DNA of 64,000 nucleotides from a virus: IMG/VR virus record IMGVR_UViG_3300049571_000380, positions 1 to 64,000 of that record. One strand, written 5' to 3'. A model generated the notes under the pieces. That model did not search any database. It was not told the origin of the DNA and saw only the letters and a program-made list of their open reading frames with translations. Made by a program: the position numbers and the translations under genes. Below, piece by piece: positions 1-64,000 of the stretch (its first letter is position 1; each line of letters opens with the position of its first letter).

Positions 1-34
1 GAGAAGGGGCGCCCCGCGAGGGGCCCCCCTTCTC
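1..34. terminator. GC-rich stem-loop, probable terminator
   Basis: GAGAAGGGG...CCCCTTCTC inverted repeat downstream of the leftward gene block. Confidence 0.5.
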
Positions 35-129
35 GGTTTCTGCTGGCCAGTCAGCTCGGGCCGTTGCCGTTCTCGCCGCTCTACTGCGATGAGGCGAAGT
101 TGAACCTCATGTCTAGCCCAAGACTTCCC

Positions 130-639
130 TCACTCGACCTCGGTCCGGGTTACCTTGCCGCCCAGCAGGCTGAGCGGCTTGTCGGTGTCGAGATCGATCC
201 GCCGCATCACCCAGCCGTACTCGTCCTCGAACCAGTCCCACGGGACGTCCGGGCCGGGCTCGGCCGACAGGTGCCGGGCGCAGGCGGACATCGCTGCCTC
301 AGCGCTCACGTGGACGCTGGCGGGCTGGCCGTCGTACTCCGCGACGAACATCTCACGACCGCTTTTGTCGGCCGCCAGGAGGCCCCTCAGCAGCTTCTCG
401 GCCTGGTTCCGGTGAGAGACCGGGACCAGCCTCAGCAGGGCCCTGTGCATGCGTACGGGCGACATCTCCTCTTCCTCTCCGTGGATCTTCCTCTTCACCC
501 AGCAGGCCAGGTCGTAGGCGGTCAGCAGGATCCGGCCCACAACCAGAACGGCCAGCAGAAGGAGCAGCAGGACGAAGAAGATCACCCCGATCCTCAGCCA
601 GAACTCATGCCATCCCAGCTCGTGAGGATCGAGGCTCAC
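130..639 (-). CDS. hypothetical membrane protein
   Basis: N-terminal hydrophobic helix IGVIFFVLLLLLLAVLVVG; operon-packed ORF. Confidence 0.7.
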   Translation of the reverse strand: MSLDPHELGWHEFWLRIGVIFFVLLLLLLAVLVVGRILLTAYDLACWVKRKIHGEEEEMSPVRMHRALLRLVPVSHRNQAEKLLRGLLAADKSGREMFVAEYDGQPASVHVSAEAAMSACARHLSAEPGPDVPWDWFEDEYGWVMRRIDLDTDKPLSLLGGKVTRTEVE

Positions 640-800
640 TTCTCCGCCTCAACCGCCAGGACCGTCACATCCCAGCCGGTTCCCCGGGCCACCCGTTCGC
701 CGATTCCGTTGATCAGCCCGACGTCCTCGGGGCTGAGATCGGCAATCAGCTCGATCGTCTTCACGGTCAGGTTGTCCCTGATCACGACGCGCGTTTCCAT
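636..800 (-). CDS. hypothetical protein (54 aa, METRVVIRD...)
   Basis: read by hand; GGGAGGGAG RBS, stop overlaps next start. Confidence 0.6.
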   Translation of the reverse strand: METRVVIRDNLTVKTIELIADLSPEDVGLINGIGERVARGTGWDVTVLAVEAEK

Positions 801-842
801 CCTGGCTCCCTCCCGTGGCGGGGCCGCGCGAGGCCCCGCCCT

Positions 843-1313
843 TCAGCTCTTCTTGCGCTTCCGGCTGCCCGGAGCGCTCACCACTTCTTCCCAGCCCTCG
901 GGCACGTTCGGGTGGATGCCGATCAGCAGTACCCACCCGCCGGTCTCGACGTCCTCTTCCTTCAGGACCGTCTCCAGGGAGCCGACGGATTCTCCGGTGC
1001 TCCCGATGACCTCACCCTCCTTGACGAAGCCGATGACCTCGACCGGACCGTCACCGTCCTCGTCCCGGCGCACGCGCAGAACGACATCCTGCGCGTAGTC
1101 CCAGATCGCGAAGAACTGCCCCGGCGACCAGTCGCCACGGCCTCCCGAGTTCACCCGGAAGGCCGCGTTCCTGACCGACTCGACCTTGTTCTTCGGGAAG
1201 GCCGCATCCGGCACGACCAGGGTGGGCGAAGCGGCCAGTGCCGCTTCCTTCGAGGTGTAGGACGATGGACCCTTCGGAGGCTTCCTCAGATACACACCGT
1301 GAACGCGTGCCAT
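843..1313 (-). CDS. hypothetical protein
   Basis: 156-aa ORF, GAGGGAG RBS, GC3-biased codons. Confidence 0.65.
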   Translation of the reverse strand: MARVHGVYLRKPPKGPSSYTSKEAALAASPTLVVPDAAFPKNKVESVRNAAFRVNSGGRGDWSPGQFFAIWDYAQDVVLRVRRDEDGDGPVEVIGFVKEGEVIGSTGESVGSLETVLKEEDVETGGWVLLIGIHPNVPEGWEEVVSAPGSRKRKKS

Positions 1314-1381
1314 TGCTCAACTCCCTCACTGCCGGAAACAGTGCAGGATGTTACCCGCGTTGATCTGCACCTGCACCCAGC

Positions 1382-1669
1382 CTATGCCGCGATGAGATCG
1401 CCGGAAAATTCCGGAACGAAAAGCGGCTGGCGCAGGAAGAAGATGTCCTTGAAAGATCCGACCGGATTGGCCGGAACCGTCGTGTCCCCGGCCGGGTACA
1501 TGAACCCCTCGGCCGCGTCCCACGCCTCCTCCGGAGTGGAGAAGAGGACTCCGCCCTCCTCGCGCACGCGCCGTGCCGTCAGCGGGCTGACGAGCAGCGG
1601 CTCCAGCCCCCGCCGAAAGCGGGGGAAGCATTCGATCGTCCAGAGGTTGTGCCTGACCAGGGTGTACAC
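1382..1669 (-). CDS. hypothetical protein
   Basis: 95-aa ORF in operon. Confidence 0.55.
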   Translation of the reverse strand: MYTLVRHNLWTIECFPRFRRGLEPLLVSPLTARRVREEGGVLFSTPEEAWDAAEGFMYPAGDTTVPANPVGSFKDIFFLRQPLFVPEFSGDLIAA

Positions 1670-1680
1670 GACGGTCTCCT

Positions 1681-1881
1681 TTAGATGGTGATCTTCTCGA
1701 TGCTTCGGGTCGGACCCTCTTCGGGCGGGACGAAGTCGTACTCGATGTGACTCCAGAGTTTCCTCCGGAGATCGTCCATCGCTTCTTCCTTGGTGTCACC
1801 CTCACCAGAGAGCCCCGTGCGGGGCTCCTTCACCGTGCAGCCGTACCGTCCGTAGTCAAATGCCTCGACCGTGAACTCCAC
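1681..1881 (-). CDS. HicB-like antitoxin-fold protein
   Basis: GLSGEGDTKEEAMDDLRRKL resembles the HicB G.T.EEA..N..EA motif; strong AAGGAG RBS. Confidence 0.6.
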   Translation of the reverse strand: MEFTVEAFDYGRYGCTVKEPRTGLSGEGDTKEEAMDDLRRKLWSHIEYDFVPPEEGPTRSIEKITI

Positions 1882-1915
1882 GGTATTCTCCTTCCCTTGA
1901 GCAATACGGTACCAC

Positions 1916-1944
1916 GAAAAAGGGCCCCCGCAGGGGCCCTTCTC
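1916..1944 (-). terminator. intrinsic terminator
   Basis: AGGGCCCC-TGCG-GGGGCCCT stem followed by a T-run on the minus strand. Confidence 0.7.
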
Positions 1945-1984
1945 GGTCCTTCCCTGCCTCTGAAAACGAGACTGGGAAGGGCGG

Positions 1985-2404
1985 CTACTTCTCCTTCTCG
2001 ACCTGCTCCAGGAAGGCCAGGTCGTCCTTCGCCCGCTTGAGCTGGCGCTTACGCAGCGCCAGCTCGCGCTCGGCCTTGGTGAGCCGGGTGCGGTTGTCGT
2101 CGACCCGCTCGGTGGCCTCCTCGACGGAGTTCATCAGGCGGGCCACCTCGGCGCGCTTGACGTCCGCCTCGGAACGCGTGCCCGAGTTGTCGCGGATCCA
2201 CTGAACGAAGTCGTCCAGCTCCGTGGCGACGAAGTACTTCTTCTTGCCGAACTTCTTCGCGACGGCCGGGACGCGGTCGGCGTACCGGGTGAACATGCTG
2301 GACAGGGACTGTTCGGAGATGCCGGTACGCGCCTCGAACTCGGCCCGGGTCTCCAGCTCGTTCTCGCGGCCCTGGAACTCGGTGCGCAGCCAGGTGTCGG
2401 CCAT
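1985..2404 (-). CDS. HTH DNA-binding protein (AlpA/excisionase-like) with C-terminal coiled coil
   Basis: TRAEFEARTGISEQSLSSMFTRYADRVP...KKYFVATELDDFV N-terminus, heptad-rich C-terminus. Confidence 0.6.
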   Translation of the reverse strand: MADTWLRTEFQGRENELETRAEFEARTGISEQSLSSMFTRYADRVPAVAKKFGKKKYFVATELDDFVQWIRDNSGTRSEADVKRAEVARLMNSVEEATERVDDNRTRLTKAERELALRKRQLKRAKDDLAFLEQVEKEK

Positions 2405-2406
2405 GA

Positions 2407-3519
2407 TCAGGAAACCCTCTCGCTGTGGAACTGACGAACGGCGTCGGCGTGCCAGACCTCGGGCAGGTCGGCGTTCTCGGCGGCGGCCTGGAGCTTCAGC
2501 AGCTCGACGACCTTCGCCTTCGGGTCACCCTCCTCGTGGGCCCGCCACTCCAGCCAGACGTCCATCGCCTTGCGGACGTGGCTGACCTGGTCGCGGCGGT
2601 CCTTGTCGGTGGGCTTCCGGTTGCCCTTGTTCATGTACTGGCGGCGCAGCAGGTGGCGCGGGTCCTCGCCCTTGGGCCCGATGCGGGGGAAGCCGTCGCG
2701 GTAGCCCGGCTTGAGGCCGTTCAGGAACTCCTGGACGTGCGAGGCGTTCGCACCGGCCGCCAGCGCCATCATGACGGAGGCCGCCAGGGCGCTCGGCGGG
2801 ATCCGGCTGGCCGCCGCCTGGAGCACGTGCTTCATCCAGGAGCCGGAGCCCTCCCACGTCTCATGGAAGAAGGGCCAGCCGTGGACCAGCTCGTAGATCT
2901 CCTGGTTGCTGGCGTCGGCGACGGTCCACTCGGTGCGCTCGATGCCCCGGATGACCGGGAGGATGAGCTTGGCGGCGGCGGCCGACTGGTCCGGGTAGGG
3001 GATGTCGCCGAGGAGCTGACCGGCGTTGCGGCCACGGCCCGTGTCGAGCACGGAGAAGGTGCCCCACTGGCCGTTCGTGGTGACCGGGACCTCGATCGTC
3101 TTGCCCGACAGGGCGCAGGCGGCGAAGCGGTGCTGGCCGTCGAGCAGGAAGCCGTCCTCCGTGAAGACCACGGAGGTGGAGATCCGGTCGTCCCAGCCGC
3201 CGTCGGCGACGATGGAGACGAGGCCCTTGTTCTTCTTCGTGCCGTTGAGCGTCGTGATGAGGAAGCGGCGGTTGGCCGTGACCTCGGGGTGGCGCAGCTC
3301 GCGCGGCATCCGCTCGACGCGGATCACCCGGTACTTGAGGACGTCGCGCGCCATCTCGGGGGTGATCTTCATGGAGGGGTGCGGGTAGGGCCGCTCGGGG
3401 TTCTTCTCCAGGTACTCCTTCGGCGTCTCCGGGATCGGGAACCGGGCCTTGCGGGGGTCCGAGACGAACTCGAATCCCAGCATCCTCTCGATGGTCGAAA
3501 GGCTCTCTTCTCGTGCCAC
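2407..3519 (-). CDS. ParB-like (DGQHR motif) protein
   Basis: VVFTEDGFLLDGQHRFAA ... LDTGRGR, typical of phage ParB/Srx-like DGQHR proteins. Confidence 0.75.
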   Translation of the reverse strand: MAREESLSTIERMLGFEFVSDPRKARFPIPETPKEYLEKNPERPYPHPSMKITPEMARDVLKYRVIRVERMPRELRHPEVTANRRFLITTLNGTKKNKGLVSIVADGGWDDRISTSVVFTEDGFLLDGQHRFAACALSGKTIEVPVTTNGQWGTFSVLDTGRGRNAGQLLGDIPYPDQSAAAAKLILPVIRGIERTEWTVADASNQEIYELVHGWPFFHETWEGSGSWMKHVLQAAASRIPPSALAASVMMALAAGANASHVQEFLNGLKPGYRDGFPRIGPKGEDPRHLLRRQYMNKGNRKPTDKDRRDQVSHVRKAMDVWLEWRAHEEGDPKAKVVELLKLQAAAENADLPEVWHADAVRQFHSERVS

Positions 3520-3619
3520 TTTTTTCTCACCTTTCCGGGTGCGTGACTACATAGAACACGATGGAGGTGGCGGCCGTCAAGACGATGGTCGAGACGGCCG
3601 CCATCCGGATGTCCTCCGG

Positions 3620-4045
3620 CTAGTTGCCGGAGAAGGCGTCGCCCACGGCCTCTCCGATGGCCTTGAAGACCTTGCCGACCCCCTCGGCGCAGTCCTCGAC
3701 GATGTCGCCGACCGCCTCGGCGAACCCGCGCGACCCGCCGGAACCCCGGCCGCCCCTGGCCGTAACAGGGGCGGAAGAGGAGCCTGCGGTCACCGAGTCG
3801 TGCACCACCCGGCAGTGGCCGATGATCATCTGGCGGGCCGTGTACTCGCCGATGTGCATCGGCGCACCGCACAGGACGCAGCACCACATCAGGCTGTCTT
3901 CGTTCCAGCGGATCATGTTCGCCGGGTTGTTCCGCTGCGGCGTGTGGTCCTTCTCGTGCGCCGCGATGGCGAAATCGAAGAGCCGGTCGCTCTTGTCGAA
4001 CGGCTTTCCGCAGGTCGGGCAGGGATAGGTGTCGTCGGTGCTCAC
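3620..4045 (-). CDS. C2H2 zinc-finger protein (two fingers)
   Basis: CPTCGKPF...HEKDH and CVLCG...HCRVVH; GTG start overlapping upstream stop. Confidence 0.6.
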   Translation of the reverse strand: MSTDDTYPCPTCGKPFDKSDRLFDFAIAAHEKDHTPQRNNPANMIRWNEDSLMWCCVLCGAPMHIGEYTARQMIIGHCRVVHDSVTAGSSSAPVTARGGRGSGGSRGFAEAVGDIVEDCAEGVGKVFKAIGEAVGDAFSGN

Positions 4046-4533
4046 CCTCGGGCCTCCTCTTCCCGGGTGGACTGGATGAATCCGACGGCCGCGCACATGG
4101 CGGCGCCGACGGTGAACGCCAGGGCTTCCTCCTCGCCCAGGCTGGCCAGCATGGCGAACGGGATCGTCCAGGCGCCCTCGTCCTTCTCCTCGGCCCGGCT
4201 GGCGATGGGAAGCATCTTCAGCAGTCCCACCGTGCCATCGGAGAGCTGGAGGTTCACCGGCACCATGTCCTCGTGGTACCGGTGCGAGAACTGCCAGCAG
4301 AGGACGGCGACCACCGGGTACCAGCCGTGACGGTTCACCTTCTGCTGGAGTTCGGCCAGGACGGTGTCGACGGACTCCTCGCCGCCCTGCTCCGACTCGA
4401 TCAGCCAGTTCAGCAGGGCGGGCTCGAACTCCTGGAGGTCGTCGATCTGCTCCTGGGTGATGTCCGGGAACTCCTGCTGCGGGAGCGGCTTGTCCTCGGC
4501 CATGAGGGTCAGCACGTCGGCGACGGAGAGCAT
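4042..4533 (-). CDS. hypothetical protein
   Basis: ORF from MLSVADV, translationally coupled. Confidence 0.6.
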   Translation of the reverse strand: MLSVADVLTLMAEDKPLPQQEFPDITQEQIDDLQEFEPALLNWLIESEQGGEESVDTVLAELQQKVNRHGWYPVVAVLCWQFSHRYHEDMVPVNLQLSDGTVGLLKMLPIASRAEEKDEGAWTIPFAMLASLGEEEALAFTVGAAMCAAVGFIQSTREEEARG

Positions 4534-4799
4534 CAGGCGGCGTCCTTCGGGTCGGCCGGGCGGCACAGGTAGACGTGGACGTACCAGATGGAGTGGGCGG
4601 GCCTGGACTCCTGGACAGTGCGGGGAATGACGATCTCGTAAACGTTGCCGTCCTTGTCCTGGAAGATGTGCCCCTTGGGGAAGACGGGGCCGGTCGGCCA
4701 GACGTCCCAGCCGTCGGGTTCGTGGCGGATCTCGGTCGCCTCGAACTCCCCGTCGAAGTAGTCGGGCCGCTTCCCCAGCGGCTTGATCTTGATGTTCAC
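4533..4799 (-). CDS. hypothetical protein
   Basis: coding-like 3' part of the 4533-5444 ORF; GTG start after GGGAGAG RBS. Confidence 0.6.
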   Translation of the reverse strand: MNIKIKPLGKRPDYFDGEFEATEIRHEPDGWDVWPTGPVFPKGHIFQDKDGNVYEIVIPRTVQESRPAHSIWYVHVYLCRPADPKDAA

Positions 4800-5329
4800 T
4801 TCTCTCCCTTTCCGATGCGGTCGGAGTCCCTGACCACGGTCAGGCCGTCCTGCGGCAGCAGGAGGCCGGTGAACTGATCGTCCCAGCCGGGCACGATCTC
4901 GGTCTCGATTCCCTCGTCCTCCCAGACCTCGATCACGGCCGGGTTGTCGTCGTATGCCTTCATCACGACGAATCCGTTGGCCCGGATCTTCGCCAGGATT
5001 TCCCGCTTCACGATCGCGTCCTTGCGGAAGTCGTCGTTCGCCCGTGTCCAGATGCTGTCGAACGGGATCTGGCAGCTCTCCAGCCACTTCCGGGTGAGGG
5101 TCCGGTACCGGGCCATGCGGGCGGTCACCACGAGAACGGCCCGGCCTTTCGCCTTGGCCTCGTGCACCCGCTCGACGACCTCGGGGTGCGGCGGGCAGAA
5201 GGCGGAAGCCATGTGGAAGGAGTGGAAGTCGCGGTTCGGAGGGGTGACGTAGTGGCGCACGCTGCTGACGTTGCACAGGGTGCCGTCGCAATCGAAAATC
5301 TCGGCTTCCTGCTGTTGTGCCTGATTCAT
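4796..5329 (-). CDS. HAD-family polynucleotide 3'-phosphatase (PseT C-terminal domain-like)
   Basis: IFDCDGTL (DxDGT), VVTAR, RKDAIVKREI, YDDNPAVIEVWEDEGI motifs of the T4 PNK phosphatase domain. Confidence 0.85.
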   Translation of the reverse strand: MNQAQQQEAEIFDCDGTLCNVSSVRHYVTPPNRDFHSFHMASAFCPPHPEVVERVHEAKAKGRAVLVVTARMARYRTLTRKWLESCQIPFDSIWTRANDDFRKDAIVKREILAKIRANGFVVMKAYDDNPAVIEVWEDEGIETEIVPGWDDQFTGLLLPQDGLTVVRDSDRIGKGEK

Positions 5330-5344
5330 GTCGATTCACCCCTT

Positions 5345-5821
5345 TCAGAAGCCCTTGGATTCCCAGCGCACGCCGTACAGGCCGACACGCGGGCTTCCGG
5401 TGAACATGAGCACTACCTTGTAGTGCGCCTTGCAGGGGCTGCACTTCTCCGGCCAGCCGTCCTGGCGGGCCGCGATGTCGGACGTGAGGTCACCGAAGTC
5501 CAGCCGCCGCATGTACAGCGGACAGCACGGGGAGGTGGTGACCACCTTGTCCCTGCCGCTCACGCCGCCGGAGAAGACCGCCGGGCGGATCACGGCTACA
5601 CCCTTGCGCAGGCTGGAGTTCTTGTACGCCTCGCCGATCTCGTAGGTACGGGGGGCGGCCTTCTTCATCCAGACCCCGTCCGCGTTCTTCTCGAAGTCGG
5701 AGATGTCCACCCACTGACCGTTGCGCAGGAACGTGCCGTGGTCGTCGCTGAAGCTGTCGATCGTGGTGATCCGACCGCTGTAGAAGATGCGGTCGCCCTG
5801 CCTCGGTTCCACGAATTCCAT
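5345..5821 (-). CDS. hypothetical protein
   Basis: 158-aa ORF with GAGGAAGAG RBS. Confidence 0.6.
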   Translation of the reverse strand: MEFVEPRQGDRIFYSGRITTIDSFSDDHGTFLRNGQWVDISDFEKNADGVWMKKAAPRTYEIGEAYKNSSLRKGVAVIRPAVFSGGVSGRDKVVTTSPCCPLYMRRLDFGDLTSDIAARQDGWPEKCSPCKAHYKVVLMFTGSPRVGLYGVRWESKGF

Positions 5822-5881
5822 GTCTCTTCCTCGTCCCTTCCGAATGGATTCGCCCGGCTTCCGGGCGGCTTCCAGGTCCGT

Positions 5882-6079
5882 TCAGTTCTCGTCGATCGCC
5901 GGGAAGCCGGTCTTCTTCGTTGCGACCAGGCGGCGCCAGCGTGCAGCGGCCAGCCTGAGAAGCCTGTCGTGACCGTCGAGCCCGACATGACTCACCGCGA
6001 AGGCATCGGGTGCTGGTACATCGTGACGGGCGGCCCAGTCGTAGACCGAATCCACTGTCCTCTGCCGCTTCGCCATCAA
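5882..6079 (-). CDS. hypothetical protein
   Basis: 65-aa ORF with GGGGAGAGG RBS. Confidence 0.45.
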   Translation of the reverse strand: MMAKRQRTVDSVYDWAARHDVPAPDAFAVSHVGLDGHDRLLRLAAARWRRLVATKKTGFPAIDEN

Positions 6080-6168
6080 CCTCTCCCCGCTCTCTCGCTG
6101 ACGGCCATCGTCAGGCGCAGTCTCACTGCGCGACCGGGCTGGCTGCCCGGTTTCGGCCTTGGGTCAGA

Positions 6169-6450
6169 TCACGCGGTGGGCTGGCGCCCCTTCCAGGTGC
6201 CGAACGGCTCGGCGCCGGGGCCGTCCTTGGCGTAGTCCGGGTCCATCCAGTTCGCCGCCTGGATCGCCCCGCAGGCGCCGCACTCGCCGCCGTCGGCCGA
6301 GTGCTCGTGGTAGCCGTTGAACTCGTCCCGGATGCGCGCCGCCCAGGTCCGGCGCATGGCCAGTTCGTTTTCGGTGATGCGCTGGACCTCCTGGATGATC
6401 CGGCGCCCGGCCAGCTCTTCGGCCGAGATGTATCCCTGCTCCGTGCTCAC
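6169..6450 (-). CDS. hypothetical protein (CxxC)
   Basis: GTG start coupled to upstream stop; ECGACG. Confidence 0.55.
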   Translation of the reverse strand: MSTEQGYISAEELAGRRIIQEVQRITENELAMRRTWAARIRDEFNGYHEHSADGGECGACGAIQAANWMDPDYAKDGPGAEPFGTWKGRQPTA

Positions 6451-6728
6451 GATCCCTCTCCTTCCGTCGGCAGGCTCGGCGGCCTGGGCGACAGCCTTGT
6501 GGCCATCAGCCAGCCCCGCATCCTGCCGTCCTTCTGCAACTTCTCCGCCAGTACGCTGACGATCTCCTCGGCGAAGCGCTGGCGCCACGCCTCGGTGAAC
6601 CCCTCGGGGTCCGCGTCGTACTCGGCGACCTGGTGGGTCGAGCTGGCGATGGGAACCCCCAGCACCTCGACCACGATCACCGGGTAGCCGGGTTCGCCGG
6701 TCTTCCCGATCCGGATGACGTCCATCAC
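6447..6728 (-). CDS. hypothetical protein, paralog of 6725-7027
   Basis: shared EVLGVPI / W...F...VL motifs. Confidence 0.65.
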   Translation of the reverse strand: MMDVIRIGKTGEPGYPVIVVEVLGVPIASSTHQVAEYDADPEGFTEAWRQRFAEEIVSVLAEKLQKDGRMRGWLMATRLSPRPPSLPTEGEGS

Positions 6729-7027
6729 GACTCCCCGAAGGGGCCGAGGCGGTACACCTCACGGCCGGTCGGCGACTCGGTGCGCCACTTCACGAAGTCC
6801 TGGTCGTATCCCTCCGTCAGCACCTTGGCCAGCATCCGGGCCAGCCGGTCCTTGAAGGCATTCTTCCAGTCCTCGGTGTTCTGGTGGCCCGCCTCGAACT
6901 CGTGGGCGTCGGCATACAGAACCGGGATCCCCAGGATCTCCAGCACGTAGACCTCGTTGCCCTTCTGGTCCGTGGCCAGGCCGACCCGGAAGAGGCCCTG
7001 GACCTCGTTCATATCGATCTTCGCCAT
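6725..7027 (-). CDS. hypothetical protein, paralog of 6447-6728
   Basis: EILGIPV / WKNAF motifs; GGAGAAG RBS. Confidence 0.65.
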   Translation of the reverse strand: MAKIDMNEVQGLFRVGLATDQKGNEVYVLEILGIPVLYADAHEFEAGHQNTEDWKNAFKDRLARMLAKVLTEGYDQDFVKWRTESPTGREVYRLGPFGES

Positions 7028-7042
7028 GCTCTTCTCCGTTCC

Positions 7043-7372
7043 TCAGTGCCGGTAGCGGGGGGCGTTCTTCTTCAGGTGATGGATCCAGGATCCGGGGCTC
7101 TCGCCCTCGCCCTCGTTCAGGTAGAGCTGGCGCCGGGCCGCGAACTTGGCGCGTTCCTCGTGCGTCTCGCCCAGGTACTTCTTCACGTCCTGCGGGGCGC
7201 CCCAGGTCGTCACACCCTGGAGGCAGTCGCAGATCATGCCGCTGCCCTGCCGGGACAGGCAGTTCGTGCCGTGCTCGGAGGGCGGGATCTCCTTGAATCC
7301 CATCTCCTCCAGGATCACGAGCTTCTGCTGCGGGGTGAGCCCGGCGTAGTTGATGGCGAACTCGTGCTTCAC
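7043..7372 (-). CDS. hypothetical protein
   Basis: 109-aa ORF with RBS. Confidence 0.6.
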   Translation of the reverse strand: MKHEFAINYAGLTPQQKLVILEEMGFKEIPPSEHGTNCLSRQGSGMICDCLQGVTTWGAPQDVKKYLGETHEERAKFAARRQLYLNEGEGESPGSWIHHLKKNAPRYRH

Positions 7373-7390
7373 GTCTCTTCTCGCTTTCCG

Positions 7391-7813
7391 TCAGCCCCGG
7401 TTGCGGGGCTCGAAGTGGGGGTACTTCACACCGCCGAACACGGCGACCTGGAGAACCTGGTCCAGAGTGTGGGGGTCGAACGTGCCGAGTTCGTCACTGA
7501 AGACCCACATCGAACAGGCTCGGCCGGTTTCCTCGCTCGGCGGATGGAACGGTTTCTCGGTGTCGACGTTCTCGTAGGCGATCAGTTCGGCCGCCGTGTA
7601 CAGCACCGAGTACGTGATCACCTTGTCGATCCGGCGCTCACTGTCGAGCGGGTGCGGCGCATGAACCCGGTAGGCCCAGGTGTCAGGTGCTTGACCTGCT
7701 TCCCAGTCGCCGAACCTGGTGAACATGCCCCGATCGGTCCAGCTCCAGTGGCTGTACAGCTCCTGGACCCCGGCCCCGAAGAACAACGCTTCGGCTTCCT
7801 GGCGCAGGCTCAT
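7391..7813 (-). CDS. hypothetical protein
   Basis: 140-aa ORF, coupled to upstream stop. Confidence 0.6.
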   Translation of the reverse strand: MSLRQEAEALFFGAGVQELYSHWSWTDRGMFTRFGDWEAGQAPDTWAYRVHAPHPLDSERRIDKVITYSVLYTAAELIAYENVDTEKPFHPPSEETGRACSMWVFSDELGTFDPHTLDQVLQVAVFGGVKYPHFEPRNRG

Positions 7814-8031
7814 CAGCGCTCCGCCTCCCTCGGCCAGGCGATGGCCCGGCCCTGCCGGATGCCGGGAGGGGAGTGGAAGGCCACCGTGTAGCGACGGCCG
7901 CCCGCCTGGACGGTCCGGGACATCCGAAGGCGCCCCTCCTCCGGCTGGCTGCTGACGATGCGCGCCACCCGGCGGTTCGGGCCCGCTCCGGGGAACCGCT
8001 CCACGAGGAAGTCGCCGACCGCCGAGATCAT
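7813..8031 (-). CDS. hypothetical protein
   Basis: 72-aa coupled ORF. Confidence 0.45.
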   Translation of the reverse strand: MISAVGDFLVERFPGAGPNRRVARIVSSQPEEGRLRMSRTVQAGGRRYTVAFHSPPGIRQGRAIAWPREAER

Positions 8032-8543
8032 TGGGCCGCCGCCAGAAGCCCGCGCTCCTCAGCCGCCTGGAAGGTCAGCTCGACACCGTCGTGCAGAACG
8101 CGGATGCCGCCGTGGGAGCGGATCTCGAAGATGCACAGCCTGGGAACGGTCAGATGCACGCCGACCTCCGGCTGCTTCTGCTCCACTCCGCTCACGGTGA
8201 CCTTCGCACCCCGGCCGGTGGCACAGTTGACGATGCTCCCTCCGGCCGCGATGGAGCCGAGCCCGGACGAGGAGACCGAGCCGCCGCCAGACACCGAGGT
8301 GCCCATACGCAGACCCAGCTTGTCGCGCAGGGTGTTGATCAGGGTGGGCCTGCCGACCTCGACCCCGAACGAGACGCCTCCCGGGCCGATGGGTCCCGCC
8401 CAGGCGGCCAGGCCACGATCGGCCAGGACGTCCACCGAGCGGTACTCGGCCCGCTCGTCGACCGTGATGGTGACGGGGAGGTCACCTGCCATGACGATCA
8501 CCCTGCCAGGTCCGCCCAGGTCGTGCTGATGCATGAGTCGCAC
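8028..8543 (-). CDS. DUF4097-like fragment, paralog of 13271-14101
   Basis: GRGAKVTVSG...VHLTVPR aligns with GRGATVIGG...VEVTLPR. Confidence 0.5.
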   Translation of the reverse strand: MRLMHQHDLGGPGRVIVMAGDLPVTITVDERAEYRSVDVLADRGLAAWAGPIGPGGVSFGVEVGRPTLINTLRDKLGLRMGTSVSGGGSVSSSGLGSIAAGGSIVNCATGRGAKVTVSGVEQKQPEVGVHLTVPRLCIFEIRSHGGIRVLHDGVELTFQAAEERGLLAAAQ

Positions 8544-8563
8544 TGCTCTTCTCTCTCTCCGAT

Positions 8564-8935
8564 TCAGTCGTTTGTGCCGAGAGCTATCCGGCAGCCCTCA
8601 GTGAAGTAGCTCCGAGCTTCCGCCAGTTCCTCAGCATTGTCCTCTGCCATGGTCCACTCGATCACGGCATCCCGGAAAGCCGAGAGGCGATCGATCAGTT
8701 CGGCGTTGCAGAACAGGCCAGCGACCGCAACGGCTTCGTCCAGGCGCCTCGTGCGATCCAGCGCGGAGTCATGGTCAGCTCCTATGCGCCCCGGCCGCTG
8801 CGCGTCGGCTGCGGCCGTGAGGACGGCCACGAACGCATTCTTGGCACCTTCGCTGTAGTGCGGCTGAGCGTGTCCTTCGAGACGGGGCTGGCGCTTGGGC
8901 CTTGGGGCCTGAACTTCCTTGCCGAACAGCTTCAT
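8564..8935 (-). CDS. hypothetical protein
   Basis: ORF from MKLFGK, coupled to upstream stop. Confidence 0.55.
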   Translation of the reverse strand: MKLFGKEVQAPRPKRQPRLEGHAQPHYSEGAKNAFVAVLTAAADAQRPGRIGADHDSALDRTRRLDEAVAVAGLFCNAELIDRLSAFRDAVIEWTMAEDNAEELAEARSYFTEGCRIALGTND

Positions 8936-9429
8936 CAGTCCTCGTCCCCCAGGAACGTGATCAGTACGGGCGGCCGTACGAAGCAGGTGTGGATCTGGTG
9001 CAGGTGCAGGATCCCGGACGGCGTGAGGTCTTCCCATCGGGCCTGCCAGTACTCGCCGGTCTTCGTGCTGCGCAGAGTGCGCGCCGTCGATCCCATGTGC
9101 GTGGCCTGCACGACTTCGACCGACAGGTCCGTGGTGGGGAACTGGGCCCGTATCGTCGCGGCCTTGACCCGCTCACCCTTCTCCTCGAAGAGCTGTGCCG
9201 CCTCTTCCAGCAGGCTGGCGTCGTAGTTCCGGCTTTCCTCCGTCGGCCACAGCGGGTCAACCGGGGTGAGCAGGCGCCCCTGTGGACGCAGCATGAGGAT
9301 GGCGGCGCCCACGGCGCACTCGTCGGGCCCGGCCTTCCTGGGGAGGACCGCCAGCACGTACATGCCGGGTCCCGGTATCTCTTCCCAGTGATCCCCAGCC
9401 TCCGGGAATCTCACCAAGTCGTTTGCCAT
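8935..9429 (-). CDS. hypothetical protein
   Basis: 164-aa ORF, GGAAGGAGAGG RBS. Confidence 0.65.
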   Translation of the reverse strand: MANDLVRFPEAGDHWEEIPGPGMYVLAVLPRKAGPDECAVGAAILMLRPQGRLLTPVDPLWPTEESRNYDASLLEEAAQLFEEKGERVKAATIRAQFPTTDLSVEVVQATHMGSTARTLRSTKTGEYWQARWEDLTPSGILHLHQIHTCFVRPPVLITFLGDED

Positions 9430-9466
9430 TTCCTCTCCTTCCGTGCACGGGAGTCTATCATCAACC

Positions 9467-9477
9467 GGCCTAGGTCA
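9467..9477 (+). promoter_or_regulatory. TGACCTAGGCC operator-like site (copy 1, as GGCCTAGGTCA)
   Basis: exact 11-mer, intergenic, 11 nt upstream of a minus-strand TAGACT -10 candidate. Confidence 0.65.
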
Positions 9478-9491
9478 CGCCGGAAACACAA

Positions 9492-9524
9492 CAAGGGGCG
9501 ACCCCGATCCGGGGCCGCCCCTTG
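9492..9524. terminator. stem-loop
   Basis: AAGGGGCG-ACCCCGATCCGGGG-CCGCCCCTT after stop of 9531 gene. Confidence 0.5.
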
Positions 9525-9530
9525 GGTGGC

Positions 9531-9815
9531 TCAGTCGAGCTGGCGCCTGCCGTTCACGACCTCGTAGACGTAGGCGTAGCGGTACGGAAGCTCGTCACCG
9601 CTGGACTCGTCGGTCTCCGTCACGACGGTAGCGCGAAGGACCGTCCAGATGTCACCCCGGTCGTCCGCGAAGCAGTGTCCACGGGAGAGCAGGGGCATCT
9701 CCGGCTTCCGGCCCGCATCCTCCCGGGGGCGGACGGTGATCTCGGCGAAGGCGGCCTGCCAGTTGGGGTACAGCTCGTTGACCCCGGTCGGCAGGTTCGA
9801 GAGGGAGTCGATCAC
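9531..9815 (-). CDS. hypothetical protein
   Basis: GTG start coupled to upstream stop. Confidence 0.55.
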   Translation of the reverse strand: MIDSLSNLPTGVNELYPNWQAAFAEITVRPREDAGRKPEMPLLSRGHCFADDRGDIWTVLRATVVTETDESSGDELPYRYAYVYEVVNGRRQLD

Positions 9816-10246
9816 TTGAAGATCCCCTCCAGGACGACCCTGTCGAACAGCCAGATGCCGTACGGGTTGCTGACCGCGACGCGCTCGGTCTTCTTGCTCT
9901 CCAGAAACTGGCGGACGAGGTGGCGCTTCATCTCCTCCAGCAGGGAGGAGGGGAAGTTGTGGGTGTCGGTGGCGTCCCAGTACTCCTCGAAGTCGACCGA
10001 GACCAGGTGCCCCTCGTCGTCCCAGCGCTGCTTCAGCGCCAGCAGGGCGGTGATGACCGTCGGCTCGTCGAGCGTCAGGTCGTCCAGCATGTCCCACCCG
10101 TGCACGTGGGTACCGAGCTGGATCGCGGTCAGGCGCAGGGCCTCGGCCGTCGCGTTGATGTCGTACTTGCTCAGCGCCTGGAGCTGGGGGTAGCGGGAGT
10201 AGTCGGTGTCGGCGGCCTTCTCGGCGAAGCGCTCGTGGAACTGCAT
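9812..10246 (-). CDS. hypothetical protein
   Basis: ORF from MQFHERF, AGGAGAAGG RBS. Confidence 0.6.
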   Translation of the reverse strand: MQFHERFAEKAADTDYSRYPQLQALSKYDINATAEALRLTAIQLGTHVHGWDMLDDLTLDEPTVITALLALKQRWDDEGHLVSVDFEEYWDATDTHNFPSSLLEEMKRHLVRQFLESKKTERVAVSNPYGIWLFDRVVLEGIFK

Positions 10247-10280
10247 GGATCCTTCTCCTGTTCCGTTCACTGCATCAACG

Positions 10281-10305
10281 AGGGGGCGCCCGGCGGGCGC
10301 CCCCT
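10281..10305. terminator. stem-loop
   Basis: AGGGGGCGCCC-GGC-GGGCGCCCCCT perfect 11-bp stem. Confidence 0.55.
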
Positions 10306-10313
10306 GAAGGTCA

Positions 10314-10394
10314 TCACTGACCGTTGCCCTCTTCACGCTCGCGCGCTTCCCTGAGAGCCTTCCCCGGCTCGCGCTGGGGCAGCTTCTCCGCCAT
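10314..10394 (-). CDS. 26-aa microprotein MAEKLPQREPGKALREAREREEGNGQ
   Basis: AAGGAGG RBS directly downstream of promoter/operator. Confidence 0.45.
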   Translation of the reverse strand: MAEKLPQREPGKALREAREREEGNGQ

Positions 10395-10410
10395 GTCTTC
10401 CCTCCTTCCC

Positions 10411-10450
10411 TGACCTAGGCCACTGTATCTGATCGAACTCGCCCTGGCTA
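10411..10450 (-). promoter_or_regulatory. sigma70-type promoter (TAGCCA-N17-TACAGT) abutting TGACCTAGGCC site (10411-10421)
   Basis: -10 hexamer immediately followed by GGCCTAGGTCA on the minus strand. Confidence 0.55.
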
Positions 10451-10768
10451 CTTGGGCGTTGCCGTGTCGCGAAGCTCCTGCTTGACCACGTTCATGCCGA
10501 GACCGCCGACGGCTCCCAGGTTCTGCACGCAGTGGTAGAACGACAGCGTGAACTTCGCGAAGTTGGGCTCTCCGGACTGACCCTTCAGAAGCCAGGTTCC
10601 GCAGTTCGACGACACCTCCTTCAGCATTTGGCCCAGCTTCTGTTGTTCCGTGAGGTCGACGGCGTCCGTGAAGATGCCGCTGTCGGAGAAGGTCCGAACC
10701 ACTCCACCGTCAGAACCCAGGATCTGGACCGTTGCGACGTAGAAGTAACTGACCGCCCGCCTACTCAC
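10448..10768 (-). CDS. hypothetical protein
   Basis: GTG start coupled to upstream stop. Confidence 0.55.
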   Translation of the reverse strand: MSRRAVSYFYVATVQILGSDGGVVRTFSDSGIFTDAVDLTEQQKLGQMLKEVSSNCGTWLLKGQSGEPNFAKFTLSFYHCVQNLGAVGGLGMNVVKQELRDTATPK

Positions 10769-11037
10769 TTTCCGCCCCCCATCTTCTTCTGGATCAGCTC
10801 CACGGCCCGGACGTCGCCGATCTGCTCGGCCAGCGACAGCAGGGTCTGGACCGCCTGCTCCTCGGTAAGGGCCAGGATGAAGCTCTCCGGGCTGCCCCCG
10901 TCGACCGGCACAATGACGTCGCTGCTGTCGATGGGCACGAACCCCTCCAGCAGGTACGGCCGCTCGCCGTACCAGTCGTCCAGGTCGGCCACCGGCTCCT
11001 TGACCTTGGCCTCGTGGTCGATCTCGCTGTGGTGCAT
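10765..11037 (-). CDS. hypothetical protein
   Basis: ORF from MHHSEID, GGAGGAG RBS. Confidence 0.6.
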   Translation of the reverse strand: MHHSEIDHEAKVKEPVADLDDWYGERPYLLEGFVPIDSSDVIVPVDGGSPESFILALTEEQAVQTLLSLAEQIGDVRAVELIQKKMGGGK

Positions 11038-11192
11038 TTCTCCTCCAGTTCCGTGAGATCCCACGGCGAGGGCCCGGCCGCAGCCGGACCCCACCGAAGC
11101 ACTTCACTTCTTCCCGGCCACCCAGTCCTGATGGAACGCCGCCTGCCGGACCAGCATGGCCAGCGGCTGCACTCCCACCGTGGCCAGGCCCA

Positions 11193-11372
11193 TCAGGTTT
11201 GCGCGTACCGGTAGCCCCGACCCAGCAGCTTCGTCAGCACCTCCGAGCGCACCGCCGGGGCGGCCCCGGGGAGCCGTCGCAGCAGGGCGTACAGGTGCAG
11301 GAACTCGCCCCACTCCAGGCATGACTGCGGCGGGCACTGGCCGGTCGTCAGCTCGATCCGCAGCAGTTCCAT
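11193..11372 (-). CDS. hypothetical protein (59 aa, MELLRIEL...)
   Basis: read by hand; just under ORF-track cutoff. Confidence 0.45.
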   Translation of the reverse strand: MELLRIELTTGQCPPQSCLEWGEFLHLYALLRRLPGAAPAVRSEVLTKLLGRGYRYAQT

Positions 11373-11821
11373 TCCGGCTCGTCGAGCCCGTAGACGTAGA
11401 CCACGGAGAAGTTGTCGGCCAGCCAGAACTGCATCCGCCGGGCCACGAGAGCCTTCGACAGGCCACCGAGCCCGCAGCCGAGCGCCGGGAGGGCGACCGA
11501 GATCAGGCCCGTCTCGTCCAGGTACTCCTTCAGGGCGGCCAGCCCCCGGTCCACGTCCTCGATCCGGGAGTTGTCCCGCCAGTGCCGCTTGGTGGCGATG
11601 CTCAGGATCCGGCGCCCGTCCGGCAGGAGGGCGTCATGCACCAGGCCGGGCTTCATCCGGCCCTCCCGGCAGAAGGTCACGTACTCCTCGACCTGCACGG
11701 GCCAGCGGTCCTTGAACTGCCGGGCCAACCCGGCGCCCGGCACGCCGACGCAGTTGACCGGGCTGACCAGGCCCTGCGCGGCCGACTCCAGCAGGTCCCC
11801 CTGCGTCCAGATCAGCGGCAT
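11348..11821 (-). CDS. macrodomain ADP-ribosyl hydrolase, DarG/TARG1-type
   Basis: QGDLLES...VSPVNCVGVPGAGLARQFK...ATKRHWRDNSRIEDVDRGL...ALPALGCGLGGL. Confidence 0.88.
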   Translation of the reverse strand: MPLIWTQGDLLESAAQGLVSPVNCVGVPGAGLARQFKDRWPVQVEEYVTFCREGRMKPGLVHDALLPDGRRILSIATKRHWRDNSRIEDVDRGLAALKEYLDETGLISVALPALGCGLGGLSKALVARRMQFWLADNFSVVYVYGLDEPEWNCCGSS

Positions 11822-11822
11822 G

Positions 11823-12023
11823 TCACAGCTCCGTGATGCGCAGCAGGCGCCGGACCGGCACCCTGCGGATGGCGTGGTTGTCGAACTCCATGACCACGAA
11901 GCCGCCTTCGTCGATCCGGTACCCCTTCAGGGAGGCGTATCCGAAGTCGCCGCCGAGGGGAACCTGCGGCGGTCCCGTGTGGTAGCTCTCGTCGTTGTCG
12001 AACTCGATCGACAGGCTTGCCAT
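11823..12023 (-). CDS. hypothetical protein
   Basis: ORF from MASLSIEF, coupled. Confidence 0.55.
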   Translation of the reverse strand: MASLSIEFDNDESYHTGPPQVPLGGDFGYASLKGYRIDEGGFVVMEFDNHAIRRVPVRRLLRITEL

Positions 12024-12343
12024 CAGATGTCCACCTTCCACGTGTCGACGCTGGCCTCGCTCAGCATCTCCATCCAGTCCCCGACCGTGATCAGCCAGTG
12101 GCCCTCGATTGCCAGCCCGGCGTCCCCGTCATGCAGCCGGAACGGCTTGTTGCGGGGCGCCCGCAGCACCGCGCCCATGCTGTACGCGACCAGCGGGCGC
12201 AGGCCGTACGGGGTGTGCCGCTGCACCTCGACCACGCTGGAGTAGGTGAACCTCCCGGTGCCCTCCTCCTTGTTCAGCACGATGTGCAGCAGCGTGCCGT
12301 CCACGGCCGGAATGTCGATCTCTGCGGTCTCCGGGTGATTCAT
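12023..12343 (-). CDS. hypothetical protein
   Basis: 106-aa coupled ORF. Confidence 0.6.
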   Translation of the reverse strand: MNHPETAEIDIPAVDGTLLHIVLNKEEGTGRFTYSSVVEVQRHTPYGLRPLVAYSMGAVLRAPRNKPFRLHDGDAGLAIEGHWLITVGDWMEMLSEASVDTWKVDI

Positions 12344-12624
12344 GAGGGCTCCATCCTCTTGGTCTCCATGCGGCCCGATCTCAGGCTGCGCTCCAGGATC
12401 ACGGCGTACCGGATCCGGTCGTCCTGCCTGCGGCCGTACGTGGTGGCGATCAGTGCCGTCTGCCTGCTGGTGTGCTGTTCCAGGAGCAGGCGGTGGTCAC
12501 CGTCCCAACGTAGGCACAGGGACTTGTCCGTCAGCTCCTCGCGAAGGCCGTCCCAGCGTTCGCGGTCGCCGTTCCATGAAGCCCGTAACTCATCGGCCAG
12601 GGCTTCGAATTCGTCCTCACTCAC
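12340..12624 (-). CDS. hypothetical protein
   Basis: GTG start after GGGGG RBS, downstream of operator copy. Confidence 0.55.
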   Translation of the reverse strand: MSEDEFEALADELRASWNGDRERWDGLREELTDKSLCLRWDGDHRLLLEQHTSRQTALIATTYGRRQDDRIRYAVILERSLRSGRMETKRMEPS

Positions 12625-12641
12625 GTTTCCCCCATCCGAAT

Positions 12642-12652
12642 GGCCTAGGTCA
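12642..12652 (+). promoter_or_regulatory. TGACCTAGGCC operator-like site (copy 3)
   Basis: exact 11-mer, 3 nt downstream of minus-strand TATCGT -10 candidate. Confidence 0.65.
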
Positions 12653-12665
12653 AAGACGATACGCA

Positions 12666-12697
12666 GAAGGGGCCCCGGCCGCAACCGGAGCCCCTTC
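12666..12697. terminator. stem-loop
   Basis: GAAGGGG...CCCCTTC inverted repeat. Confidence 0.5.
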
Positions 12698-12786
12698 GCT
12701 GTGACCCGTGGGTCAGACGGCCTTGAGCGCGGCCAGGGCCACGCTGATCGTCCCACGACCCCCTTTCAGGGGTTTCGGCCTCGGAG

Positions 12787-13269
12787 TCAGGTACCTTGTC
12801 GCTCCTGCTGCCACTTCTTGCGGGCCTCGTTGACCCGCTCTTCCGCCTCCGCCAGCTCGGCGGCCAGGCGGTAGATGTCGGGTAGTCCCTCGCTGTTGAG
12901 GGAGCTGTGATTGATCAGGTTCCGGACCGCCATGTAGGCGGCCGTCACCGAGAAGCACCCTGGGCTGCGGGTGCACGGCTTGTGCGTACCCCGGTCGAGC
13001 TGACCGAGGTCCCGGCGCAGTTCCTCCGACAGCTTCAGCCGGTACCGGGCCTTCCGTTCCGGGGCGGCGCGCTCCTGGAGCACTTCGGCGTGGGGGTGGT
13101 TCGGGTCGATGACCCACCTCCTCCGCTCGATGTACTCCCGCTGGCTCTCGATATGCCGGGTGATGATCCGCCGCATCGCCGGGTAGGCCCGGTTCCACAG
13201 GTCGGCCAGGTGTTCGGCGTCGGCGTAGCTGAAGTGTCCCGTCTCGTGGACGAGGTCGGCGTCCAGCAT
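12787..13269 (-). CDS. hypothetical protein
   Basis: 160-aa ORF. Confidence 0.6.
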   Translation of the reverse strand: MLDADLVHETGHFSYADAEHLADLWNRAYPAMRRIITRHIESQREYIERRRWVIDPNHPHAEVLQERAAPERKARYRLKLSEELRRDLGQLDRGTHKPCTRSPGCFSVTAAYMAVRNLINHSSLNSEGLPDIYRLAAELAEAEERVNEARKKWQQERQGT

Positions 13270-13270
13270 G

Positions 13271-14101
13271 TCAGTAGACGTTCAGGCTGCCGGAGGACTT
13301 CTTCGTCCTGATGTCCAGGTCCGTGCGCCCCCGCGTTCCGCTGATGTTGGCCGATCCGGAGGAGACCCGGACGTCGATGGCGCCGCTGGCGGCCCGGCCG
13401 ACGTTCAGGTTCATGCTTCCGGAAGAGACCCGCAGCTTGGCGTGGGAACCGGTGTACTCGCCGATGTTCAGGCTGCCGGACGACGTCTTGGCCTCGATTC
13501 CCTCCGTCACCCGGCCGATCCCGAACGAGCCCGAAGACAGTTCGACGAGGGCCTTGCCGACCGAACCGTGCACGTCGATCGAACCGGAGGACAGGTCACC
13601 CTCGATGCCGACGAGGTCGCCGTACACGTCGAACAGACCGGAACCGAGGTCGGCCCGGATGCCGGAGTGCCGGGGCAGGGTGACCTCGACCCGGACCATG
13701 TCCTCTCCGGATCCGGAGCCGCCGATCACCGTGGCTCCCCTGCCGACCGACACGAAGGAGACGCTGCCGGAGAAGACCATCCGGCTGCTGCCGCCCTGGA
13801 TCACGGTCGGCGGGACCTGGAAGTCCGGCACCTTCACCGTCAGCGTGCTGCCGGACAGGTAGATCTTCGTCTTGCGGACGGCGTCGGTCACCGACTGCAC
13901 CGTGGACCGGGTGTAGACCCGGACCGAGGCGAAGTCGACGGCGTCCACCGTCACGGTTCCGTGGATCGAGTCACCCGAGATGTCCAGCAGGACCGGGCCG
14001 GAGTGCTGACCCTTCCCGGAGAACGACTGGTCCGGCAGGCCGTCCCGCTTGCTCAGCTCCGCGCTGGAGCCGCCGCCCTCGTACTTGCTGATCTCACCCA
14101 T
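13271..14101 (-). CDS. DUF4097-like beta-strand repeat (adhesin-like) protein
   Basis: repeated xxSSGSxxV/I units (LSSGSIDV, LSSGSFGI, TSSGSLNI, VSSGSMNL, VSSGSANI); GGAGAG RBS before MGEISK. Confidence 0.7.
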   Translation of the reverse strand: MGEISKYEGGGSSAELSKRDGLPDQSFSGKGQHSGPVLLDISGDSIHGTVTVDAVDFASVRVYTRSTVQSVTDAVRKTKIYLSGSTLTVKVPDFQVPPTVIQGGSSRMVFSGSVSFVSVGRGATVIGGSGSGEDMVRVEVTLPRHSGIRADLGSGLFDVYGDLVGIEGDLSSGSIDVHGSVGKALVELSSGSFGIGRVTEGIEAKTSSGSLNIGEYTGSHAKLRVSSGSMNLNVGRAASGAIDVRVSSGSANISGTRGRTDLDIRTKKSSGSLNVY

Positions 14102-14127
14102 GTTCTCCCTCTCCGTGTCTTCCGGTC

Positions 14128-14424
14128 TCAGATCTCGTCGTAGCGGCGTTCGTAGGCGATGGCGTTGTCCAGCGCCTCCTGCGGGTCCATGCCCGAGGTG
14201 ACGCCCTCGTAGAAGCCGTCCTTGTTCTCGGTGCCGAGCTTCTTCAGCACGGCCACCAGTGCCTCGTTCACGTGGTGGTACGGGGTGCCGCCGTTGCGGC
14301 CGTCCTGGATGACCAGGTCGTACTCGTCGATCACGTTCCACTTGTAGAGCAGGTCGGCCAGCTCCTTGGCCGCCGCCAGCAGGTGGATCGTGCGCATGTC
14401 CAGCTTCTCGTCCTGGGTGGTCAT
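14128..14424 (-). CDS. hypothetical protein
   Basis: 98-aa ORF. Confidence 0.6.
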   Translation of the reverse strand: MTTQDEKLDMRTIHLLAAAKELADLLYKWNVIDEYDLVIQDGRNGGTPYHHVNEALVAVLKKLGTENKDGFYEGVTSGMDPQEALDNAIAYERRYDEI

Positions 14425-14517
14425 GCGGTCTTCCCCTTTCCGGCCGCCCTCCGGCGGTCGATCTCGGTCTTCTTCATGGCGATCAGCGCCACGACCCCGG
14501 CGAACGCCCGGATCACT

Positions 14518-14844
14518 TCAGCCACGTTCCGCACCCCTCTTGCCCTGTTCGATGATCCGCGCCACCAGCTCCATCCCGGTGCGCTCGCCCGCCGTACTGG
14601 GCGTCATCGCCCGGCCCCACCGGGCCGCCTCGTAGAACGCCTCCAGCGCCCGCCACTCGACGGTCACCGTGATCAGGCACGAGCCGTCGCACTCCGGCCA
14701 GGTGCAGTGCTTGCCGTGCGCCCCCGGCGAGCGACGGGGGTACAGTTCCTGCTCTTCCGGCTCGGGCGGCGACGGGCAGGTGCAGGGGTCGCTCCCGATC
14801 CCCGTGCAGCAGGTTCCGCCGCAGCCCCGGCATCCGTAGCTCAC
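14518..14844 (-). CDS. Cys-rich hypothetical protein
   Basis: CRGCGGTCCTGIGSDPCTC and CTWPECDGSC clusters; coupled GTG start. Confidence 0.5.
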   Translation of the reverse strand: MSYGCRGCGGTCCTGIGSDPCTCPSPPEPEEQELYPRRSPGAHGKHCTWPECDGSCLITVTVEWRALEAFYEAARWGRAMTPSTAGERTGMELVARIIEQGKRGAERG

Positions 14845-15266
14845 TGGGCACGCGCCGGTTCGTGGGCCCGGCACCACGGGACGCCGGGGCAGGCCGAGAA
14901 GACGATCCCCTTGCCGAACCTCGGCTTCACGGGGCTGTCGTGCTCGGAGCAGAGCATGACCGGTGGGAAGAAGCCATCCCACTCGTCGCTCTCCGGGTCG
15001 AAGCCGTCGAGCACTGCGTTGACCATCTCCAGGATCGCCTTACCGGCGTCACTGTCAGCGCTCAGGTCCTTCTTGGCCATCGCCCTGCGCCAGCCCGCCA
15101 CGGCCTCCCTCATGGCCGCCTCGGCGATCCTGCGCTGGTACTCCAGGATGCTGTCGTGACAGAACAGCTCCCGGATCACCGCGTTCATCTCTCGGGGGTC
15201 GGCGAACGAGCCCGGAGTCCGGACCCTCGCCTCTCCCCAGCCGTCGGTGTTCAGCGGCTCACCCAT
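14841..15266 (-). CDS. hypothetical protein
   Basis: ORF from MGEPLN, GGAGAGGG RBS. Confidence 0.55.
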   Translation of the reverse strand: MGEPLNTDGWGEARVRTPGSFADPREMNAVIRELFCHDSILEYQRRIAEAAMREAVAGWRRAMAKKDLSADSDAGKAILEMVNAVLDGFDPESDEWDGFFPPVMLCSEHDSPVKPRFGKGIVFSACPGVPWCRAHEPARAQ

Positions 15267-15286
15267 CACCCTTCCCCTCTCCTGGT

Positions 15287-15619
15287 CTACAGCGCCGACT
15301 TGGCGACCCGGATCATGCGGTCGAACGCCTCGGGGGTGATGAGTCTGGCCGTCGTCCACAGTGCCGGGTGACCGGCCATCGCCTCGGTGATGACCTGCCG
15401 GGTGACCGGCACGGACTCGCCGGTCAGGTAATCCCGGAGGTCGATCCCGCCGATGTAGGTGTCGTACAGGTCGGCCCGGCGTACGAACTCGTCGATCGTG
15501 TCCTTGTCGATCCTGCGGATCCCGGTCGCACCGGTCAGGTAGACCACGGCCTGCTGCTCCGGGGTCATGTCGGTGAGCGGGATCGTCCCGCCCTTGTTCG
15601 TTTCGAAGTACGCCTGCAT
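15287..15619 (-). CDS. hypothetical protein, paralog of 23288-23656
   Basis: GIRRIDKDTIDEFVRRADLY motif. Confidence 0.65.
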   Translation of the reverse strand: MQAYFETNKGGTIPLTDMTPEQQAVVYLTGATGIRRIDKDTIDEFVRRADLYDTYIGGIDLRDYLTGESVPVTRQVITEAMAGHPALWTTARLITPEAFDRMIRVAKSAL

Positions 15620-15725
15620 CTCCCTCTTCTCCCTTCCTCTGCCCGACGGCAGTACGGCAGGTGCACGGACCGGAGTCCGTGCACCACCGAGCTGAAGCCG
15701 GATCAGCTACCGCAGACCGCTGCGG

Positions 15726-16268
15726 TCACTTGCCCTGTGCCTTCCAGTAGGCGTTCTCGGCGGCGTGGATCTGGTCACCGAACGCCTTGCCGACGGCCCA
15801 CGCCTCGTCGCGGCGACCGTTGAAGAAGTGGTCGGCCACCTGAGAGGCGATGTGCACCGTGGCGACCGTGAGCGAGGACCAGTTGAAGCCCCAGAAGGCG
15901 CCGCCCTGGTACGGCAGCAGCTTCTCGTTCGTGGTGTAGCCGAGCGAGCAGAACGTGGTGGCGAACTGCTCGCACTGGTCGCGGTCGTCCACCTGGTAGA
16001 AGGGGCGGGTCGTGATCTTCTTGCCCCAGATCGAGCCGTTGTTGATGTGCAGGGTCTGGCGCTTGCTGGTGCGGTCCTCCATCGGGACCGGGAAGTCGGC
16101 CCCCTCCGGGTAGAACGTGACCAGCCCGCTCAGCTCCGGCTCGATGGACATCGCCAGGATCCAGCCGCCCTTACGGGCGCGGGGCTTCTTGCTCTGCGGC
16201 ATCTCCGCGTACGGCCACGCCGACGTCTTCCGGACTCCCTTGAGCGGGGTCGTGATGCGTGCACCCAT
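15726..16268 (-). CDS. hypothetical protein
   Basis: ORF from MGARITT, AAGGAG RBS. Confidence 0.6.
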   Translation of the reverse strand: MGARITTPLKGVRKTSAWPYAEMPQSKKPRARKGGWILAMSIEPELSGLVTFYPEGADFPVPMEDRTSKRQTLHINNGSIWGKKITTRPFYQVDDRDQCEQFATTFCSLGYTTNEKLLPYQGGAFWGFNWSSLTVATVHIASQVADHFFNGRRDEAWAVGKAFGDQIHAAENAYWKAQGK

Positions 16269-16379
16269 CGTGATCTTCTCCTTGTTCCCGGTCCCGTGCG
16301 TTGCGGCAGTCGTCACCCCAGCGGCCCGCCAGGCGGCCTGAAAGGGTGGTCGTGCGGCTCCCGGCGTTCAGCCAGGAGG

Positions 16380-16607
16380 TCAGCCAGGATGCCTCGAACT
16401 CGTCGGCGAGGCGTACAGCCCGGTCCTCGTCCGGTTCGCGGCGGTGGGATCCTCGTCCCCGTACCGGTCCATCTCGGTTCGGAACTCCGACGACATCGCC
16501 TGCTGCTCGATCAGGCTCAGGTCGTTCCAGTCCGGTCTTCGCCCAGCTCGGGTGATGGATTCTCGCCACAGCGCATCGAACTCCTTCGCCCTGTCGGCGG
16601 AGTTCAC
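16380..16607 (-). CDS. hypothetical protein
   Basis: 75-aa coupled ORF. Confidence 0.5.
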   Translation of the reverse strand: MNSADRAKEFDALWRESITRAGRRPDWNDLSLIEQQAMSSEFRTEMDRYGDEDPTAANRTRTGLYASPTSSRHPG

Positions 16608-16746
16608 GACTGCGGGTGCGGCTTGGAACCGTCCTTGCGCTTCTCCAGCGGGCGGGTGTGCTTGATGTCGTCGCTGCTGCCCATCTCGTGCCTCCTCGGC
16701 GGTTTGCTGCGGTTGGTGGGATCCCTTTCGGGCATCCTCTCCTCGT

Positions 16747-17055
16747 TCACGGGCGCTGCACCAGCATGAGCGAGACGAACATGTCGGCCGTCACGTTGGG
16801 GACCAGCTCGCCGTCGTCGGCCAGCACCTCCCAACCGCCCTTGGTGCCGACCTCTGTGATCCGGCCCCGGTAGAAGGTGCCGCTCTCCTCGCGGACCGCG
16901 ACCCTCACGATCCGGTCCGAGTAGTCGTTGGCAGCCGCCCAGACGGCTGAGACGATCCCCTGGTTGACGGGGGAGCGGAACTCCTCGAACTGCTCCAGGG
17001 TGGCGGCGGCCTGCTTCAACTCGGTGGCCAGTCGGCCGATGTGGGTCTGTGCCAT
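16747..17055 (-). CDS. hypothetical protein
   Basis: ORF from MAQTHIG, AGGAGAAGG RBS. Confidence 0.6.
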   Translation of the reverse strand: MAQTHIGRLATELKQAAATLEQFEEFRSPVNQGIVSAVWAAANDYSDRIVRVAVREESGTFYRGRITEVGTKGGWEVLADDGELVPNVTADMFVSLMLVQRP

Positions 17056-17176
17056 CAGTCCTTCTCCTGTTCCGTCTTCTCTTCCGGCTCGATCCGGAAC
17101 GGATCGGCCTCTGTGCCGCAGGTGCATGCCCCCGGTGGGCAGTAGCACCCCTCTTCCCACCAGCGGCGCTGTTCCG

Positions 17177-17527
17177 TCACGACGCCTTCTTGTGCCGGAC
17201 GATCAGGCAGTTCCACTGGTCCGGCCCGTCCTCGTCGTTGCGGCTCACGTCGTACCTGATCTTCAGGTTCCGCTCGTAGTCCGTGAGCACCTTCTGCGTG
17301 TACTTCAGCAGGCCCTCGGCGTTCGTCCCGAACCCGAAGCGGGCCATCGTGTGGTAGCCGGGCTCGAACTCGACGACCACCCAGTCCGTCGGCCGCAGCC
17401 CCTCACCCAGGGCCCGATGTACCGTGAACCCGGCCGTCACGCCAGTCGGTCCCCGGCTGACGCGCTCGGAGCGATTGAATCGCTCTCCCAGGAACCGGCT
17501 GACGGCTGCTGCGGACGGGGCGCTCAT
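17177..17527 (-). CDS. hypothetical protein
   Basis: 116-aa coupled ORF. Confidence 0.6.
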   Translation of the reverse strand: MSAPSAAAVSRFLGERFNRSERVSRGPTGVTAGFTVHRALGEGLRPTDWVVVEFEPGYHTMARFGFGTNAEGLLKYTQKVLTDYERNLKIRYDVSRNDEDGPDQWNCLIVRHKKAS

Positions 17528-17889
17528 ACCTGGTACCCCCGCATCTCCGGAAAGGCGGCCAGGACGATGTCCATGAGCCAGCCCCGGGCCGTCTTCGCCT
17601 CGTCGGTGCTCAGGCCCTCGGACCAGGTGCCCAGGTTGGTGCCCCAGTACATCAGCTCATCCTTGTAGATGCGGACGATCTCCTGCTGAGTCAGGGAGTC
17701 CGGGAGGCTGGCCGGTCGCTCGTTCCAGTCGACGTCGGTCTCGTTGCGCAGGAAGTTCTCACCGAGTCCGTCGACCAGCTCGTGAGCTTCAAGCTGGAGC
17801 GGAACCGACACCTCGATCCATGCCGACGGCCGCTCTCTGGGGGTCCCCTTCGCGTAGATCCCCTTGTGTACCCTGATGTCCCTGCCCAC
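17524..17889 (-). CDS. hypothetical protein
   Basis: 121-aa ORF, AAGGAG RBS. Confidence 0.6.
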   Translation of the reverse strand: MGRDIRVHKGIYAKGTPRERPSAWIEVSVPLQLEAHELVDGLGENFLRNETDVDWNERPASLPDSLTQQEIVRIYKDELMYWGTNLGTWSEGLSTDEAKTARGWLMDIVLAAFPEMRGYQV

Positions 17890-17904
17890 CCGTCTTCTCC
17901 TTCT

Positions 17905-18363
17905 TCAGACCGCGTTGCGCATGCGGTACTTGTTGTCCCGGTTCGGTTCCTCGCCGGGCTCCAGAATCCACAGGGCCTGGATGAACACCCGGCCCCCGCT
18001 GTACAGGTCGAGCCGCAGACCGTAGCGGATACCCCGGTCCCGGGTCGTGCTGTACCGGACGATCTCGCCGATGTGCTCACCGAGGTTCTGGCCGATCCAG
18101 CAGGCGATGGATGCCTCGACGTCGGCGCAGACGAGCCGGTCGGGAGCGGCAGCCACGGCCGACGGGTAGGCGGCAGGGTTTCCGGTACCGGCCATCAGTC
18201 CGTCCTCCTGTGTGGCCACCTGCCAGGCGATGCGGGCGCCGTGCTGGCCCGTGACGATGAAGCCGTGCTCCACACCGGAACCGGGCTTGCCCTCGGCTGG
18301 TTTCACCGAGGCGCCTTCGATCTTCAACTCCCGGAGCGCATCCGGGAATTCGCTGGCCTTCAC
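17905..18363 (-). CDS. hypothetical protein
   Basis: GTG start after AAAGGGAG RBS, first gene after promoter/operator. Confidence 0.65.
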   Translation of the reverse strand: MKASEFPDALRELKIEGASVKPAEGKPGSGVEHGFIVTGQHGARIAWQVATQEDGLMAGTGNPAAYPSAVAAAPDRLVCADVEASIACWIGQNLGEHIGEIVRYSTTRDRGIRYGLRLDLYSGGRVFIQALWILEPGEEPNRDNKYRMRNAV

Positions 18364-18378
18364 GCTTCTCCCTTTCCT

Positions 18379-18417
18379 TGACCTAGGCCATCGTACAGCG
18401 AAGGGGCCCGCCGTCAA
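18379..18417 (-). promoter_or_regulatory. sigma70/HrdB-type promoter TTGACG-N16-TACGAT directly followed by GGCCTAGGTCA (18379-18389)
   Basis: near-consensus hexamers; -35 lies in the loop of a GGGCCCG/CGGGCCC hairpin (18402-18427). Confidence 0.7.
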
Positions 18418-18452
18418 GCGGGCCCCTCGGTATCCGGCCAGGCTCGGCCGGA

Positions 18453-18680
18453 TCAGTCCTTCTCTTCCCCGGTCAGCGAGTCGATCAGGAAGTCGGCGGC
18501 GAAGATCTTCTCCCGGGTGATGCGGACCTGGCCGGTCAGCTTCGCCTCGACCTCGTCCTCGCCCTGCGCCATCTCGTAGCTGGTCGAGCTGTACTCGATC
18601 TCGACCGCCAGCCCCGGAGCCAGGTTGATCCAGCTCCGGTCCTTGCCGCCGACCTCGTCGGCGTCGTCACCCCACCTCAC
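18453..18680 (-). CDS. hypothetical protein
   Basis: coupled GTG start. Confidence 0.5.
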   Translation of the reverse strand: MRWGDDADEVGGKDRSWINLAPGLAVEIEYSSTSYEMAQGEDEVEAKLTGQVRITREKIFAADFLIDSLTGEEKD

Positions 18681-19036
18681 TTGCACTCCCCGAGGTGGTT
18701 GAGGTGCCTCGGGCAGCGGCTCCCGGACTCGGTGCGGCCCTCGCAGTACCGGTCCGGGTCCTCCGGGAGGTCGTCCGAGGTGATGTGCAGCACCTTCGTG
18801 GCGCTGAGGATCTGCTGGTACTCCAGCGGGGGCGTGGTGTGGTTCATGCGGCGCTGCTCGCACTGCTCGTGCGCCCGCTCCCGGACCGACCGCGCGAACG
18901 TGTCGGCCATCCGGGAATCGGCGCCCTCCGCCATGAGGGCGCCCGCGACGGCCGCCATCAGGGCCTCCGTGCTGTGCACCCGGTATCCCGGATCACCCTG
19001 CTTGACCCGGACCGTCCAGCTCCAGTGGTGCGTCAC
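18677..19036 (-). CDS. hypothetical protein (C-terminal Cys/His cluster)
   Basis: YCEGRTESGSRCPRHLNHLGEC. Confidence 0.55.
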   Translation of the reverse strand: MTHHWSWTVRVKQGDPGYRVHSTEALMAAVAGALMAEGADSRMADTFARSVRERAHEQCEQRRMNHTTPPLEYQQILSATKVLHITSDDLPEDPDRYCEGRTESGSRCPRHLNHLGECK

Positions 19037-19518
19037 TTCTCGTCCTCCCACCAGGCCAGCAGGTCGCTGCCGTCCTTCAGCTCCGTGATGACCCGGTCGG
19101 GGTAGCTGCCGCCCTCCGAGAGGCAGTGTGCCACGCCCTCAGCGAGCGCGGCTGAGCGCTCCAGGCCGATCCCCTCACTGCCGACCAGGATGCCCATCAG
19201 GTAGGCCACCAGCGGTGCCTCGCTCGTCGCCCGGAAGGCGGGGCCGAGGTCCCCGGCCTTCACGAAGTACGCCCGGTTCGGAACCCGGCGCCCGCGCTCC
19301 CGCCAGACCAGCATCTCGCCGATGCTGGCCAGCTTCACCGACTGCACCTCGTCGGAGGGCAGGGCGTCGGCCCGGCGCAGCACCTCGTCCGCCTTCTCCT
19401 GCACGGAGACCGGCTCGTTGAACCCGGCGGCCAGCAGGACGCCGATGATGAGGCCCTTCACCTCCTCCGTGTTCCCGCTCAGCACCCGGCCGTTGTTCAC
19501 CGTCAGTCCGTACCTCAT
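19033..19518 (-). CDS. hypothetical protein
   Basis: ORF from MRYGLTV, coupled. Confidence 0.6.
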   Translation of the reverse strand: MRYGLTVNNGRVLSGNTEEVKGLIIGVLLAAGFNEPVSVQEKADEVLRRADALPSDEVQSVKLASIGEMLVWRERGRRVPNRAYFVKAGDLGPAFRATSEAPLVAYLMGILVGSEGIGLERSAALAEGVAHCLSEGGSYPDRVITELKDGSDLLAWWEDEK

Positions 19519-19817
19519 GCCTTGACCTCCTCGGCCAGCAGCCAGCGGCCCGGTGTGGGCAGCGTCGTCCGATAGGAACCCCGCATGAGGGCGTCGGTGA
19601 CCTTGCTGCGGATGATCGCCAGTTCGTCCCGGTCGGCGACCCCGTGCCGCTCGAAGACCGTCATGATCTGATCGACGGTCACGGCCAGCCCCTCGGTCTC
19701 CCGGCCCGGGTGCAGCAGGTCGGCGGGCACGGGGTCGTCCGGCTTCGGCGCGTCCGGGTTCCCGGCCTGCGCACCGAGCGGGGGCGGGTCCTGGAGCACC
19801 CAGAATCTGTACTTCAT
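19515..19817 (-). CDS. hypothetical protein
   Basis: ORF from MKYRFW, GGAGGAG RBS. Confidence 0.55.
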   Translation of the reverse strand: MKYRFWVLQDPPPLGAQAGNPDAPKPDDPVPADLLHPGRETEGLAVTVDQIMTVFERHGVADRDELAIIRSKVTDALMRGSYRTTLPTPGRWLLAEEVKA

Positions 19818-19892
19818 GATCTTTTCTCCTCCGTTCCGATGGTCCACCGAGGGGCACGGACCACAGTCCGTGCTCCCCGGAAGCCGACCGGC

Positions 19893-20228
19893 TCAGATCT
19901 TGCAGGTGTAGACCGTGTTCGACTCCAGGGTCGTCGGCCGCAGGGCCTCGACCTCCATCTCCGGGCCGTCGTCACCGTCGGTCACGACGATCGTGCAGCG
20001 GATCAGCTCCCGGCTGCCCGGCAGCAGGATGTAGAGGTCGTTGAACATCTCCCGCAGGGGGACGCCGTCCTCCCGCATGGCCCGCGCCCACGCCTTCACG
20101 GCGTCCAGGTAGACGATCCCGTGGAAGCCGTCGTTCTGCGTGAAGTGGAACACCGGCTCTCGGGTGGGCGCCTGCATGTGCAGGCCGTTCCCGCAGGTGA
20201 CGTTGGGGATGTCGATCAGCTCGGCCAC
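19893..20228 (-). CDS. hypothetical protein
   Basis: 111-aa ORF. Confidence 0.6.
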   Translation of the reverse strand: MAELIDIPNVTCGNGLHMQAPTREPVFHFTQNDGFHGIVYLDAVKAWARAMREDGVPLREMFNDLYILLPGSRELIRCTIVVTDGDDGPEMEVEALRPTTLESNTVYTCKI

Positions 20229-20537
20229 TTACTTCTCCTCTTCCGGGTGGGACTCTCGGGCCCACGGCCTGCCCCAGTTGTCCAGCAGGTACGTGAGCGT
20301 GTCCCGCAGCTCGGTCATCCTCCCCTTCGTGAGAGGCAGGTCGAGCGACCCGCCTTCCAACTCACGCGGCTGCGGGTTCATGCGGGGGTCCGTGAAGTTG
20401 AGGGTGTCCAGACCGTCGGACCGCCACATGTCGAAGTAGTACGACTTCGTCCAGCCGAGGTACGTCCACTTCAGGTCCAGCTCACCCGGCTCGGGCCGCT
20501 TCCCGACCTCCTCGGGCCTCTTGCCGAAGGCGCTCAC
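20229..20537 (-). CDS. hypothetical protein
   Basis: coupled GTG start (VSAFGK). Confidence 0.55.
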   Translation of the reverse strand: MSAFGKRPEEVGKRPEPGELDLKWTYLGWTKSYYFDMWRSDGLDTLNFTDPRMNPQPRELEGGSLDLPLTKGRMTELRDTLTYLLDNWGRPWARESHPEEEK

Positions 20538-20863
20538 TCGTCCACGCCCCTGATCCGGTACACGACCTGGCCCTTGACGACGATCTCGGCGCCGCCGCCC
20601 GTACCGGTCAGCCTGCGCACGTGGCAGTGCTGGGGGAACGGCATCTTCTCGGTCTTCACCTGGATGAAGTCCCACGCCTCCTCGACCCGGAGGTCGCCCT
20701 GCTCGATGTCGTACAGCGTCGAGCCGATGTAGTCCGGGTGCGCGAGTGCCATCGCCCCGGACTTCACGATCACGAAGATCACTGGCACCTCGTCCGGGTC
20801 GACCCACACCGTCGGGTGCAGGACGTTCGTGCCGTCGCGGTCGGTGATGCGGATGCCTGCCAT
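20534..20863 (-). CDS. hypothetical protein
   Basis: ORF from MAGIRIT, GGGGAGG RBS. Confidence 0.6.
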   Translation of the reverse strand: MAGIRITDRDGTNVLHPTVWVDPDEVPVIFVIVKSGAMALAHPDYIGSTLYDIEQGDLRVEEAWDFIQVKTEKMPFPQHCHVRRLTGTGGGAEIVVKGQVVYRIRGVDE

Positions 20864-20865
20864 GC

Positions 20866-21186
20866 TCAGATCCTCCCCGGCCGGATGGCCAGCTTGTCGT
20901 GCTCGGTGAACGCGGCCTCGGCCTCGCTCCAGAACAGGCCCCGACGGCTGTCGATGCGCAGCCACCGGCCGTCGAGCGAGGTGGCCCGCATCAGATGGAC
21001 GTTGTAGGCGTCCGGGTCGCCGTTGCGCTCGGGGCTGGTGTCGTACGTGATGACGAAGGCGAAGTAGCCCGGCGTCTTCGCCAGAACCAGGTTCGGCTGC
21101 CACCCCAGGAAGCTGCCCTTGATCACGGGCATCCCTTCCACCCGGGTCGGCGCCTCCTTGACGCGCAGCTTGTCCTCGTTGCCCAT
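20866..21186 (-). CDS. hypothetical protein
   Basis: 106-aa ORF. Confidence 0.6.
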   Translation of the reverse strand: MGNEDKLRVKEAPTRVEGMPVIKGSFLGWQPNLVLAKTPGYFAFVITYDTSPERNGDPDAYNVHLMRATSLDGRWLRIDSRRGLFWSEAEAAFTEHDKLAIRPGRI

Positions 21187-21189
21187 GTC

Positions 21190-21534
21190 CTACTCCCCGT
21201 CCCATCCGAAGGTCACCGACGACCAGTCCACGCCGCCGAAGTGGAAGCTGCCGGTCTGGAGTTCGTTGTTCTCCCAGGCCGACTTGATCCAGTCCCGGAT
21301 CGCTTCCTTCAGGCTCTCCTGGCACTTGGCCGGATCCGCCTCGCAGTCGTGGTCCGGGTCCAGGACGCAGCCGCCCTCTTCCCAGCCCTCCATGCCGCTC
21401 GGGACCTTGCCGGTGCGGTCCATCTCACCCTCGACCGCCTGCCAGATCCCCTCCCATGAGGGGGTGCTGAACTCGTGACTGTTCTCCAGCTTGTGGTCGA
21501 CGCCGTACTGCTCGACCTTGACGTGGTGACCCAT
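21190..21534 (-). CDS. hypothetical protein
   Basis: ORF from MGHHVKV, coupled. Confidence 0.6.
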   Translation of the reverse strand: MGHHVKVEQYGVDHKLENSHEFSTPSWEGIWQAVEGEMDRTGKVPSGMEGWEEGGCVLDPDHDCEADPAKCQESLKEAIRDWIKSAWENNELQTGSFHFGGVDWSSVTFGWDGE

Positions 21535-21749
21535 CAGTCCGTCTCCTCCAGGTACACGTAGACCGTGGACTCCATGACCCCGTCCGTCACGGTCTGCCCG
21601 ACGTGGGCGACCTTCCAGGTCCCGCTGTGGAAGCCGCTGCTCATGTTGAGCATCGACCCGAGCTGCGGAACGTGCCCCGAAGAGATCGACTCCTGAGCCA
21701 AGGCCCTGCCGCCTCTCCCGATCGGGAAGCACAGCACCAGCGTGAACAT
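21534..21749 (-). CDS. hypothetical protein
   Basis: 71-aa ORF, ACGGAAGGGAGAAGGG RBS. Confidence 0.55.
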   Translation of the reverse strand: MFTLVLCFPIGRGGRALAQESISSGHVPQLGSMLNMSSGFHSGTWKVAHVGQTVTDGVMESTVYVYLEETD

Positions 21750-21824
21750 CCCCTTCTCCCTTCCGTTTCCACCGGGCTGACCCGGACTCCAGGGGGCCCT
21801 CGGCGAGGGCCCCGCAGGGCTCGT

Positions 21825-22232
21825 TCAGAACGGCGCCGTGATGCGCGGGATGGCGAGGTCGCTGTCCCGCTCCGTGTCGACGATGACTCCGAAGCCGCGC
21901 AGGGCCCGGACCGATTCGATGGCCAGTTCCTTCACCTGCGCGTCGGTTACGTCCTCCCGGTCGATGCGACCCTGCGGCAGGTCGCCCCAGTCCACACCCC
22001 GGATGAAGCGCTCGGCGCTCACCAGGTCCGTGAGGTCCCGGTCGACGGGCACCACCCGGACGATGACGAACTGCCAGTCCCCGCCGTCGAACGCGGCCAG
22101 GTCTTCCTCGCTGTACCCCTCCAGCAGGACCGGGCTGGCCACCCCGTCCCGCTTCAGCTCGACCTTGAAGTCCATGTTCCGGACGCCCCACCGGGCACCC
22201 GGAACCGTCCACCAGTCCAGCAAGTCGCTCAC
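21825..22232 (-). CDS. hypothetical protein
   Basis: GTG start (VSDLLDWW). Confidence 0.55.
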   Translation of the reverse strand: MSDLLDWWTVPGARWGVRNMDFKVELKRDGVASPVLLEGYSEEDLAAFDGGDWQFVIVRVVPVDRDLTDLVSAERFIRGVDWGDLPQGRIDREDVTDAQVKELAIESVRALRGFGVIVDTERDSDLAIPRITAPF

Positions 22233-22236
22233 GTGA

Positions 22237-22548
22237 TCAGCTCCCCCTCTTCTCGAAGTCCTCCAGACGGCAGCCGACGAAGAAGAACTCCATCTCGCCG
22301 CTTCCGTCCCCGGGGTCACCGGGGACCATGCTGAAGTCCAGGATGTGTGCCGTCTGTGCGCTCTCGGCGGCCACCGCCGCCAGGAAGCGGGCGTACAGAC
22401 GCCAGGTCCCGATGATCGTGAACCAGGTGCCGGAGTCGTTCTTTCCGCGCACCTCCCGCAGGGTTCCGGGCCCGTTCTCCCCGGGCTTGCCCTTCATCGC
22501 TTTCGCGAGGCAGTCCCGGATGAAGTCCCGGCTGGACTCCCACGGCAT
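22237..22548 (-). CDS. hypothetical protein
   Basis: 103-aa ORF. Confidence 0.55.
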   Translation of the reverse strand: MPWESSRDFIRDCLAKAMKGKPGENGPGTLREVRGKNDSGTWFTIIGTWRLYARFLAAVAAESAQTAHILDFSMVPGDPGDGSGEMEFFFVGCRLEDFEKRGS

Positions 22549-22551
22549 GGC

Positions 22552-23001
22552 TCAGCTCCCGAAGATGAACGTGCCGGACTCGCCCGCCGGGACCGGCATC
22601 ACGACGAAGTGCAGACCGATCGTCGGGGTCATGCCATCGTCGGCGTACGAGCCCCAGTCGAAGCGCTCGACGCCGCCCGCCCGGTCGAGCGCGTCGTACA
22701 GGCGCCCCAGCTCCCCGTTGCGGCCGGACTTCAGGTCGTCCTCGGCGTACTCCTTCAGCGCCTCGCCGACGGTGGCCCCGGAGCCCAGGTAGCTCCCCTC
22801 CAGGAAGTCCATGATCTGGTCGGCCGGGATGTCCTCGAACTCGTCTGGCTTGCTCTCGATCAGGGTCGCAGCGGCGAGCACCACCCACTTGCCGTAGCGC
22901 TGAATCGCCTCGACGACGTGCCCGGCGGCCTGTCCCGAGCTGTACCGCTTCGCCTCGTGGTCCGTCACCACGCCTGCGGCGATGTCCTTGAAGTTCTCCA
23001 T
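22552..23001 (-). CDS. ArdA-like antirestriction (DNA-mimic) protein
   Basis: acidic; GSYLGSGATVGEALKEYAEDDL...RFDWGSYADDG...GTFIF resembles the ArdA C-terminal domains. Confidence 0.5.
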   Translation of the reverse strand: MENFKDIAAGVVTDHEAKRYSSGQAAGHVVEAIQRYGKWVVLAAATLIESKPDEFEDIPADQIMDFLEGSYLGSGATVGEALKEYAEDDLKSGRNGELGRLYDALDRAGGVERFDWGSYADDGMTPTIGLHFVVMPVPAGESGTFIFGS

Positions 23002-23012
23002 CGGTGCCCCTC

Positions 23013-23288
23013 TCACTCTCCGTTGAGCCCGGCGATGCGGGCCTGTTCCTGCATGTCCCGGAAGACCTCGTCGGCCTCCAGGCTGTTGTGCCGCAGCTTC
23101 ATCTCCTCGACGGAGTCCCGCAGCACGGCCGCCTTCACGGCCCCGGGGACCGGAAGGTCCAGCTCCCGGGTGTGCAGCCGCAGGATTTCGGCGGCCGTCG
23201 CTTCGACGTCGGCCAGCTTCCCGCCGTTCTGCATGTACGCGAGGACGTTGACCGCGTAGCCGATCGCACTCTCCCGGTCGTCCGCCAT
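23013..23288 (-). CDS. hypothetical protein
   Basis: 91-aa coupled ORF. Confidence 0.55.
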   Translation of the reverse strand: MADDRESAIGYAVNVLAYMQNGGKLADVEATAAEILRLHTRELDLPVPGAVKAAVLRDSVEEMKLRHNSLEADEVFRDMQEQARIAGLNGE

Positions 23289-23656
23289 CAGACCTTCGCC
23301 CTCTCGGCCCGCCGGTCGACCGAGGCCCAGTAGGCGGCGATCTCCGTCTTCATGCTCTGGTCGAAGTCCACCTTGCTGCGCTTGCTCCAGTTCGACCGGG
23401 CGCCGGGCATCAGCTCCAGCCAGTCCTCCCGGTGGAAGATCCGGGGCGTGCCGTCACCGTTGCGCCACACGGTGCTCACGTACGCCTGCATGAGGTCGGC
23501 CCGGCGCACCCATTCGTCGAGCGTGTCCCGGTTGAGGTTCGGGATGCCGATCCCCATCTCGCTCAGCACCTCGAACGCGCACTGCACGGGACTCAGCTTC
23601 TCGATGCCGGTCTTCGGGGTGCCGTCCGGGCTCAGGAAGGTGTAGCGAACGGTCAT
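23288..23656 (-). CDS. hypothetical protein, paralog of 15287-15619
   Basis: GIPNLNRDTLDEWVRRADLM motif. Confidence 0.65.
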   Translation of the reverse strand: MTVRYTFLSPDGTPKTGIEKLSPVQCAFEVLSEMGIGIPNLNRDTLDEWVRRADLMQAYVSTVWRNGDGTPRIFHREDWLELMPGARSNWSKRSKVDFDQSMKTEIAAYWASVDRRAERAKV

Positions 23657-23748
23657 GCGGTCTTCTCCAATCCGTTACTGACGGAATCGTCAGGGCGGTC
23701 CCGTGCCGCCAACCGGGAGCCCTTCCCAGGGGCCCGGTTTCATCCGTG

Positions 23749-24057
23749 TCAGACGGTCCAGTCCAGGCCCTCGAAGAGGGCGGTGATGGCGTCCTGGGCG
23801 TGCTCGGGGACGTGCGTGTCACCGAACACTGGGTAGTCCACGACCGGGATCACGGCGAGGATCCGAGAGGCGTCGTCCCGGGCCGTGACGAAGGCCCGGC
23901 GGCGGCCGTTCAACTCCTCGTGCGCCGCCTTGACCGCCCGCTCCAGGGCGTGCGGGCCGGAGTACGGCGCCGACGTCCCGTAGGTGGACTCGGGGAGCGG
24001 GTCGACGACCGTGGAGTGGACGATGTAGTGCGTGGTCTTCGGGGTCAGCTCAGACAT
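23749..24057 (-). CDS. hypothetical protein
   Basis: 102-aa ORF. Confidence 0.6.
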   Translation of the reverse strand: MSELTPKTTHYIVHSTVVDPLPESTYGTSAPYSGPHALERAVKAAHEELNGRRRAFVTARDDASRILAVIPVVDYPVFGDTHVPEHAQDAITALFEGLDWTV

Positions 24058-24418
24058 CCGTGTCCTCGGCTTCCTGGTGGTCGTGCGGGTAGTCCGTCGG
24101 GAGCGGGGCGTCGTTGGCGATCAGCTTCGGCGGGTGGACGTAGGACAGGCGGGCGCTGTCGTCGTAGTACGACTCGACCCGCATCGCCCGGTCGTACTCG
24201 TCCGGACGCTCCGGGTGGTTGGGCTTGTCCAGCTCCAGGTCGGCGTCCGTGATGCCCATCGCGCGCCGGAGGTCGGCGTTGTAGGCGTTGCGGTACTCGA
24301 CCGCCCGGCCGTGCCCGATCTCGTCGTTCGGGAACCGGTAGACCGTGTGCTCCATGTCGTAGGCACCGGCCACGACCTCGACGAACTCGGCGGTACGGCG
24401 GTACTCGTCCATCTCCAT
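24050..24418 (-). CDS. hypothetical protein
   Basis: ORF from MEMDEY, GGAGGAG RBS. Confidence 0.6.
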   Translation of the reverse strand: MEMDEYRRTAEFVEVVAGAYDMEHTVYRFPNDEIGHGRAVEYRNAYNADLRRAMGITDADLELDKPNHPERPDEYDRAMRVESYYDDSARLSYVHPPKLIANDAPLPTDYPHDHQEAEDTDV

Positions 24419-24467
24419 GACGTCTCTCCTCCCGGGCCCCAATCCCCTTGGGGCCCTCGAATCTTAC

Positions 24468-24478
24468 TGACCTAGGCC
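24468..24478 (+). promoter_or_regulatory. TGACCTAGGCC operator-like site (copy 5)
   Basis: exact 11-mer, 1 nt upstream of minus-strand TAAGAT -10 candidate. Confidence 0.65.
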
Positions 24479-24494
24479 GTGAAGTTCCAGTTCT

Positions 24495-24833
24495 TCAGGA
24501 CTGTTTACCGAAGACGCCGCCCCACGGACCGTGCATCTCGTGCTGTTCCCGCTCGACCTCGCCGCCGAACCCTTCCCAGATTTCCAGGAAGCTCTTGATC
24601 CAGAACTCCGGACGACCGGATTCGGCGGCCATCCGCCGCTCCGTCTCGTTGTCGGCCTGCGACCCCTTGGGGAGGTCCAGGACGTCATCCAGTGTCCGGT
24701 CCAGCAGGTCCAGCAGTACGTGAACCTCGTGAACTGTCAGGCCGAGACGTTCGGCCAGCCGCTGTTCGATGATCTCCTGCCGGGTCCCGGCGACCGTCTC
24801 GCCGGGACCGCAGGTGCAGCTCAGCTCAGCCAT
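24495..24833 (-). CDS. hypothetical protein
   Basis: 112-aa ORF. Confidence 0.55.
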   Translation of the reverse strand: MAELSCTCGPGETVAGTRQEIIEQRLAERLGLTVHEVHVLLDLLDRTLDDVLDLPKGSQADNETERRMAAESGRPEFWIKSFLEIWEGFGGEVEREQHEMHGPWGGVFGKQS

Positions 24834-25344
24834 CCCGGCGCACCACCGTGCAGCCGCAAGGGGCGGCCGTGGGGTTCGGGCAGACCTGCCGGTCGGTCTC
24901 GGGCAGGTTCCACGCGCCGGAGGCCGCCGTCCAGCCCATCTCGTAGACCGTCCCGGAATCGTGCACCCGGTAGACGTTGTTCGGGTGGAAGCGTCCGGCC
25001 GTGGCGTGCACGTAGATCTCGGAGTCGCCCTCGTGTCCCAGCAGGGCGTTCCGGATCAGATCCGGCTCGGCCTCGCTCAGCCACTCCAGCCGACCGGCGG
25101 GCGTCTTGCGTCCCTCGGTCAGCTCCTCGTACAGCTTCTGCACCCGGTCCTCGTTGCCGTGGACGTCGATCCAGGCCCGGATGCCCAGCTCCCGGTCCTC
25201 GGGGAAGACGAACGAGCTGACCATCTCCAGCAGCTCGTTGTCTCCGTACTCGAAGTCGTCCCCCTCGGCGATCCCCCGGAGGAAGTCGGCCAGCTCGGGC
25301 TCTCCCCAGATCCAATGGATGATCTTCATTGTGGTCGTGTGCAT
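24826..25344 (-). CDS. hypothetical acidic protein
   Basis: 172-aa ORF, AAGGAGAGGGAG RBS. Confidence 0.6.
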   Translation of the reverse strand: MHTTTMKIIHWIWGEPELADFLRGIAEGDDFEYGDNELLEMVSSFVFPEDRELGIRAWIDVHGNEDRVQKLYEELTEGRKTPAGRLEWLSEAEPDLIRNALLGHEGDSEIYVHATAGRFHPNNVYRVHDSGTVYEMGWTAASGAWNLPETDRQVCPNPTAAPCGCTVVRRDG

Positions 25345-25358
25345 CTTCTCCCTCTCCT

Positions 25359-26330
25359 TCAGCCGTTCCTGCGGCTCTTCTCGACTTCCTTGATGGCCTT
25401 GTCCCGAAGCGGCTTGATCGCCGCTTCGATCTGCTCGGCCGTCGGCTCGTCCCCGATCGCCAGGCCGTTCTCCTTCCAGGCCACGGCCCTGCCCAGGTGC
25501 TGGATGTTCCGCTCGTGAGCGCCGTCGCTGTCACCCCAGCAGTATGCGTACCAGCACTGACGCTTCAGCTCGGACTTGGCCGTGCGCAGGGTCTTCACGA
25601 CCGAGCCTCGCTGCCTCCCGTCCTTGCCCATCTCGTCCCGCAGAGGCGACCCGCCGGGCTGCGTGATCGCGTTCAGCGCGGCCTTGGCCTTCTTCTCGGC
25701 CCGGCGCCTGGTCTCTTCCTCCCTGGCCTGTGCCCGCTCGATCTCCTCGGGAGTCAGCATCACCGACTTGGGCACCGTCACCGCCTCGCCCTTGTCCCGC
25801 CGGGCGACCGGTGCGTCCGGGTAGCAGATGGTGCAGGCCCGCTCTCCGGCGGCCTCGACGATCTCGACCATGCTCTTCCCGGAGTAGTCGATCATCCAGG
25901 AGAACCGGGTCGGGAACTCTCCCCGGTTGCACGACGAGCAGTTCATCGAGCTGTGCACATGGCCGTCGGTGACCAGGTAGGCCCGGGACCATCCGCCCCG
26001 GCGGCCGAACTCGTTCTCCAGCTTGGCCAGTACGGTGTCGTCCAGCTCGGCGACGGCACCCTTCGCCCGGTTCACCGAGTCGATCGCCTTGCGGCCCCGC
26101 TCGCTCCCGGCCGCCTTCTCCTGCACTTCGGTGTGGCTCAGGCGCCAGGTTTGGGCGCTGATCCGGCGGTCACCGACGGCGTAGTGCACGTCGTTCCAGG
26201 CGGCGTACACGTCCATGGTCAGCTCGTAGCGCCGGTCCCAGGCGGCGGCGAACAGCTCATCCACCTGAGCCGGGGTCATGCTCCGGAGCTGCTGCGGGGT
26301 GGCCAGCTCGGCATCCTTGATCGTCTTCAC
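25359..26330 (-). CDS. conserved actinophage-type protein with probable Zn-binding core
   Basis: GGWSRAYLVTDGHVHSSMNCSSC...GERACTICYPDAPV. Confidence 0.7.
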   Translation of the reverse strand: MKTIKDAELATPQQLRSMTPAQVDELFAAAWDRRYELTMDVYAAWNDVHYAVGDRRISAQTWRLSHTEVQEKAAGSERGRKAIDSVNRAKGAVAELDDTVLAKLENEFGRRGGWSRAYLVTDGHVHSSMNCSSCNRGEFPTRFSWMIDYSGKSMVEIVEAAGERACTICYPDAPVARRDKGEAVTVPKSVMLTPEEIERAQAREEETRRRAEKKAKAALNAITQPGGSPLRDEMGKDGRQRGSVVKTLRTAKSELKRQCWYAYCWGDSDGAHERNIQHLGRAVAWKENGLAIGDEPTAEQIEAAIKPLRDKAIKEVEKSRRNG

Positions 26331-26345
26331 GCTTCCCTCTCCTTC

Positions 26346-26400
26346 CGTCCGATGTGCACTGGACGCCGGGAACCCGCAGGCTCCCGGCGTCCCGAACGCA
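26346..26400. repeat. intergenic stem-loop element, diverged copy of the 38373/38785 repeat
   Basis: CGTCC..GTGCACTGGA + 11-bp stem GGACGCCGGGA/TCCCGGCGTCC + CCCGAACGC. Confidence 0.7.
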
Positions 26401-26405
26401 CCGGC

Positions 26406-26984
26406 TCAGTCGTTCACGGCCGACCGGCCATCCCAGTCCAGGTACTTGTTCACGAAGTTCACCCAGTCCATGACCTTCGCCTGGGCATCGGCCGTCGCGT
26501 ACTCGATCTCCTCGATCAGCGTTCGCCCGTTACCGGCGTAGCCGATGTCCGAGCCGACCCACTCGTACGTGATGTCGTCCGAGTCGTCCGACTCGTAGAT
26601 GCCGTCCTCGATCCGACCGTTGCGGCGGTAGGTGTACTCGGCCTGGAGGTCCACCGTTCCCGGCTTGAATGAACACGCCAGATGCTCCGGCGGCAGCCAG
26701 CAGATGCAGCGAGTCCCACTCCCCGGGTTCGGGTCGTGGCCCTCCTGCCATCCGTTCTTGCACACCCAGCCCTCGGGCTCGGTGTGCGTGCACTCCGGGT
26801 CGGACTCCTGAAGGTCCATGTACGGCTTGGCCGTCGCGTAGATCGTGACCTCGAACCGGGCCTCGGGGCAGGCTTCACTGCGGAACCGGGCGGAAACCGC
26901 CCGCCCCACCTGAATGTCCCCGCCGACGTCCCCGGCGTCCTCGATGATCGTGCCGTCGAGCACCCACTGCACTGCTGCTGCCAT
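26406..26984 (-). CDS. hypothetical protein (Cys-containing)
   Basis: 192-aa ORF with AAGGAG RBS. Confidence 0.6.
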   Translation of the reverse strand: MAAAVQWVLDGTIIEDAGDVGGDIQVGRAVSARFRSEACPEARFEVTIYATAKPYMDLQESDPECTHTEPEGWVCKNGWQEGHDPNPGSGTRCICWLPPEHLACSFKPGTVDLQAEYTYRRNGRIEDGIYESDDSDDITYEWVGSDIGYAGNGRTLIEEIEYATADAQAKVMDWVNFVNKYLDWDGRSAVND

Positions 26985-27095
26985 GCTCTTCTCCTTTTCC
27001 GTGATTCGGGTCAGTCCTTGGGGCCGCGCGGGTGCGGGACCTTTCCGAAGGGGGTGGCCGGTCTCCCGGCCGCCCCGAGCGGCGCCGTCGGCCCG

Positions 27096-27221
27096 CTACT
27101 TCCTGTCGGCGTCCATCGCCGCCGCGTTCTCCGGGGTGACTGCGATGGCCTCCGGCGGGGGCTGGTCGGCCGGGACCGGAACGTTGATCATGTCCGGCAT
27201 CTCGGGCTTCTCCTGCGTCAT
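27096..27221 (-). CDS. 41-aa microprotein
   Basis: read by hand; GAGGGAGAAG RBS. Confidence 0.45.
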   Translation of the reverse strand: MTQEKPEMPDMINVPVPADQPPPEAIAVTPENAAAMDADRK

Positions 27222-27282
27222 GCTCTTCTCCCTCTTCCGGGTGCAGTTCTCTGTCATCGGGATCGTGCTGCCGTTCGACTGG

Positions 27283-27351
27283 TCAGCCGTTCAGCCTGCG
27301 AAGGATCTCCTCGGCCTCCCGGCCCGCCTTCTCCCACTCGTCACCGCTCAT
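27283..27351 (-). CDS. 22-aa microprotein MSGDEWEKAGREAEEILRRLNG
   Basis: perfect AAGGAGGTGA RBS. Confidence 0.45.
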   Translation of the reverse strand: MSGDEWEKAGREAEEILRRLNG

Positions 27352-27438
27352 CACGATCACCTCCTTTCCACTCACACCGCTCACGAGCGGCACCCCCGGG
27401 CGACCGGCCGGAGCCGGTTACCCTAGGGCGCCTCCCGC

Positions 27439-27756
27439 TCAGAGGTTCGCACCGCACAGGTGGCACGCCTTGCCGTCGCCGTGGGCACCCCGGCCGTGGC
27501 CGATCCCGAACGGGCTTACCGCCCGCACCAGCCGGTCCTCCCGGACGCCGTTCAGCGGATGGTTGCCGACGCTGTACAGCCCGTACGCCACCGAGGTCTT
27601 GCCGTCCACGGTCAGGGCGTCGTAGCCCCGCACGTACCCGCTCAGGAAGGGCAGGCTGTAGGCGGCCTCGGGGTTCGACGTGATGTCGATCCGGACGAAG
27701 TCGCCGTCCTGGTACTTGAGTTCCCCGCCTTCGGGGAGCGTCCACCCGTCAGCCAT
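27439..27756 (-). CDS. hypothetical protein (SH3/KOW-like)
   Basis: KYQDGDFVRI...GYVRGY...YGLY pattern. Confidence 0.5.
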   Translation of the reverse strand: MADGWTLPEGGELKYQDGDFVRIDITSNPEAAYSLPFLSGYVRGYDALTVDGKTSVAYGLYSVGNHPLNGVREDRLVRAVSPFGIGHGRGAHGDGKACHLCGANL

Positions 27757-28117
27757 CCCGGCCCTCCCTGATCTGGTCGAGCGCCTTGCGGACCGTCCCG
27801 GAATCCAGGCAGGCGCCGGTCAGTTGCACGTAGGCCCACATCCACGGGTCCCGGGCGGGGTCGATGACCCCCTCCATCAGGCGCCGTTCCACGTAGGCGC
27901 GTACGACCGTGATGTCCCCCCATCCGGGGATCGTACTGGCCGCCGCCATGCCGTCGATCAACGGCTGCGCGTAATCCCGGAAGAGTGTCGAGCCGGTCCG
28001 CCAGTCGGCACCGATCATGCGCCGGGCCTCCGGCGGGGAGAACCCAGGATGGCTGTTCAGCCGGTCGTACACTTCGTCCCCGATGTAGCGGGCTCCCGTC
28101 CGCCCTTCAGTTGCCAT
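27749..28117 (-). CDS. hypothetical protein
   Basis: 122-aa ORF. Confidence 0.55.
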   Translation of the reverse strand: MATEGRTGARYIGDEVYDRLNSHPGFSPPEARRMIGADWRTGSTLFRDYAQPLIDGMAAASTIPGWGDITVVRAYVERRLMEGVIDPARDPWMWAYVQLTGACLDSGTVRKALDQIREGRDG

Positions 28118-28421
28118 GGCCCTGCCAGTCTCCTGTCATGTACAGCGGGGCCGTCTGCATCTGCGACAGCTCGAACCCCTTGATCTCCGGCGATGTGTTG
28201 AGCAGCGCCCACTCGGCCAGCTCGGTCAGCAGCGTCGGCTCACCCTGCGAGCGCACCGTCAGCACAGCGCCCCGGGTTTGCCACAGAAACGGGGCGATCT
28301 CCCGCCCGGCGGCCTGCCGGGTTCGATCCCGGAGGTCTTGCAGGTCCGTCTCCACCGTCGCCGGATGCAGCGAGATCCGCAGTGTCCAGACGATGACCCG
28401 GCGGTCTGTCGCGCGCCTCAC
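28107..28421 (-). CDS. hypothetical protein
   Basis: coupled GTG start. Confidence 0.5.
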   Translation of the reverse strand: MRRATDRRVIVWTLRISLHPATVETDLQDLRDRTRQAAGREIAPFLWQTRGAVLTVRSQGEPTLLTELAEWALLNTSPEIKGFELSQMQTAPLYMTGDWQGHGN

Positions 28422-29008
28422 GCCTGCACCTCCTTCCGGTACGGCTCGAACGCCTCCCGGGCGGACTCCTCGGCGTACTCGCGCCCGATGTACCCCCAGC
28501 ACGAGTCGACGTGCTCCCACTCGCGGGTCTCGTCGTCCAGCTCCGGGTCGTCGCGGTCCTCGGCGTCCCGGGGGGTGCGGGTCACATCCTTCTCGACGAT
28601 GTGCCCGTACACCTCACCCTCGGCCCACTGCTGATACTCGTTCTGCTCCACCTCGATGAGCTGGGCGGCCGACAGCGCCGTCTCGGCCAGCTTCCCCGGC
28701 ATCACGTACCACAGGGACCAGGCGCCGTCGTGCGGCCGGTGCTCGACGACGGTGGCGCCGTGGAAGATCTTGGCCCACCGGGTGAAGACCGGGACCGCGT
28801 CCACGTAGCGGTCCTCGATCCGCTCCCACCCCTCGGCCAGCGGCCCGCCGTCCTTGTCGACGTCGATGTACCGCTGACCCTTCGGCGTGATCACGTTCGT
28901 CAGGTTGCAGTCCTGCTCGGTGCGGGGGTTGTAGTCCTGCGAGTCCTGCTGAACAACCACACGCACCCGGTACCGGCCCGCCGTCTCCAGCACGTCCATC
29001 TCGGTCAT
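28418..29008 (-). CDS. conserved phage hypothetical protein
   Basis: EYQQWAEGEVYGHIVE...DSCWGYIG motif recurrent in phage early genes. Confidence 0.65.
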   Translation of the reverse strand: MTEMDVLETAGRYRVRVVVQQDSQDYNPRTEQDCNLTNVITPKGQRYIDVDKDGGPLAEGWERIEDRYVDAVPVFTRWAKIFHGATVVEHRPHDGAWSLWYVMPGKLAETALSAAQLIEVEQNEYQQWAEGEVYGHIVEKDVTRTPRDAEDRDDPELDDETREWEHVDSCWGYIGREYAEESAREAFEPYRKEVQA

Positions 29009-29095
29009 CCCGTTCTCCTTCTCCGTTCCGGCATCGCCCGATCAGCGACACTCCCGGGCCCCCGGCATCGGCCGGGAACCCTAGGGCGTCTCCGC

Positions 29096-29653
29096 TCAGT
29101 TGAAGGGCGTCAGCTCCAGTCGCCCGTTCTCCACGACCAGGGGGCGCATCGGCTCCCGGTCGGCCTCGGGGTTGTGCCCCCGGTCCTCGCACTCGCAGCC
29201 CTCGCCGTGCGTGAGGAAGTCGCCGCACCCGTAGCACCAGATGCAGGACGACGGGTCGTCCAGCGGCTTGACCGTGATCCGGACCGGCTCACCTTCGACC
29301 TCGACCACGAACCGGTCCCCGGCGAACACCTCGTCCCGGAGGATGCCGAGACCGAGGTTCAGGATGCGCTCCCGGCACTCGTCGAACCCGCAGCACTCGT
29401 ACAGCGTGTGCGTGGAGCCGTTCGAGTAGATCTCGATCTGCACCTCTTCGCCGTTCCCGGTCTGCCGGGTCAGCTTCACGCCGTCCCGTCCGACCGGCAC
29501 GGCGTCGTGCGGGTGCCGTCCCCGGCTCCCGTCCGGGTGCACGTGAACGACCTCGCCGCCCATGTCGTGCTCGACCGTGGCCAGTTCACCGTCCCCGATC
29601 TCGACCCGGTCTCCGTGGTCGAACATCTGGATCCCGCGCAGCACCTGAGCCAT
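29096..29653 (-). CDS. hypothetical protein (two SH3-like segments, Cys clusters)
   Basis: GDRVEIG.. and GDRFVVE.. segments; CCGFDEC, CIWCYGCG. Confidence 0.55.
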   Translation of the reverse strand: MAQVLRGIQMFDHGDRVEIGDGELATVEHDMGGEVVHVHPDGSRGRHPHDAVPVGRDGVKLTRQTGNGEEVQIEIYSNGSTHTLYECCGFDECRERILNLGLGILRDEVFAGDRFVVEVEGEPVRITVKPLDDPSSCIWCYGCGDFLTHGEGCECEDRGHNPEADREPMRPLVVENGRLELTPFN

Positions 29654-29654
29654 G

Positions 29655-30107
29655 TCACTTCTCCTCTTCCGTCACGTCCCACGTGAGCAGGAACGTTGCG
29701 AACCGGGGGTTATCCGGTCCCTCGTACCGAGCGTTCTCCTTGTTCGCCCATCCGGTGCGCTCCACGGCGGCCGGTGCGTCCCGGAAGGACCACACCCCGT
29801 CGTACTCGCTCCCGCCCACGTCGTTGACCGTGGGCTTGGTCCAGATGGTGTACTCCGTGGCCGAACTGCACACGAAGGCGTAGGCCCCGGCGTCCGGGGT
29901 CCCGGTGCTCTCGTCGGCGGGGCGGATCTGCCGGGTAACCCGGTACAGCGTGTCCCCGGCGCGCTTGTCGCCCGCCACGGCCGCATCCCGGCTCTCGTAC
30001 ACGAACGGGCCGACCATGTCGCCGTCCCGCCCCTGTGACAGGTGGACCAGACCCCAGGCCATCCCGGGGTTCGGGGCCCACGTGTACCGGATCAGTTCCC
30101 CTTGCAT
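29655..30107 (-). CDS. hypothetical protein
   Basis: 150-aa ORF. Confidence 0.6.
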   Translation of the reverse strand: MQGELIRYTWAPNPGMAWGLVHLSQGRDGDMVGPFVYESRDAAVAGDKRAGDTLYRVTRQIRPADESTGTPDAGAYAFVCSSATEYTIWTKPTVNDVGGSEYDGVWSFRDAPAAVERTGWANKENARYEGPDNPRFATFLLTWDVTEEEK

Positions 30108-30120
30108 CCCGCCGCTCCCG

Positions 30121-30471
30121 TCAGTAGCTGTAGCCCTCGATGGTGGCCCGCTCGTACGCGCCGCCGTCCGACCTGGTCCACGAGGACAGCTCGTCGGCGA
30201 CGTACTCCGAGGCGTCGTTGAAGTTCTTCGGGAACCCCTCGCCGTCCAGGTCGCCGTTCGTGCTGATCACCGCGACGCTGCCGTTGTTGCCGCTCTCGTC
30301 GGTGAAGTCCCGGCCCTTCTCGGCCGCCGCCTTGATCTCGTCGGCGTGCTCGTCCCAGAAGTCGCGCCGGATGACCTCGATGTACTCCGTGTCGACGGTC
30401 CACACGGCCGCCCACGACTCCGTCAGGGCAACGCCGATCTCGTTCTCACCGTCGGTGACGTACGTCCCCAT
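30121..30471 (-). CDS. hypothetical acidic protein
   Basis: 116-aa ORF, GAGAGGGAG RBS. Confidence 0.6.
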   Translation of the reverse strand: MGTYVTDGENEIGVALTESWAAVWTVDTEYIEVIRRDFWDEHADEIKAAAEKGRDFTDESGNNGSVAVISTNGDLDGEGFPKNFNDASEYVADELSSWTRSDGGAYERATIEGYSY

Positions 30472-30604
30472 GTTCTTCTCCCTCTCCGATTCAACTCACC
30501 GTCCGACACGGCACGTCAGCGGCCGATCCCGGAGGACCGGCCGCTCCCGAACCCGTCGGCCTAGGCCAGACTAGCGGCACCGTGCACGGGCCGCCACCCG
30601 GACG

Positions 30605-30889
30605 TCAGTTCCGTCCGGACTCGTACCACCCGAGCACGTTCCGGCTCCCGTCGTCCTGCTGCGTCTGGCTCCAGACGATCGACACGGCGCCGATCTCCCG
30701 GCCGCTCGAACCGTCGGAGAGCTGCGCCCGCAGCGGGCCGCCGCGCACGGTCATCCCGGCGCTCACGCACGGGGCCAGCTCCGAGGCGATGCGGAGCTGC
30801 GTGATGGGCTCCGCCCGGACCTCCCAGTCCTCGTTCAGCTTGTCGTACGACACCGCCGGGTACTTGTTGCTTCCGTCCGCCATGCTCAT
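30605..30889 (-). CDS. hypothetical protein
   Basis: ORF from MSMADG, GACGGAAGGG RBS. Confidence 0.55.
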   Translation of the reverse strand: MSMADGSNKYPAVSYDKLNEDWEVRAEPITQLRIASELAPCVSAGMTVRGGPLRAQLSDGSSGREIGAVSIVWSQTQQDDGSRNVLGWYESGRN

Positions 30890-31509
30890 CCCTTCCGTCC
30901 GAACGTGAGGGTGAGGGAGTTGTCGACTCCCTTGCCGTAGCGCTTCGGCGAAACCCGCAGAAAGCGCAGCTTGTTGCCGTCCACCAGGAACTCGTGGGCG
31001 TACTGCGGACCGATCTCCGGCTCCCCGGTGACCGGCCAGTCGCACCGCTTGGTGACCCGCCCCTTCCGGTCGGTCATCGAGATCCCGGTGTCGTCCTTCC
31101 GGGTGACGACCAAGTCGTCACGGAACTCGTTCGCCCCGTGGCCGAACCAGTTGACCGACTGCCCCGTCTCGACGGTCGCGGCCAGCTCCCGCACCGTGGC
31201 CATGTCGCTCGGCAGGACCGTCCCGTGGCTGCGGCCGAACAGGCGGAAGTCGCGGTTCGTGCACCCGGCGAGGAAGTTGGGACGGAAGAACTCCGCTCCC
31301 GTGAATCGCCCCTCTTCCGGCGTGACGTCCCAGTTCGGGCCCGGCGTGCAGTCCTCCCACGGCGCCAGGAACGACGTCCCGTCGGCCCGCTCGATCTCGT
31401 ACGTACCGGCCCACTGGTGACCGTCCAGGTAGCGCACCCGGGCTACCCCGTAGACCGTCTCCGCGTCCGTGTCGACGACGATCCGCAGGCCCGTCAGGTT
31501 GAGGTTCAC
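30886..31509 (-). CDS. hypothetical protein
   Basis: coupled GTG start (VNLNLTG). Confidence 0.6.
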   Translation of the reverse strand: MNLNLTGLRIVVDTDAETVYGVARVRYLDGHQWAGTYEIERADGTSFLAPWEDCTPGPNWDVTPEEGRFTGAEFFRPNFLAGCTNRDFRLFGRSHGTVLPSDMATVRELAATVETGQSVNWFGHGANEFRDDLVVTRKDDTGISMTDRKGRVTKRCDWPVTGEPEIGPQYAHEFLVDGNKLRFLRVSPKRYGKGVDNSLTLTFGRKG

Positions 31510-32063
31510 GCCTTGTCTCCCTTCAGCACGTCGCGCTCGGCGACGTGGGCGTACGTGATGGCCGGGGGCTTGGCGTTGAAGTGCCGGAACAGGTGGTCGT
31601 TCGACCGGGCGATGTACGCGTTCAGCGCCCGCTGCTCGTCGAAGGTGTACGTCCCGTTGCTCACCTCGCCGTACGGGTCGACGGTGTAGACCACGTACTC
31701 CCGCTTGTGGTCGGTCCACGCCAGGACCGTGCCGATCCGACGCTCCCCGCCGCCCGCACCGTTCGCGTACTGCACGGCCAGCACGATGGAGCCGACGCCG
31801 ACGATGTCACCGCACTTGACCGTGCGGTATCCGCGCTGCGAGTCGAGCACGGCGATCAGCTCGTCCCGCTCTTCGCCGCTCAGCACTACGTGCTCGGTCT
31901 GCGTCCACGACGGGTGGCCCTCGTCGGGCACGGTCGCCTTGCCGATGCGCAGCACGGCGTTCCCGGCGTTCGACTGCTCCACCGAACCGATCACGCTCGG
32001 GTTCGGCGCGTACTCCGACGGCCCCAGGGCCAGCCCCAGGATCCTCTTCAGCTTCTTGATCAC
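31506..32063 (-). CDS. hypothetical protein
   Basis: GTG start after GACGGAAGGG RBS. Confidence 0.6.
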   Translation of the reverse strand: MIKKLKRILGLALGPSEYAPNPSVIGSVEQSNAGNAVLRIGKATVPDEGHPSWTQTEHVVLSGEERDELIAVLDSQRGYRTVKCGDIVGVGSIVLAVQYANGAGGGERRIGTVLAWTDHKREYVVYTVDPYGEVSNGTYTFDEQRALNAYIARSNDHLFRHFNAKPPAITYAHVAERDVLKGDKA

Positions 32064-32150
32064 GTCTTCGTCCCTTCCGTCCGTCATGTCCCACCGTGGG
32101 ACACAGGCGCGCACGAGCCCCCTCCCGTGCGCCCCTGAATCACGCGGTGA

Positions 32151-32393
32151 TCACAGGTGGTCCGGGATCTCGATCCCGTGCTCTTCGAGCAGCGCCCGCA
32201 GACCGGCGACCTCGGTCCGGTGGTTCTGCTCCCGGCGGGCGGCGTTGTCCCGGGCGTACGACTCGGCCACCAGCACGGCCACCTCGGGGTCGCAGTCGGC
32301 CAGGTCACCGGCCGTCAGGCCGACCTCCCGCTCGTACCCCGGGTTCTCCTCCCGGTACTGCATGTCCCGCATGTCGTCATACGATCCGTGCAT
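32151..32393 (-). CDS. hypothetical protein (coiled coil)
   Basis: 80-aa ORF, GAGGTGA RBS. Confidence 0.55.
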   Translation of the reverse strand: MHGSYDDMRDMQYREENPGYEREVGLTAGDLADCDPEVAVLVAESYARDNAARREQNHRTEVAGLRALLEEHGIEIPDHL

Positions 32394-32402
32394 CTCGTCA
32401 CC

Positions 32403-32855
32403 TCACCACTTGTTCGAGTCGAACCAGTACAGCGTTCCGCCCGCCGACGTCTCCGCGCAGACCTCGCCGTCGTTGATCGCGTTGTCGGCGTACCACTTCT
32501 CGAAGTCGTCCGCCGTAGGCGTGCCGCCCACGAAGGCGAGGGTGGTCCCCGTCTCCTCGGCGTGCTCTTCGGCGAGGGTCCGCCAGTCGCTCACGGTCTC
32601 GCCCCGGTAGGAGTTCAGGACGTCGATCAGCCGCTCCGCGCTGAACTCGTCCTCGTCGTTCTCCGTCAGGGCCACGAACGCCGCCTCGATGCGCTCCGAG
32701 TCCCGCTCCACCTTGTCGTGGTCGATGACCTGGTCACAGAGCCACTGTGCGAGCGGTCCGTGCTGCTCCCCGGCGTCGATGCTGTCCCATTCGGCGATCT
32801 CCGCCGCTTCCAGGGCGTTGTCCCACTCGTCCCTGCTGTACCGAACGTCACTCAT
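32403..32855 (-). CDS. ArdA-like acidic antirestriction protein
   Basis: very D/E-rich; NSYRGETVSDWRTLAEEHAEETG...DFEKWYADN...GGTLYWFD resembles the ArdA C-terminal part. Confidence 0.55.
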   Translation of the reverse strand: MSDVRYSRDEWDNALEAAEIAEWDSIDAGEQHGPLAQWLCDQVIDHDKVERDSERIEAAFVALTENDEDEFSAERLIDVLNSYRGETVSDWRTLAEEHAEETGTTLAFVGGTPTADDFEKWYADNAINDGEVCAETSAGGTLYWFDSNKW

Positions 32856-32930
32856 GTCCTGTTCCTTTCCGTCCGTGGTCCACGGTGGGGCACCCGGTCT
32901 CCCGGATGCCCGCCCGAAGCGCGCGGATGG

Positions 32931-33449
32931 TCAGCGCTGGACGCACGACCCGTCGCAGTGGACCGTCTCCCCGATGCCCGCACCGGAGGTCAGCACGTCG
33001 TCCGTGTCGGCGTGACCCTCGCACGGGTTGTGATCGGCGCACCGCTTGACCAGGGTGATGTTCCCGGCCGCGTCCGTGTCGACCTCGCACCCGTTGCCCT
33101 CGGCGGAGCACTCCATCCAGTCCCGCATGACGATGTACTCGCCCATGTCGACGTTGAGCACCCAGCCGTCGGGAAGCTGCTCACCCAGGTACTCGATCGC
33201 CTTGTCGGTGATGCCGCCCTGGCCCGTCATGGCCTCCAGCTTGTCCAGCTCGGCGCCCGACGTGCCGGAGTCGGACTCTCCCGACGCGCGGTACCGGTCG
33301 ACGACCGCCGTGTCCTCGGCGTCCAGCTCCATCCCGTGGTGCGTGGCGATGTCGACGATGCGGTACGAGTTCGTCCAGCCCTGCGCCCCGTCCAGCCAGC
33401 ACCCGGTCTCGACCTGGTTGCCGTTCTCCAGCGTGATGATCTCCGTCAT
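32931..33449 (-). CDS. hypothetical acidic, Cys-containing protein
   Basis: ORF from MTEIITL, GAGGAGAAGGG RBS. Confidence 0.6.
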   Translation of the reverse strand: MTEIITLENGNQVETGCWLDGAQGWTNSYRIVDIATHHGMELDAEDTAVVDRYRASGESDSGTSGAELDKLEAMTGQGGITDKAIEYLGEQLPDGWVLNVDMGEYIVMRDWMECSAEGNGCEVDTDAAGNITLVKRCADHNPCEGHADTDDVLTSGAGIGETVHCDGSCVQR

Positions 33450-33487
33450 GCCCTTCTCCTCTTCCGTCGTGATCCTGCGAGCCGGTC

Positions 33488-33889
33488 TTACGCGTCGCCC
33501 TCGGCGGCGTTGATCAGTTCCTGGGCGCGGTCCCCGCCCCGCATCCCCCACTCGTGGTAGTCGATGCGCTCCCGGGCCGTCGCTCCGTAGCGGGAGTACG
33601 CCACCTGCACGGCCAGCAGGAACTCGCCGTCGTCCCCGTCGGGCTCGATGCCCATCAGGCGCAGGTACCGCATCGCGGCGGCCGTGTAGAACGCGCACGC
33701 CTGCCGGGCTCCCTGCGGTCCGTACCACACCCGGCCGTCCCGGGCGTCGGCGTACGACGTCCCGTGCTCCGGGTGCGAGCCGACCGGCCCCAGCTTGAAC
33801 ATGCCACCCGTGATCTTCTCGACCCGGGCCGCGACCTCCGCAACGAACGCCGCCGTGAACTTGATTCGTGCAGCTTCCACCGTTTCCAT
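33488..33889 (-). CDS. hypothetical protein
   Basis: ORF from METVEAA after GACGGAAAGG RBS. Confidence 0.6.
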   Translation of the reverse strand: METVEAARIKFTAAFVAEVAARVEKITGGMFKLGPVGSHPEHGTSYADARDGRVWYGPQGARQACAFYTAAAMRYLRLMGIEPDGDDGEFLLAVQVAYSRYGATARERIDYHEWGMRGGDRAQELINAAEGDA

Positions 33890-33989
33890 CCTTTCCGTCC
33901 GGTTCATGACCATTCGACCGATCAGGAACACACTGGAAGACTCGGAACCGGGCCCCAACCCGGCCCCGAATCCTCCCGAATGCCTCAGA

Positions 33990-34100
33990 TCACCCGGCCT
34001 TGCCGTCTCTGATCTTGCGCAGTCCCGCCCACAGGTACCGCAGGCCCATGCAGGCCAGCCCGCACCCGAAGTACAGGACGAACACGAGACCGAAGATCAT
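33990..34100 (-). CDS. 36-aa membrane microprotein
   Basis: MIFGLVFVLYFGCGLACMGLRYLWAGLRK; coupled start. Confidence 0.5.
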   Translation of the reverse strand: MIFGLVFVLYFGCGLACMGLRYLWAGLRKIRDGKAG

Positions 34101-34363
34101 GCACCCGCCACCGTGAAGACGTACGTCTCCGGGGTGTCCCGGCTCCACAGCAGCCGCGCGCCGTCCGGCAGCAGCTTCCCGGCGACGATCTCCGCCGCCT
34201 CCCGGCCCTCCGTGATCCGGTCGCCGTCCTTGATCGGGGACGGAAGCCAGATGTGCGCTCCCGTCTGCCGGTCCGTGGCACCGAGGCCCATCGTCGGCGA
34301 CCCGTTCGCCGTGTGCTGCTTGCCCCGTACGACGATCTCCCGGGGCCCGTTTCCGCTGCTCAT
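34097..34363 (-). CDS. hypothetical protein
   Basis: ORF from MSSGNGP, GGGAGAGGG RBS. Confidence 0.55.
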   Translation of the reverse strand: MSSGNGPREIVVRGKQHTANGSPTMGLGATDRQTGAHIWLPSPIKDGDRITEGREAAEIVAGKLLPDGARLLWSRDTPETYVFTVAGA

Positions 34364-34389
34364 GCGTCCCTCTCCCTTGCCTGATCCGA

Positions 34390-35019
34390 TCACGAACAAC
34401 CACACCGCGCGTACGCGGATACCGCCTTGCTGCACCCCGGGCACTGCTCCCATCCGCCCCGGGTCGGCCGTTGCATCTCCATCACCAGGTCAGCGCCCGA
34501 ATCCGGGCACCCGCACCCGGCCGTGGGGTGCTTGACCTGAAAGCAGCTCCCGCATACCGGCCGGGGCGCCACCACCAGAGGCGTACGAACCGCCGTGGTC
34601 CGGCTCCGTGGCGCCGGAGCCGGAACCGTACCGGACGGCAGGATGCGCAAGCCGTCCTTGACCAGCCGGACCACTTCGCCGTCGGCCGCCTCCCACGGGA
34701 GCCGGACCACGACCCCGCGCTTGCCTCCCGGGTTGACTAGCCACTCCTCATGAGGCGTGTCCAGCGGCCGGGGAACCGGCTCCGTGGCCTTGCGCAGGAA
34801 CACCCGCATGTAGCCGGTCTCGTCCGCGTCCGGCCACTCCCGGACCGGCCGATGCGCTCCGTACCGGGACGGCTCGTCTCCCAGGAACCAGGTCCGCCCG
34901 GCTCCCAGTTGGTTGCGTTCGAGCAGACAGCGGCCCGCTTGCTCCCGTGACGGCAGACGCTCGACTTCCAGACCGGACGTCGGGGTGCGTGCCGTCGGGA
35001 CATAGATCGCGTACAGCAC
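34390..35019 (-). CDS. hypothetical protein with two C-terminal Zn-ribbon motifs
   Basis: CGSCF...CGC and CPGC...CGC. Confidence 0.55.
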   Translation of the reverse strand: MLYAIYVPTARTPTSGLEVERLPSREQAGRCLLERNQLGAGRTWFLGDEPSRYGAHRPVREWPDADETGYMRVFLRKATEPVPRPLDTPHEEWLVNPGGKRGVVVRLPWEAADGEVVRLVKDGLRILPSGTVPAPAPRSRTTAVRTPLVVAPRPVCGSCFQVKHPTAGCGCPDSGADLVMEMQRPTRGGWEQCPGCSKAVSAYARCGCS

Positions 35020-35025
35020 TCCCGG

Positions 35026-35577
35026 TCAGCCCTCCTGTGGCTCACGGTGCAGGACCACCCATCCGACCGCCTCCCGCTCCCGCTGCTCCCCGCTCTCGTC
35101 CGTGCAGATCACACACGGGTCCGACAGCTTGCACGTGGGCGATTCGTTGGGGCAGACCTCCGAGTCGACCTCGACCATGCACGCCACCCAGTAGCCGGGT
35201 GTCGACAGGATGTGCTCCGCCAGGCTCCCGCCGATGAACTCCGACACGTGCATGACCGGGTTGTCCTTGTGGTTCCCGTACTGGCCGGTCCATCCCGTCT
35301 CGGCCGTCCATCCGGCCCGCTCCAGGTCGGCGATCAGCGCGGCGTCGTGCTCGGCGAGGATCTGCCCGTCGTCATCCGTGTCCATGTTGATCTCCGGGGC
35401 GTGTACGCCCCGGACGTCGTCGTGCACGAGACCGCCCGCGTCCACCCTGATCACGTGATCCATCGACATCAGAGCGTCAAGGGTGTCCGACTTGGAACGG
35501 GAACCCTCCTTGATCCAGCTCCCGCCCAGGTTGCGCACCCCGTTGTCCCATGCCGACACGTACCGCTGACCAGCCAT
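35026..35577 (-). CDS. hypothetical protein
   Basis: ORF from MAGQRY, GACGGAAGGGAG RBS. Confidence 0.6.
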   Translation of the reverse strand: MAGQRYVSAWDNGVRNLGGSWIKEGSRSKSDTLDALMSMDHVIRVDAGGLVHDDVRGVHAPEINMDTDDDGQILAEHDAALIADLERAGWTAETGWTGQYGNHKDNPVMHVSEFIGGSLAEHILSTPGYWVACMVEVDSEVCPNESPTCKLSDPCVICTDESGEQREREAVGWVVLHREPQEG

Positions 35578-35663
35578 GACTTTTTCTCCCTTCCGTCCGG
35601 ACCATCCGGCACCACGGACCCGCACGGAGTCGCCCCCGTGCAGGCCCGAAGCACTGCGCTCCG

Positions 35664-35903
35664 TCACCGTTCCCGCAGGTCGCATCCGTGCGCGTAGTAG
35701 AACCGCGTCCCCAGGATCGTGATCGTCTGACCTTCGTCAGTGATCACGTTCTCCCCCAGCTCTTCGAGCCGGTCCAGGACCCGCTCCAGCTCCCCGTACG
35801 TCTCCCGGATCTGCACCCGCGCCGGGTCGGCCGCCAGTTCGTCACGCTCCCGCTGGAGCCGGGCGATCTGTGCGTCTATCGCCTTCAGCTTGTCGCCGCT
35901 CAC
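35664..35903 (-). CDS. hypothetical protein (coiled coil)
   Basis: 79-aa ORF, GAGGGAGGG RBS. Confidence 0.55.
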   Translation of the reverse strand: MSGDKLKAIDAQIARLQRERDELAADPARVQIRETYGELERVLDRLEELGENVITDEGQTITILGTRFYYAHGCDLRER

Positions 35904-35916
35904 GTGCGCCCCTCCC

Positions 35917-36375
35917 TCACATCCACACCGGCACGATCCGGTGCCCCTGGTTGGCGTCCAGGAACGCCATCCGTTCGGCCCGGCTGCTCATCCCCTCCGC
36001 GTCCGTCGGCCGGTTCAGGGTCATGCGCAGCCGGGACAGCGTGGTCCCTTCCAGAACCGGCGCGTCCCACGTCCACAGGGTGACCAGCCGGACCGTCTCG
36101 CTCGCTTCCGCCTCCCGGCTCTGCGAAACCTCGCAGAACGAGCCCGGGATCATGTAGTGCTCGCCGATGCACACGCGCGGCTCGTCCTCGACCGCCTTGC
36201 GCAACAGGTCTTGCATGTGACCGAGGTGATTCGACAGGCCGATGTACCCTTGCCAGTCCGGATCGGTCCCGTCACCCGTCTCGGGGGACAGGAACAGGTC
36301 GGCCGCACCCGCACGTCCCGCCGTCCACAGCCACCGCTTCCCGGCCGGGAGCCGGTACAGGTACGTGTGCTTCAT
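35917..36375 (-). CDS. hypothetical protein
   Basis: ORF from MKHTYLY, coupled. Confidence 0.55.
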   Translation of the reverse strand: MKHTYLYRLPAGKRWLWTAGRAGAADLFLSPETGDGTDPDWQGYIGLSNHLGHMQDLLRKAVEDEPRVCIGEHYMIPGSFCEVSQSREAEASETVRLVTLWTWDAPVLEGTTLSRLRMTLNRPTDAEGMSSRAERMAFLDANQGHRIVPVWM

Positions 36376-36680
36376 ACCGGCGTCCTCTCGTCCATGCCCG
36401 GCTCCCGTACGCTCTCCGTGACCCGCGCCAGGAACGCGGCACTGGCCGCCGGAAAGTCGTCCGTCGCCATCGTGGCCCGGATCTCCCCGTCGTCCTTGAC
36501 CACCCATACGCCGTAGCGTGGGCGGCCGTTCTCTCCCGTGCGCAGGGTCAGCAGCACACCCGCGAACCCGTAGCCACCGTGGAACACCTTGAACACGTGA
36601 TGCACGTCAGCCCGCGCATCCGCGATCTCGTCCCCCGGCTGCATGTGCACGCGCACCGATTCCGTCGTCGTCGCCCTCAT
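36372..36680 (-). CDS. hypothetical protein
   Basis: 102-aa ORF, ACGGAAGGGAGAGG RBS. Confidence 0.6.
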   Translation of the reverse strand: MRATTTESVRVHMQPGDEIADARADVHHVFKVFHGGYGFAGVLLTLRTGENGRPRYGVWVVKDDGEIRATMATDDFPAASAAFLARVTESVREPGMDERTPV

Positions 36681-36764
36681 GCTTTCCTCTCCCTTCCGTG
36701 GACCGTCACCACACGGACGGATGCGGGACCGTGACCCCGCGCCCGCCCGAACAGCGGCGCTCCG

Positions 36765-37388
36765 TCAGACCGTCGGCCGGTTGGCCGTGATCAGGTCGAA
36801 CAGCGGGTGCGGCTCCCACGTGCGGGAACCGTCACGCCCGCGTCCCGGGTACGTCGGCCGCTCACCCTTGCACTCCCGCAGCGTGCGGCGCAGGGTCGCA
36901 ATGCCGACGCCCGTGTACGCCCGGATCAGGGCCAGGTCGATCTCCGTCTCCAGCATGAGGCGGCGCGCGGCCTCCCGGTTCCCGCTCTGCCGGGCCGACT
37001 CGGCGCACTCGTCGTTCGTGACCGTGAACAGGGCCAGGTCGTACTCCCAGTACCGCACGGAGTCGTCCACGAGCATCGCGTCCATGTCGCCCCCGCGCTT
37101 CACTGCGCGCAGGATCCGGGACCGCTCGGTGATCAGGGCCAGGAACTTCTCCCGGTCCATGCCGTCCTCCCACAGGTCCGACCACGTCGGCCGGATCCCG
37201 CGCACGTCGGCCCCGTTCGCGTACGAGTGCGCCATGTGCGCCATGTGACGCCACATGGTCACCGCGTCGGCCGACTCGTCGCTCAGGTAGCCGGGCTGTC
37301 CCGGACCGGGGCGCCCGTCGTGCTTCCGGCGGGTGTTGCTGAGCAGTTGGGCCAGCAACTCGTGGAACTTGGCAACCGTACGACCCAT
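36765..37388 (-). CDS. protein with C-terminal HTH-like motif
   Basis: AARRLMLETEIDLALIRAYTGVGIATLRRTLRE. Confidence 0.5.
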   Translation of the reverse strand: MGRTVAKFHELLAQLLSNTRRKHDGRPGPGQPGYLSDESADAVTMWRHMAHMAHSYANGADVRGIRPTWSDLWEDGMDREKFLALITERSRILRAVKRGGDMDAMLVDDSVRYWEYDLALFTVTNDECAESARQSGNREAARRLMLETEIDLALIRAYTGVGIATLRRTLRECKGERPTYPGRGRDGSRTWEPHPLFDLITANRPTV

Positions 37389-37451
37389 GATGTTCTCCCT
37401 TCCGGCCGGGCCCGCATGGGCCCGGCGTCCGTCCATGACTTCCGTGTGTTG

Positions 37452-37733
37452 CTACGCGGCGAGACCCATCCGGTACGGGTCCGGCGACCACTCCCGCGTC
37501 TGCCCGTCGTGGTGCTCGTACGTCACCGTGACGTCGTGGAACACCAGCTTCCCGTCCTCCGTCGCGTACGTGGTCCGGATCTCCAGTTGGGTACCGGAGT
37601 TCAGGTTGTTGCGCAGCCTCCCCGCGATCAGGTCGGCCACCTGTTCGTCCGTGGCGTACCGCAGGGGCACGTACTCACCCGTGATGCACTCCCTGCACCC
37701 GCAGTCCCACGGGTCAACGGCGATCAACTTCAT
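37452..37733 (-). CDS. hypothetical protein (CxCxxC)
   Basis: PWDCGCRECITGEY. Confidence 0.55.
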   Translation of the reverse strand: MKLIAVDPWDCGCRECITGEYVPLRYATDEQVADLIAGRLRNNLNSGTQLEIRTTYATEDGKLVFHDVTVTYEHHDGQTREWSPDPYRMGLAA

Positions 37734-37735
37734 GA

Positions 37736-38173
37736 TCAGATCCCGTTGCTCTCGCGCTTCGGACCCGTGTTGACCAGCCCGATCATCTTCCGGCACGCCT
37801 GGCACGTCACGCCCGTGAGCGCCGTCCCCGACGACCAGACCGACATGCGGTTCCCGAGGTTCCGGGACGCGGGGCACAGACCCGCCGGAGGCTGGCCGGG
37901 CACCATGTTGAGCAGCGCGTGACCTTGCGTGTCCCTCCCGGGCACCTTGCCGTACTCCTGCGTGCGGAACGTGGCGATCCCGGTGATCAAGATCCCGTCC
38001 GCGTTCGGGAAGTGGCGCCCGCCGTCCGTGTCGTACAGGAACTGTTCCGGCTTAACCCGCCCGTCACGGCTCCCCGGCGTCCAGCCGTCCAGGTCGGCGA
38101 TCACGAACCCGCCCGCCGTCTGGATCAGCGAACCCCGCGCGATGTCGTCGATCTTCTGTCGCGTCGTGTCCAT
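37736..38173 (-). CDS. hypothetical protein
   Basis: ORF from MDTTRQK; VTCQAC motif. Confidence 0.55.
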   Translation of the reverse strand: MDTTRQKIDDIARGSLIQTAGGFVIADLDGWTPGSRDGRVKPEQFLYDTDGGRHFPNADGILITGIATFRTQEYGKVPGRDTQGHALLNMVPGQPPAGLCPASRNLGNRMSVWSSGTALTGVTCQACRKMIGLVNTGPKRESNGI

Positions 38174-38175
38174 GA

Positions 38176-38358
38176 TCAGCCCTCCGTCCCGATCGCCGCC
38201 GCCTTGACCGCGTCGAACCGGTCCGCCGGGATGCTGAGCCACTTGGACTCGCCCCCGTCCGACCGCACCTTGATCCGGAACGTGTCGCCGTACTCACCCG
38301 TCCCGGTCGGCCGCGCGCTCTCGAACTCCGCCGCGTGATACCGCTGCGTGTCGTCCAT
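38176..38358 (-). CDS. hypothetical protein (60 aa)
   Basis: GACGGAAGGGAG RBS. Confidence 0.55.
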   Translation of the reverse strand: MDDTQRYHAAEFESARPTGTGEYGDTFRIKVRSDGGESKWLSIPADRFDAVKAAAIGTEG

Positions 38359-38372
38359 GCCGTTCTCCCTTC

Positions 38373-38424
38373 CGTCCGGTCGTGCACTGGAATGCCGGGC
38401 CCCCTCCCGGCACTCCCGAACGCG
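38373..38424. repeat. 52-bp exact direct repeat, copy 1 (intergenic stem-loop element)
   Basis: identical to 38785-38836: CGTCCGGTCGTGCACTGGAATGCCGGGCCCCCTCCCGGCACTCCCGAACGCG. Confidence 0.9.
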
Positions 38425-38430
38425 ACCGCG

Positions 38431-38766
38431 TCAGACGGGACGCTCGACACAGAGCAGATCGAACCTGTGCAGGTACGTCGACTCCTCCGTGCCGTCGTCG
38501 TTCTTGAACGTGACCGTGATCGTCCCCGGGTCCGCGTCGCCGCCGGTCCTCTCGACCTTGACGATCTCCCGCATCTGGTCACGGCTCCCGTACGCGCGCC
38601 ACGTGTCCGTGGGCGGGTGCATGTACCCGGCCCGCGTCCGCTCGATCCGGGGCCGGATGTTGTCCGCGTCCATCCCGCGCAGCCCGATGATCTTCTCGAA
38701 CTCCCGCGCGTGCTCACCCGCCCGTGCGAGCGCTTCCCCGGGCTTCAGGTAGTCGTACGTCGCCAT
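38431..38766 (-). CDS. hypothetical protein flanked by the 52-bp direct repeats
   Basis: ORF from MATYDY, AAGAGGGAAG RBS. Confidence 0.6.
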   Translation of the reverse strand: MATYDYLKPGEALARAGEHAREFEKIIGLRGMDADNIRPRIERTRAGYMHPPTDTWRAYGSRDQMREIVKVERTGGDADPGTITVTFKNDDGTEESTYLHRFDLLCVERPV

Positions 38767-38784
38767 GCTCTTCCCTCTTTCCGT

Positions 38785-38836
38785 CGTCCGGTCGTGCACT
38801 GGAATGCCGGGCCCCCTCCCGGCACTCCCGAACGCG
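38785..38836. repeat. 52-bp exact direct repeat, copy 2
   Basis: identical to 38373-38424. Confidence 0.9.
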
Positions 38837-38852
38837 GCCGTGCGCCCGTGTG

Positions 38853-39251
38853 TCAGTCCTGCGGCGTCTCGCGGTACGTGCTGAACGACGCGACCGCCGT
38901 GCGGATCTTGTTCATTCCGGTCACGGTCGTCTGCGACTCGGCGTCGAAACCGAGCGTCCCGCGCGCCGGGATCGTCCACGTGTCGTCAGCGTTGCGCCAG
39001 GCGATCGGCGTCTCGTAGCTGAACACCACGTAGGTGGATCGGGCCGCTTCCGCGTGCCACTCCCGCGCGAGTCGGCCGACCTCCGACGGACGGGATCCCG
39101 CCGACCCCGGGCGCCCGCTCAGGTGGCCGGACGTCTCGAACGGCTTGCCCTCCTTCAGGACCGCCGCGTACGCCTCCCACCGCGCGTCACGGAGCACCTT
39201 GCCGTCGCGCCACGTCGTGACCTTCGCGTTCAGCTTGACCGTCTCACCCAT
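38853..39251 (-). CDS. conserved phage hypothetical protein
   Basis: YVVFSYETPIAW motif; GGAGAGGGAG RBS. Confidence 0.6.
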   Translation of the reverse strand: MGETVKLNAKVTTWRDGKVLRDARWEAYAAVLKEGKPFETSGHLSGRPGSAGSRPSEVGRLAREWHAEAARSTYVVFSYETPIAWRNADDTWTIPARGTLGFDAESQTTVTGMNKIRTAVASFSTYRETPQD

Positions 39252-39364
39252 GATCTTCTCCCTCTCCGTATTCCCGTTCGGCCTAGGCCGCTGCCCGATC
39301 ATAGACCGGCTGGAGCGCCCGGAGGACCCGGGCGCTCCCGTCCGCCTACATCGTGACCCGTTCG

Positions 39365-39898
39365 TTACTTCCGGGGCAGCTTGCTGATCTTCTCCAGCAT
39401 CTCCGACACGTCCCCGTCGGCGCCCTCCGCCACCGTCGTGCGCTCCGGGTACGACTGAGCCTCCGTGTCGAACGTCCAGCCGTACGGGTCCGTCTCGTCC
39501 TCCCGGATCGCGCCGAACTCCGAGGTGACCGGGCTCCCGTCCTCCATCTTCGACGACACCGACACCCCGCGCCCGTTCGGCATCCACAGCCGGACCACGG
39601 CGCACGGCTCCGCGTTCCCGTTCACCCACGACAGCGGGCCCTCGACCGTGGCGCCGTAGCGCAGGGACATGCGGGCCGCGAGGTTCGTCAGCTCCCGCCG
39701 CATGTGGTCCTTGAACGTCGTCCCGTCCGCCACGACGTCCACCGTCGAGTGAACCGCGTCGTACCCCTCGAACACCAGCCACGCCCGCGCGACCGCCACG
39801 GCCGCCGCCCTGTCCGCCGCCTCGAACTCCCGCAGCACGTAGCGCCCGGCGTCCGAACCGCTCCGGCACGCCGTGACCTTGATTCCGAACGTTGCCAT
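39365..39898 (-). CDS. hypothetical protein
   Basis: ORF from MATFGIK, GACGGAAGGGAG RBS. Confidence 0.6.
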   Translation of the reverse strand: MATFGIKVTACRSGSDAGRYVLREFEAADRAAAVAVARAWLVFEGYDAVHSTVDVVADGTTFKDHMRRELTNLAARMSLRYGATVEGPLSWVNGNAEPCAVVRLWMPNGRGVSVSSKMEDGSPVTSEFGAIREDETDPYGWTFDTEAQSYPERTTVAEGADGDVSEMLEKISKLPRK

Positions 39899-39989
39899 CG
39901 TGCAACTCCCTTCCGTCGTCTCATCCCGGATAAGCGGGCCGGAACGCACGGGGATCCCGTGCGCTCCCGTCCACCGGTCCCGGACCGTG

Positions 39990-40454
39990 TCAGAAACAGG
40001 CGTCCCCGCTCGGCGCCACCAGCGTGCGGAACCGCTTGTGCCCGTACTTGCTCACCTCGTACAGGACCGTCGAGTTGTCCGCGTAGCGGATCTCTCCCGT
40101 CGGGCTGACGTCCGTGTCCGGGCGCCACTCCGGCTCGACCTCCCGCAGGTACGTGAAGATCTCCCGGTACCGCTTCGCAGCGCGCTGCATGGCGGTCAGA
40201 TGCTCCGGGGTGAACCGCCACCGGCAGAACGTGTCGATCATGCCGTACGTGCTCCGTCCCGGTTCGCCCAGCCACTTGTCATCGAACCGGGTCGGGTACG
40301 GAACCCCTCCCGTGTGGTGTGCCAGCATCCGGGCGTCCAGCGCCCAGCGCAGCATCCCGGCGCCCGTGAGGAACGTCCGCCGCTCCTCCGGCACGTGGCG
40401 CATCGTCCCGTCCGCCTGCCTCACGTCGTATCCGGGCCTGATGATCTCGTACAC
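39990..40454 (-). CDS. hypothetical protein
   Basis: GTG start after GACGGAAGGGAG RBS (ATG at 40481 also possible). Confidence 0.6.
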   Translation of the reverse strand: MYEIIRPGYDVRQADGTMRHVPEERRTFLTGAGMLRWALDARMLAHHTGGVPYPTRFDDKWLGEPGRSTYGMIDTFCRWRFTPEHLTAMQRAAKRYREIFTYLREVEPEWRPDTDVSPTGEIRYADNSTVLYEVSKYGHKRFRTLVAPSGDACF

Positions 40455-40579
40455 GTCCCGTCTCCCTTCCGTCGTGTCCATCCCCGACAGGGTGGCGTCA
40501 GCGCCCGGGATCTCTCCCGGGCGCTCCCGTCATCCGGCCGGAATCCGTCCTTAGCTTCCGGACGTTCCCGCCGTTCCGG

Positions 40580-41005
40580 CTACTTCTTGATCTTGACCCC
40601 GAGCTGCTGGCAGTCCAGCACGCCGACCGTCCCGGCGACCGACAGCACGAACCGGTAGTTCGTGTACCGGTCGTACGCGATGTCGTTCAGGCCGTCGATG
40701 ATGCCCGCGCGGGTGTGGCCGGTCGCGGTCGCGTCCTTGCAGAACGCGCGGCGCTGCGACGCGGGGATCACCTTGTGCGTGTCGACGTCCCGGAACCACA
40801 GGTTCACGCCGTCGAGGACCGTCCCGCGCTTCAGGCACAGCCGGTTGTACGCGGGCATGCCCCGGTAGCCGGTCTCGCAGATGGACCGGACCGCCGCCGC
40901 CCGCGTCCCGTGCTGCGGGGCCGCGTCGGCAACGCCACTCGGCGCCATCAGCAGCGCGACGATCGCGGCGAGGAGAACGGCGACGCGGTTCGTGTTCTGA
41001 CCCAT
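40580..41005 (-). CDS. secreted protein with Sec signal peptide
   Basis: MGQNTNRVAVLLAAIVALLMAPSGVADAA; four Cys in mature part. Confidence 0.65.
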   Translation of the reverse strand: MGQNTNRVAVLLAAIVALLMAPSGVADAAPQHGTRAAAVRSICETGYRGMPAYNRLCLKRGTVLDGVNLWFRDVDTHKVIPASQRRAFCKDATATGHTRAGIIDGLNDIAYDRYTNYRFVLSVAGTVGVLDCQQLGVKIKK

Positions 41006-41122
41006 GATGATCTTCTCTCTTCCCGAAGCAATGGGCCCGGCGTTCCGGGCCCGCAGTGCCGGGCGGCACTCCCGGCGGACCGGATCCCGTGGACCCGGTC
41101 CGCCTAGGGCGTCTCCCCGACG

Positions 41123-41506
41123 TCACAGCTTGTCGATCATGTCCCGGTACTCCGCCGCACGCTCCGGCGGCACCCGCTTGCCGAGTACTTCCGACTCCAG
41201 CAGGCCGCGCGCCGTCTCGTGGAACGTCTGGCGGGACAGGGAGGCCAGGCGCGGGCGCGGGCGTCCGTCGTGGTCGCGCGTGGTCACGTGGTCGGGCTTG
41301 AGGACCGTGAAGGTGTAGACCCTCCCGTCGGTCATCTCCGCCACGCCCCGCGCGATGCAGTTCGGATCGCCCGGCATCATGTCGAACGTGATCTCCCGCG
41401 CCACCGTGTGGCCGCTCACGTCCTCCCCGCGCCCGTACTGGTAACCGTTCGGCCCGTACGGCGCAGAACCGTCCCACCACACCCCGCGCGTCATGGATTC
41501 CTGCAT
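41123..41506 (-). CDS. hypothetical protein
   Basis: 127-aa ORF downstream of operator copy. Confidence 0.6.
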   Translation of the reverse strand: MQESMTRGVWWDGSAPYGPNGYQYGRGEDVSGHTVAREITFDMMPGDPNCIARGVAEMTDGRVYTFTVLKPDHVTTRDHDGRPRPRLASLSRQTFHETARGLLESEVLGKRVPPERAAEYRDMIDKL

Positions 41507-41539
41507 GATCCCGTTTCTCCCTTCCCGTTCTTCCTGTCT

Positions 41540-41550
41540 GGCCTAGGTCA
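41540..41550 (+). promoter_or_regulatory. TGACCTAGGCC operator-like site (copy 6)
   Basis: exact 11-mer, 4 nt downstream of minus-strand TAACAT -10 candidate. Confidence 0.65.
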
Positions 41551-41557
41551 CCGGATG

Positions 41558-41956
41558 TTAGCGCATCCGGGCAACGCGCTGGAACGTCCCCGACTCCACG
41601 GCCAGACGCAGCCACGCCAGACGGACCGATTCCATGTCACCGCGCGGGCCGGTCGCGTACTCGTCGCCGTCCGCCGTGATCACCACGCCCCGGTAGCTGG
41701 GCACGGCCCCGGCCGCGTCCCGGAACCCGTCGCGCTCCACGGCCACGGCCACGGCGCGCACCCGACGCGGCCCCGGGACCTTGACCGACTCCGGCAGGTT
41801 GACGCGCATCCCGGCCACCAGGATCAGCGGGCCGTCAACCTTGCGCGTCGGGGTCCCGCCGATGAACTGGACCGCTCCCGCACCCGCGTTCATCCCGACC
41901 CCGGGGAAGTCCTCCCGGACGTCGTCCCCCAGCTTTTCCAGCGTGACAGCACCCAT
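41558..41956 (-). CDS. hypothetical protein
   Basis: 132-aa ORF with RBS. Confidence 0.55.
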   Translation of the reverse strand: MGAVTLEKLGDDVREDFPGVGMNAGAGAVQFIGGTPTRKVDGPLILVAGMRVNLPESVKVPGPRRVRAVAVAVERDGFRDAAGAVPSYRGVVITADGDEYATGPRGDMESVRLAWLRLAVESGTFQRVARMR

Positions 41957-42054
41957 GATCGTTTCCTCTCTCTTCCCGTGTCTCGTCCCTCACTCCCGGA
42001 CGATTCGGCCGGAACCCCGCCGGGGCGGAGTCCGACCGGACCGCACGGCCGTGA

Positions 42055-42816
42055 TCAGCGGCAGAGCGCTTCCGTCGTGCCGTCGTTCTTGACCTCCCAC
42101 CAGCAGTCACCGGAGGGGAGTTCCGACAGGCTCACGGTCACACGGTTCGGGTCATCCTCCCGCTTGATCAGCGACCCGTCTTCCATGACCGTGATCCCGT
42201 ACGGGTTGGCGTTCAGCTCCCGCAGCGCCGTGTCACACGCGGCCGGACCGTTCCCGCATTCCGTCCACGCCTGCCACGCCAGGTAGCCACCCTCGATGAT
42301 CAGGTCACGCTCCCGGTTGTCCGTGTCCGAGACTCCGGCCGGGGGTGCGGGGGACTCCGCCGCGTCCGCGTCGCTCCCGCCGAACAGTCCCAGGGTCCAC
42401 CCCATGATCAGCAGGACGATCACGCACGCCGCGCCCACGAGCCCGTACACGATGCGCTCCGGCAGGGTGAGCGTCCCGCTCCCGTCGGTCGGCATGGCCG
42501 CCCACGGCTCACGTGAGGGCATGGGAGGGACCTCCCGGGACTTCCGCGCGGGGGCGCCGTACTCGGCCGGGAGCGGGGCGCCCCGCCGGTACTGCGGGTC
42601 ACTCGCGGTCCCCTTCGCGTCCCGGATCAGTTCGCCGACCACTCCCGCGAACCGGTCCGCCGCCGGACCCTCCGACCGCGCGCCCCGGTAGGCCGCCGCC
42701 GCCGCGCCGAACGCCTCCCAGAACATCGCGGTCTGGTCCTCCCGCAGTCCCTCGAACTCCGGGGTCACGCGCTCCCGCGCTCCCTCGATTTCCTGCGCAA
42801 CCGTGATCGTGCTCAT
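42055..42816 (-). CDS. membrane-anchored protein
   Basis: central TM helix IVYGLVGAACVIVLLIMGWTLGLF; C-terminal Cys pairs. Confidence 0.6.
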   Translation of the reverse strand: MSTITVAQEIEGARERVTPEFEGLREDQTAMFWEAFGAAAAAYRGARSEGPAADRFAGVVGELIRDAKGTASDPQYRRGAPLPAEYGAPARKSREVPPMPSREPWAAMPTDGSGTLTLPERIVYGLVGAACVIVLLIMGWTLGLFGGSDADAAESPAPPAGVSDTDNRERDLIIEGGYLAWQAWTECGNGPAACDTALRELNANPYGITVMEDGSLIKREDDPNRVTVSLSELPSGDCWWEVKNDGTTEALCR

Positions 42817-42882
42817 GTCCCGTGTTCCCCTTCCCGACGGGCCCCGGGGATCTCCCGGGGCCCGTGATCCTGCCGAGTGTGG

Positions 42883-44670
42883 TTACTTGCCAGCCTTGCG
42901 CGCGACCCCGTCCAGAGCCTTGCGCGCGGTCGCGCGGGTGATCTCCCCCGCCTTCCACCCCGCCGGGCGCCGCTCACCCTTCGGGGCGAACTCCGGGCGC
43001 GGCTCGTGCGAGACGACACCCGCGCACGTCCCCTCAGCGAACGATCCGACCGAAGCGGCCTTACGTCCCGCCTTGCGCTCCGCCGTGGACGCGATCTCGC
43101 CCCGCGCGATGGCAGCCGCGCGCTCCGCCTCCCGCTTCGCCTTGCGCTCCCGCAGGATGGTTCCGACGATCGTCGAGTGACGACGACGCCATCCGCGCGA
43201 CTTGCCCTTGTGCGCGATCTCCGGGAGTTCCCCGCACGCCACGCACTCACGGCCGGTCACTTCCGGGTCAATCCCGGGCCGCACGGTCGCGGGAAGCTGT
43301 CCCGTTCCCGCCTTGCCGATCCATCCGCCGGGCTGCACGGGCGCCATGTTCTGTGAACCGGTGTTCGCCGCGCCGTCCACCGAACCGTGCCCCCGGGACA
43401 GTGCCAGCCGCGCACCCTTGCGCACCGTGGCGCCCGTGTCCGCCCCGCCCTTGAACTCCCGCGCGTCCGCGCCCCGCTCTTCGATCTCCGCCGCGCGCCG
43501 CTTGTCAGCGGAGGCAGGGTCACCGGGCACGCTCCCGTGTTCCACGATCTCAATCGACTTGGACGACAGGCCCTTACCGGCCGGAGTGGCGACGCCGCCC
43601 ACGTTGTGCTTGCCGATCTTGTCGACGTCCGCGCCCGCGCCCGTGGCCTCCCGCACTTCCACGCCGTTGTGCTTGCGCATGCCGCCCTCACGGCTCACCG
43701 CGATCACCCGGGCGCACTCCGGGCACTTGCCGGAGTGCTTGCCGTTGTAGTCGTCGGGGACGCTCACCGTGTGGTCATCCCGCATGACGCGCGTCCCGGG
43801 TGCCGGAGCCGAACCGGTCCCCTCGCACTTGATCTTGGAAACCTTCGGGCCGGATTCCTTGCCTCCCGCACCCCCGGGCAGGAGCGGAATGTACGTCGTG
43901 CACTCCGGGCACTTCCCGTGCGTCCGCTCCGGGTTGACCGTGGAAACCTCACCCTTGAACGTGCAGACCAGAATTTCGGCCGCACTCCCGGAAACCGTCC
44001 CGCTTGCCAGGCTCACCGTTCCGGGCGCGGGCAGTGCCGCAATCTCCGCCGGAACCGCGCCGCCGTTCGCGTAGTAGCGTTCTACGGCCTCCCGCATCTC
44101 AGCGTGCGTCAGACCGGTCACGCCGACCGTTTCGCCGTCCGCCGCCGCCGGGGCAACCGTGGCGGAGTCCTCCCGCTTAGCGGCCTCCCGCGCCTCCCGC
44201 TGGTCTGCGAGCCGCTTACGCTCCCGCGCCACGGCCGCGCCCCGCTTGCTCTGGACAATCGCGCCCTTGACGTCCGCCGGAGTGAGTTCCCGCACGGCCG
44301 GAGCGGAGTCCTCCCGCGTGTCCGTCCCGTTCACCTCCGCCGCGCTGAACAGTTCCGCCATGTCGTCCGCGCCGAACTCCCACGCGTGACGCTCACCGCG
44401 CGCCGATTCGAGCGCAGCGCTCCCGTCCGCCGTGGCCAGCCACTCGACACACTTCGGGCACCGCTTGTCACCCTGGAATTTCTCGGAAGCCTTTTCCGCC
44501 GGGATGCTCCCGCCGCATGCCCGGATCACCCGGGCGCCGCTCCCGCCTACCGGGTCACCCTGGCAACCGGCCGGAATGAACACCGCGTGTCCCGCGCCCC
44601 GCTCACCCTGCCCGTACATCCGGGCGAAACCGTCGCACGAAACCGCCAGAACCTTGCCCGTAACGTTCAT
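42883..44670 (-). CDS. 595-aa multi-zinc-ribbon protein, probable first early gene
   Basis: CPKC, HGKCPEC, HSGKCPEC, CVACG motifs; GGGAAG RBS before MNVTGK. Confidence 0.65.
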   Translation of the reverse strand: MNVTGKVLAVSCDGFARMYGQGERGAGHAVFIPAGCQGDPVGGSGARVIRACGGSIPAEKASEKFQGDKRCPKCVEWLATADGSAALESARGERHAWEFGADDMAELFSAAEVNGTDTREDSAPAVRELTPADVKGAIVQSKRGAAVARERKRLADQREAREAAKREDSATVAPAAADGETVGVTGLTHAEMREAVERYYANGGAVPAEIAALPAPGTVSLASGTVSGSAAEILVCTFKGEVSTVNPERTHGKCPECTTYIPLLPGGAGGKESGPKVSKIKCEGTGSAPAPGTRVMRDDHTVSVPDDYNGKHSGKCPECARVIAVSREGGMRKHNGVEVREATGAGADVDKIGKHNVGGVATPAGKGLSSKSIEIVEHGSVPGDPASADKRRAAEIEERGADAREFKGGADTGATVRKGARLALSRGHGSVDGAANTGSQNMAPVQPGGWIGKAGTGQLPATVRPGIDPEVTGRECVACGELPEIAHKGKSRGWRRRHSTIVGTILRERKAKREAERAAAIARGEIASTAERKAGRKAASVGSFAEGTCAGVVSHEPRPEFAPKGERRPAGWKAGEITRATARKALDGVARKAGK

Positions 44671-44728
44671 GATCTTCCCGCTTTCCGTTGTCCGTGCGCC
44701 CGCTTTCCGGGGCGCATCTGCCGACAGT

Positions 44729-44908
44729 TCACGCCTTACGCGACGTGAACAGAACTCCCGCATTCCCGTTTGCCAGGGCCCCGACCCAATCGGCCGTTTC
44801 GCTGTAACCCCCGGGGAGGGGGCGCCACTGAATCTCGCGCCCCCGGCGGTACGTGATCCCGCTTTCCGAGATCGTCACCGTTCCGCCATTGTCAAGCCTG
44901 ATCACCAT
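44729..44908 (-). CDS. hypothetical protein (59 aa)
   Basis: ORF from MVIRLDN, GGAAGG RBS. Confidence 0.4.
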   Translation of the reverse strand: MVIRLDNGGTVTISESGITYRRGREIQWRPLPGGYSETADWVGALANGNAGVLFTSRKA

Positions 44909-44959
44909 TGCCGGAATCCTTCCCGAACCTCCATGCGGAGGGAAGAACAGACAGGGTTC

Positions 44960-45950
44960 ACCCGTACTGAGTTGCCCGGTTCTAGACCGTTGCCCAATCG
45001 GACGTGAGTTGTGTTGTCTGTTCGTGCTCACCGCACGGTGAGTGTGGAACATCCCGGGGGAAACGGCGCCGCATCGGAGCGCGTCCCGTAATCCGTGGCG
45101 GATTCGGCGCGTCGCAACGTGTCGCGTCCGAATCCCCCGGGGGACGGGAGCGCTAAGCGTCTCCCGTCCGTCGCGGGCAGGGGTTCCGACACCCCTGGTA
45201 TCCCGCCGTACCGTGCAACGTCACCCGACGGTTTCCCGTCCGTCGAGAGTTGCTGATCATCCATGCCGTACCCGCATGGTGCGTTTGACTGATAGGCCGA
45301 CTCCCGCAAACCGGTCACCCGGGGAGTGTCCCGGGGCGATTCTGGCACTCCGCACGGGCATTGATCCCGCACCACACGTGCCTTACGTGATTGGGCCGGG
45401 GGTTATCGCGCTTGCGTTGTCCGGACCGGCTAACTTCCGCCTCCCGGCGGTAGTGCTTCGCTGCCTACGCTTTCCACGGTATTCCCGTTCCCCCGTGCGC
45501 TCAGGTTGCGCCTGTAAGGGGACCGACTAGGGACCGGTATTCACGTGCGGGTCCAGACAGACAACGCAAGGGTTTGGGTCGCTCGCCCCGTTGTGGCCTA
45601 TCAGGGGGCCCCTTTTCCGGCTAGGGGGCCCGTACCGTTTGCGCCGCTCCCACACTCCCGGGTGCGCCCGGGGATCGTGTGCGGGAGGGCTCCGAAAATC
45701 ACAAGGAACCGCATTCGAGTGCATCCCGCGCCATTACGGCTAGCGCGCTCCGCTCCCGTCCGCCGCATCGCGGGGAATCGTGCCTCCCGCTTTCCCGCCC
45801 GACGGCACCCGGTTGCCCGGCGCGTCAGTGCTTCGGATGCGCGCTCCCCGGTCACCCCCCGCGCTAAGCGGAGGAACACCCGGGGGCGTGTTGCCCGGGG
45901 ATGGGACCCGGGCGGTCGTGCTGTGCGCCCCGCGCCGCGTCCCGCCGGAG
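44960..45950 (-). ncRNA. putative large structured non-coding RNA or long structured leader
   Basis: no credible CDS; near-continuous hairpins including minus-strand GNRA-capped stems (45227-45240, 45437-45450). Confidence 0.4.
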
Positions 45951-46087
45951 CGGGCGCCGCGTCGTGGCGACAGGCCAAACACCACCACACTCATGGCTGC
46001 CATTGCAGGTGTGGGGTTGCTGACGGCATGTCATGTGATCAAGAAACGTGCAGGTCAGAGCGCTACCGCACTTCAGGACCAGGAACG

Positions 46088-46103
46088 TGTGACGCAGATC
46101 ACA
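46088..46103. promoter_or_regulatory. Crp/Fnr-family consensus box TGTGA-N6-TCACA
   Basis: TGTGACGCAGATCACA. Confidence 0.55.
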
Positions 46104-46332
46104 ATGGGCTCTGACCTGCGGAAACGACGAGTTCAAGATTTTTCTCGAAAAAGGTTCTCGCAACTCTTGCACCTGCGGAAACGTCAGACACGAATCTGTT
46201 TGTGCAGGTCAGAGGCATGGAGATCGTACCGGACTTCACGACACGAAACGGACATGTACGACAGATGGGTCAAGAATTTGCGGTGAGCAAACGGATGAGC
46301 AAATCGGTAGGTGTAGCAAGCATCGATAAAAA

Positions 46333-46348
46333 TGTGACGCAGGTCACA
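46333..46348. promoter_or_regulatory. Crp/Fnr-family consensus box TGTGA-N6-TCACA
   Basis: TGTGACGCAGGTCACA with AAAAA 5' flank and T 3' flank. Confidence 0.55.
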
Positions 46349-47084
46349 TGTACAAACTCGGACATAGCTACGCGAGACAGGCAGGGACGGGGAGGGTTTC
46401 GGGTGCGAGGAAGGTGACCCAACCTGTGTGCATAGCTCCCACATGTCCGGTTCATACACGTACGCGCACGTCAGCGCTGCGACCTGCGATGTATATACAG
46501 AGAGTGAGAAGCAAGTGAGGGTCAACCACTCTTAGTTACTTATGTGAGCGGGATCGCTCCGCTTTCTCGCGCTCGAAACCGGTACAGCGAACTGTCGAAA
46601 CCGCAGGTCACAGCGTTGTCCCGAATGTCGGAGTTTGCAGTGATCATGCTGCTGACCTGCGGAAACTCGGAATGCTCCCGGAGTGCAGCACGTCTAGCGC
46701 GCTCCCACATTGCAGGAACATGTGTGTAGGTATGTCTGATTTGAGAGGGAAGGGAAGGGTGTGGGAAGAATGCGAAGCTGAGGGGGAGTGAGCTGCACAG
46801 ATGAGCACGTGAGTACACATGTGAGCAGTGAGCGGGAGCGCAGGGGTGCGAGCGCACGCGCGTGCATGCGCGTGCGCTCGGGTGCGGGTGCGCGGACGCG
46901 TCGCGCGTGGCGCGCGTGTGCCTGCCCGCCCGGGTGCCTGTGAGCGCGCATGCTGCGCCCCGGTACGGGGTGCCATGGGGGGGCGCGTGAGCGGGTGATC
47001 ACTCGGTATGCAGGGTGCGCATGATCATGCGTTTATCTGTGCGGGTGAGCGCACGTGAGCGGGAGCGGGAACGCGCGGGAATTC

Positions 47085-47580
47085 AGGGGGAATGCGGGAG
47101 CACTCGGAACGGGAATGCGCGGGTATCTCGATATCGGTATTTCGCATTCACGTCTGTACTGCTCACACCTATTACACACATACACATGAACCTATGCAGT
47201 GCAAGGAAAGCGGGAGGTGAGAGAAAAGGAAAGCGAGGGGAAACGGGAAGCGCATTCGGAATCGGTATAGCTGCTATCTCTCGCCACTCACACAGGGAAT
47301 GCGGGGAGAAATGCAACAGATGGAATGCAGGGGGAGTGCGCAGCAATGGGAGGGATGGAATGCAGGGGGATCAACAGCTAGCTAATGCAGGGATACCCAG
47401 GCTCTATCCACCAGCTCTGCATCTCACGTCAACGCACACATACATGCACAATGAATGCACATGGATATGCAAGGGAATGCGAGCGGGAGTGCGAGCGGTG
47501 CAGGTGGGAGAAAACCTGCGGGAAATTCGCGGGAAATTCTGTCGGGATTTACTCACGTTAGAAAACCAAATGCGGAATTT
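47085..47580 (+). repeat. G-rich tract with repeated (G)GAATGC/RAATGC hexamers
   Basis: GGAATGC at 47089, 47112, 47296, 47322, 47357, 47474 plus variants. Confidence 0.6.
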
Positions 47581-47635
47581 AATTTGAATTTGGGTCCCAG
47601 GTTAGGACCATGCATCCATCCCCGCACTTTTCGCT

Positions 47636-47878
47636 TCAGCCGTTTTGTACCTTCTCCGTGCGATCCCTCAGAGCCGCGAGCACCTCTTGTGCCGAGAGTT
47701 CGCTCCGCAGTTCCTTGCTCTTCAGCCACTGCCGGTGTGTGAAGATCACGCATTCCATCGAGCAGAACGGATCCCCGGAGAGCTTCCAGCACACGGGCCC
47801 TTCTCCCGTTGCATCGTCGTCCGGCGGGATCTCGTCGCCACAGCGGGGGCACTGCGCGGAATCAGTAGGAGTAGTCAT
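47636..47878 (-). CDS. small Zn-binding protein (CxxC...FCSxEC)
   Basis: CPRCG and FCSMEC motifs. Confidence 0.5.
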   Translation of the reverse strand: MTTPTDSAQCPRCGDEIPPDDDATGEGPVCWKLSGDPFCSMECVIFTHRQWLKSKELRSELSAQEVLAALRDRTEKVQNG

Positions 47879-47980
47879 CGCAGATTCCCAGCTTTGTCAG
47901 GATCCAGTGAAGCGGTGAACGGATGCGAAGGCACCGGGGGCACACCAGTGCGTTCCCGATCCACGCCTTCGTGCGCGCCT

Positions 47981-48310
47981 TCACCGGCACTCGTTCAGCG
48001 CGTAGGGAAGCATCGCGGTCGCCTCCGGCTGGGAGTAGCCCGCCGCCTCGATCGCCGCCAGCATGAGCCGGTAGTCCGGGGAAGAACTCGCGGTCGCACT
48101 TCCGCCGATCTCACCCTCACCGGGAAGGGGTCCGGCGGCTGCCGCGCAGACGGCCGCCTGCTCGTCCCAGGTCATGTCGTTCCAGCGCTCGGAGACCTTC
48201 TTCAGGTCCGCCGAGGCCGTCGATGAGGGCTCGGGGGTGTCCGAATCCCCGCCGGAACAGGCGGTGAGCGCCGCCAGGAGCACGGGAACGACCAGCAGGG
48301 ACCTCTTCAT
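47981..48310 (-). CDS. lipoprotein
   Basis: MKRSLLVVPVLLAALTAC lipobox; AAGGAG RBS. Confidence 0.75.
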   Translation of the reverse strand: MKRSLLVVPVLLAALTACSGGDSDTPEPSSTASADLKKVSERWNDMTWDEQAAVCAAAAGPLPGEGEIGGSATASSSPDYRLMLAAIEAAGYSQPEATAMLPYALNECR

Positions 48311-48462
48311 GGGGTGCTCCTTGGGGAAAACCATCCGGGATACCCGGAATCCTAAGTCCTGAGCCCGGAAAAATCTCGCTGCACACCCCCCTATGGGCCG
48401 AACTCCAGTTCGATTACAGGTTCCCCTTGGGAACGTCACCCCGGGTAGGGGATGGTGGGTGC

Positions 48463-48669
48463 ATGGACGTCACCGACATCAACGAGTTCAGGAAGAAGAG
48501 TGCTGCGAGTCAAGGGGGTTACGACGGTGCCGTGTGCCGCTTCTGCGGTGAGGCGTGGTTCCAGCTCAACGGGGATCCGGTCGGCCTGGTGTGCATCTCG
48601 GAGGACGGCTCGATCACGGGATACGCCGGATACCTGTACTGCTCCTCGTGCGGGAGGCCCCATCGGTGA
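48463..48669 (+). CDS. small Zn-ribbon protein
   Basis: CRFCG...CSSCG motifs. Confidence 0.55.
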   Translation: MDVTDINEFRKKSAASQGGYDGAVCRFCGEAWFQLNGDPVGLVCISEDGSITGYAGYLYCSSCGRPHR

Positions 48670-48737
48670 TCCGATGTGCTACCCGCGTAGAGTTCCTTCC
48701 GTGCAGAGTTAGTTACTCTCACCCGTAATTATCTCTG

Positions 48738-49028
48738 CTAAGAGCCTTCGCAGTGTTCGGAGGTCTCCAGGGGAGAGGGCCCCGTGCCCATGAAGCCGAT
48801 GCCTGCGCCGGAGGTGTAGACGACATCGATGTCCGAGCCTTCGCGTCCCGGTAAGGCCAGCTTCACCCGGTCCGCCTCGACGGCCGCGAAGCGCAGCTCC
48901 TCGCGGTGGGTGTCCAGGAAACCGCCCCAGATGTACAGGCCACGGTTCTTGCTGGAGTCGATGAACGCCGTCACGCCGACGGTCTCGCCGTCCAGGGTGA
49001 GCACCGCAGGACCCACGTAGAAATCCAT
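48738..49028 (-). CDS. DUF4873-like beta-barrel protein (copy 3)
   Basis: YVGPAVLTLDG...WGGFL...GTGPSPL. Confidence 0.55.
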   Translation of the reverse strand: MDFYVGPAVLTLDGETVGVTAFIDSSKNRGLYIWGGFLDTHREELRFAAVEADRVKLALPGREGSDIDVVYTSGAGIGFMGTGPSPLETSEHCEGS

Positions 49029-49142
49029 CGCCATAGGGTGATCATGCAGCACGGAAGCGGTCCCCGTCCTGCTTGTGGAGACCGCTTCCCGGTGCGCTTC
49101 GGACCAGAGGCACCTTTTCGGTTGTCTCCGGTTCCTGCCCCC

Positions 49143-49451
49143 TCACACCCAGGACAGTCCTCTGGTCCTGTCCGTCGCCCCGAACGGGGGTTCTCCGTGG
49201 CCGGTGACAGTCAGCGGCCCGTCGGCGGGATCGCCCTCGCTGATCGTCACGTAGGTCTCGGGTCCGCCGATCGTCAGGAAGGCGTGATCCGAATGGAGGA
49301 TCAGGCCCTGGTCACGGGTGGAGATCACGTGCAGCACGCCGCCCCAGTAGCAGATGCCCTCGCCCTGATAGGAGGCGAGCTGCACGACGCCGTCGACCGT
49401 CTTGCCCTCGACCACCACGAAGGCGGGACCCTCGTACCGGTCGAGAATCAC
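49143..49451 (-). CDS. DUF4873-like protein (copy 2)
   Basis: YEGPAFVVVEG...WGGVL...VTGHGEPPF. Confidence 0.6.
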   Translation of the reverse strand: MILDRYEGPAFVVVEGKTVDGVVQLASYQGEGICYWGGVLHVISTRDQGLILHSDHAFLTIGGPETYVTISEGDPADGPLTVTGHGEPPFGATDRTRGLSWV

Positions 49452-49720
49452 TTCAGCTCCGGAGGAACGGCGCGCAGACCGGAGATCCGCAGGACCGGGG
49501 ATTCCTCGTTCGTGCGGCGCGGGGAGAAGGAGTGCGGCTCCTCGGTGTTGAAGGTGAGGAAGCGGTTGTTGAACCGGGCCTCCATCACCAGCTCCGCCCC
49601 GGCCGTCGAGCGCATCGTCAGGAAGCCGCCCCAGAATCCCTCCACCGCCACGAGGTGGGCCTTCGCGTTCAGCAGCGCGTCACCGGCCACCACGAGGACT
49701 TCACCGTCGTACGTCCTCAC
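49448..49720 (-). CDS. DUF4873-like protein (copy 1)
   Basis: YDGEVLVVAGD...WGGFL...ISGLRAVP. Confidence 0.5.
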   Translation of the reverse strand: MRTYDGEVLVVAGDALLNAKAHLVAVEGFWGGFLTMRSTAGAELVMEARFNNRFLTFNTEEPHSFSPRRTNEESPVLRISGLRAVPPELK

Positions 49721-49854
49721 AGATCCCCCAGGGTTTCCTTGCGGTAGCGGGCGCGCTCGTGGGCCCGGATCGTCTTCTCGCTGAGCAGGGAGGAGACGAT
49801 GCCGGAGGCCATGCCGATCAGGCAGGCCAGCAGCAGGAGCAGCCAGGGACTCAC
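49717..49854 (-). CDS. 45-aa membrane microprotein
   Basis: SPWLLLLLACLIGMASGIVSSLL; coupled to thyX stop. Confidence 0.55.
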   Translation of the reverse strand: MSPWLLLLLACLIGMASGIVSSLLSEKTIRAHERARYRKETLGDL

Positions 49855-50639
49855 ACCTTCCTCCAGCTCGGGATCCAGGCGCCGTCCTCGGTTACCTCGT
49901 AGTCCCCGAACAAGGCGGGGGCCTCGGACTTCATGATCTCGCCGACCCGGTTGAAGACCAGGCGGATCTCCTCCTCGGCCTGCGGGGAGGTGCGCAGCTC
50001 GATCACGTGCCTCAGTGTGCGCAGGTTCGCCGTCCAGACCAGGCCCGTGGCCACACCCTGCGGGGAGAACCGGCGCATGAAGGAGGTCTTGAGCTTCTTC
50101 TCGTGGAAGGAAGTGCCTTCCTCGTCGAGCCCGAAGTGCTCGGTCATCCAGCCCTGGAACTCCTCCATGTCCTTCAGGAGCTTGTTCCCCCGCTCGCGCA
50201 GCTCGTCGTCGCCGTCGGTCCAGGCGGGCCACCAGAACGGGAAGTCGTCCAGACGCACGAACCGCAAGGACTCCTGGGAGATCCCCACGCCCACCCGGTG
50301 GCGCACGTGGTCATGGGTGAAGACGCGGCTGACGTTGTGGAACACGAACGTGAAGCTGGCGTGCTCCAGGACGGAGCCGTGCATGCTGGCCAGCACGTTC
50401 TTCAGGTAGCCCGGCTGGTCCTCGCGGACCCGGGTGACGTTCGGGTTCAGGCCCGGTTCCCAGCTCCGGTAGCAGATGCGCCCGGCGAACTCGACGAGGT
50501 CTTCCGCGTCGAACGTCTCGCCCCGGTCGATCCTCTCCAGCCAACGCGTGCCGCCGACGTCCTCCAGGTAGGCCGCGATCTCCTCGTAATCCAGGGAGGG
50601 CCTGTTGATCAGGTACACCTGGGGCTTGACCTCGTGCAC
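49851..50639 (-). CDS. thyX: FAD-dependent thymidylate synthase
   Basis: GRICYRSW, HGSVLEH, VSRVFTH..RHRVGVGISQESLRFV, NLRTLRHVIELRTSPQAEEEIR. Confidence 0.95.
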   Translation of the reverse strand: MHEVKPQVYLINRPSLDYEEIAAYLEDVGGTRWLERIDRGETFDAEDLVEFAGRICYRSWEPGLNPNVTRVREDQPGYLKNVLASMHGSVLEHASFTFVFHNVSRVFTHDHVRHRVGVGISQESLRFVRLDDFPFWWPAWTDGDDELRERGNKLLKDMEEFQGWMTEHFGLDEEGTSFHEKKLKTSFMRRFSPQGVATGLVWTANLRTLRHVIELRTSPQAEEEIRLVFNRVGEIMKSEAPALFGDYEVTEDGAWIPSWRKV

Positions 50640-50730
50640 TTCTTCCCCTTCTCCGCCCGGCTTCCTGCCGGGCCTGTCCGTTCAGCGGCGTGAGGATCCA
50701 TCCTCGCACCTTCCTGCGTATTTCCGCAGA

Positions 50731-51447
50731 TTACTCCTGAGTTTTCAGCCCCCATGCCAGCACATTCGTGAGCCCTGGCGTCTGGGCCACCGGGTCGTGC
50801 GGCCAGTCGCGGAGGTCGGCACCCTCCAGCTCGGGCCAGGGGGCGCCGCGCTCGATCAGGTGCTGGAGCAGAACATGGAACGGCGCGGTCGCCGGGAGCT
50901 GGTGGCGCAGGCCCACATGGGTCAGGCCGTGCCGGATCAGCAGGCCGGGCAGCGGGGCCGAGGAGGGCAGGTTCATGCGGTCGCAGAGCGCTTCCGAAAC
51001 CGCCTGGTACGGGCCGCGCGGCAGGTTGCGGGCCGGATAGTCGTCGGGGGCCTCGACGAGCAGCACGCCGCCGGGCTTCAGCCACCTCACCAGGTTCGAC
51101 AGGATGTTCCCCGCGAACGAGGGCAGCCAGCGGGCGTGCACCAGACCGAACCGGCGCGGCGGAAAGACCATCGGATCCTCCGGACCGGCGACACGGACCT
51201 CGATGCCCTCCTCGCGGGCGCCGTTGAAGGGATCGGCAAAGGGGTCGCGGTCAGTCAGGACGGTCCGGCCGTAGAGACTGAGGGCCCGCGCGGCTCCGGG
51301 CGCCCCGAAGGTCAGGAAGGGGCCCTCGGGGGCGAAGTACTCCATCAGTTCGTCCAGGACGGGAAAGGCAGCGTCGTCCAGGGCGGCCGAGAGCAGGCGT
51401 GAGTCGAAGAGCTTCATGTCCTGCACGTACCCGTCAGGTGTTGTCAC
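50731..51447 (-). CDS. class I SAM-dependent methyltransferase-like protein, degenerate motif I
   Basis: FGLVHARW...[14 protein letters not shown]; motif I reads LTFGAPGA. Confidence 0.6.
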
Positions 51448-51778
51448 TGGGCGTCCCTGTGGTTTCGTCGAGAATCACGATGTCGGCCGACGGGCCCCTG
51501 AAGTACGGCGGCTTCGGGCGCCCCTTCACCGCACTGGAGAACGGGAAGACCCTCGACTGCGTCCACCAGACGCCCGTCACGGAGTCCATGTGGCGCCAGC
51601 CCGGGTGCGGGCCGGGCTTCAGGTCGCAGGTCCAGTGGGTCACCTGGTCGCCGCAGAGGTGCGGGGTCTGGGCCAGCGTGGAGGTCGCCTGGCGCAGGCA
51701 CTCGATGTACTGCTCCAGCATGGCCGCCTGGATGGCGCGGGCCAGGATCTGCTCGGGGCGCTTCTTGCGCTTGGTCAC
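51434..51778 (-). CDS. hypothetical protein
   Basis: 114-aa coupled ORF; [13 protein letters not shown]. Confidence 0.55.
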
Positions 51779-52137
51779 GAGACGTCGGCTTCCTCGTCGG
51801 TGGTCAGCCGCTCCATGCCCCAGACGCCGTCCTTCAGGAAGACGCGGAACCGGCCCGGCCTGCCCTCCGGGGGACCCGGCATGCCCATCAGGGCCAGGTG
51901 CAGTTCGCAGTCCATCAGGGCATCGTCGATGCGCTCGCGCAGCGGATGACGGATGGTGAACCCGGCGCCGCTGAAGTGCACCACATGGTCGGTCTGGTCG
52001 TCCTGGAGGATCCGGTGCGCCGAGTGCGGGTCGGGGCAGTCGTCACCCATGCAGATGATGCGGTTGACCGCCCGCATCTCCTCCGCGTAGAGCGTCTGGT
52101 TGCCGCAGGTGGGGCAGTGCCCTTCGAGCAGGATCAC
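51775..52137 (-). CDS. Zn-ribbon protein
   Basis: CPTCG...CMGDDCP. Confidence 0.55.
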
Positions 52138-52586
52138 GTCTCGTCCTTTCCGTAGTAGCCGAACTCGTAGATCTTGTTCACGATCCGGGCCGCCAGATCT
52201 CCGACCAGGTAGGCCAGGATCTCCTCCCGGCTCATATCCTCGTGGGCCGAGCCGTCCTTCAGGCAGTCCTGGTTGTAGATGCTCATCGCCGCGTGCACCA
52301 CCTCGTGGCTGACCACGCTGGTACCGAGGGCGCCGTCGTACATCCGGATGTGGGCCGCCATGGGACTGCGCTTCTCGCTGCCGTCGGCGCCGATGTGCAG
52401 GACGTCGATGGTATGGGTCACGCCGTGGGCCAGGTAGTACTCGTCCTCGCGGATGTATCCCTCGCGCTGGCTGTGCTTCAGGGCGGCGTCACGCATCGAT
52501 CCGGCGTCCGAGTAGATGGAGACCCGCACGAACCGGCGGCTGCCGGAATGGCGGGTGCTCACCCGGAACGACTTCTCCAGGGCCAC
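52134..52586 (-). CDS. HEXXH-motif protein (putative metallopeptidase fold)
   Basis: VVSHEVVHAA followed by EEILAYLVG. Confidence 0.55.
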   Translation of the reverse strand: MALEKSFRVSTRHSGSRRFVRVSIYSDAGSMRDAALKHSQREGYIREDEYYLAHGVTHTIDVLHIGADGSEKRSPMAAHIRMYDGALGTSVVSHEVVHAAMSIYNQDCLKDGSAHEDMSREEILAYLVGDLAARIVNKIYEFGYYGKDET

Positions 52587-52645
52587 GAAGTTCTCCTTTC
52601 CCCGGATGGATTCTACCGGCGGAAGGGGGTGCGTAGACTGCCGTC

Positions 52646-53545
52646 ATGATCTGCACTTTCATCCCTCCGCACATGTCGAAGAAAGTCGCCGAGACCGACA
52701 AGTCTTTCAACGCCGGGATCAAGGTCGACACCACCCTGCGGGCCGACCGGCTCACCGCCGTCGCCCCCTCCGGTCCGATCCGCGTCTACACCGCCTCCAA
52801 CAAGGTGGCCATCCCCGGCTCGCTCGTCCAGGGCGGTGACGACGAAGCGGCCGAGCGGGTCAAGGGCAACGCCTACCTGATCAGTCAGCTCCTGGGTACC
52901 GACGAATTCCCCGACGGAGTCGTGCACTACGGCCGGGAGTACGCCAACGCCTTCTTCAACGGCAACTACCTCGTCTTCGGCGAGGGCGACGGAGCCGTGT
53001 TCGGCGACTTCACCAAGGCGCTCGACATCATGGCCCACGAGTTCGGCCACGCCCTCGTGTCGCTCGGCCCGGGTCTCATCTACTCCGGCGAGTCCGGCGC
53101 CCTGAACGAGCACCTGGCCGACGTCTTCGGCGCCTGCGTCCAGCAGTGGGTGAAGCAGGACCAGCACGACTGGCGCATCGGTGAGGAGATCCTGGTCGAC
53201 GGCCACTCGGCGGTCCGGCACATGCTGAACCCGGGCACCGCGTACGACAACGACGTGCTGGGCCGGGACCCGCAGCCGGGCCACATGGACCAGTACAAGA
53301 AGATCCGGGCCGACAACGGCGGCGTGCACATCAACTCCGGCATCCCCAACCGGGCCTTCGCCCTGCTCTGCGAGAAGACCGGAGAGCCGAGCTGGGGACG
53401 GCCGCTGGCGATGTGGCGCCGCGCGATGGAAGACCTCGGGCCGCGCTCGACCTTCAAGCAGCTCGCGCTGGCCACCTGGACGCACTCCGGCGGCCTGAAC
53501 CCTGCGGTGCGCGAGGCATGGGCCGAGGTCGGCATCTCGATCTGA
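52646..53545 (+). CDS. M4-family (protealysin-like) zinc metallopeptidase
   Basis: CTFIPPH propeptide, VHYG..Y.NAFF.G, HEFGH, SGALNEHLADVFG, DNGGVHINSGIPNRAF. Confidence 0.9.
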   Translation: MICTFIPPHMSKKVAETDKSFNAGIKVDTTLRADRLTAVAPSGPIRVYTASNKVAIPGSLVQGGDDEAAERVKGNAYLISQLLGTDEFPDGVVHYGREYANAFFNGNYLVFGEGDGAVFGDFTKALDIMAHEFGHALVSLGPGLIYSGESGALNEHLADVFGACVQQWVKQDQHDWRIGEEILVDGHSAVRHMLNPGTAYDNDVLGRDPQPGHMDQYKKIRADNGGVHINSGIPNRAFALLCEKTGEPSWGRPLAMWRRAMEDLGPRSTFKQLALATWTHSGGLNPAVREAWAEVGISI

Positions 53546-53624
53546 CCGGTTCGGTTTCCCGGAGCCGGACCGAACAACTTCCGTTGGCGCGTGGAACGGC
53601 GCGGCAACAGAATGGGGCGTTGCG

Positions 53625-53906
53625 TTGCAGTGGTGGAGCTGGGTGCTGACGGCTGTGGGCGTCTTCGGCCTGTAGCTGGCGGGCAGGAAGAGCCCCTGGG
53701 GATGGGCGGTGGGCCTGGCGGCTCAGGGGCTCTGGCTCGCGTACGCCATCAGTACGAGGCAATACGGTTTCCTCGTCTCGGCGGGTTGCTACGGCTGGGT
53801 GTATCTCACGAACTTCCGTGCGTGGCGCAGGCCCGTTTCTCCTGAATCCGGGGAAGCCCGTGATGGTCTGGATTCATGGCAGAAACCCGAGAGATCATCG
53901 TCGTGA
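53625..53906 (+). pseudogene. small multi-pass membrane protein (PnuC-like actinophage family) interrupted by in-frame TAG at 53673-53675
   Basis: MQWWSWVLTAVGVFGL*LAGRKSPWGWAVGLAAQGLWLAYAISTRQYGF reads continuously across the stop. Confidence 0.65.
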
Positions 53907-54022
53907 TGGACGTGGACCGGGAGGCGGTCCGGTTGTGGTTCGAGAAGATCCAGAGCCAGGCCCGGCACCCGCAGTACCAGGGCGGAATCCGGATCATCGG
54001 GCCCGTCGAGGTCGAGGAGTAG
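53876..54022 (+). CDS. 48-aa hypothetical protein
   Basis: read by hand: MAETREIIVVMDVDRE... Confidence 0.45.
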   Translation: MAETREIIVVMDVDREAVRLWFEKIQSQARHPQYQGGIRIIGPVEVEE

Positions 54023-54065
54023 CGCGCTGGCCTGCGCGTTTATCAGACGTTCAGGAGATGAGGGC

Positions 54066-54647
54066 ATGGCACACGATTCGCTCGCCCAGGTGATGGTGGA
54101 CTACGCCGCGCAGGGCATGACGCTCGCGCAGATCGCCGCCCGGACCGGGATGGAGATTGAGGCCGTCCACGAGCGGATGAACGCGTACCTCGAAGACCAG
54201 GCGACGAGCATGTCCATCGTGCAGATGCGCATGCTCCAGCTCGCCCGGCTGGAAAGGATCCTCGGCGCCCTGTGGCAGCAGGTGATGGACGGAGACCTCC
54301 TTACCCAGGGCCGCAACGCGAAGAACCTGATCGAGACGGTCCGCGAGATCACCGAGCTGATGGACCTGAAGAAGGACCGGCTGCGCGACGAGCAGATCCG
54401 GCTCACCCAGGCGCAGACCCAGCTCGTCACCACGGCGATCGAAGCCCTTCGGGTCGGCATGCTGGAGAAGGTCGTCGAGCTGCTGCCCGAGGAGTCCCGG
54501 GAAGCCGTTGAGCAGATGTGGGGCGAGGTCTTCCCTGCCATGGCCGCCGATGCCATCGCCCGAAACTCGGCCGCGATCGTCAAGGTGGGCGGCAACAGCA
54601 CGACCGGACCCATCGAACTGGAGCCGGTGATGGAGGAGTTCGACTGA
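54066..54647 (+). CDS. probable terminase small subunit (N-terminal HTH)
   Basis: GMTLAQIAARTG HTH then RMLQLARLERILGALWQQVMDGD, typical actinophage TerS pattern; upstream of TerL. Confidence 0.6.
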   Translation: MAHDSLAQVMVDYAAQGMTLAQIAARTGMEIEAVHERMNAYLEDQATSMSIVQMRMLQLARLERILGALWQQVMDGDLLTQGRNAKNLIETVREITELMDLKKDRLRDEQIRLTQAQTQLVTTAIEALRVGMLEKVVELLPEESREAVEQMWGEVFPAMAADAIARNSAAIVKVGGNSTTGPIELEPVMEEFD

Positions 54648-54991
54648 TGCCCCTCGATGCGTACGTGGAGCGCTGGGCGCAGAACCCTGACGGCGGCGGC
54701 GTATTCACCGGTCAGCGCGACCTGATCCTCGCCCACGACCAGGACTGCGGGTCGCTGAAGAGCGCCTGGCTGCCGCGCCGGAAAGGGGTCTCCTGCCCGA
54801 GCGACCTGATGGAGTGCGAGACCTGCGGAATCACGTTCTTCTGGGAGGGGCTGACCGGCCTCTTCGACGACTGCCCGGAGTCGTTCTGGTACTTCTGCCG
54901 CTGCTGCGCCGAGAAGATCGTCCAGTGTCCATGCGGTGGCGACTGCATCCGTGATCCGAATGGACAAACTCTGTCGCCTGCTGTTGACTAA
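54647..54991 (+). CDS. Cys-rich Zn-binding protein
   Basis: CETCG, CRCC, CPCGGDC; coupled start. Confidence 0.55.
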   Translation: MPLDAYVERWAQNPDGGGVFTGQRDLILAHDQDCGSLKSAWLPRRKGVSCPSDLMECETCGITFFWEGLTGLFDDCPESFWYFCRCCAEKIVQCPCGGDCIRDPNGQTLSPAVD

Positions 54992-54996
54992 GTTGC

Positions 54997-55389
54997 ATGA
55001 AGCAGATAGTCAAGGCATTCGCCTCGCGGGGACATGGCTCATGGATCGCCAGCACGCAGGGGCTTCCCGACAACAAGCAGGCGCTCTCGACCGGGAAGAC
55101 CTGGAAGCAGGCCAAGCAGCTTCTTCAGCGGGCGACCGAGATGACCTTGAGGGCCCCATCTGACTCGGTCGTCATCGACCTGAAACTGGAGGACCCCAAC
55201 CTCCAGAAGCTGGTGGATGAGGTTCATCAGCGCAGGACGGCCCTGCGGGAAGCCGAGTTTCACTACGGAGCGGCCATGGGTCTGGCTGCGCGCACCCTCA
55301 CGAAGACGATGACGGTCCGGGATGTTGCGGCGATGCTGGGCTGCTCCCCTCAGCACGTGGCGAAGCTGGCGCAGAAGCCCTCGTCCTGA
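54997..55389 (+). CDS. HicB-like antitoxin with C-terminal HTH
   Basis: SRGHGSWIAS...GKTWKQAKQLL...MTVRDVAAMLGCSPQHVAKL, actinobacterial HicB-HTH architecture. Confidence 0.7.
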   Translation: MKQIVKAFASRGHGSWIASTQGLPDNKQALSTGKTWKQAKQLLQRATEMTLRAPSDSVVIDLKLEDPNLQKLVDEVHQRRTALREAEFHYGAAMGLAARTLTKTMTVRDVAAMLGCSPQHVAKLAQKPSS

Positions 55390-55566
55390 CACGGCGGCGC
55401 GGCAGGGGCTCGCCCGACTCCATCCGCCTCTTGAGGGCGAGCCCGAAGTTCTGCCACAGCTCCCAGCACTTGCAGAACTGGTTGTGGCCCTGTCGGTAGT
55501 GCCGGGACTTCAGTCGCATCTGCTTGCGATAGCGCTTGTTCATCGCGCCCCTCACGTCCTTCCTGG

Positions 55567-56148
55567 GTGGAGCTGTACCATCTTCTCGTGACGACCATCG
55601 GCGAAATCATCTATGACGAGCTGCCCGCTTTCATGGAGCGGACCGGCAAGAAAACTCTCCGAATCCTTGAAGTCGGCGTTCTGCGGAATCTGGACGACGA
55701 CCACCTGAAGGGTGACGGGCATTCGACCCTCGCCTTCGCCCGCCTCCTGAAGGAACACCCGGGAAGCGCGTACGTCGGCATCGATCTGGAGCCGCACGAG
55801 GCACGGCGTGCCGTGGACTCGGAGGGCCTGGGCCACTTCTGCGACTTCTACGCCGGGGACTCCGTGGCCACCATGGAAGAGCTGAAGATCGACGGCGAGA
55901 AGTTCGACGTGATCTACCTCGACGCCGACAACGACGGCGCGGCCACCATGCGGGAGTACCTGCTGGCGCTCGACCTCGTCACCAGTCCGGGCCTGATCAT
56001 GGGTGACGACATGAACACCGACCACCGTGAGGTCCGCAAGGGCCGGGTGCTCATCCCCTACCTGCGGGAGTCCGGCGCCGACTTCAAGCTCCGCAAGCGG
56101 CATACCCCGTGGGACACCCGCGACATCCTCGTCCAGGAGATCTCGTGA
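55567..56148 (+). CDS. class I SAM-dependent methyltransferase (Methyltransf_24-like)
   Basis: ILEVGV, GIDL, GDS, FDVIYLDAD, GLIMGDD. Confidence 0.8.
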   Translation: MELYHLLVTTIGEIIYDELPAFMERTGKKTLRILEVGVLRNLDDDHLKGDGHSTLAFARLLKEHPGSAYVGIDLEPHEARRAVDSEGLGHFCDFYAGDSVATMEELKIDGEKFDVIYLDADNDGAATMREYLLALDLVTSPGLIMGDDMNTDHREVRKGRVLIPYLRESGADFKLRKRHTPWDTRDILVQEIS

Positions 56149-56450
56149 GCAAGGACATCGCTTCCGTCGGCCGCGCCGTGCACTACACCTCGCTGGGGTC
56201 CGCACCGCAGGACGGCGTCCAGCAGTACCCCTCGAAGTGCCGGGCAGCCACCATCACCGAGGTCGTCGATCTGGCAGCGGGCATCGTGCACCTCACGGTC
56301 ATGAACCCGGAGGACTTTCAGTTCGCGAAGGACGTCGCCTTCGACGTCGAGCGACTGGCCCTGAACGGGGAGGCAACCCCGGGCACCTGGCACTGGCCGG
56401 AAAAGCCGGTGGCCCCGCTCGTGAGCGGGGCCGGACCGAAGGAGCTGTGA
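56145..56450 (+). CDS. conserved actinophage hypothetical protein
   Basis: SVGRAVHY...CRAATITEV...GTWHWPE motif. Confidence 0.7.
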   Translation: MSKDIASVGRAVHYTSLGSAPQDGVQQYPSKCRAATITEVVDLAAGIVHLTVMNPEDFQFAKDVAFDVERLALNGEATPGTWHWPEKPVAPLVSGAGPKEL

Positions 56451-56565
56451 TGTGGACGATGACGCGCTGGCGGTGCACCTGCGGGCGGCATCACGCGCCC
56501 TGGTGGAGAACCGTCCAGGCGCCGTCGTGCACGGCCGTGAAGCCGTGGGTGAAGCGGCCGGAGAC

Positions 56566-56790
56566 TCAGAAGGCCACGTAGAGAATCCGGACCCCGTCAC
56601 CGGTCCGCTCGAAGTCCAGCTCCACCCCGCAGGGCAGCTCGACCATGAGCACGTTCATCGACCGGTGGACGGCCGAGGCCGGAACCGAGTCGGCGAACAT
56701 CACCGGGATCTCGGACTCGATCCGGCCACGGATCGCAGGGTCGGAATCCTCCACGGCTCGCCACGCGGCGGCCATCCAGGAGATCCGCAC
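56566..56790 (-). CDS. hypothetical protein
   Basis: 74-aa ORF. Confidence 0.45.
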   Translation of the reverse strand: MRISWMAAAWRAVEDSDPAIRGRIESEIPVMFADSVPASAVHRSMNVLMVELPCGVELDFERTGDGVRILYVAF

Positions 56791-56793
56791 GGC

Positions 56794-57228
56794 TCAGTCG
56801 AACATGGACGGGATCTGGGTGTACTTCACCGGGATCCAGCCCTTGTAAAGGGTGCCGTAGCCGGACTGAGTGACGGTGTTGCCGTCCTGGGACTTGGTGA
56901 GCTGGCGCACGAGGATGAGCGTGCCGTCGCCGTTCTTGCCGTGCTTCTTCTTGCCCAGGTACTCGAACCCGTTCGCCGGGTAGAAGCCGGAGCCGGTCTT
57001 GTTGCCGCCCTCGTCGCGGAAGTCGACACCGACCGCCGGGGTGACGAAAGAGGTGATGCCGGTGGACTTGCCCTGCTCGCCCTTGATCTCGCCGGTCACG
57101 TCGCCGCAGCCGTAGGCGGTCTTCACCTGGCCGGGCTTGCAGGAGTCGGCGGCGGCGGTGCCAGCGAAGGCGAGAGAGCCGGTCAGGGCGACGGCGGCGG
57201 CACCGGCCGCGATGGTCTTCTTGTTCAT
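56794..57228 (-). CDS. secreted protein (signal peptide, SH3b-like C-terminus)
   Basis: MNKKTIAAGAAAVALTGSLAFAGTAAA; KGWIPVKY. Confidence 0.7.
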   Translation of the reverse strand: MNKKTIAAGAAAVALTGSLAFAGTAAADSCKPGQVKTAYGCGDVTGEIKGEQGKSTGITSFVTPAVGVDFRDEGGNKTGSGFYPANGFEYLGKKKHGKNGDGTLILVRQLTKSQDGNTVTQSGYGTLYKGWIPVKYTQIPSMFD

Positions 57229-57280
57229 GCTCTCGGGGTTTCTCTCCGAAGTGGGGGCTTGCTGTATCCATCAGACCACA

Positions 57281-57291
57281 TGACCTAGGCC
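57281..57291 (+). promoter_or_regulatory. TGACCTAGGCC operator-like site (copy 7)
   Basis: exact 11-mer in the divergent intergenic gap between 57228 and 57321. Confidence 0.65.
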
Positions 57292-57320
57292 AAATTCAAG
57301 TTCCACGAAAGCGAGAAGTC

Positions 57321-57512
57321 ATGGATATCGCCCCGGTCAGCACGATCACGATTCCCCGAACCTGCGGAGACGTGCCCTGCGGGCAGTGTGAGCCCTGCCG
57401 CAGGAGGGCGATGCTGAACATGGCATCGTACGCACTGCGGTCGGAAACGGAAGAAGGCGGCCCGAAGGCCGCCCTCTCTGAACTGCTCGAAGCTCTCGGA
57501 CTGCGTGGCTAG
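57321..57512 (+). CDS. small Cys-containing protein
   Basis: CGDVPCGQCEPC. Confidence 0.45.
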   Translation: MDIAPVSTITIPRTCGDVPCGQCEPCRRRAMLNMASYALRSETEEGGPKAALSELLEALGLRG

Positions 57513-57880
57513 CAGCGCGTTCCTTCCTCGGAGAGGGACCGGTTCAGGATCTCCTCGACCTCCAGGCGATCCAGATCACTGAATGCCGGGGCCCGAAGGA
57601 TGACCTTCTCGCACCCCTCACGGCTGGTCCATCCCGTGCGCATGAGGGCAGCGAGACCCGTCAGGGCCTCGGCGATGTCGGTGGCGGTGGACTCCTTGCG
57701 GCGCAGCACGCCCATCACCCGGCGCGCGTACGCCTGGGCGTGGCCGTGACGGACCGATCCGCGCGGGCAGACGTCATGCGTGACGGTCCAGCCGGATGCG
57801 TGCGACCCCTGGACGTTACCCTCTCCGGCTGGCACCCGTCCCTGGCAGACGCCACATGGTTTCGGGTACATATTCCTCAT
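57509..57880 (-). CDS. Zn-ribbon-containing protein
   Basis: YPKPCGVCQGRVPAGEG...VTHDVC. Confidence 0.55.
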   Translation of the reverse strand: MRNMYPKPCGVCQGRVPAGEGNVQGSHASGWTVTHDVCPRGSVRHGHAQAYARRVMGVLRRKESTATDIAEALTGLAALMRTGWTSREGCEKVILRAPAFSDLDRLEVEEILNRSLSEEGTRC

Positions 57881-57949
57881 GTTTTTGAGGATGACACACC
57901 GTGCCGCAAAAGGAAAGTCCGATTGGGGGCGGGAAGTTCAGGGAACTCG

Positions 57950-58117
57950 CTACTCTTCGCGCACTCGCGCTTCCACGGCTGCGGCGGCCGAGTTCCATGC
58001 CTGCTTCAGCCGTTCGTTCTGCTCTTCCCAGGTAGGCATCTTCGCACCCGAGAACGTGGTCCAGCCGACGCTCTCTCCGTACGCCTCGTATGCCACACGT
58101 CCCAGTTCAGCGGCCAC
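57950..58117 (-). CDS. 55-aa conserved phage hypothetical protein
   Basis: read by hand: LGRVAYEAY...MPTWEE...AWNSAAAAV; GAGGAGG RBS. Confidence 0.6.
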   Translation of the reverse strand: MAAELGRVAYEAYGESVGWTTFSGAKMPTWEEQNERLKQAWNSAAAAVEARVREE

Positions 58118-58137
58118 CCTTGCCTCCTCATGAGGAA

Positions 58138-58163
58138 GGGACCCGGCCGATTGGCCGGGTCCC
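58138..58163. terminator. stem-loop
   Basis: GGGACCCGGCC-GATT-GGCCGGGTCCC perfect 11-bp stem. Confidence 0.5.
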
Positions 58164-58288
58164 CGTGAGTCTCAGCCCCAGGAAGTGGAGTCCGCGCTGC
58201 CCAGTGCTGCGCGGGTGGGGCATCACAAGGTTACCGAAAATGTTCCCCGGTGAGGAATGCTGTACGCGTCGCAGCAGAAAGGAACGGC

Positions 58289-60658
58289 ATGTCCTCACAC
58301 GAAGAGCGGATCGCCGCCGAGGCGGAGGCATACTTCCGCAATCAGGCGCGGCAGGCCGGATGGGTCAACGATCCCGTGGGGTGGGCCAGGGATGTTCTCG
58401 GCGTCCATCTGTGGAGCAAGCAGCAGGAAATCTGCTCCTCCCTCATCCGGAACAAGCGCACGGTGGTCGCCTCCTGTCACGGCACCGGCAAGGCGCTCGG
58501 GCTGGACGAGCTGGTCCACACCCCGTCGGGCCCCGTGAGGATGGGGGAGATCACCGAGGGCATGAAGGTGCTCGGGTCCGACGGTTCGCCGGTCGAGGTG
58601 GTGGCCGTCACGGGCGAGCACAAGGCCGAGAGTTACGTCGTCCGTCTGGAGAGGGGCGGCGCTCACGAGGAGATCGTCGCCTCGGCCGATCACCTCTGGC
58701 CGGTGCTCGACCTTCAGGGTCTCGCCGACATCCAGCTCAAGTCCGACCGGGCGGGCGTGCCGGTGGAGACCGGGCTGTGGATGCACAAGGCGAAGACCAT
58801 GACCACCAAGCAGATCGCCAAGCTGCGGCCCGGCATGGTCGTCGTCCCCGGCCGTTCTCCGGAGATCCTTCCCCGGGGTCTGACGTGGTCGGCAGACGAG
58901 GCGATGCAGACCCTGCTCGCCGAACGCGGCGGACTTGACCCTCACGGGCGTACCGCGCTGCTCTGGAAGACGCGCCAGGGCGAGCCGGAGGAGATCTCCT
59001 CGGTACGGGCCAGGATGCGCGAGGCGGGCATTCAGACGATCTACCGGCGCGAGCGGCAGTACGGCATCACCATGCGGCACCTGGCCCTGATGGGATCTCA
59101 CGCTCCGACGCTTCTGCCGGATGCCAATCAGCGGGCCATCGCCCTGTCGCATCTCCTGCTGACCCAGGGGTCCTGGGGTGACGACGGCTGGCGGATCACG
59201 TCCGTAAAGCCGGTCGGCGAGCGGGACGTGCAGTGCATCCAGGTGGACTCGCCCGACCATCTCTACCTCTGCGGTGAGCGCGGGATCCCCACCCACAACT
59301 CGATGATCGCTTCTGTGCTCGCGTGCTGGTGGGTGTCGACGAAGCCGCCGGGCCAGGCGATCGTCGTCTCGACGGCGCCGACCTATGCCCAAGTCAACAA
59401 GATCCTCTGGGAGGAGATCCGCAAGCACCACTCGAACGCCTCGCGCGGCGAATACCCGATGCCGGGCCGCGTGACCCAGGCGGATGAGTGGAAGCTGGGT
59501 GACGGTCAGGTCGTCGGCTTCGGCCGGAAGCCCGCAAAGGGCGATAGGCACTCTTTTCACGGTATTCACCGAAGGTACGTTTTGGCCCTTTTGGACGAAG
59601 CGTGCGGTATCCCCGAGGAGATCTGGACCGGCGTCGAGGCCATCACCACGAACATCGGCTGCCGGATCCTGGCCATCGGAAACCCCGACGACCGGAACAC
59701 CGACTTCGGCAAGAACTTCATGGAGCAGAAGACCGCGCACCTGTGGAACCGGATCTCGATCCCGGCGTCGAGCACACCGAACTTCACGGGCGAGCCGGTG
59801 CCGAAGCTGCTGAACGAAGTCCTCGTCTCGCGCGACTGGGTGCAGGAGCGCCTGGATGACTGGGGCGAGAAGGACCCGCGCTACATCGCGAAGGTGCTGG
59901 CCAAGTTCCCCGAGCAGAGCATGTCGTCGCTGTTCGCCCCCTCACTGGTGGCCGACGCGGTCGACGAGCCCCCGGCTCCGTCGCTGTACTCGGTGCTGCG
60001 CCTGGGTGTCGACGTCGCGCGCTTCGGCTCCGACAAGACGGTGGTCGCCTCATACTCCGGCGTGACCGCTCAGATCGAGGAGTCCTGGTCCGGGACCGAC
60101 ACGGTGTCCTCGGCCCACAAGGTTCTCCAGATCGCCGAGCGCCTGAAGGAGGAGCGCAAGGCGCCCTGGGTGGAGATCCGGGTCGACGCCGTCGGTCTGG
60201 GTGCCGGTGTCGTCGACACCCTGAACGCCCGAGCGATGCTGCTGCCGGACCCCTGGTTCACGGTCTACGAGATGCACGGATCGGCCGCGCCCCCGGTGAA
60301 TGTCGGCGGCTCGGTCTACGGCTTCTACAACGCGAGGGCGTACTGGTTCGAGCAGGTCCGACAGAAGATGCGCAACGGATCGGTGAAGTTCATCGACCCT
60401 GACGAACTGATCACCGACGACCTGAAGATGGTCTTCTACTCGATCAAGAACGGGCGCCTGCTCATCGCCTCCAAGGAGGACATGCGCAAGGAGTACGGCA
60501 AGTCCCCCGACTACGCCGACGCCATCGCCTACGCGGTCGCCCCGGTGGCCGAGGGTCTTCAGCAGGGAGACGTGCTGACCGAGACGGCCGAGAACATGGC
60601 CGGTGCGCTGGTCGAGGAGAACGAGTACTTCGCCGAGGAGATGATCTCGCCCTACTGA
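58289..60658 (+). CDS. terL: terminase large subunit containing an intein
   Basis: Walker A SCHGTGK|S, Walker B LLDEACG, IGNP, RNase H-like LGVDVARFGSDKT and SPDYADA. Confidence 0.92.
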   Translation: MSSHEERIAAEAEAYFRNQARQAGWVNDPVGWARDVLGVHLWSKQQEICSSLIRNKRTVVASCHGTGKALGLDELVHTPSGPVRMGEITEGMKVLGSDGSPVEVVAVTGEHKAESYVVRLERGGAHEEIVASADHLWPVLDLQGLADIQLKSDRAGVPVETGLWMHKAKTMTTKQIAKLRPGMVVVPGRSPEILPRGLTWSADEAMQTLLAERGGLDPHGRTALLWKTRQGEPEEISSVRARMREAGIQTIYRRERQYGITMRHLALMGSHAPTLLPDANQRAIALSHLLLTQGSWGDDGWRITSVKPVGERDVQCIQVDSPDHLYLCGERGIPTHNSMIASVLACWWVSTKPPGQAIVVSTAPTYAQVNKILWEEIRKHHSNASRGEYPMPGRVTQADEWKLGDGQVVGFGRKPAKGDRHSFHGIHRRYVLALLDEACGIPEEIWTGVEAITTNIGCRILAIGNPDDRNTDFGKNFMEQKTAHLWNRISIPASSTPNFTGEPVPKLLNEVLVSRDWVQERLDDWGEKDPRYIAKVLAKFPEQSMSSLFAPSLVADAVDEPPAPSLYSVLRLGVDVARFGSDKTVVASYSGVTAQIEESWSGTDTVSSAHKVLQIAERLKEERKAPWVEIRVDAVGLGAGVVDTLNARAMLLPDPWFTVYEMHGSAAPPVNVGGSVYGFYNARAYWFEQVRQKMRNGSVKFIDPDELITDDLKMVFYSIKNGRLLIASKEDMRKEYGKSPDYADAIAYAVAPVAEGLQQGDVLTETAENMAGALVEENEYFAEEMISPY
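58493..59299 (+). mobile_element. class 3 intein (269 aa) with degenerate LAGLIDADG remnant
   Basis: Ala1 (ALGLDELVHTPSG), block B SADHLW, block F VQCIQVD, block G PTHN/S; WCT triplet. Confidence 0.88.
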
Positions 60659-60721
60659 CGGAACCCTCAAAGTGAGCTGTAGTTCCAGGAGCACCGTGTG
60701 CACGGAACTCAAGGAGGACAA

Positions 60722-61144
60722 GTGGACATCCAGACCTGCCCGCGCCGGATGCGGGAGATGGGCCCCTGGGAGAGGTCGAGCGGCCAGGACGAGTGGCGCG
60801 ACGAGCCCCGCCGGGACGGCGAGGCGGTGCCGTACTGCTCGTTCTGCGGATCTCTGCACCCGGGCAAGTTCCTGGAACTGATCGCCGAGGGGTGGGGGGT
60901 GGGGCCGACCGACAAGAACTACAAGGCGTACCTGCACCCGCCGCGCGGCAAGGACGGCGAACAGTCCCACGAGGTCCGGGCGAAGTTCTACTACCAGCAC
61001 CTGTCGGGCGCCCAGCAGCAGCAGTTCATCGACCTCTACAACCGCCAGGTCATGCAGATCTCCTACCCGGGACACTTCTACGTGCTGCCGTTCTTCATGG
61101 GGATCGCACCGGAGGATCCGGTACCCGGCAACGGATCGGTGTGA
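60722..61144 (+). CDS. conserved actinophage hypothetical protein
   Basis: CPRR...CSFCGSLHP...TDKNYKAY...KFYYQHLS; AAGGAGG RBS. Confidence 0.65.
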   Translation: MDIQTCPRRMREMGPWERSSGQDEWRDEPRRDGEAVPYCSFCGSLHPGKFLELIAEGWGVGPTDKNYKAYLHPPRGKDGEQSHEVRAKFYYQHLSGAQQQQFIDLYNRQVMQISYPGHFYVLPFFMGIAPEDPVPGNGSV

Positions 61145-61392
61145 TGTACGACCACGCCGAAGCAGCCCGCCGCAGGATCATCGCCAGGTCTCGGGATGCC
61201 GGACCTGTGGGCAGGAAGTACGTGGAACTCGCGAACCTCCTTATGACTGGCCCGGATTCACCACTCAGGACCAGCGCCCTGAAGAAGCTGGCCGACTCCT
61301 GCGACAATGCAATCGCCCTGGTGGAAAAGGTCCGCCAATCCCCGGGAAACCCCTCCGCCAGACGCAGGTCGCCAGGTCAATCGAGCAGTTAA
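61144..61392 (+). CDS. Acb2/Tad1-like helical hairpin protein
   Basis: GRKYVELANLLMTGPDSPLRTSALKKLADSCDNAIAL. Confidence 0.45.
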   Translation: MYDHAEAARRRIIARSRDAGPVGRKYVELANLLMTGPDSPLRTSALKKLADSCDNAIALVEKVRQSPGNPSARRRSPGQSSS

Positions 61393-61401
61393 GGTGATCG
61401 C

Positions 61402-63141
61402 ATGCAGATGCCGAAGCCCCTCGAAGAGATGTCTCACACGGAAATCACGACCTTCGTGAGCAACCTCGAAGCGCGCAACGAGGAGCTGATGGGTCTGGTC
61501 TCCGACGAGATGCGGGAGGCCGGTGAATTCGGCCGGGCCCAGCTCGCCCTCGAAGACATCGGATGGCGCCCGCTGATGGGACTCTCCGACAGCGCGAACT
61601 CCTTCACGCTCGACTCCCTGCATCACGCGAGCGAGCTGTGCCGGGCCGTGGCCACCGTGAACCCGCTCGTCGGCCGTGGCCTGCGCGTGCGCACCGGGTA
61701 CGTCTGGGGGTCCGGTGTCTCCGTCGTGCCGAAGGAGTTCATCCAGGGACCGGGACGGCCCAGGACGGTGAACCTGGAGCCCGAGCTTCCCGAGGGGATC
61801 AACGAGGTACTGACCGGCACGCTCGCCCAGCTCGAACTGGAGCGGACTTCCGGCACCGACGGCAACCTCTTCTTCCTCGTGGACCGCCGGACCAAGGAAG
61901 TCTTGCGCGTGCCGTTCGAGGAGATCACGGAAGGCGTCAGTCAGCGCGGCAACCGGGAACGCCTGCTGTACATCCGGCGCACCTGGAACGACTGGGATCT
62001 GGAGCTGGACTTCGAGGCCAACATCGAGCTGAATCCGATCACCGCCCCGAAGGCGGCAGCGCGCGGGCGCACCTGGATGAAGGCCGACCGGGACAGCCCG
62101 TCAGGGGGATCCACCCGGGCCGGGTTCTCCTTCCGCGACGTCTGGTACCCGACACCCGCTGGAATCCGGGCGCTCGGCCGCAACCGGGGTGCCGCGCAGA
62201 TCGCGGGCGACAAGGTGGACCACACGAAGGTGCTCGTCCACGTTCCCTTCAACCGGCTCACCGGGTGGCGCTGGGGAATCCCCGACGTGCTGCCCGCCGT
62301 CTGGTGGACGAAGGCATACAAGGAATACCTGGAGAACTGCGCCACGCTCACCAAGGCGTACGCCAGGTTCGCCTGGAAGGTGACATCGGACCGGTCGCGA
62401 TCCGTCCGCCGTACCGCCGCTGCGATGGCCCAGGCTCCGCGAACCGACCCTTCCACCGGTCAGCCGCTGAACGTCGGCGCCTCGGCCGTACTGGGGGCGG
62501 GTCAGGATCTGTCGGCCGTCGGCGGCAATACAAAGGTGGACTTCGACGCCGGTCGCCCGCTGGCCGCGATGATCGCAGCCGCTCTCGACGTTCCCCTTCC
62601 GGCCCTTCTGGAGGATCCCTCGATCGCGAACAACGCGGCGGCCACCTCTCTGGACACCTCCACGATTCTCGTGATGCAGGCCCGGCAGAAGGTCATGGAC
62701 GACATGTTCCGCGAGATCTTCAAGACGCTGGGCCTGAAGGTCCGCCTCCGGTGGCCCGAGATCTCCGAGGAGCCGGTTCACCGTCGGCTCCAGGCGCTCG
62801 ACATGGCGATCCGCCTCGGCCTCTTCTCGGCCGACGAGGCGCGGGCCATGGTTGTCGATGCGTGGGGCGACAAGTGGGAGGACTTCGGCCGCGAGGCGCC
62901 CGATGTTGAGGAACTTCCCTACGTCGCTGGCGGAGGCGGCCAGGGTGAACCTCCGAAGACGGAGGACTCTAATTCCTCGGAAACCCCCGGTAATTCCGAA
63001 GAAACTGGAACCTCCGGTACGGGAGGCCCCGGTGCTCCAGCACCCCTGAAGGCAGGAAATTCCCGTTCAACCGACGCCCCGAAGCAGCCTGAACCGATGT
63101 CCTACGCGGACCACGAACTGCGAGACGAATCAACTTCATAG
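61402..63141 (+). CDS. portal protein
   Basis: follows TerL; NPLVGRGLRVRTGYVWG, DGNLF, N...GWRWGIPDV..A..W.KAYKEYL. Confidence 0.88.
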   Translation: MQMPKPLEEMSHTEITTFVSNLEARNEELMGLVSDEMREAGEFGRAQLALEDIGWRPLMGLSDSANSFTLDSLHHASELCRAVATVNPLVGRGLRVRTGYVWGSGVSVVPKEFIQGPGRPRTVNLEPELPEGINEVLTGTLAQLELERTSGTDGNLFFLVDRRTKEVLRVPFEEITEGVSQRGNRERLLYIRRTWNDWDLELDFEANIELNPITAPKAAARGRTWMKADRDSPSGGSTRAGFSFRDVWYPTPAGIRALGRNRGAAQIAGDKVDHTKVLVHVPFNRLTGWRWGIPDVLPAVWWTKAYKEYLENCATLTKAYARFAWKVTSDRSRSVRRTAAAMAQAPRTDPSTGQPLNVGASAVLGAGQDLSAVGGNTKVDFDAGRPLAAMIAAALDVPLPALLEDPSIANNAAATSLDTSTILVMQARQKVMDDMFREIFKTLGLKVRLRWPEISEEPVHRRLQALDMAIRLGLFSADEARAMVVDAWGDKWEDFGREAPDVEELPYVAGGGGQGEPPKTEDSNSSETPGNSEETGTSGTGGPGAPAPLKAGNSRSTDAPKQPEPMSYADHELRDESTS

Positions 63142-63209
63142 CATCCTGCCGAGACTTTTGGCCTCGGATGCTATTACGCTGTGCTCGTCGATGATCAGTG
63201 AGGGGGCTC

Positions 63210-64000
63210 ATGTCCACGGAAACCCTGCGGGAAACCGCGATCCTCTCCGAGGACGCCCAGTCGCCGGAGAAGGGCATCTGGCGTGCACTCCTCATCGCTG
63301 CCGACGTGCAGGGCTCCAGTGGGTACTACCCCGCCGAAGTGCTGAAGCGGGATGGCGCTCGCGCCTTTCCCGCCGGGACTCACATCTACTTCGACCACCC
63401 TTCCGAGTCGGAAGAGATGGACCTCCCCGAACGCAGCGTTCTGAAAATCGCCGGGTACCTTCTCGACGACGCGACCTTCGAAGAGACACCAGAAGGACGC
63501 GGGCTCTTCTCCCGAATCCAGTTCACGGAGAAGGCCAAGCCGATCGCCAAGGAGCTGCACAGCGTGATCGGTCTCTCGATCCGTGCAGCAGGCCAGATCG
63601 AGGAGACCGCTGGGCAGCGTATTGTGCGCAGCATTCAGCAAGGTCTCTCTGTTGACCTCGTCACCCGCGCTGGAGCGGGAGGAAGGCTCGTCACCATGAC
63701 CGAGTCGGCCACGCCGGAGTCCCCTCCGGCCGAGCAGACCGCGAGCACCGCCGCCCCGGCCGCGAGTGCAGCGATTCCGTCCACCATCGGAACCGGCACC
63801 CTCCTCAGCGAGGTCGCCGCCCTCAAGGACACCCTCTCCGACCGCGTCGAGCAGCTTTCGGTCGACGTCGCGCGCATGGCTTCGCAGCTCCAGGAGTCGC
63901 GCCGCGAGGCCGAGAAGCAGATGCGGGAGAGCGTCAAGCTCCAGGAGACGATCACGTACCTGCGTGACCGCGCCGAGACCGCCGACAAGGCGCTCAAGGA
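63210..64000 (+). CDS. capsid maturation protease / scaffold (partial, runs off window)
   Basis: GYYPAEVL, YFDHP, IGLSIRAAG, SVDLVTRAGAGG protease motifs, then Ala/Pro linker and coiled coil. Confidence 0.85.
   Translation, partial: MSTETLRETAILSEDAQSPEKGIWRALLIAADVQGSSGYYPAEVLKRDGARAFPAGTHIYFDHPSESEEMDLPERSVLKIAGYLLDDATFEETPEGRGLFSRIQFTEKAKPIAKELHSVIGLSIRAAGQIEETAGQRIVRSIQQGLSVDLVTRAGAGGRLVTMTESATPESPPAEQTASTAAPAASAAIPSTIGTGTLLSEVAALKDTLSDRVEQLSVDVARMASQLQESRREAEKQMRESVKLQETITYLRDRAETADKALK

Follow-up and report, generated by a model that had tools for sequence, protein, structure and literature searches.

To our knowledge, very few structured RNAs longer than 500 nt exist outside rRNA, introns and RNase P. 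GOLLD and ROOL, which occur in phages, prophages and bacteria, are RNAs above this length, multi-domain, supported by covariation and with no assigned function. Both were recently found to form unprecedented RNA-only assemblies, and GOLLD is frequently located beside tRNA genes in phage and prophage DNA. Smaller RNAs share particular traits with the locus described here. The phi29 pRNA (Rfam RF00044) is a structured packaging-motor RNA of ~120-174 nt; HK022 put and EAR of the Bacillus eps operons are cis-acting processive antitermination RNAs of ~70-120 nt with two or three helices; and ColE1 RNA II and the origin transcripts of T4 and T7 are structured RNAs next to replication origins.

We analyzed a stretch of 64,000 nucleotides of viral DNA (hereafter the window), which is the start of a 192,484-bp IMG/VR virus record. 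An earlier sequence-only reading had proposed that the hairpin-rich region 44,960-45,950 encodes a large structured RNA on the minus strand, either undescribed or a giant regulatory leader. Comparison with homologs supports this proposal and predicts a multi-domain structured RNA of ~1.06 kb encoded at ~46,005-44,946, making the structured part slightly larger than first delimited.

The closest cultivated relatives are Streptomyces jumbo siphoviruses: JustBecause and Kela share ~75% nucleotide identity with the window at this locus, and Satis, Kradal, Quantum and EhyElimayoE ~70%. These cluster BM phages have genomes of 184-187 kb and very elongated prolate heads, measuring 285 x 47 nm in Satis and JustBecause (PMC6687918). 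Comparison of both genome ends revealed exact direct terminal repeats of 1,043 bp in JustBecause and 1,049 bp in Satis; the genome announcement had deduced terminal repeats from read build-up (PMC6687918). Because the terminal repeat aligns inside the window, at 46,563-47,602, the assembly behind the record must be permuted and continues across the virion ends. The structured region occupies a unique non-coding stretch that separates the last genes of the right arm from the right-hand repeat copy, whose inner boundary is 0.55 kb away, and the flanking genes on either side are all on the minus strand. The surrounding features are as follows.

46,563-47,602, no strand assigned: region corresponding to the virion genome's direct terminal repeat (~1.04 kb), placed by alignment of the JustBecause and Satis repeats.
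46,040-46,660, no strand assigned: invariant DNA motifs arranged in a low-GC array, which lies upstream of the RNA and straddles the repeat boundary.
44,918-44,941, minus strand: gene-start cassette read from the sequence, the hairpin CCUCC-GCAU-GGAGG followed by UUCGGGAAGG (ribosome-binding site).
44,729-44,908, minus strand: 59-codon ORF, the counterpart of gp338 in Kela and gp337 in Satis, annotated in both phages.
42,883-44,670, minus strand: 595-aa ORF, equivalent to JustBecause gp339, with an ATG at 44,670 behind a GGGAAG site.

The order of motif array, RNA, 59-codon ORF and 595-aa ORF is constant in every lineage. The 59-codon ORF adjoins the RNA directly downstream, is preceded by a GGGAAGG ribosome-binding site and stays in frame across the 3- and 6-nt indels seen among homologs. 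The 595-aa ORF contains four CxxC zinc-ribbon-like motifs, and its true start is likely the ATG at 44,670 rather than position 44,763. No Pfam or PHROGs family was found for the 59-aa, 595-aa or 253-aa neighbor proteins. This setting resembles that of the phi29 pRNA in that a structured phage RNA is encoded near a genome end in a phage with a prolate head; the phi29 RNA differs in its length and in its protein-primed ends, as opposed to the direct terminal repeats found here.

The motif array contains CTGACCTGC in both orientations, TGTGAC-N4-GTCACA palindromes and TGTATATACA, and is iteron-like with an AT core. It lies outside the folded RNA and probably serves as a control region, whether as promoter/operator, as origin or in packaging. 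A long folded transcript beside such a region recalls ColE1 RNA II and the T4 and T7 origin transcripts, and G-rich CGGGAR motifs are present on the presumed transcript strand; unlike those RNAs, the one considered here, on the favored strand, would be transcribed away from the array.

The absence of any ORF with coding character, noted from the sequence alone, was borne out. GC content by codon position is flat from ~44,760 to 47,650, in contrast to differences of 0.2-0.45 in the flanking genes, and nowhere else in the 192-kb genome does this periodicity disappear for more than 0.8 kb. The region is unannotated in the GenBank records of JustBecause, Satis, Quantum, Kradal and EhyElimayoE, which leave ~3 kb blank at the locus. 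Mechanical ORFs of 87-162 codons do occur on both strands and could be taken for unrecognized protein-coding genes in a compositionally odd region. Besides lacking the codon-position signal, the region shows no 3-periodicity of substitutions among homologs, and its indels are overwhelmingly not multiples of three (non-multiples versus multiples: 556 versus 97, 620 versus 324, 114 versus 0 and 51 versus 0 in the alignment blocks A1 to A4 defined below). Behind the conserved ATGGCAGCCAT, 1- and 2-nt deletions in relatives destroy the frame. We consider a coding explanation extremely improbable.

Homologs were collected using a 626-aa neighbor protein as an anchor, a pattern built on the invariant sequence GCAATGGCAGCCAT, and BLAST. 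The set comprises six isolates (Satis, JustBecause, Kela, Kradal, Quantum and EhyElimayoE) and ~12 metagenome or IMG/VR contigs, with identity to the window of 92% at best, falling to patchy similarity. Removal of duplicates and three chance hits left ~14 sequences in ~8 lineages. Metagenome pattern hits L020, L026 and L031 were judged chance matches, having neither sequence similarity nor a hit to R1, our covariance model of the 3′ core of the RNA. Nucleotide identity over the RNA region is 75% with JustBecause and 70% with Satis. The neighboring 595-aa gene shows 58% (JustBecause) and 42% (Satis) amino-acid identity and ~71% nucleotide identity, and the genome-wide average nucleotide identity between Satis and JustBecause is 74.4% (PMC6687918). 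Conservation of the RNA region thus equals or exceeds that of the 595-aa gene and of the genome average.

With R1, every phage genome yields a single copy, scoring 169-185 bits; the copy in the window scores 185 bits at 45,129-45,291 on the minus strand. Across 101-103 Streptomyces genomes the model returned nothing convincing, a single partial hit of 22 bits being taken as chance, and an exact-pattern scan for the 3′ core in 596 Gb of prokaryote genomes and contigs gave 0 hits. The RNA is confined to Streptomyces jumbo phages of the Satis/JustBecause-like kind (cluster BM).

For covariation analysis the region was aligned in minus-strand orientation as four blocks, each folded with RNAalifold.

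A1, 45,300-44,915, minus strand: 3′ domain; 13 sequences, 80 consensus pairs, 29 compensatory.
A2, 46,066-45,640, minus strand: 5′ domain; 14 sequences, 69 consensus pairs, 18 compensatory.
A3, 45,640-45,290, minus strand: central domain, the variant of the window; 7 sequences, 90 consensus pairs, 24 compensatory.
A4, from homologs L007, L008, L023, L028 and L012, minus strand: central domain, second variant; 5 sequences, 93 consensus pairs, 14 compensatory.

The minus-strand fold has ~240 consensus pairs, 71 of them with compensatory double changes, across ~8 lineages. Standard pairs fill 95.0-97.3% of cells on the consensus structures versus 86-92% in column shuffles (A2, 96.9% versus 91.7%; A3, 97.3% versus 90.4%), and in every block 0 of 500 shuffles reached the observed number of compensatory pairs or the observed covariation score. 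When 3′ partners were slid by 1-3 columns, pairing fell to 33-48% and the compensatory pairs numbered 0-9 (2-6 in A2), compared with 14-29 observed. As a negative control from the same genomes, the adjacent motif array (46,021-46,406), which is conserved to an equal degree, gave 42 pairs, only 4 of which were compensatory, with a covariation term of −0.42, and its apparent helices are invariant inverted DNA motifs. Because this control shows almost no covariation, sequence relatedness by itself does not account for the signal in the RNA. The statistics use related sequences and structures drawn from the same alignments and are therefore somewhat inflated, a worry that the array control limits but does not remove. 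Covariation among homologs, named in the earlier reading as a check on its proposal, is strong in all four blocks and exceeds the shuffle, slid-partner and array controls.

The stem at 45,279-45,261 illustrates the pattern. L010, which is 96-97% identical to JustBecause and L009, is set apart from these two here by two compensatory exchanges (CAUGC/GCAUG versus CGCGC/GCGCG). Depending on the lineage, this first stem of the 3′ core reads CCAUGC, CCGCGC, CUAUGC or GAAUGC.

Read 5′ to 3′ on the minus strand, the predicted RNA is divided as follows.

45,640-46,005, minus strand: 5′ domain, covered by block A2.
45,606-45,637, minus strand: variable hairpin between the 5′ and central domains, differing in length and sequence by lineage.
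45,290-45,603, minus strand: central closed domain, variant A, a multi-helix junction covered by block A3.
45,140-45,289, minus strand: 3′ core, consisting of the linker CAAACGCAC and four conserved hairpins, found in every lineage (A1 helices 2-7, with many compensatory pairs).
44,946-45,136, minus strand: 3′ accessory sub-domains, with helices 45,136-45,058 and 45,022-44,946 (A1 helices 8-14).

The 5′ domain starts with an invariant hairpin, AUGG-CAG-CCAU (46,003-45,993), which lies within the 14-nt invariant sequence used for the homolog search. A conserved 15-bp GC helix (45,969-45,926) follows, and then several covarying hairpins. A further predicted helix, 46,061-46,055 with 45,695-45,689, is invariant and competes with an inverted repeat of the DNA motifs. 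In the variable hairpin the consensus shares only 3 bp, and the JustBecause group carries a longer and different insert.

The central domain is closed in variant A by a covarying helix of 10 bp (45,603-45,593 with 45,301-45,290) that spans 314 nt, and it contains more covarying long-range helices with spans of 194, 160 and 95 nt. In L007, L008, L023, L028 and L012, variant B takes the place of precisely this segment and is likewise closed, by a 14-bp helix with 5 compensatory pairs. The recombination breakpoints seen by BLAST, 45,635 and 45,290, coincide with the domain borders. L007 and L008 are close to the window outside the central domain (85-87% identity), and variant A is common to the window and the more distant JustBecause and Satis. 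With variant B in close relatives and variant A in distant ones, the central domain has been swapped by recombination as one structural module. A CUUACAG-hairpin-GGGAAU element inside the domain is common to both variants.

The four hairpins of the 3′ core lie at 45,279-45,261, 45,253-45,215, 45,206-45,173 and 45,169-45,142. The Satis and L011 lineages lack the last of the 3′ sub-domains, as gaps in L005 and L011 show, and the 3′ sub-domains are dispensable. Downstream, the CCUCC/GGAGG helix of the gene-start cassette is invariant, leaving covariation silent on it. A pairing of CUUCCC with the ribosome-binding site of the small ORF, which would sequester the Shine-Dalgarno sequence, can form in the window; we rejected it, since L021 and L008 do not conserve it.

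All ten inverted repeats listed in the sequence-only reading are present, and eight correspond to consensus helices (45,027-45,042, 45,142-45,169, 45,178-45,197, 45,227-45,240, 45,261-45,279, 45,316-45,340 and 45,647-45,686, with 45,437-45,450 matching in part); those at 45,100-45,135 and 45,606-45,631 are window-specific or re-paired in relatives. The two GNRA tetraloops described there did not hold up. Satis, L007 and L011 break the GAAA register, in place of which covariation favors the pairing CUCGACGG/CCGUCGGG with an 8-nt loop, (A/G)NGGGNNN, and the GGGA loop of the second stem is specific to the window.

It is unlikely that the region is a series of independent local hairpins on an early transcript (terminators, RNase processing or stabilizing sites, or leftovers of lost cassettes) with no higher-order fold or collective function. 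The gene-start cassette at 44,941-44,918 does contain such a hairpin, and for most helices with support in the 5′ and 3′ domains the span is below 80 nt. Against this, the covarying helices of the central domain span 95-314 nt and close the domain in both variants, loops and linkers are strongly conserved in sequence, and the kilobase is gene-free in all lineages and single-copy.

The minus strand, chosen in the earlier reading, is probably the sense strand of the RNA. It is favored by consensus energies, by purine-rich unpaired columns and by the orientation of the flanking genes. Consensus energies are lower for the minus strand in all four blocks (minus/plus: −80.9/−69.4, −63.2/−50.1, −98.6/−92.3 and −109.9/−86.9). 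In the 3′ domain, 10 helices of the minus-strand fold have at least two Watson-Crick compensations versus 5 in the plus-strand fold, and G.U cells outnumber A.C cells 75 to 10 on the minus strand and 15 to 8 on the plus strand. The helix-level strand test is ambiguous for blocks A2-A4, and the helices common to both strand folds (19 G.U versus 15 A.C) are not decisive. Purine-rich unpaired positions are the usual signature of the sense strand of a structured RNA. Columns that neither fold pairs are enriched in purines on the minus strand (A/U 1.42, G/C 1.19), in contrast to the balanced paired columns (1.03 and 1.07, respectively).

The same comparison bears on the idea that the structure acts as DNA, with single-stranded hairpins or cruciforms near the terminal repeat serving replication initiation, concatemer processing, packaging or injection. 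Parallels exist in T7, which has a hairpin intermediate at its concatemer junctions, and in T5, with its repeat-rich injection-stop region. The locus is suitably placed, 0.55 kb from the repeat and adjoining an iteron-like array with an AT core, and both strands fold about equally well thermodynamically, with a wobble asymmetry that does not discriminate in the shared helices. Helices spanning up to 314 nt and multi-way junctions would be unexpected in duplex DNA, however, and neither the G.U-rich covarying helices of the 3′ domain, found on one strand only, nor the one-sided purine enrichment of unpaired positions fits a DNA element. The DNA-like array itself looks different, consisting of invariant palindromes with almost no covariation (4/42 pairs). 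We regard a DNA-level role as quite improbable.

Folding stability, which the earlier reading had named as a possible refutation, gave a divided answer. Only the 3′ third folds more stably than dinucleotide shuffles: 200-nt tiles within 45,000-45,299 reach z scores of −5.8 and −3.7, and the 3′ domain (44,915-45,300) scores −4.0, the 3′ accessory sub-domains being thermodynamically the most stable part. The central (z = −0.6) and 5′ (z = −1.1) domains do no better than coding controls (−0.7 and −2.2). At 66-70% GC the shuffles fold almost as well as the native sequence, and the test therefore has little power here.

The RNA matches no catalogued family, in agreement with the earlier reading, which had recognized none and had pointed to an Rfam scan. 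A cmscan of the whole window against Rfam 15 gave 0 hits at the gathering score, and for 44,600-47,800 at E ≤ 10 it returned three chance miRNA or snoRNA hits, none of them in the RNA domains. No description of the RNA was found in Rfam 15 or the searchable literature. The covariance models of GOLLD (RF01998), ROOL (RF03087) and phi29 pRNA are unmatched at either threshold, and the tRNA neighborhood of GOLLD is absent, since ARAGORN found no tRNA or tmRNA in the 64-kb window. We rejected a retron msr-msd, a DGR template and a group II intron RNA on the basis of zero reverse transcriptase (RVT_1) matches across the 192-kb genome and no Rfam intron or retron hit. The likeness to GOLLD and ROOL is therefore one of kind: a phage-borne, multi-domain, covariation-supported RNA of more than 500 nt with function unassigned. 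Apart from the model mismatch, it differs from them in its high-GC actinomycete host, in its fixed position beside the terminal repeat and its probable contiguity with the downstream ORF, and, at ~1.06 kb, in being longer than either.

We lean, by a modest degree, towards reading the RNA as the untranslated head, or giant leader, of a leftward transcript. Transcription would start from the terminal control region, the motif array at 46,040-46,660; the RNA would be the first thing transcribed, and the transcript would continue through the 59-codon ORF into the right-arm genes. No hairpin separates the RNA from the small ORF in the Satis and L011 lineages, where the final conserved helix runs right up to the ribosome-binding site; this, together with the constant gene order, makes a leader the simplest reading, and co-transcription with the downstream ORF is somewhat more likely than not. 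Most lineages and the window itself differ in having a GC hairpin (44,941-44,928) between the RNA and the 59-codon ORF, which could be a terminator or a processing site that releases a separate RNA.

Such a release is central to the main rival, a stand-alone, trans-acting ornate RNA like GOLLD or ROOL. It would be a discrete, stable species of ~1 kb, terminated or processed at 44,941-44,928. Such a species could function as a folded particle and perhaps form homo-oligomers, or it could provide a scaffold or a decoy for some factor of host or phage origin. The size, the closed multi-domain architecture and the conserved loops recall the large ornate RNAs; the GC hairpin follows the RNA in most lineages; and conservation is above that of the adjacent protein genes. 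A preprint gives precedent for giant RNAs borne by phages (bioRxiv 10.1101/2024.12.08.627333). The Satis and L011 lineages, with no terminator-like element between RNA and ORF, speak against a separate species, as do the unmatched GOLLD and ROOL models and the lack of tRNA genes in the window. Scans of 44,500-48,000 also identified no boundaries for a separate transcription unit: no sigma-70 promoter was predicted, which counts against the leader reading too, and terminator-like sites occurred at chance level only. The phage genome contains no recognizable sigma-70 region 2, and no T7-type RNA polymerase was found in it (the RNA polymerase control was uninformative). We consider a stand-alone RNA plausible but doubtful.

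How a giant leader would work is a matter of speculation, and we put forward action in cis, on its own transcription complex or transcript, only as a conjecture. The leader might enable polymerase to pass the GC-rich stem-loops lying between the downstream genes. It might, alone or along with such a role, shield a long untranslated 5′ end from Rho and RNases, or it might act as a binding platform for a protein, from host or phage, that recognizes the recurring GGGA(A/G) loops. The arrangement would parallel put and EAR, as a folded RNA heading a long operon with stem-loop-separated genes and acting on its own polymerase, whereas it is ten times larger, contains closed domains and has no sequence similarity to them that could be claimed. 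We know of no 1-kb leader among the cis-acting antitermination RNAs (~70-120 nt).

Taken together, the locus is a good candidate for a new giant phage RNA that belongs to no catalogued family, and it is probably the leader of the right-arm genes. More tentatively, it may define a new class of giant ornate RNA (~1.06 kb) confined to Streptomyces jumbo phages whose prolate heads are extremely long, the first product made beside the terminal repeat, with an exchangeable central domain and working as a folded machine rather than a passive leader. Such a machine might be a processive antiterminator, the RNA part of genome-end replication or packaging, or a decoy for a host factor. The candidate exceeds GOLLD and ROOL in size, comes from phages of a different host phylum, lies in a functionally suggestive place beside the terminal repeat and shows modular exchange at the level of whole domains. 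Six cultivated phages that carry it can be grown on Streptomyces lividans, a host amenable to genetics, which opens the expression, structure and function of the RNA to direct tests.

Next to the non-coding, structured RNA region, and reaching across the boundary of the window equivalent of the 1.04-kb direct repeat found at the virion genome ends of the cultivated Streptomyces phages JustBecause and Satis, lies a low-GC motif cluster whose elements do not vary among 14 relatives:

46,040-46,660: motif array

Within the array, CTGACCTGC is found in both orientations, together with two TGTGAC-CTGC-GTCACA palindromes (at 46,088 and 46,333) and, next to the terminal-repeat boundary, ATAAGTAACTAAGAGTGGTTGAC and TGTATATACA. 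The array lacks covariation and behaves like protein-binding DNA, as a putative promoter/operator, origin or packaging site. Three further copies of CTGACCTGC are located in a second low-GC intergenic region (0.5 kb; genome 74,354-74,631).

The hexamer CGGGAR is strand-polar on either side of the array. Against a genome background of about 1.2 per kb per strand, 10 copies are positioned on the minus strand of the RNA region (44,915-46,010) and 11 on the plus strand of the window terminal repeat (46,563-47,602), with none inside the array itself. A longer form of the hexamer, GGGAAnGCGGGAG, follows the same strand-polar pattern, and GC skew changes sign at the same place as the polarity switch. 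The terminal repeats of JustBecause and Satis contain 8 and 4 plus-strand copies of CGGGAR, respectively.

IMG/VR classes the record as 'linear, no end repeats'. Because its sequence continues through the equivalent of the virion direct terminal repeat, the record is a permuted, collapsed assembly; its opening 24 bases are found again close to its final bases. In comparison with JustBecause, both edges of the window terminal repeat are conserved and the interior (approximately 46,900-47,400) is without alignment. We also observed a 32-bp near-perfect palindrome of alternating purines and pyrimidines within the repeat (46,849-46,880). The 200-nt tile that holds it has a folding energy of z = -6.0 on the minus strand relative to dinucleotide-shuffled sequence, and Rfam matches of the palindrome to miRNA precursors are attributed to chance.

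Downstream of the RNA region are two successive ORFs, the first of them conserved, and farther along the window, on the other side of the terminal repeat, is a thymidylate synthase gene:

44,729-44,908, minus strand: 59-codon ORF
42,883-44,670, minus strand: 595-aa ORF
49,851-50,639, minus strand: ThyX-like thymidylate synthase

Neither the 59-codon ORF nor the 595-aa protein, which is rich in Ala, Gly, Arg and Lys and carries four CxxC zinc-ribbon-like motifs, has a Pfam or PHROG family, and both are denoted as ORFans. The mechanical start of the 595-aa ORF at 44,763 overlaps the 59-codon ORF and is probably wrong. The ThyX-like protein shares 65-73% identity with ThyX encoded on the chromosomes of Streptomyces, Actinomadura and Spirillospora, suggesting that the phage gained the gene fairly recently from an actinomycete host.
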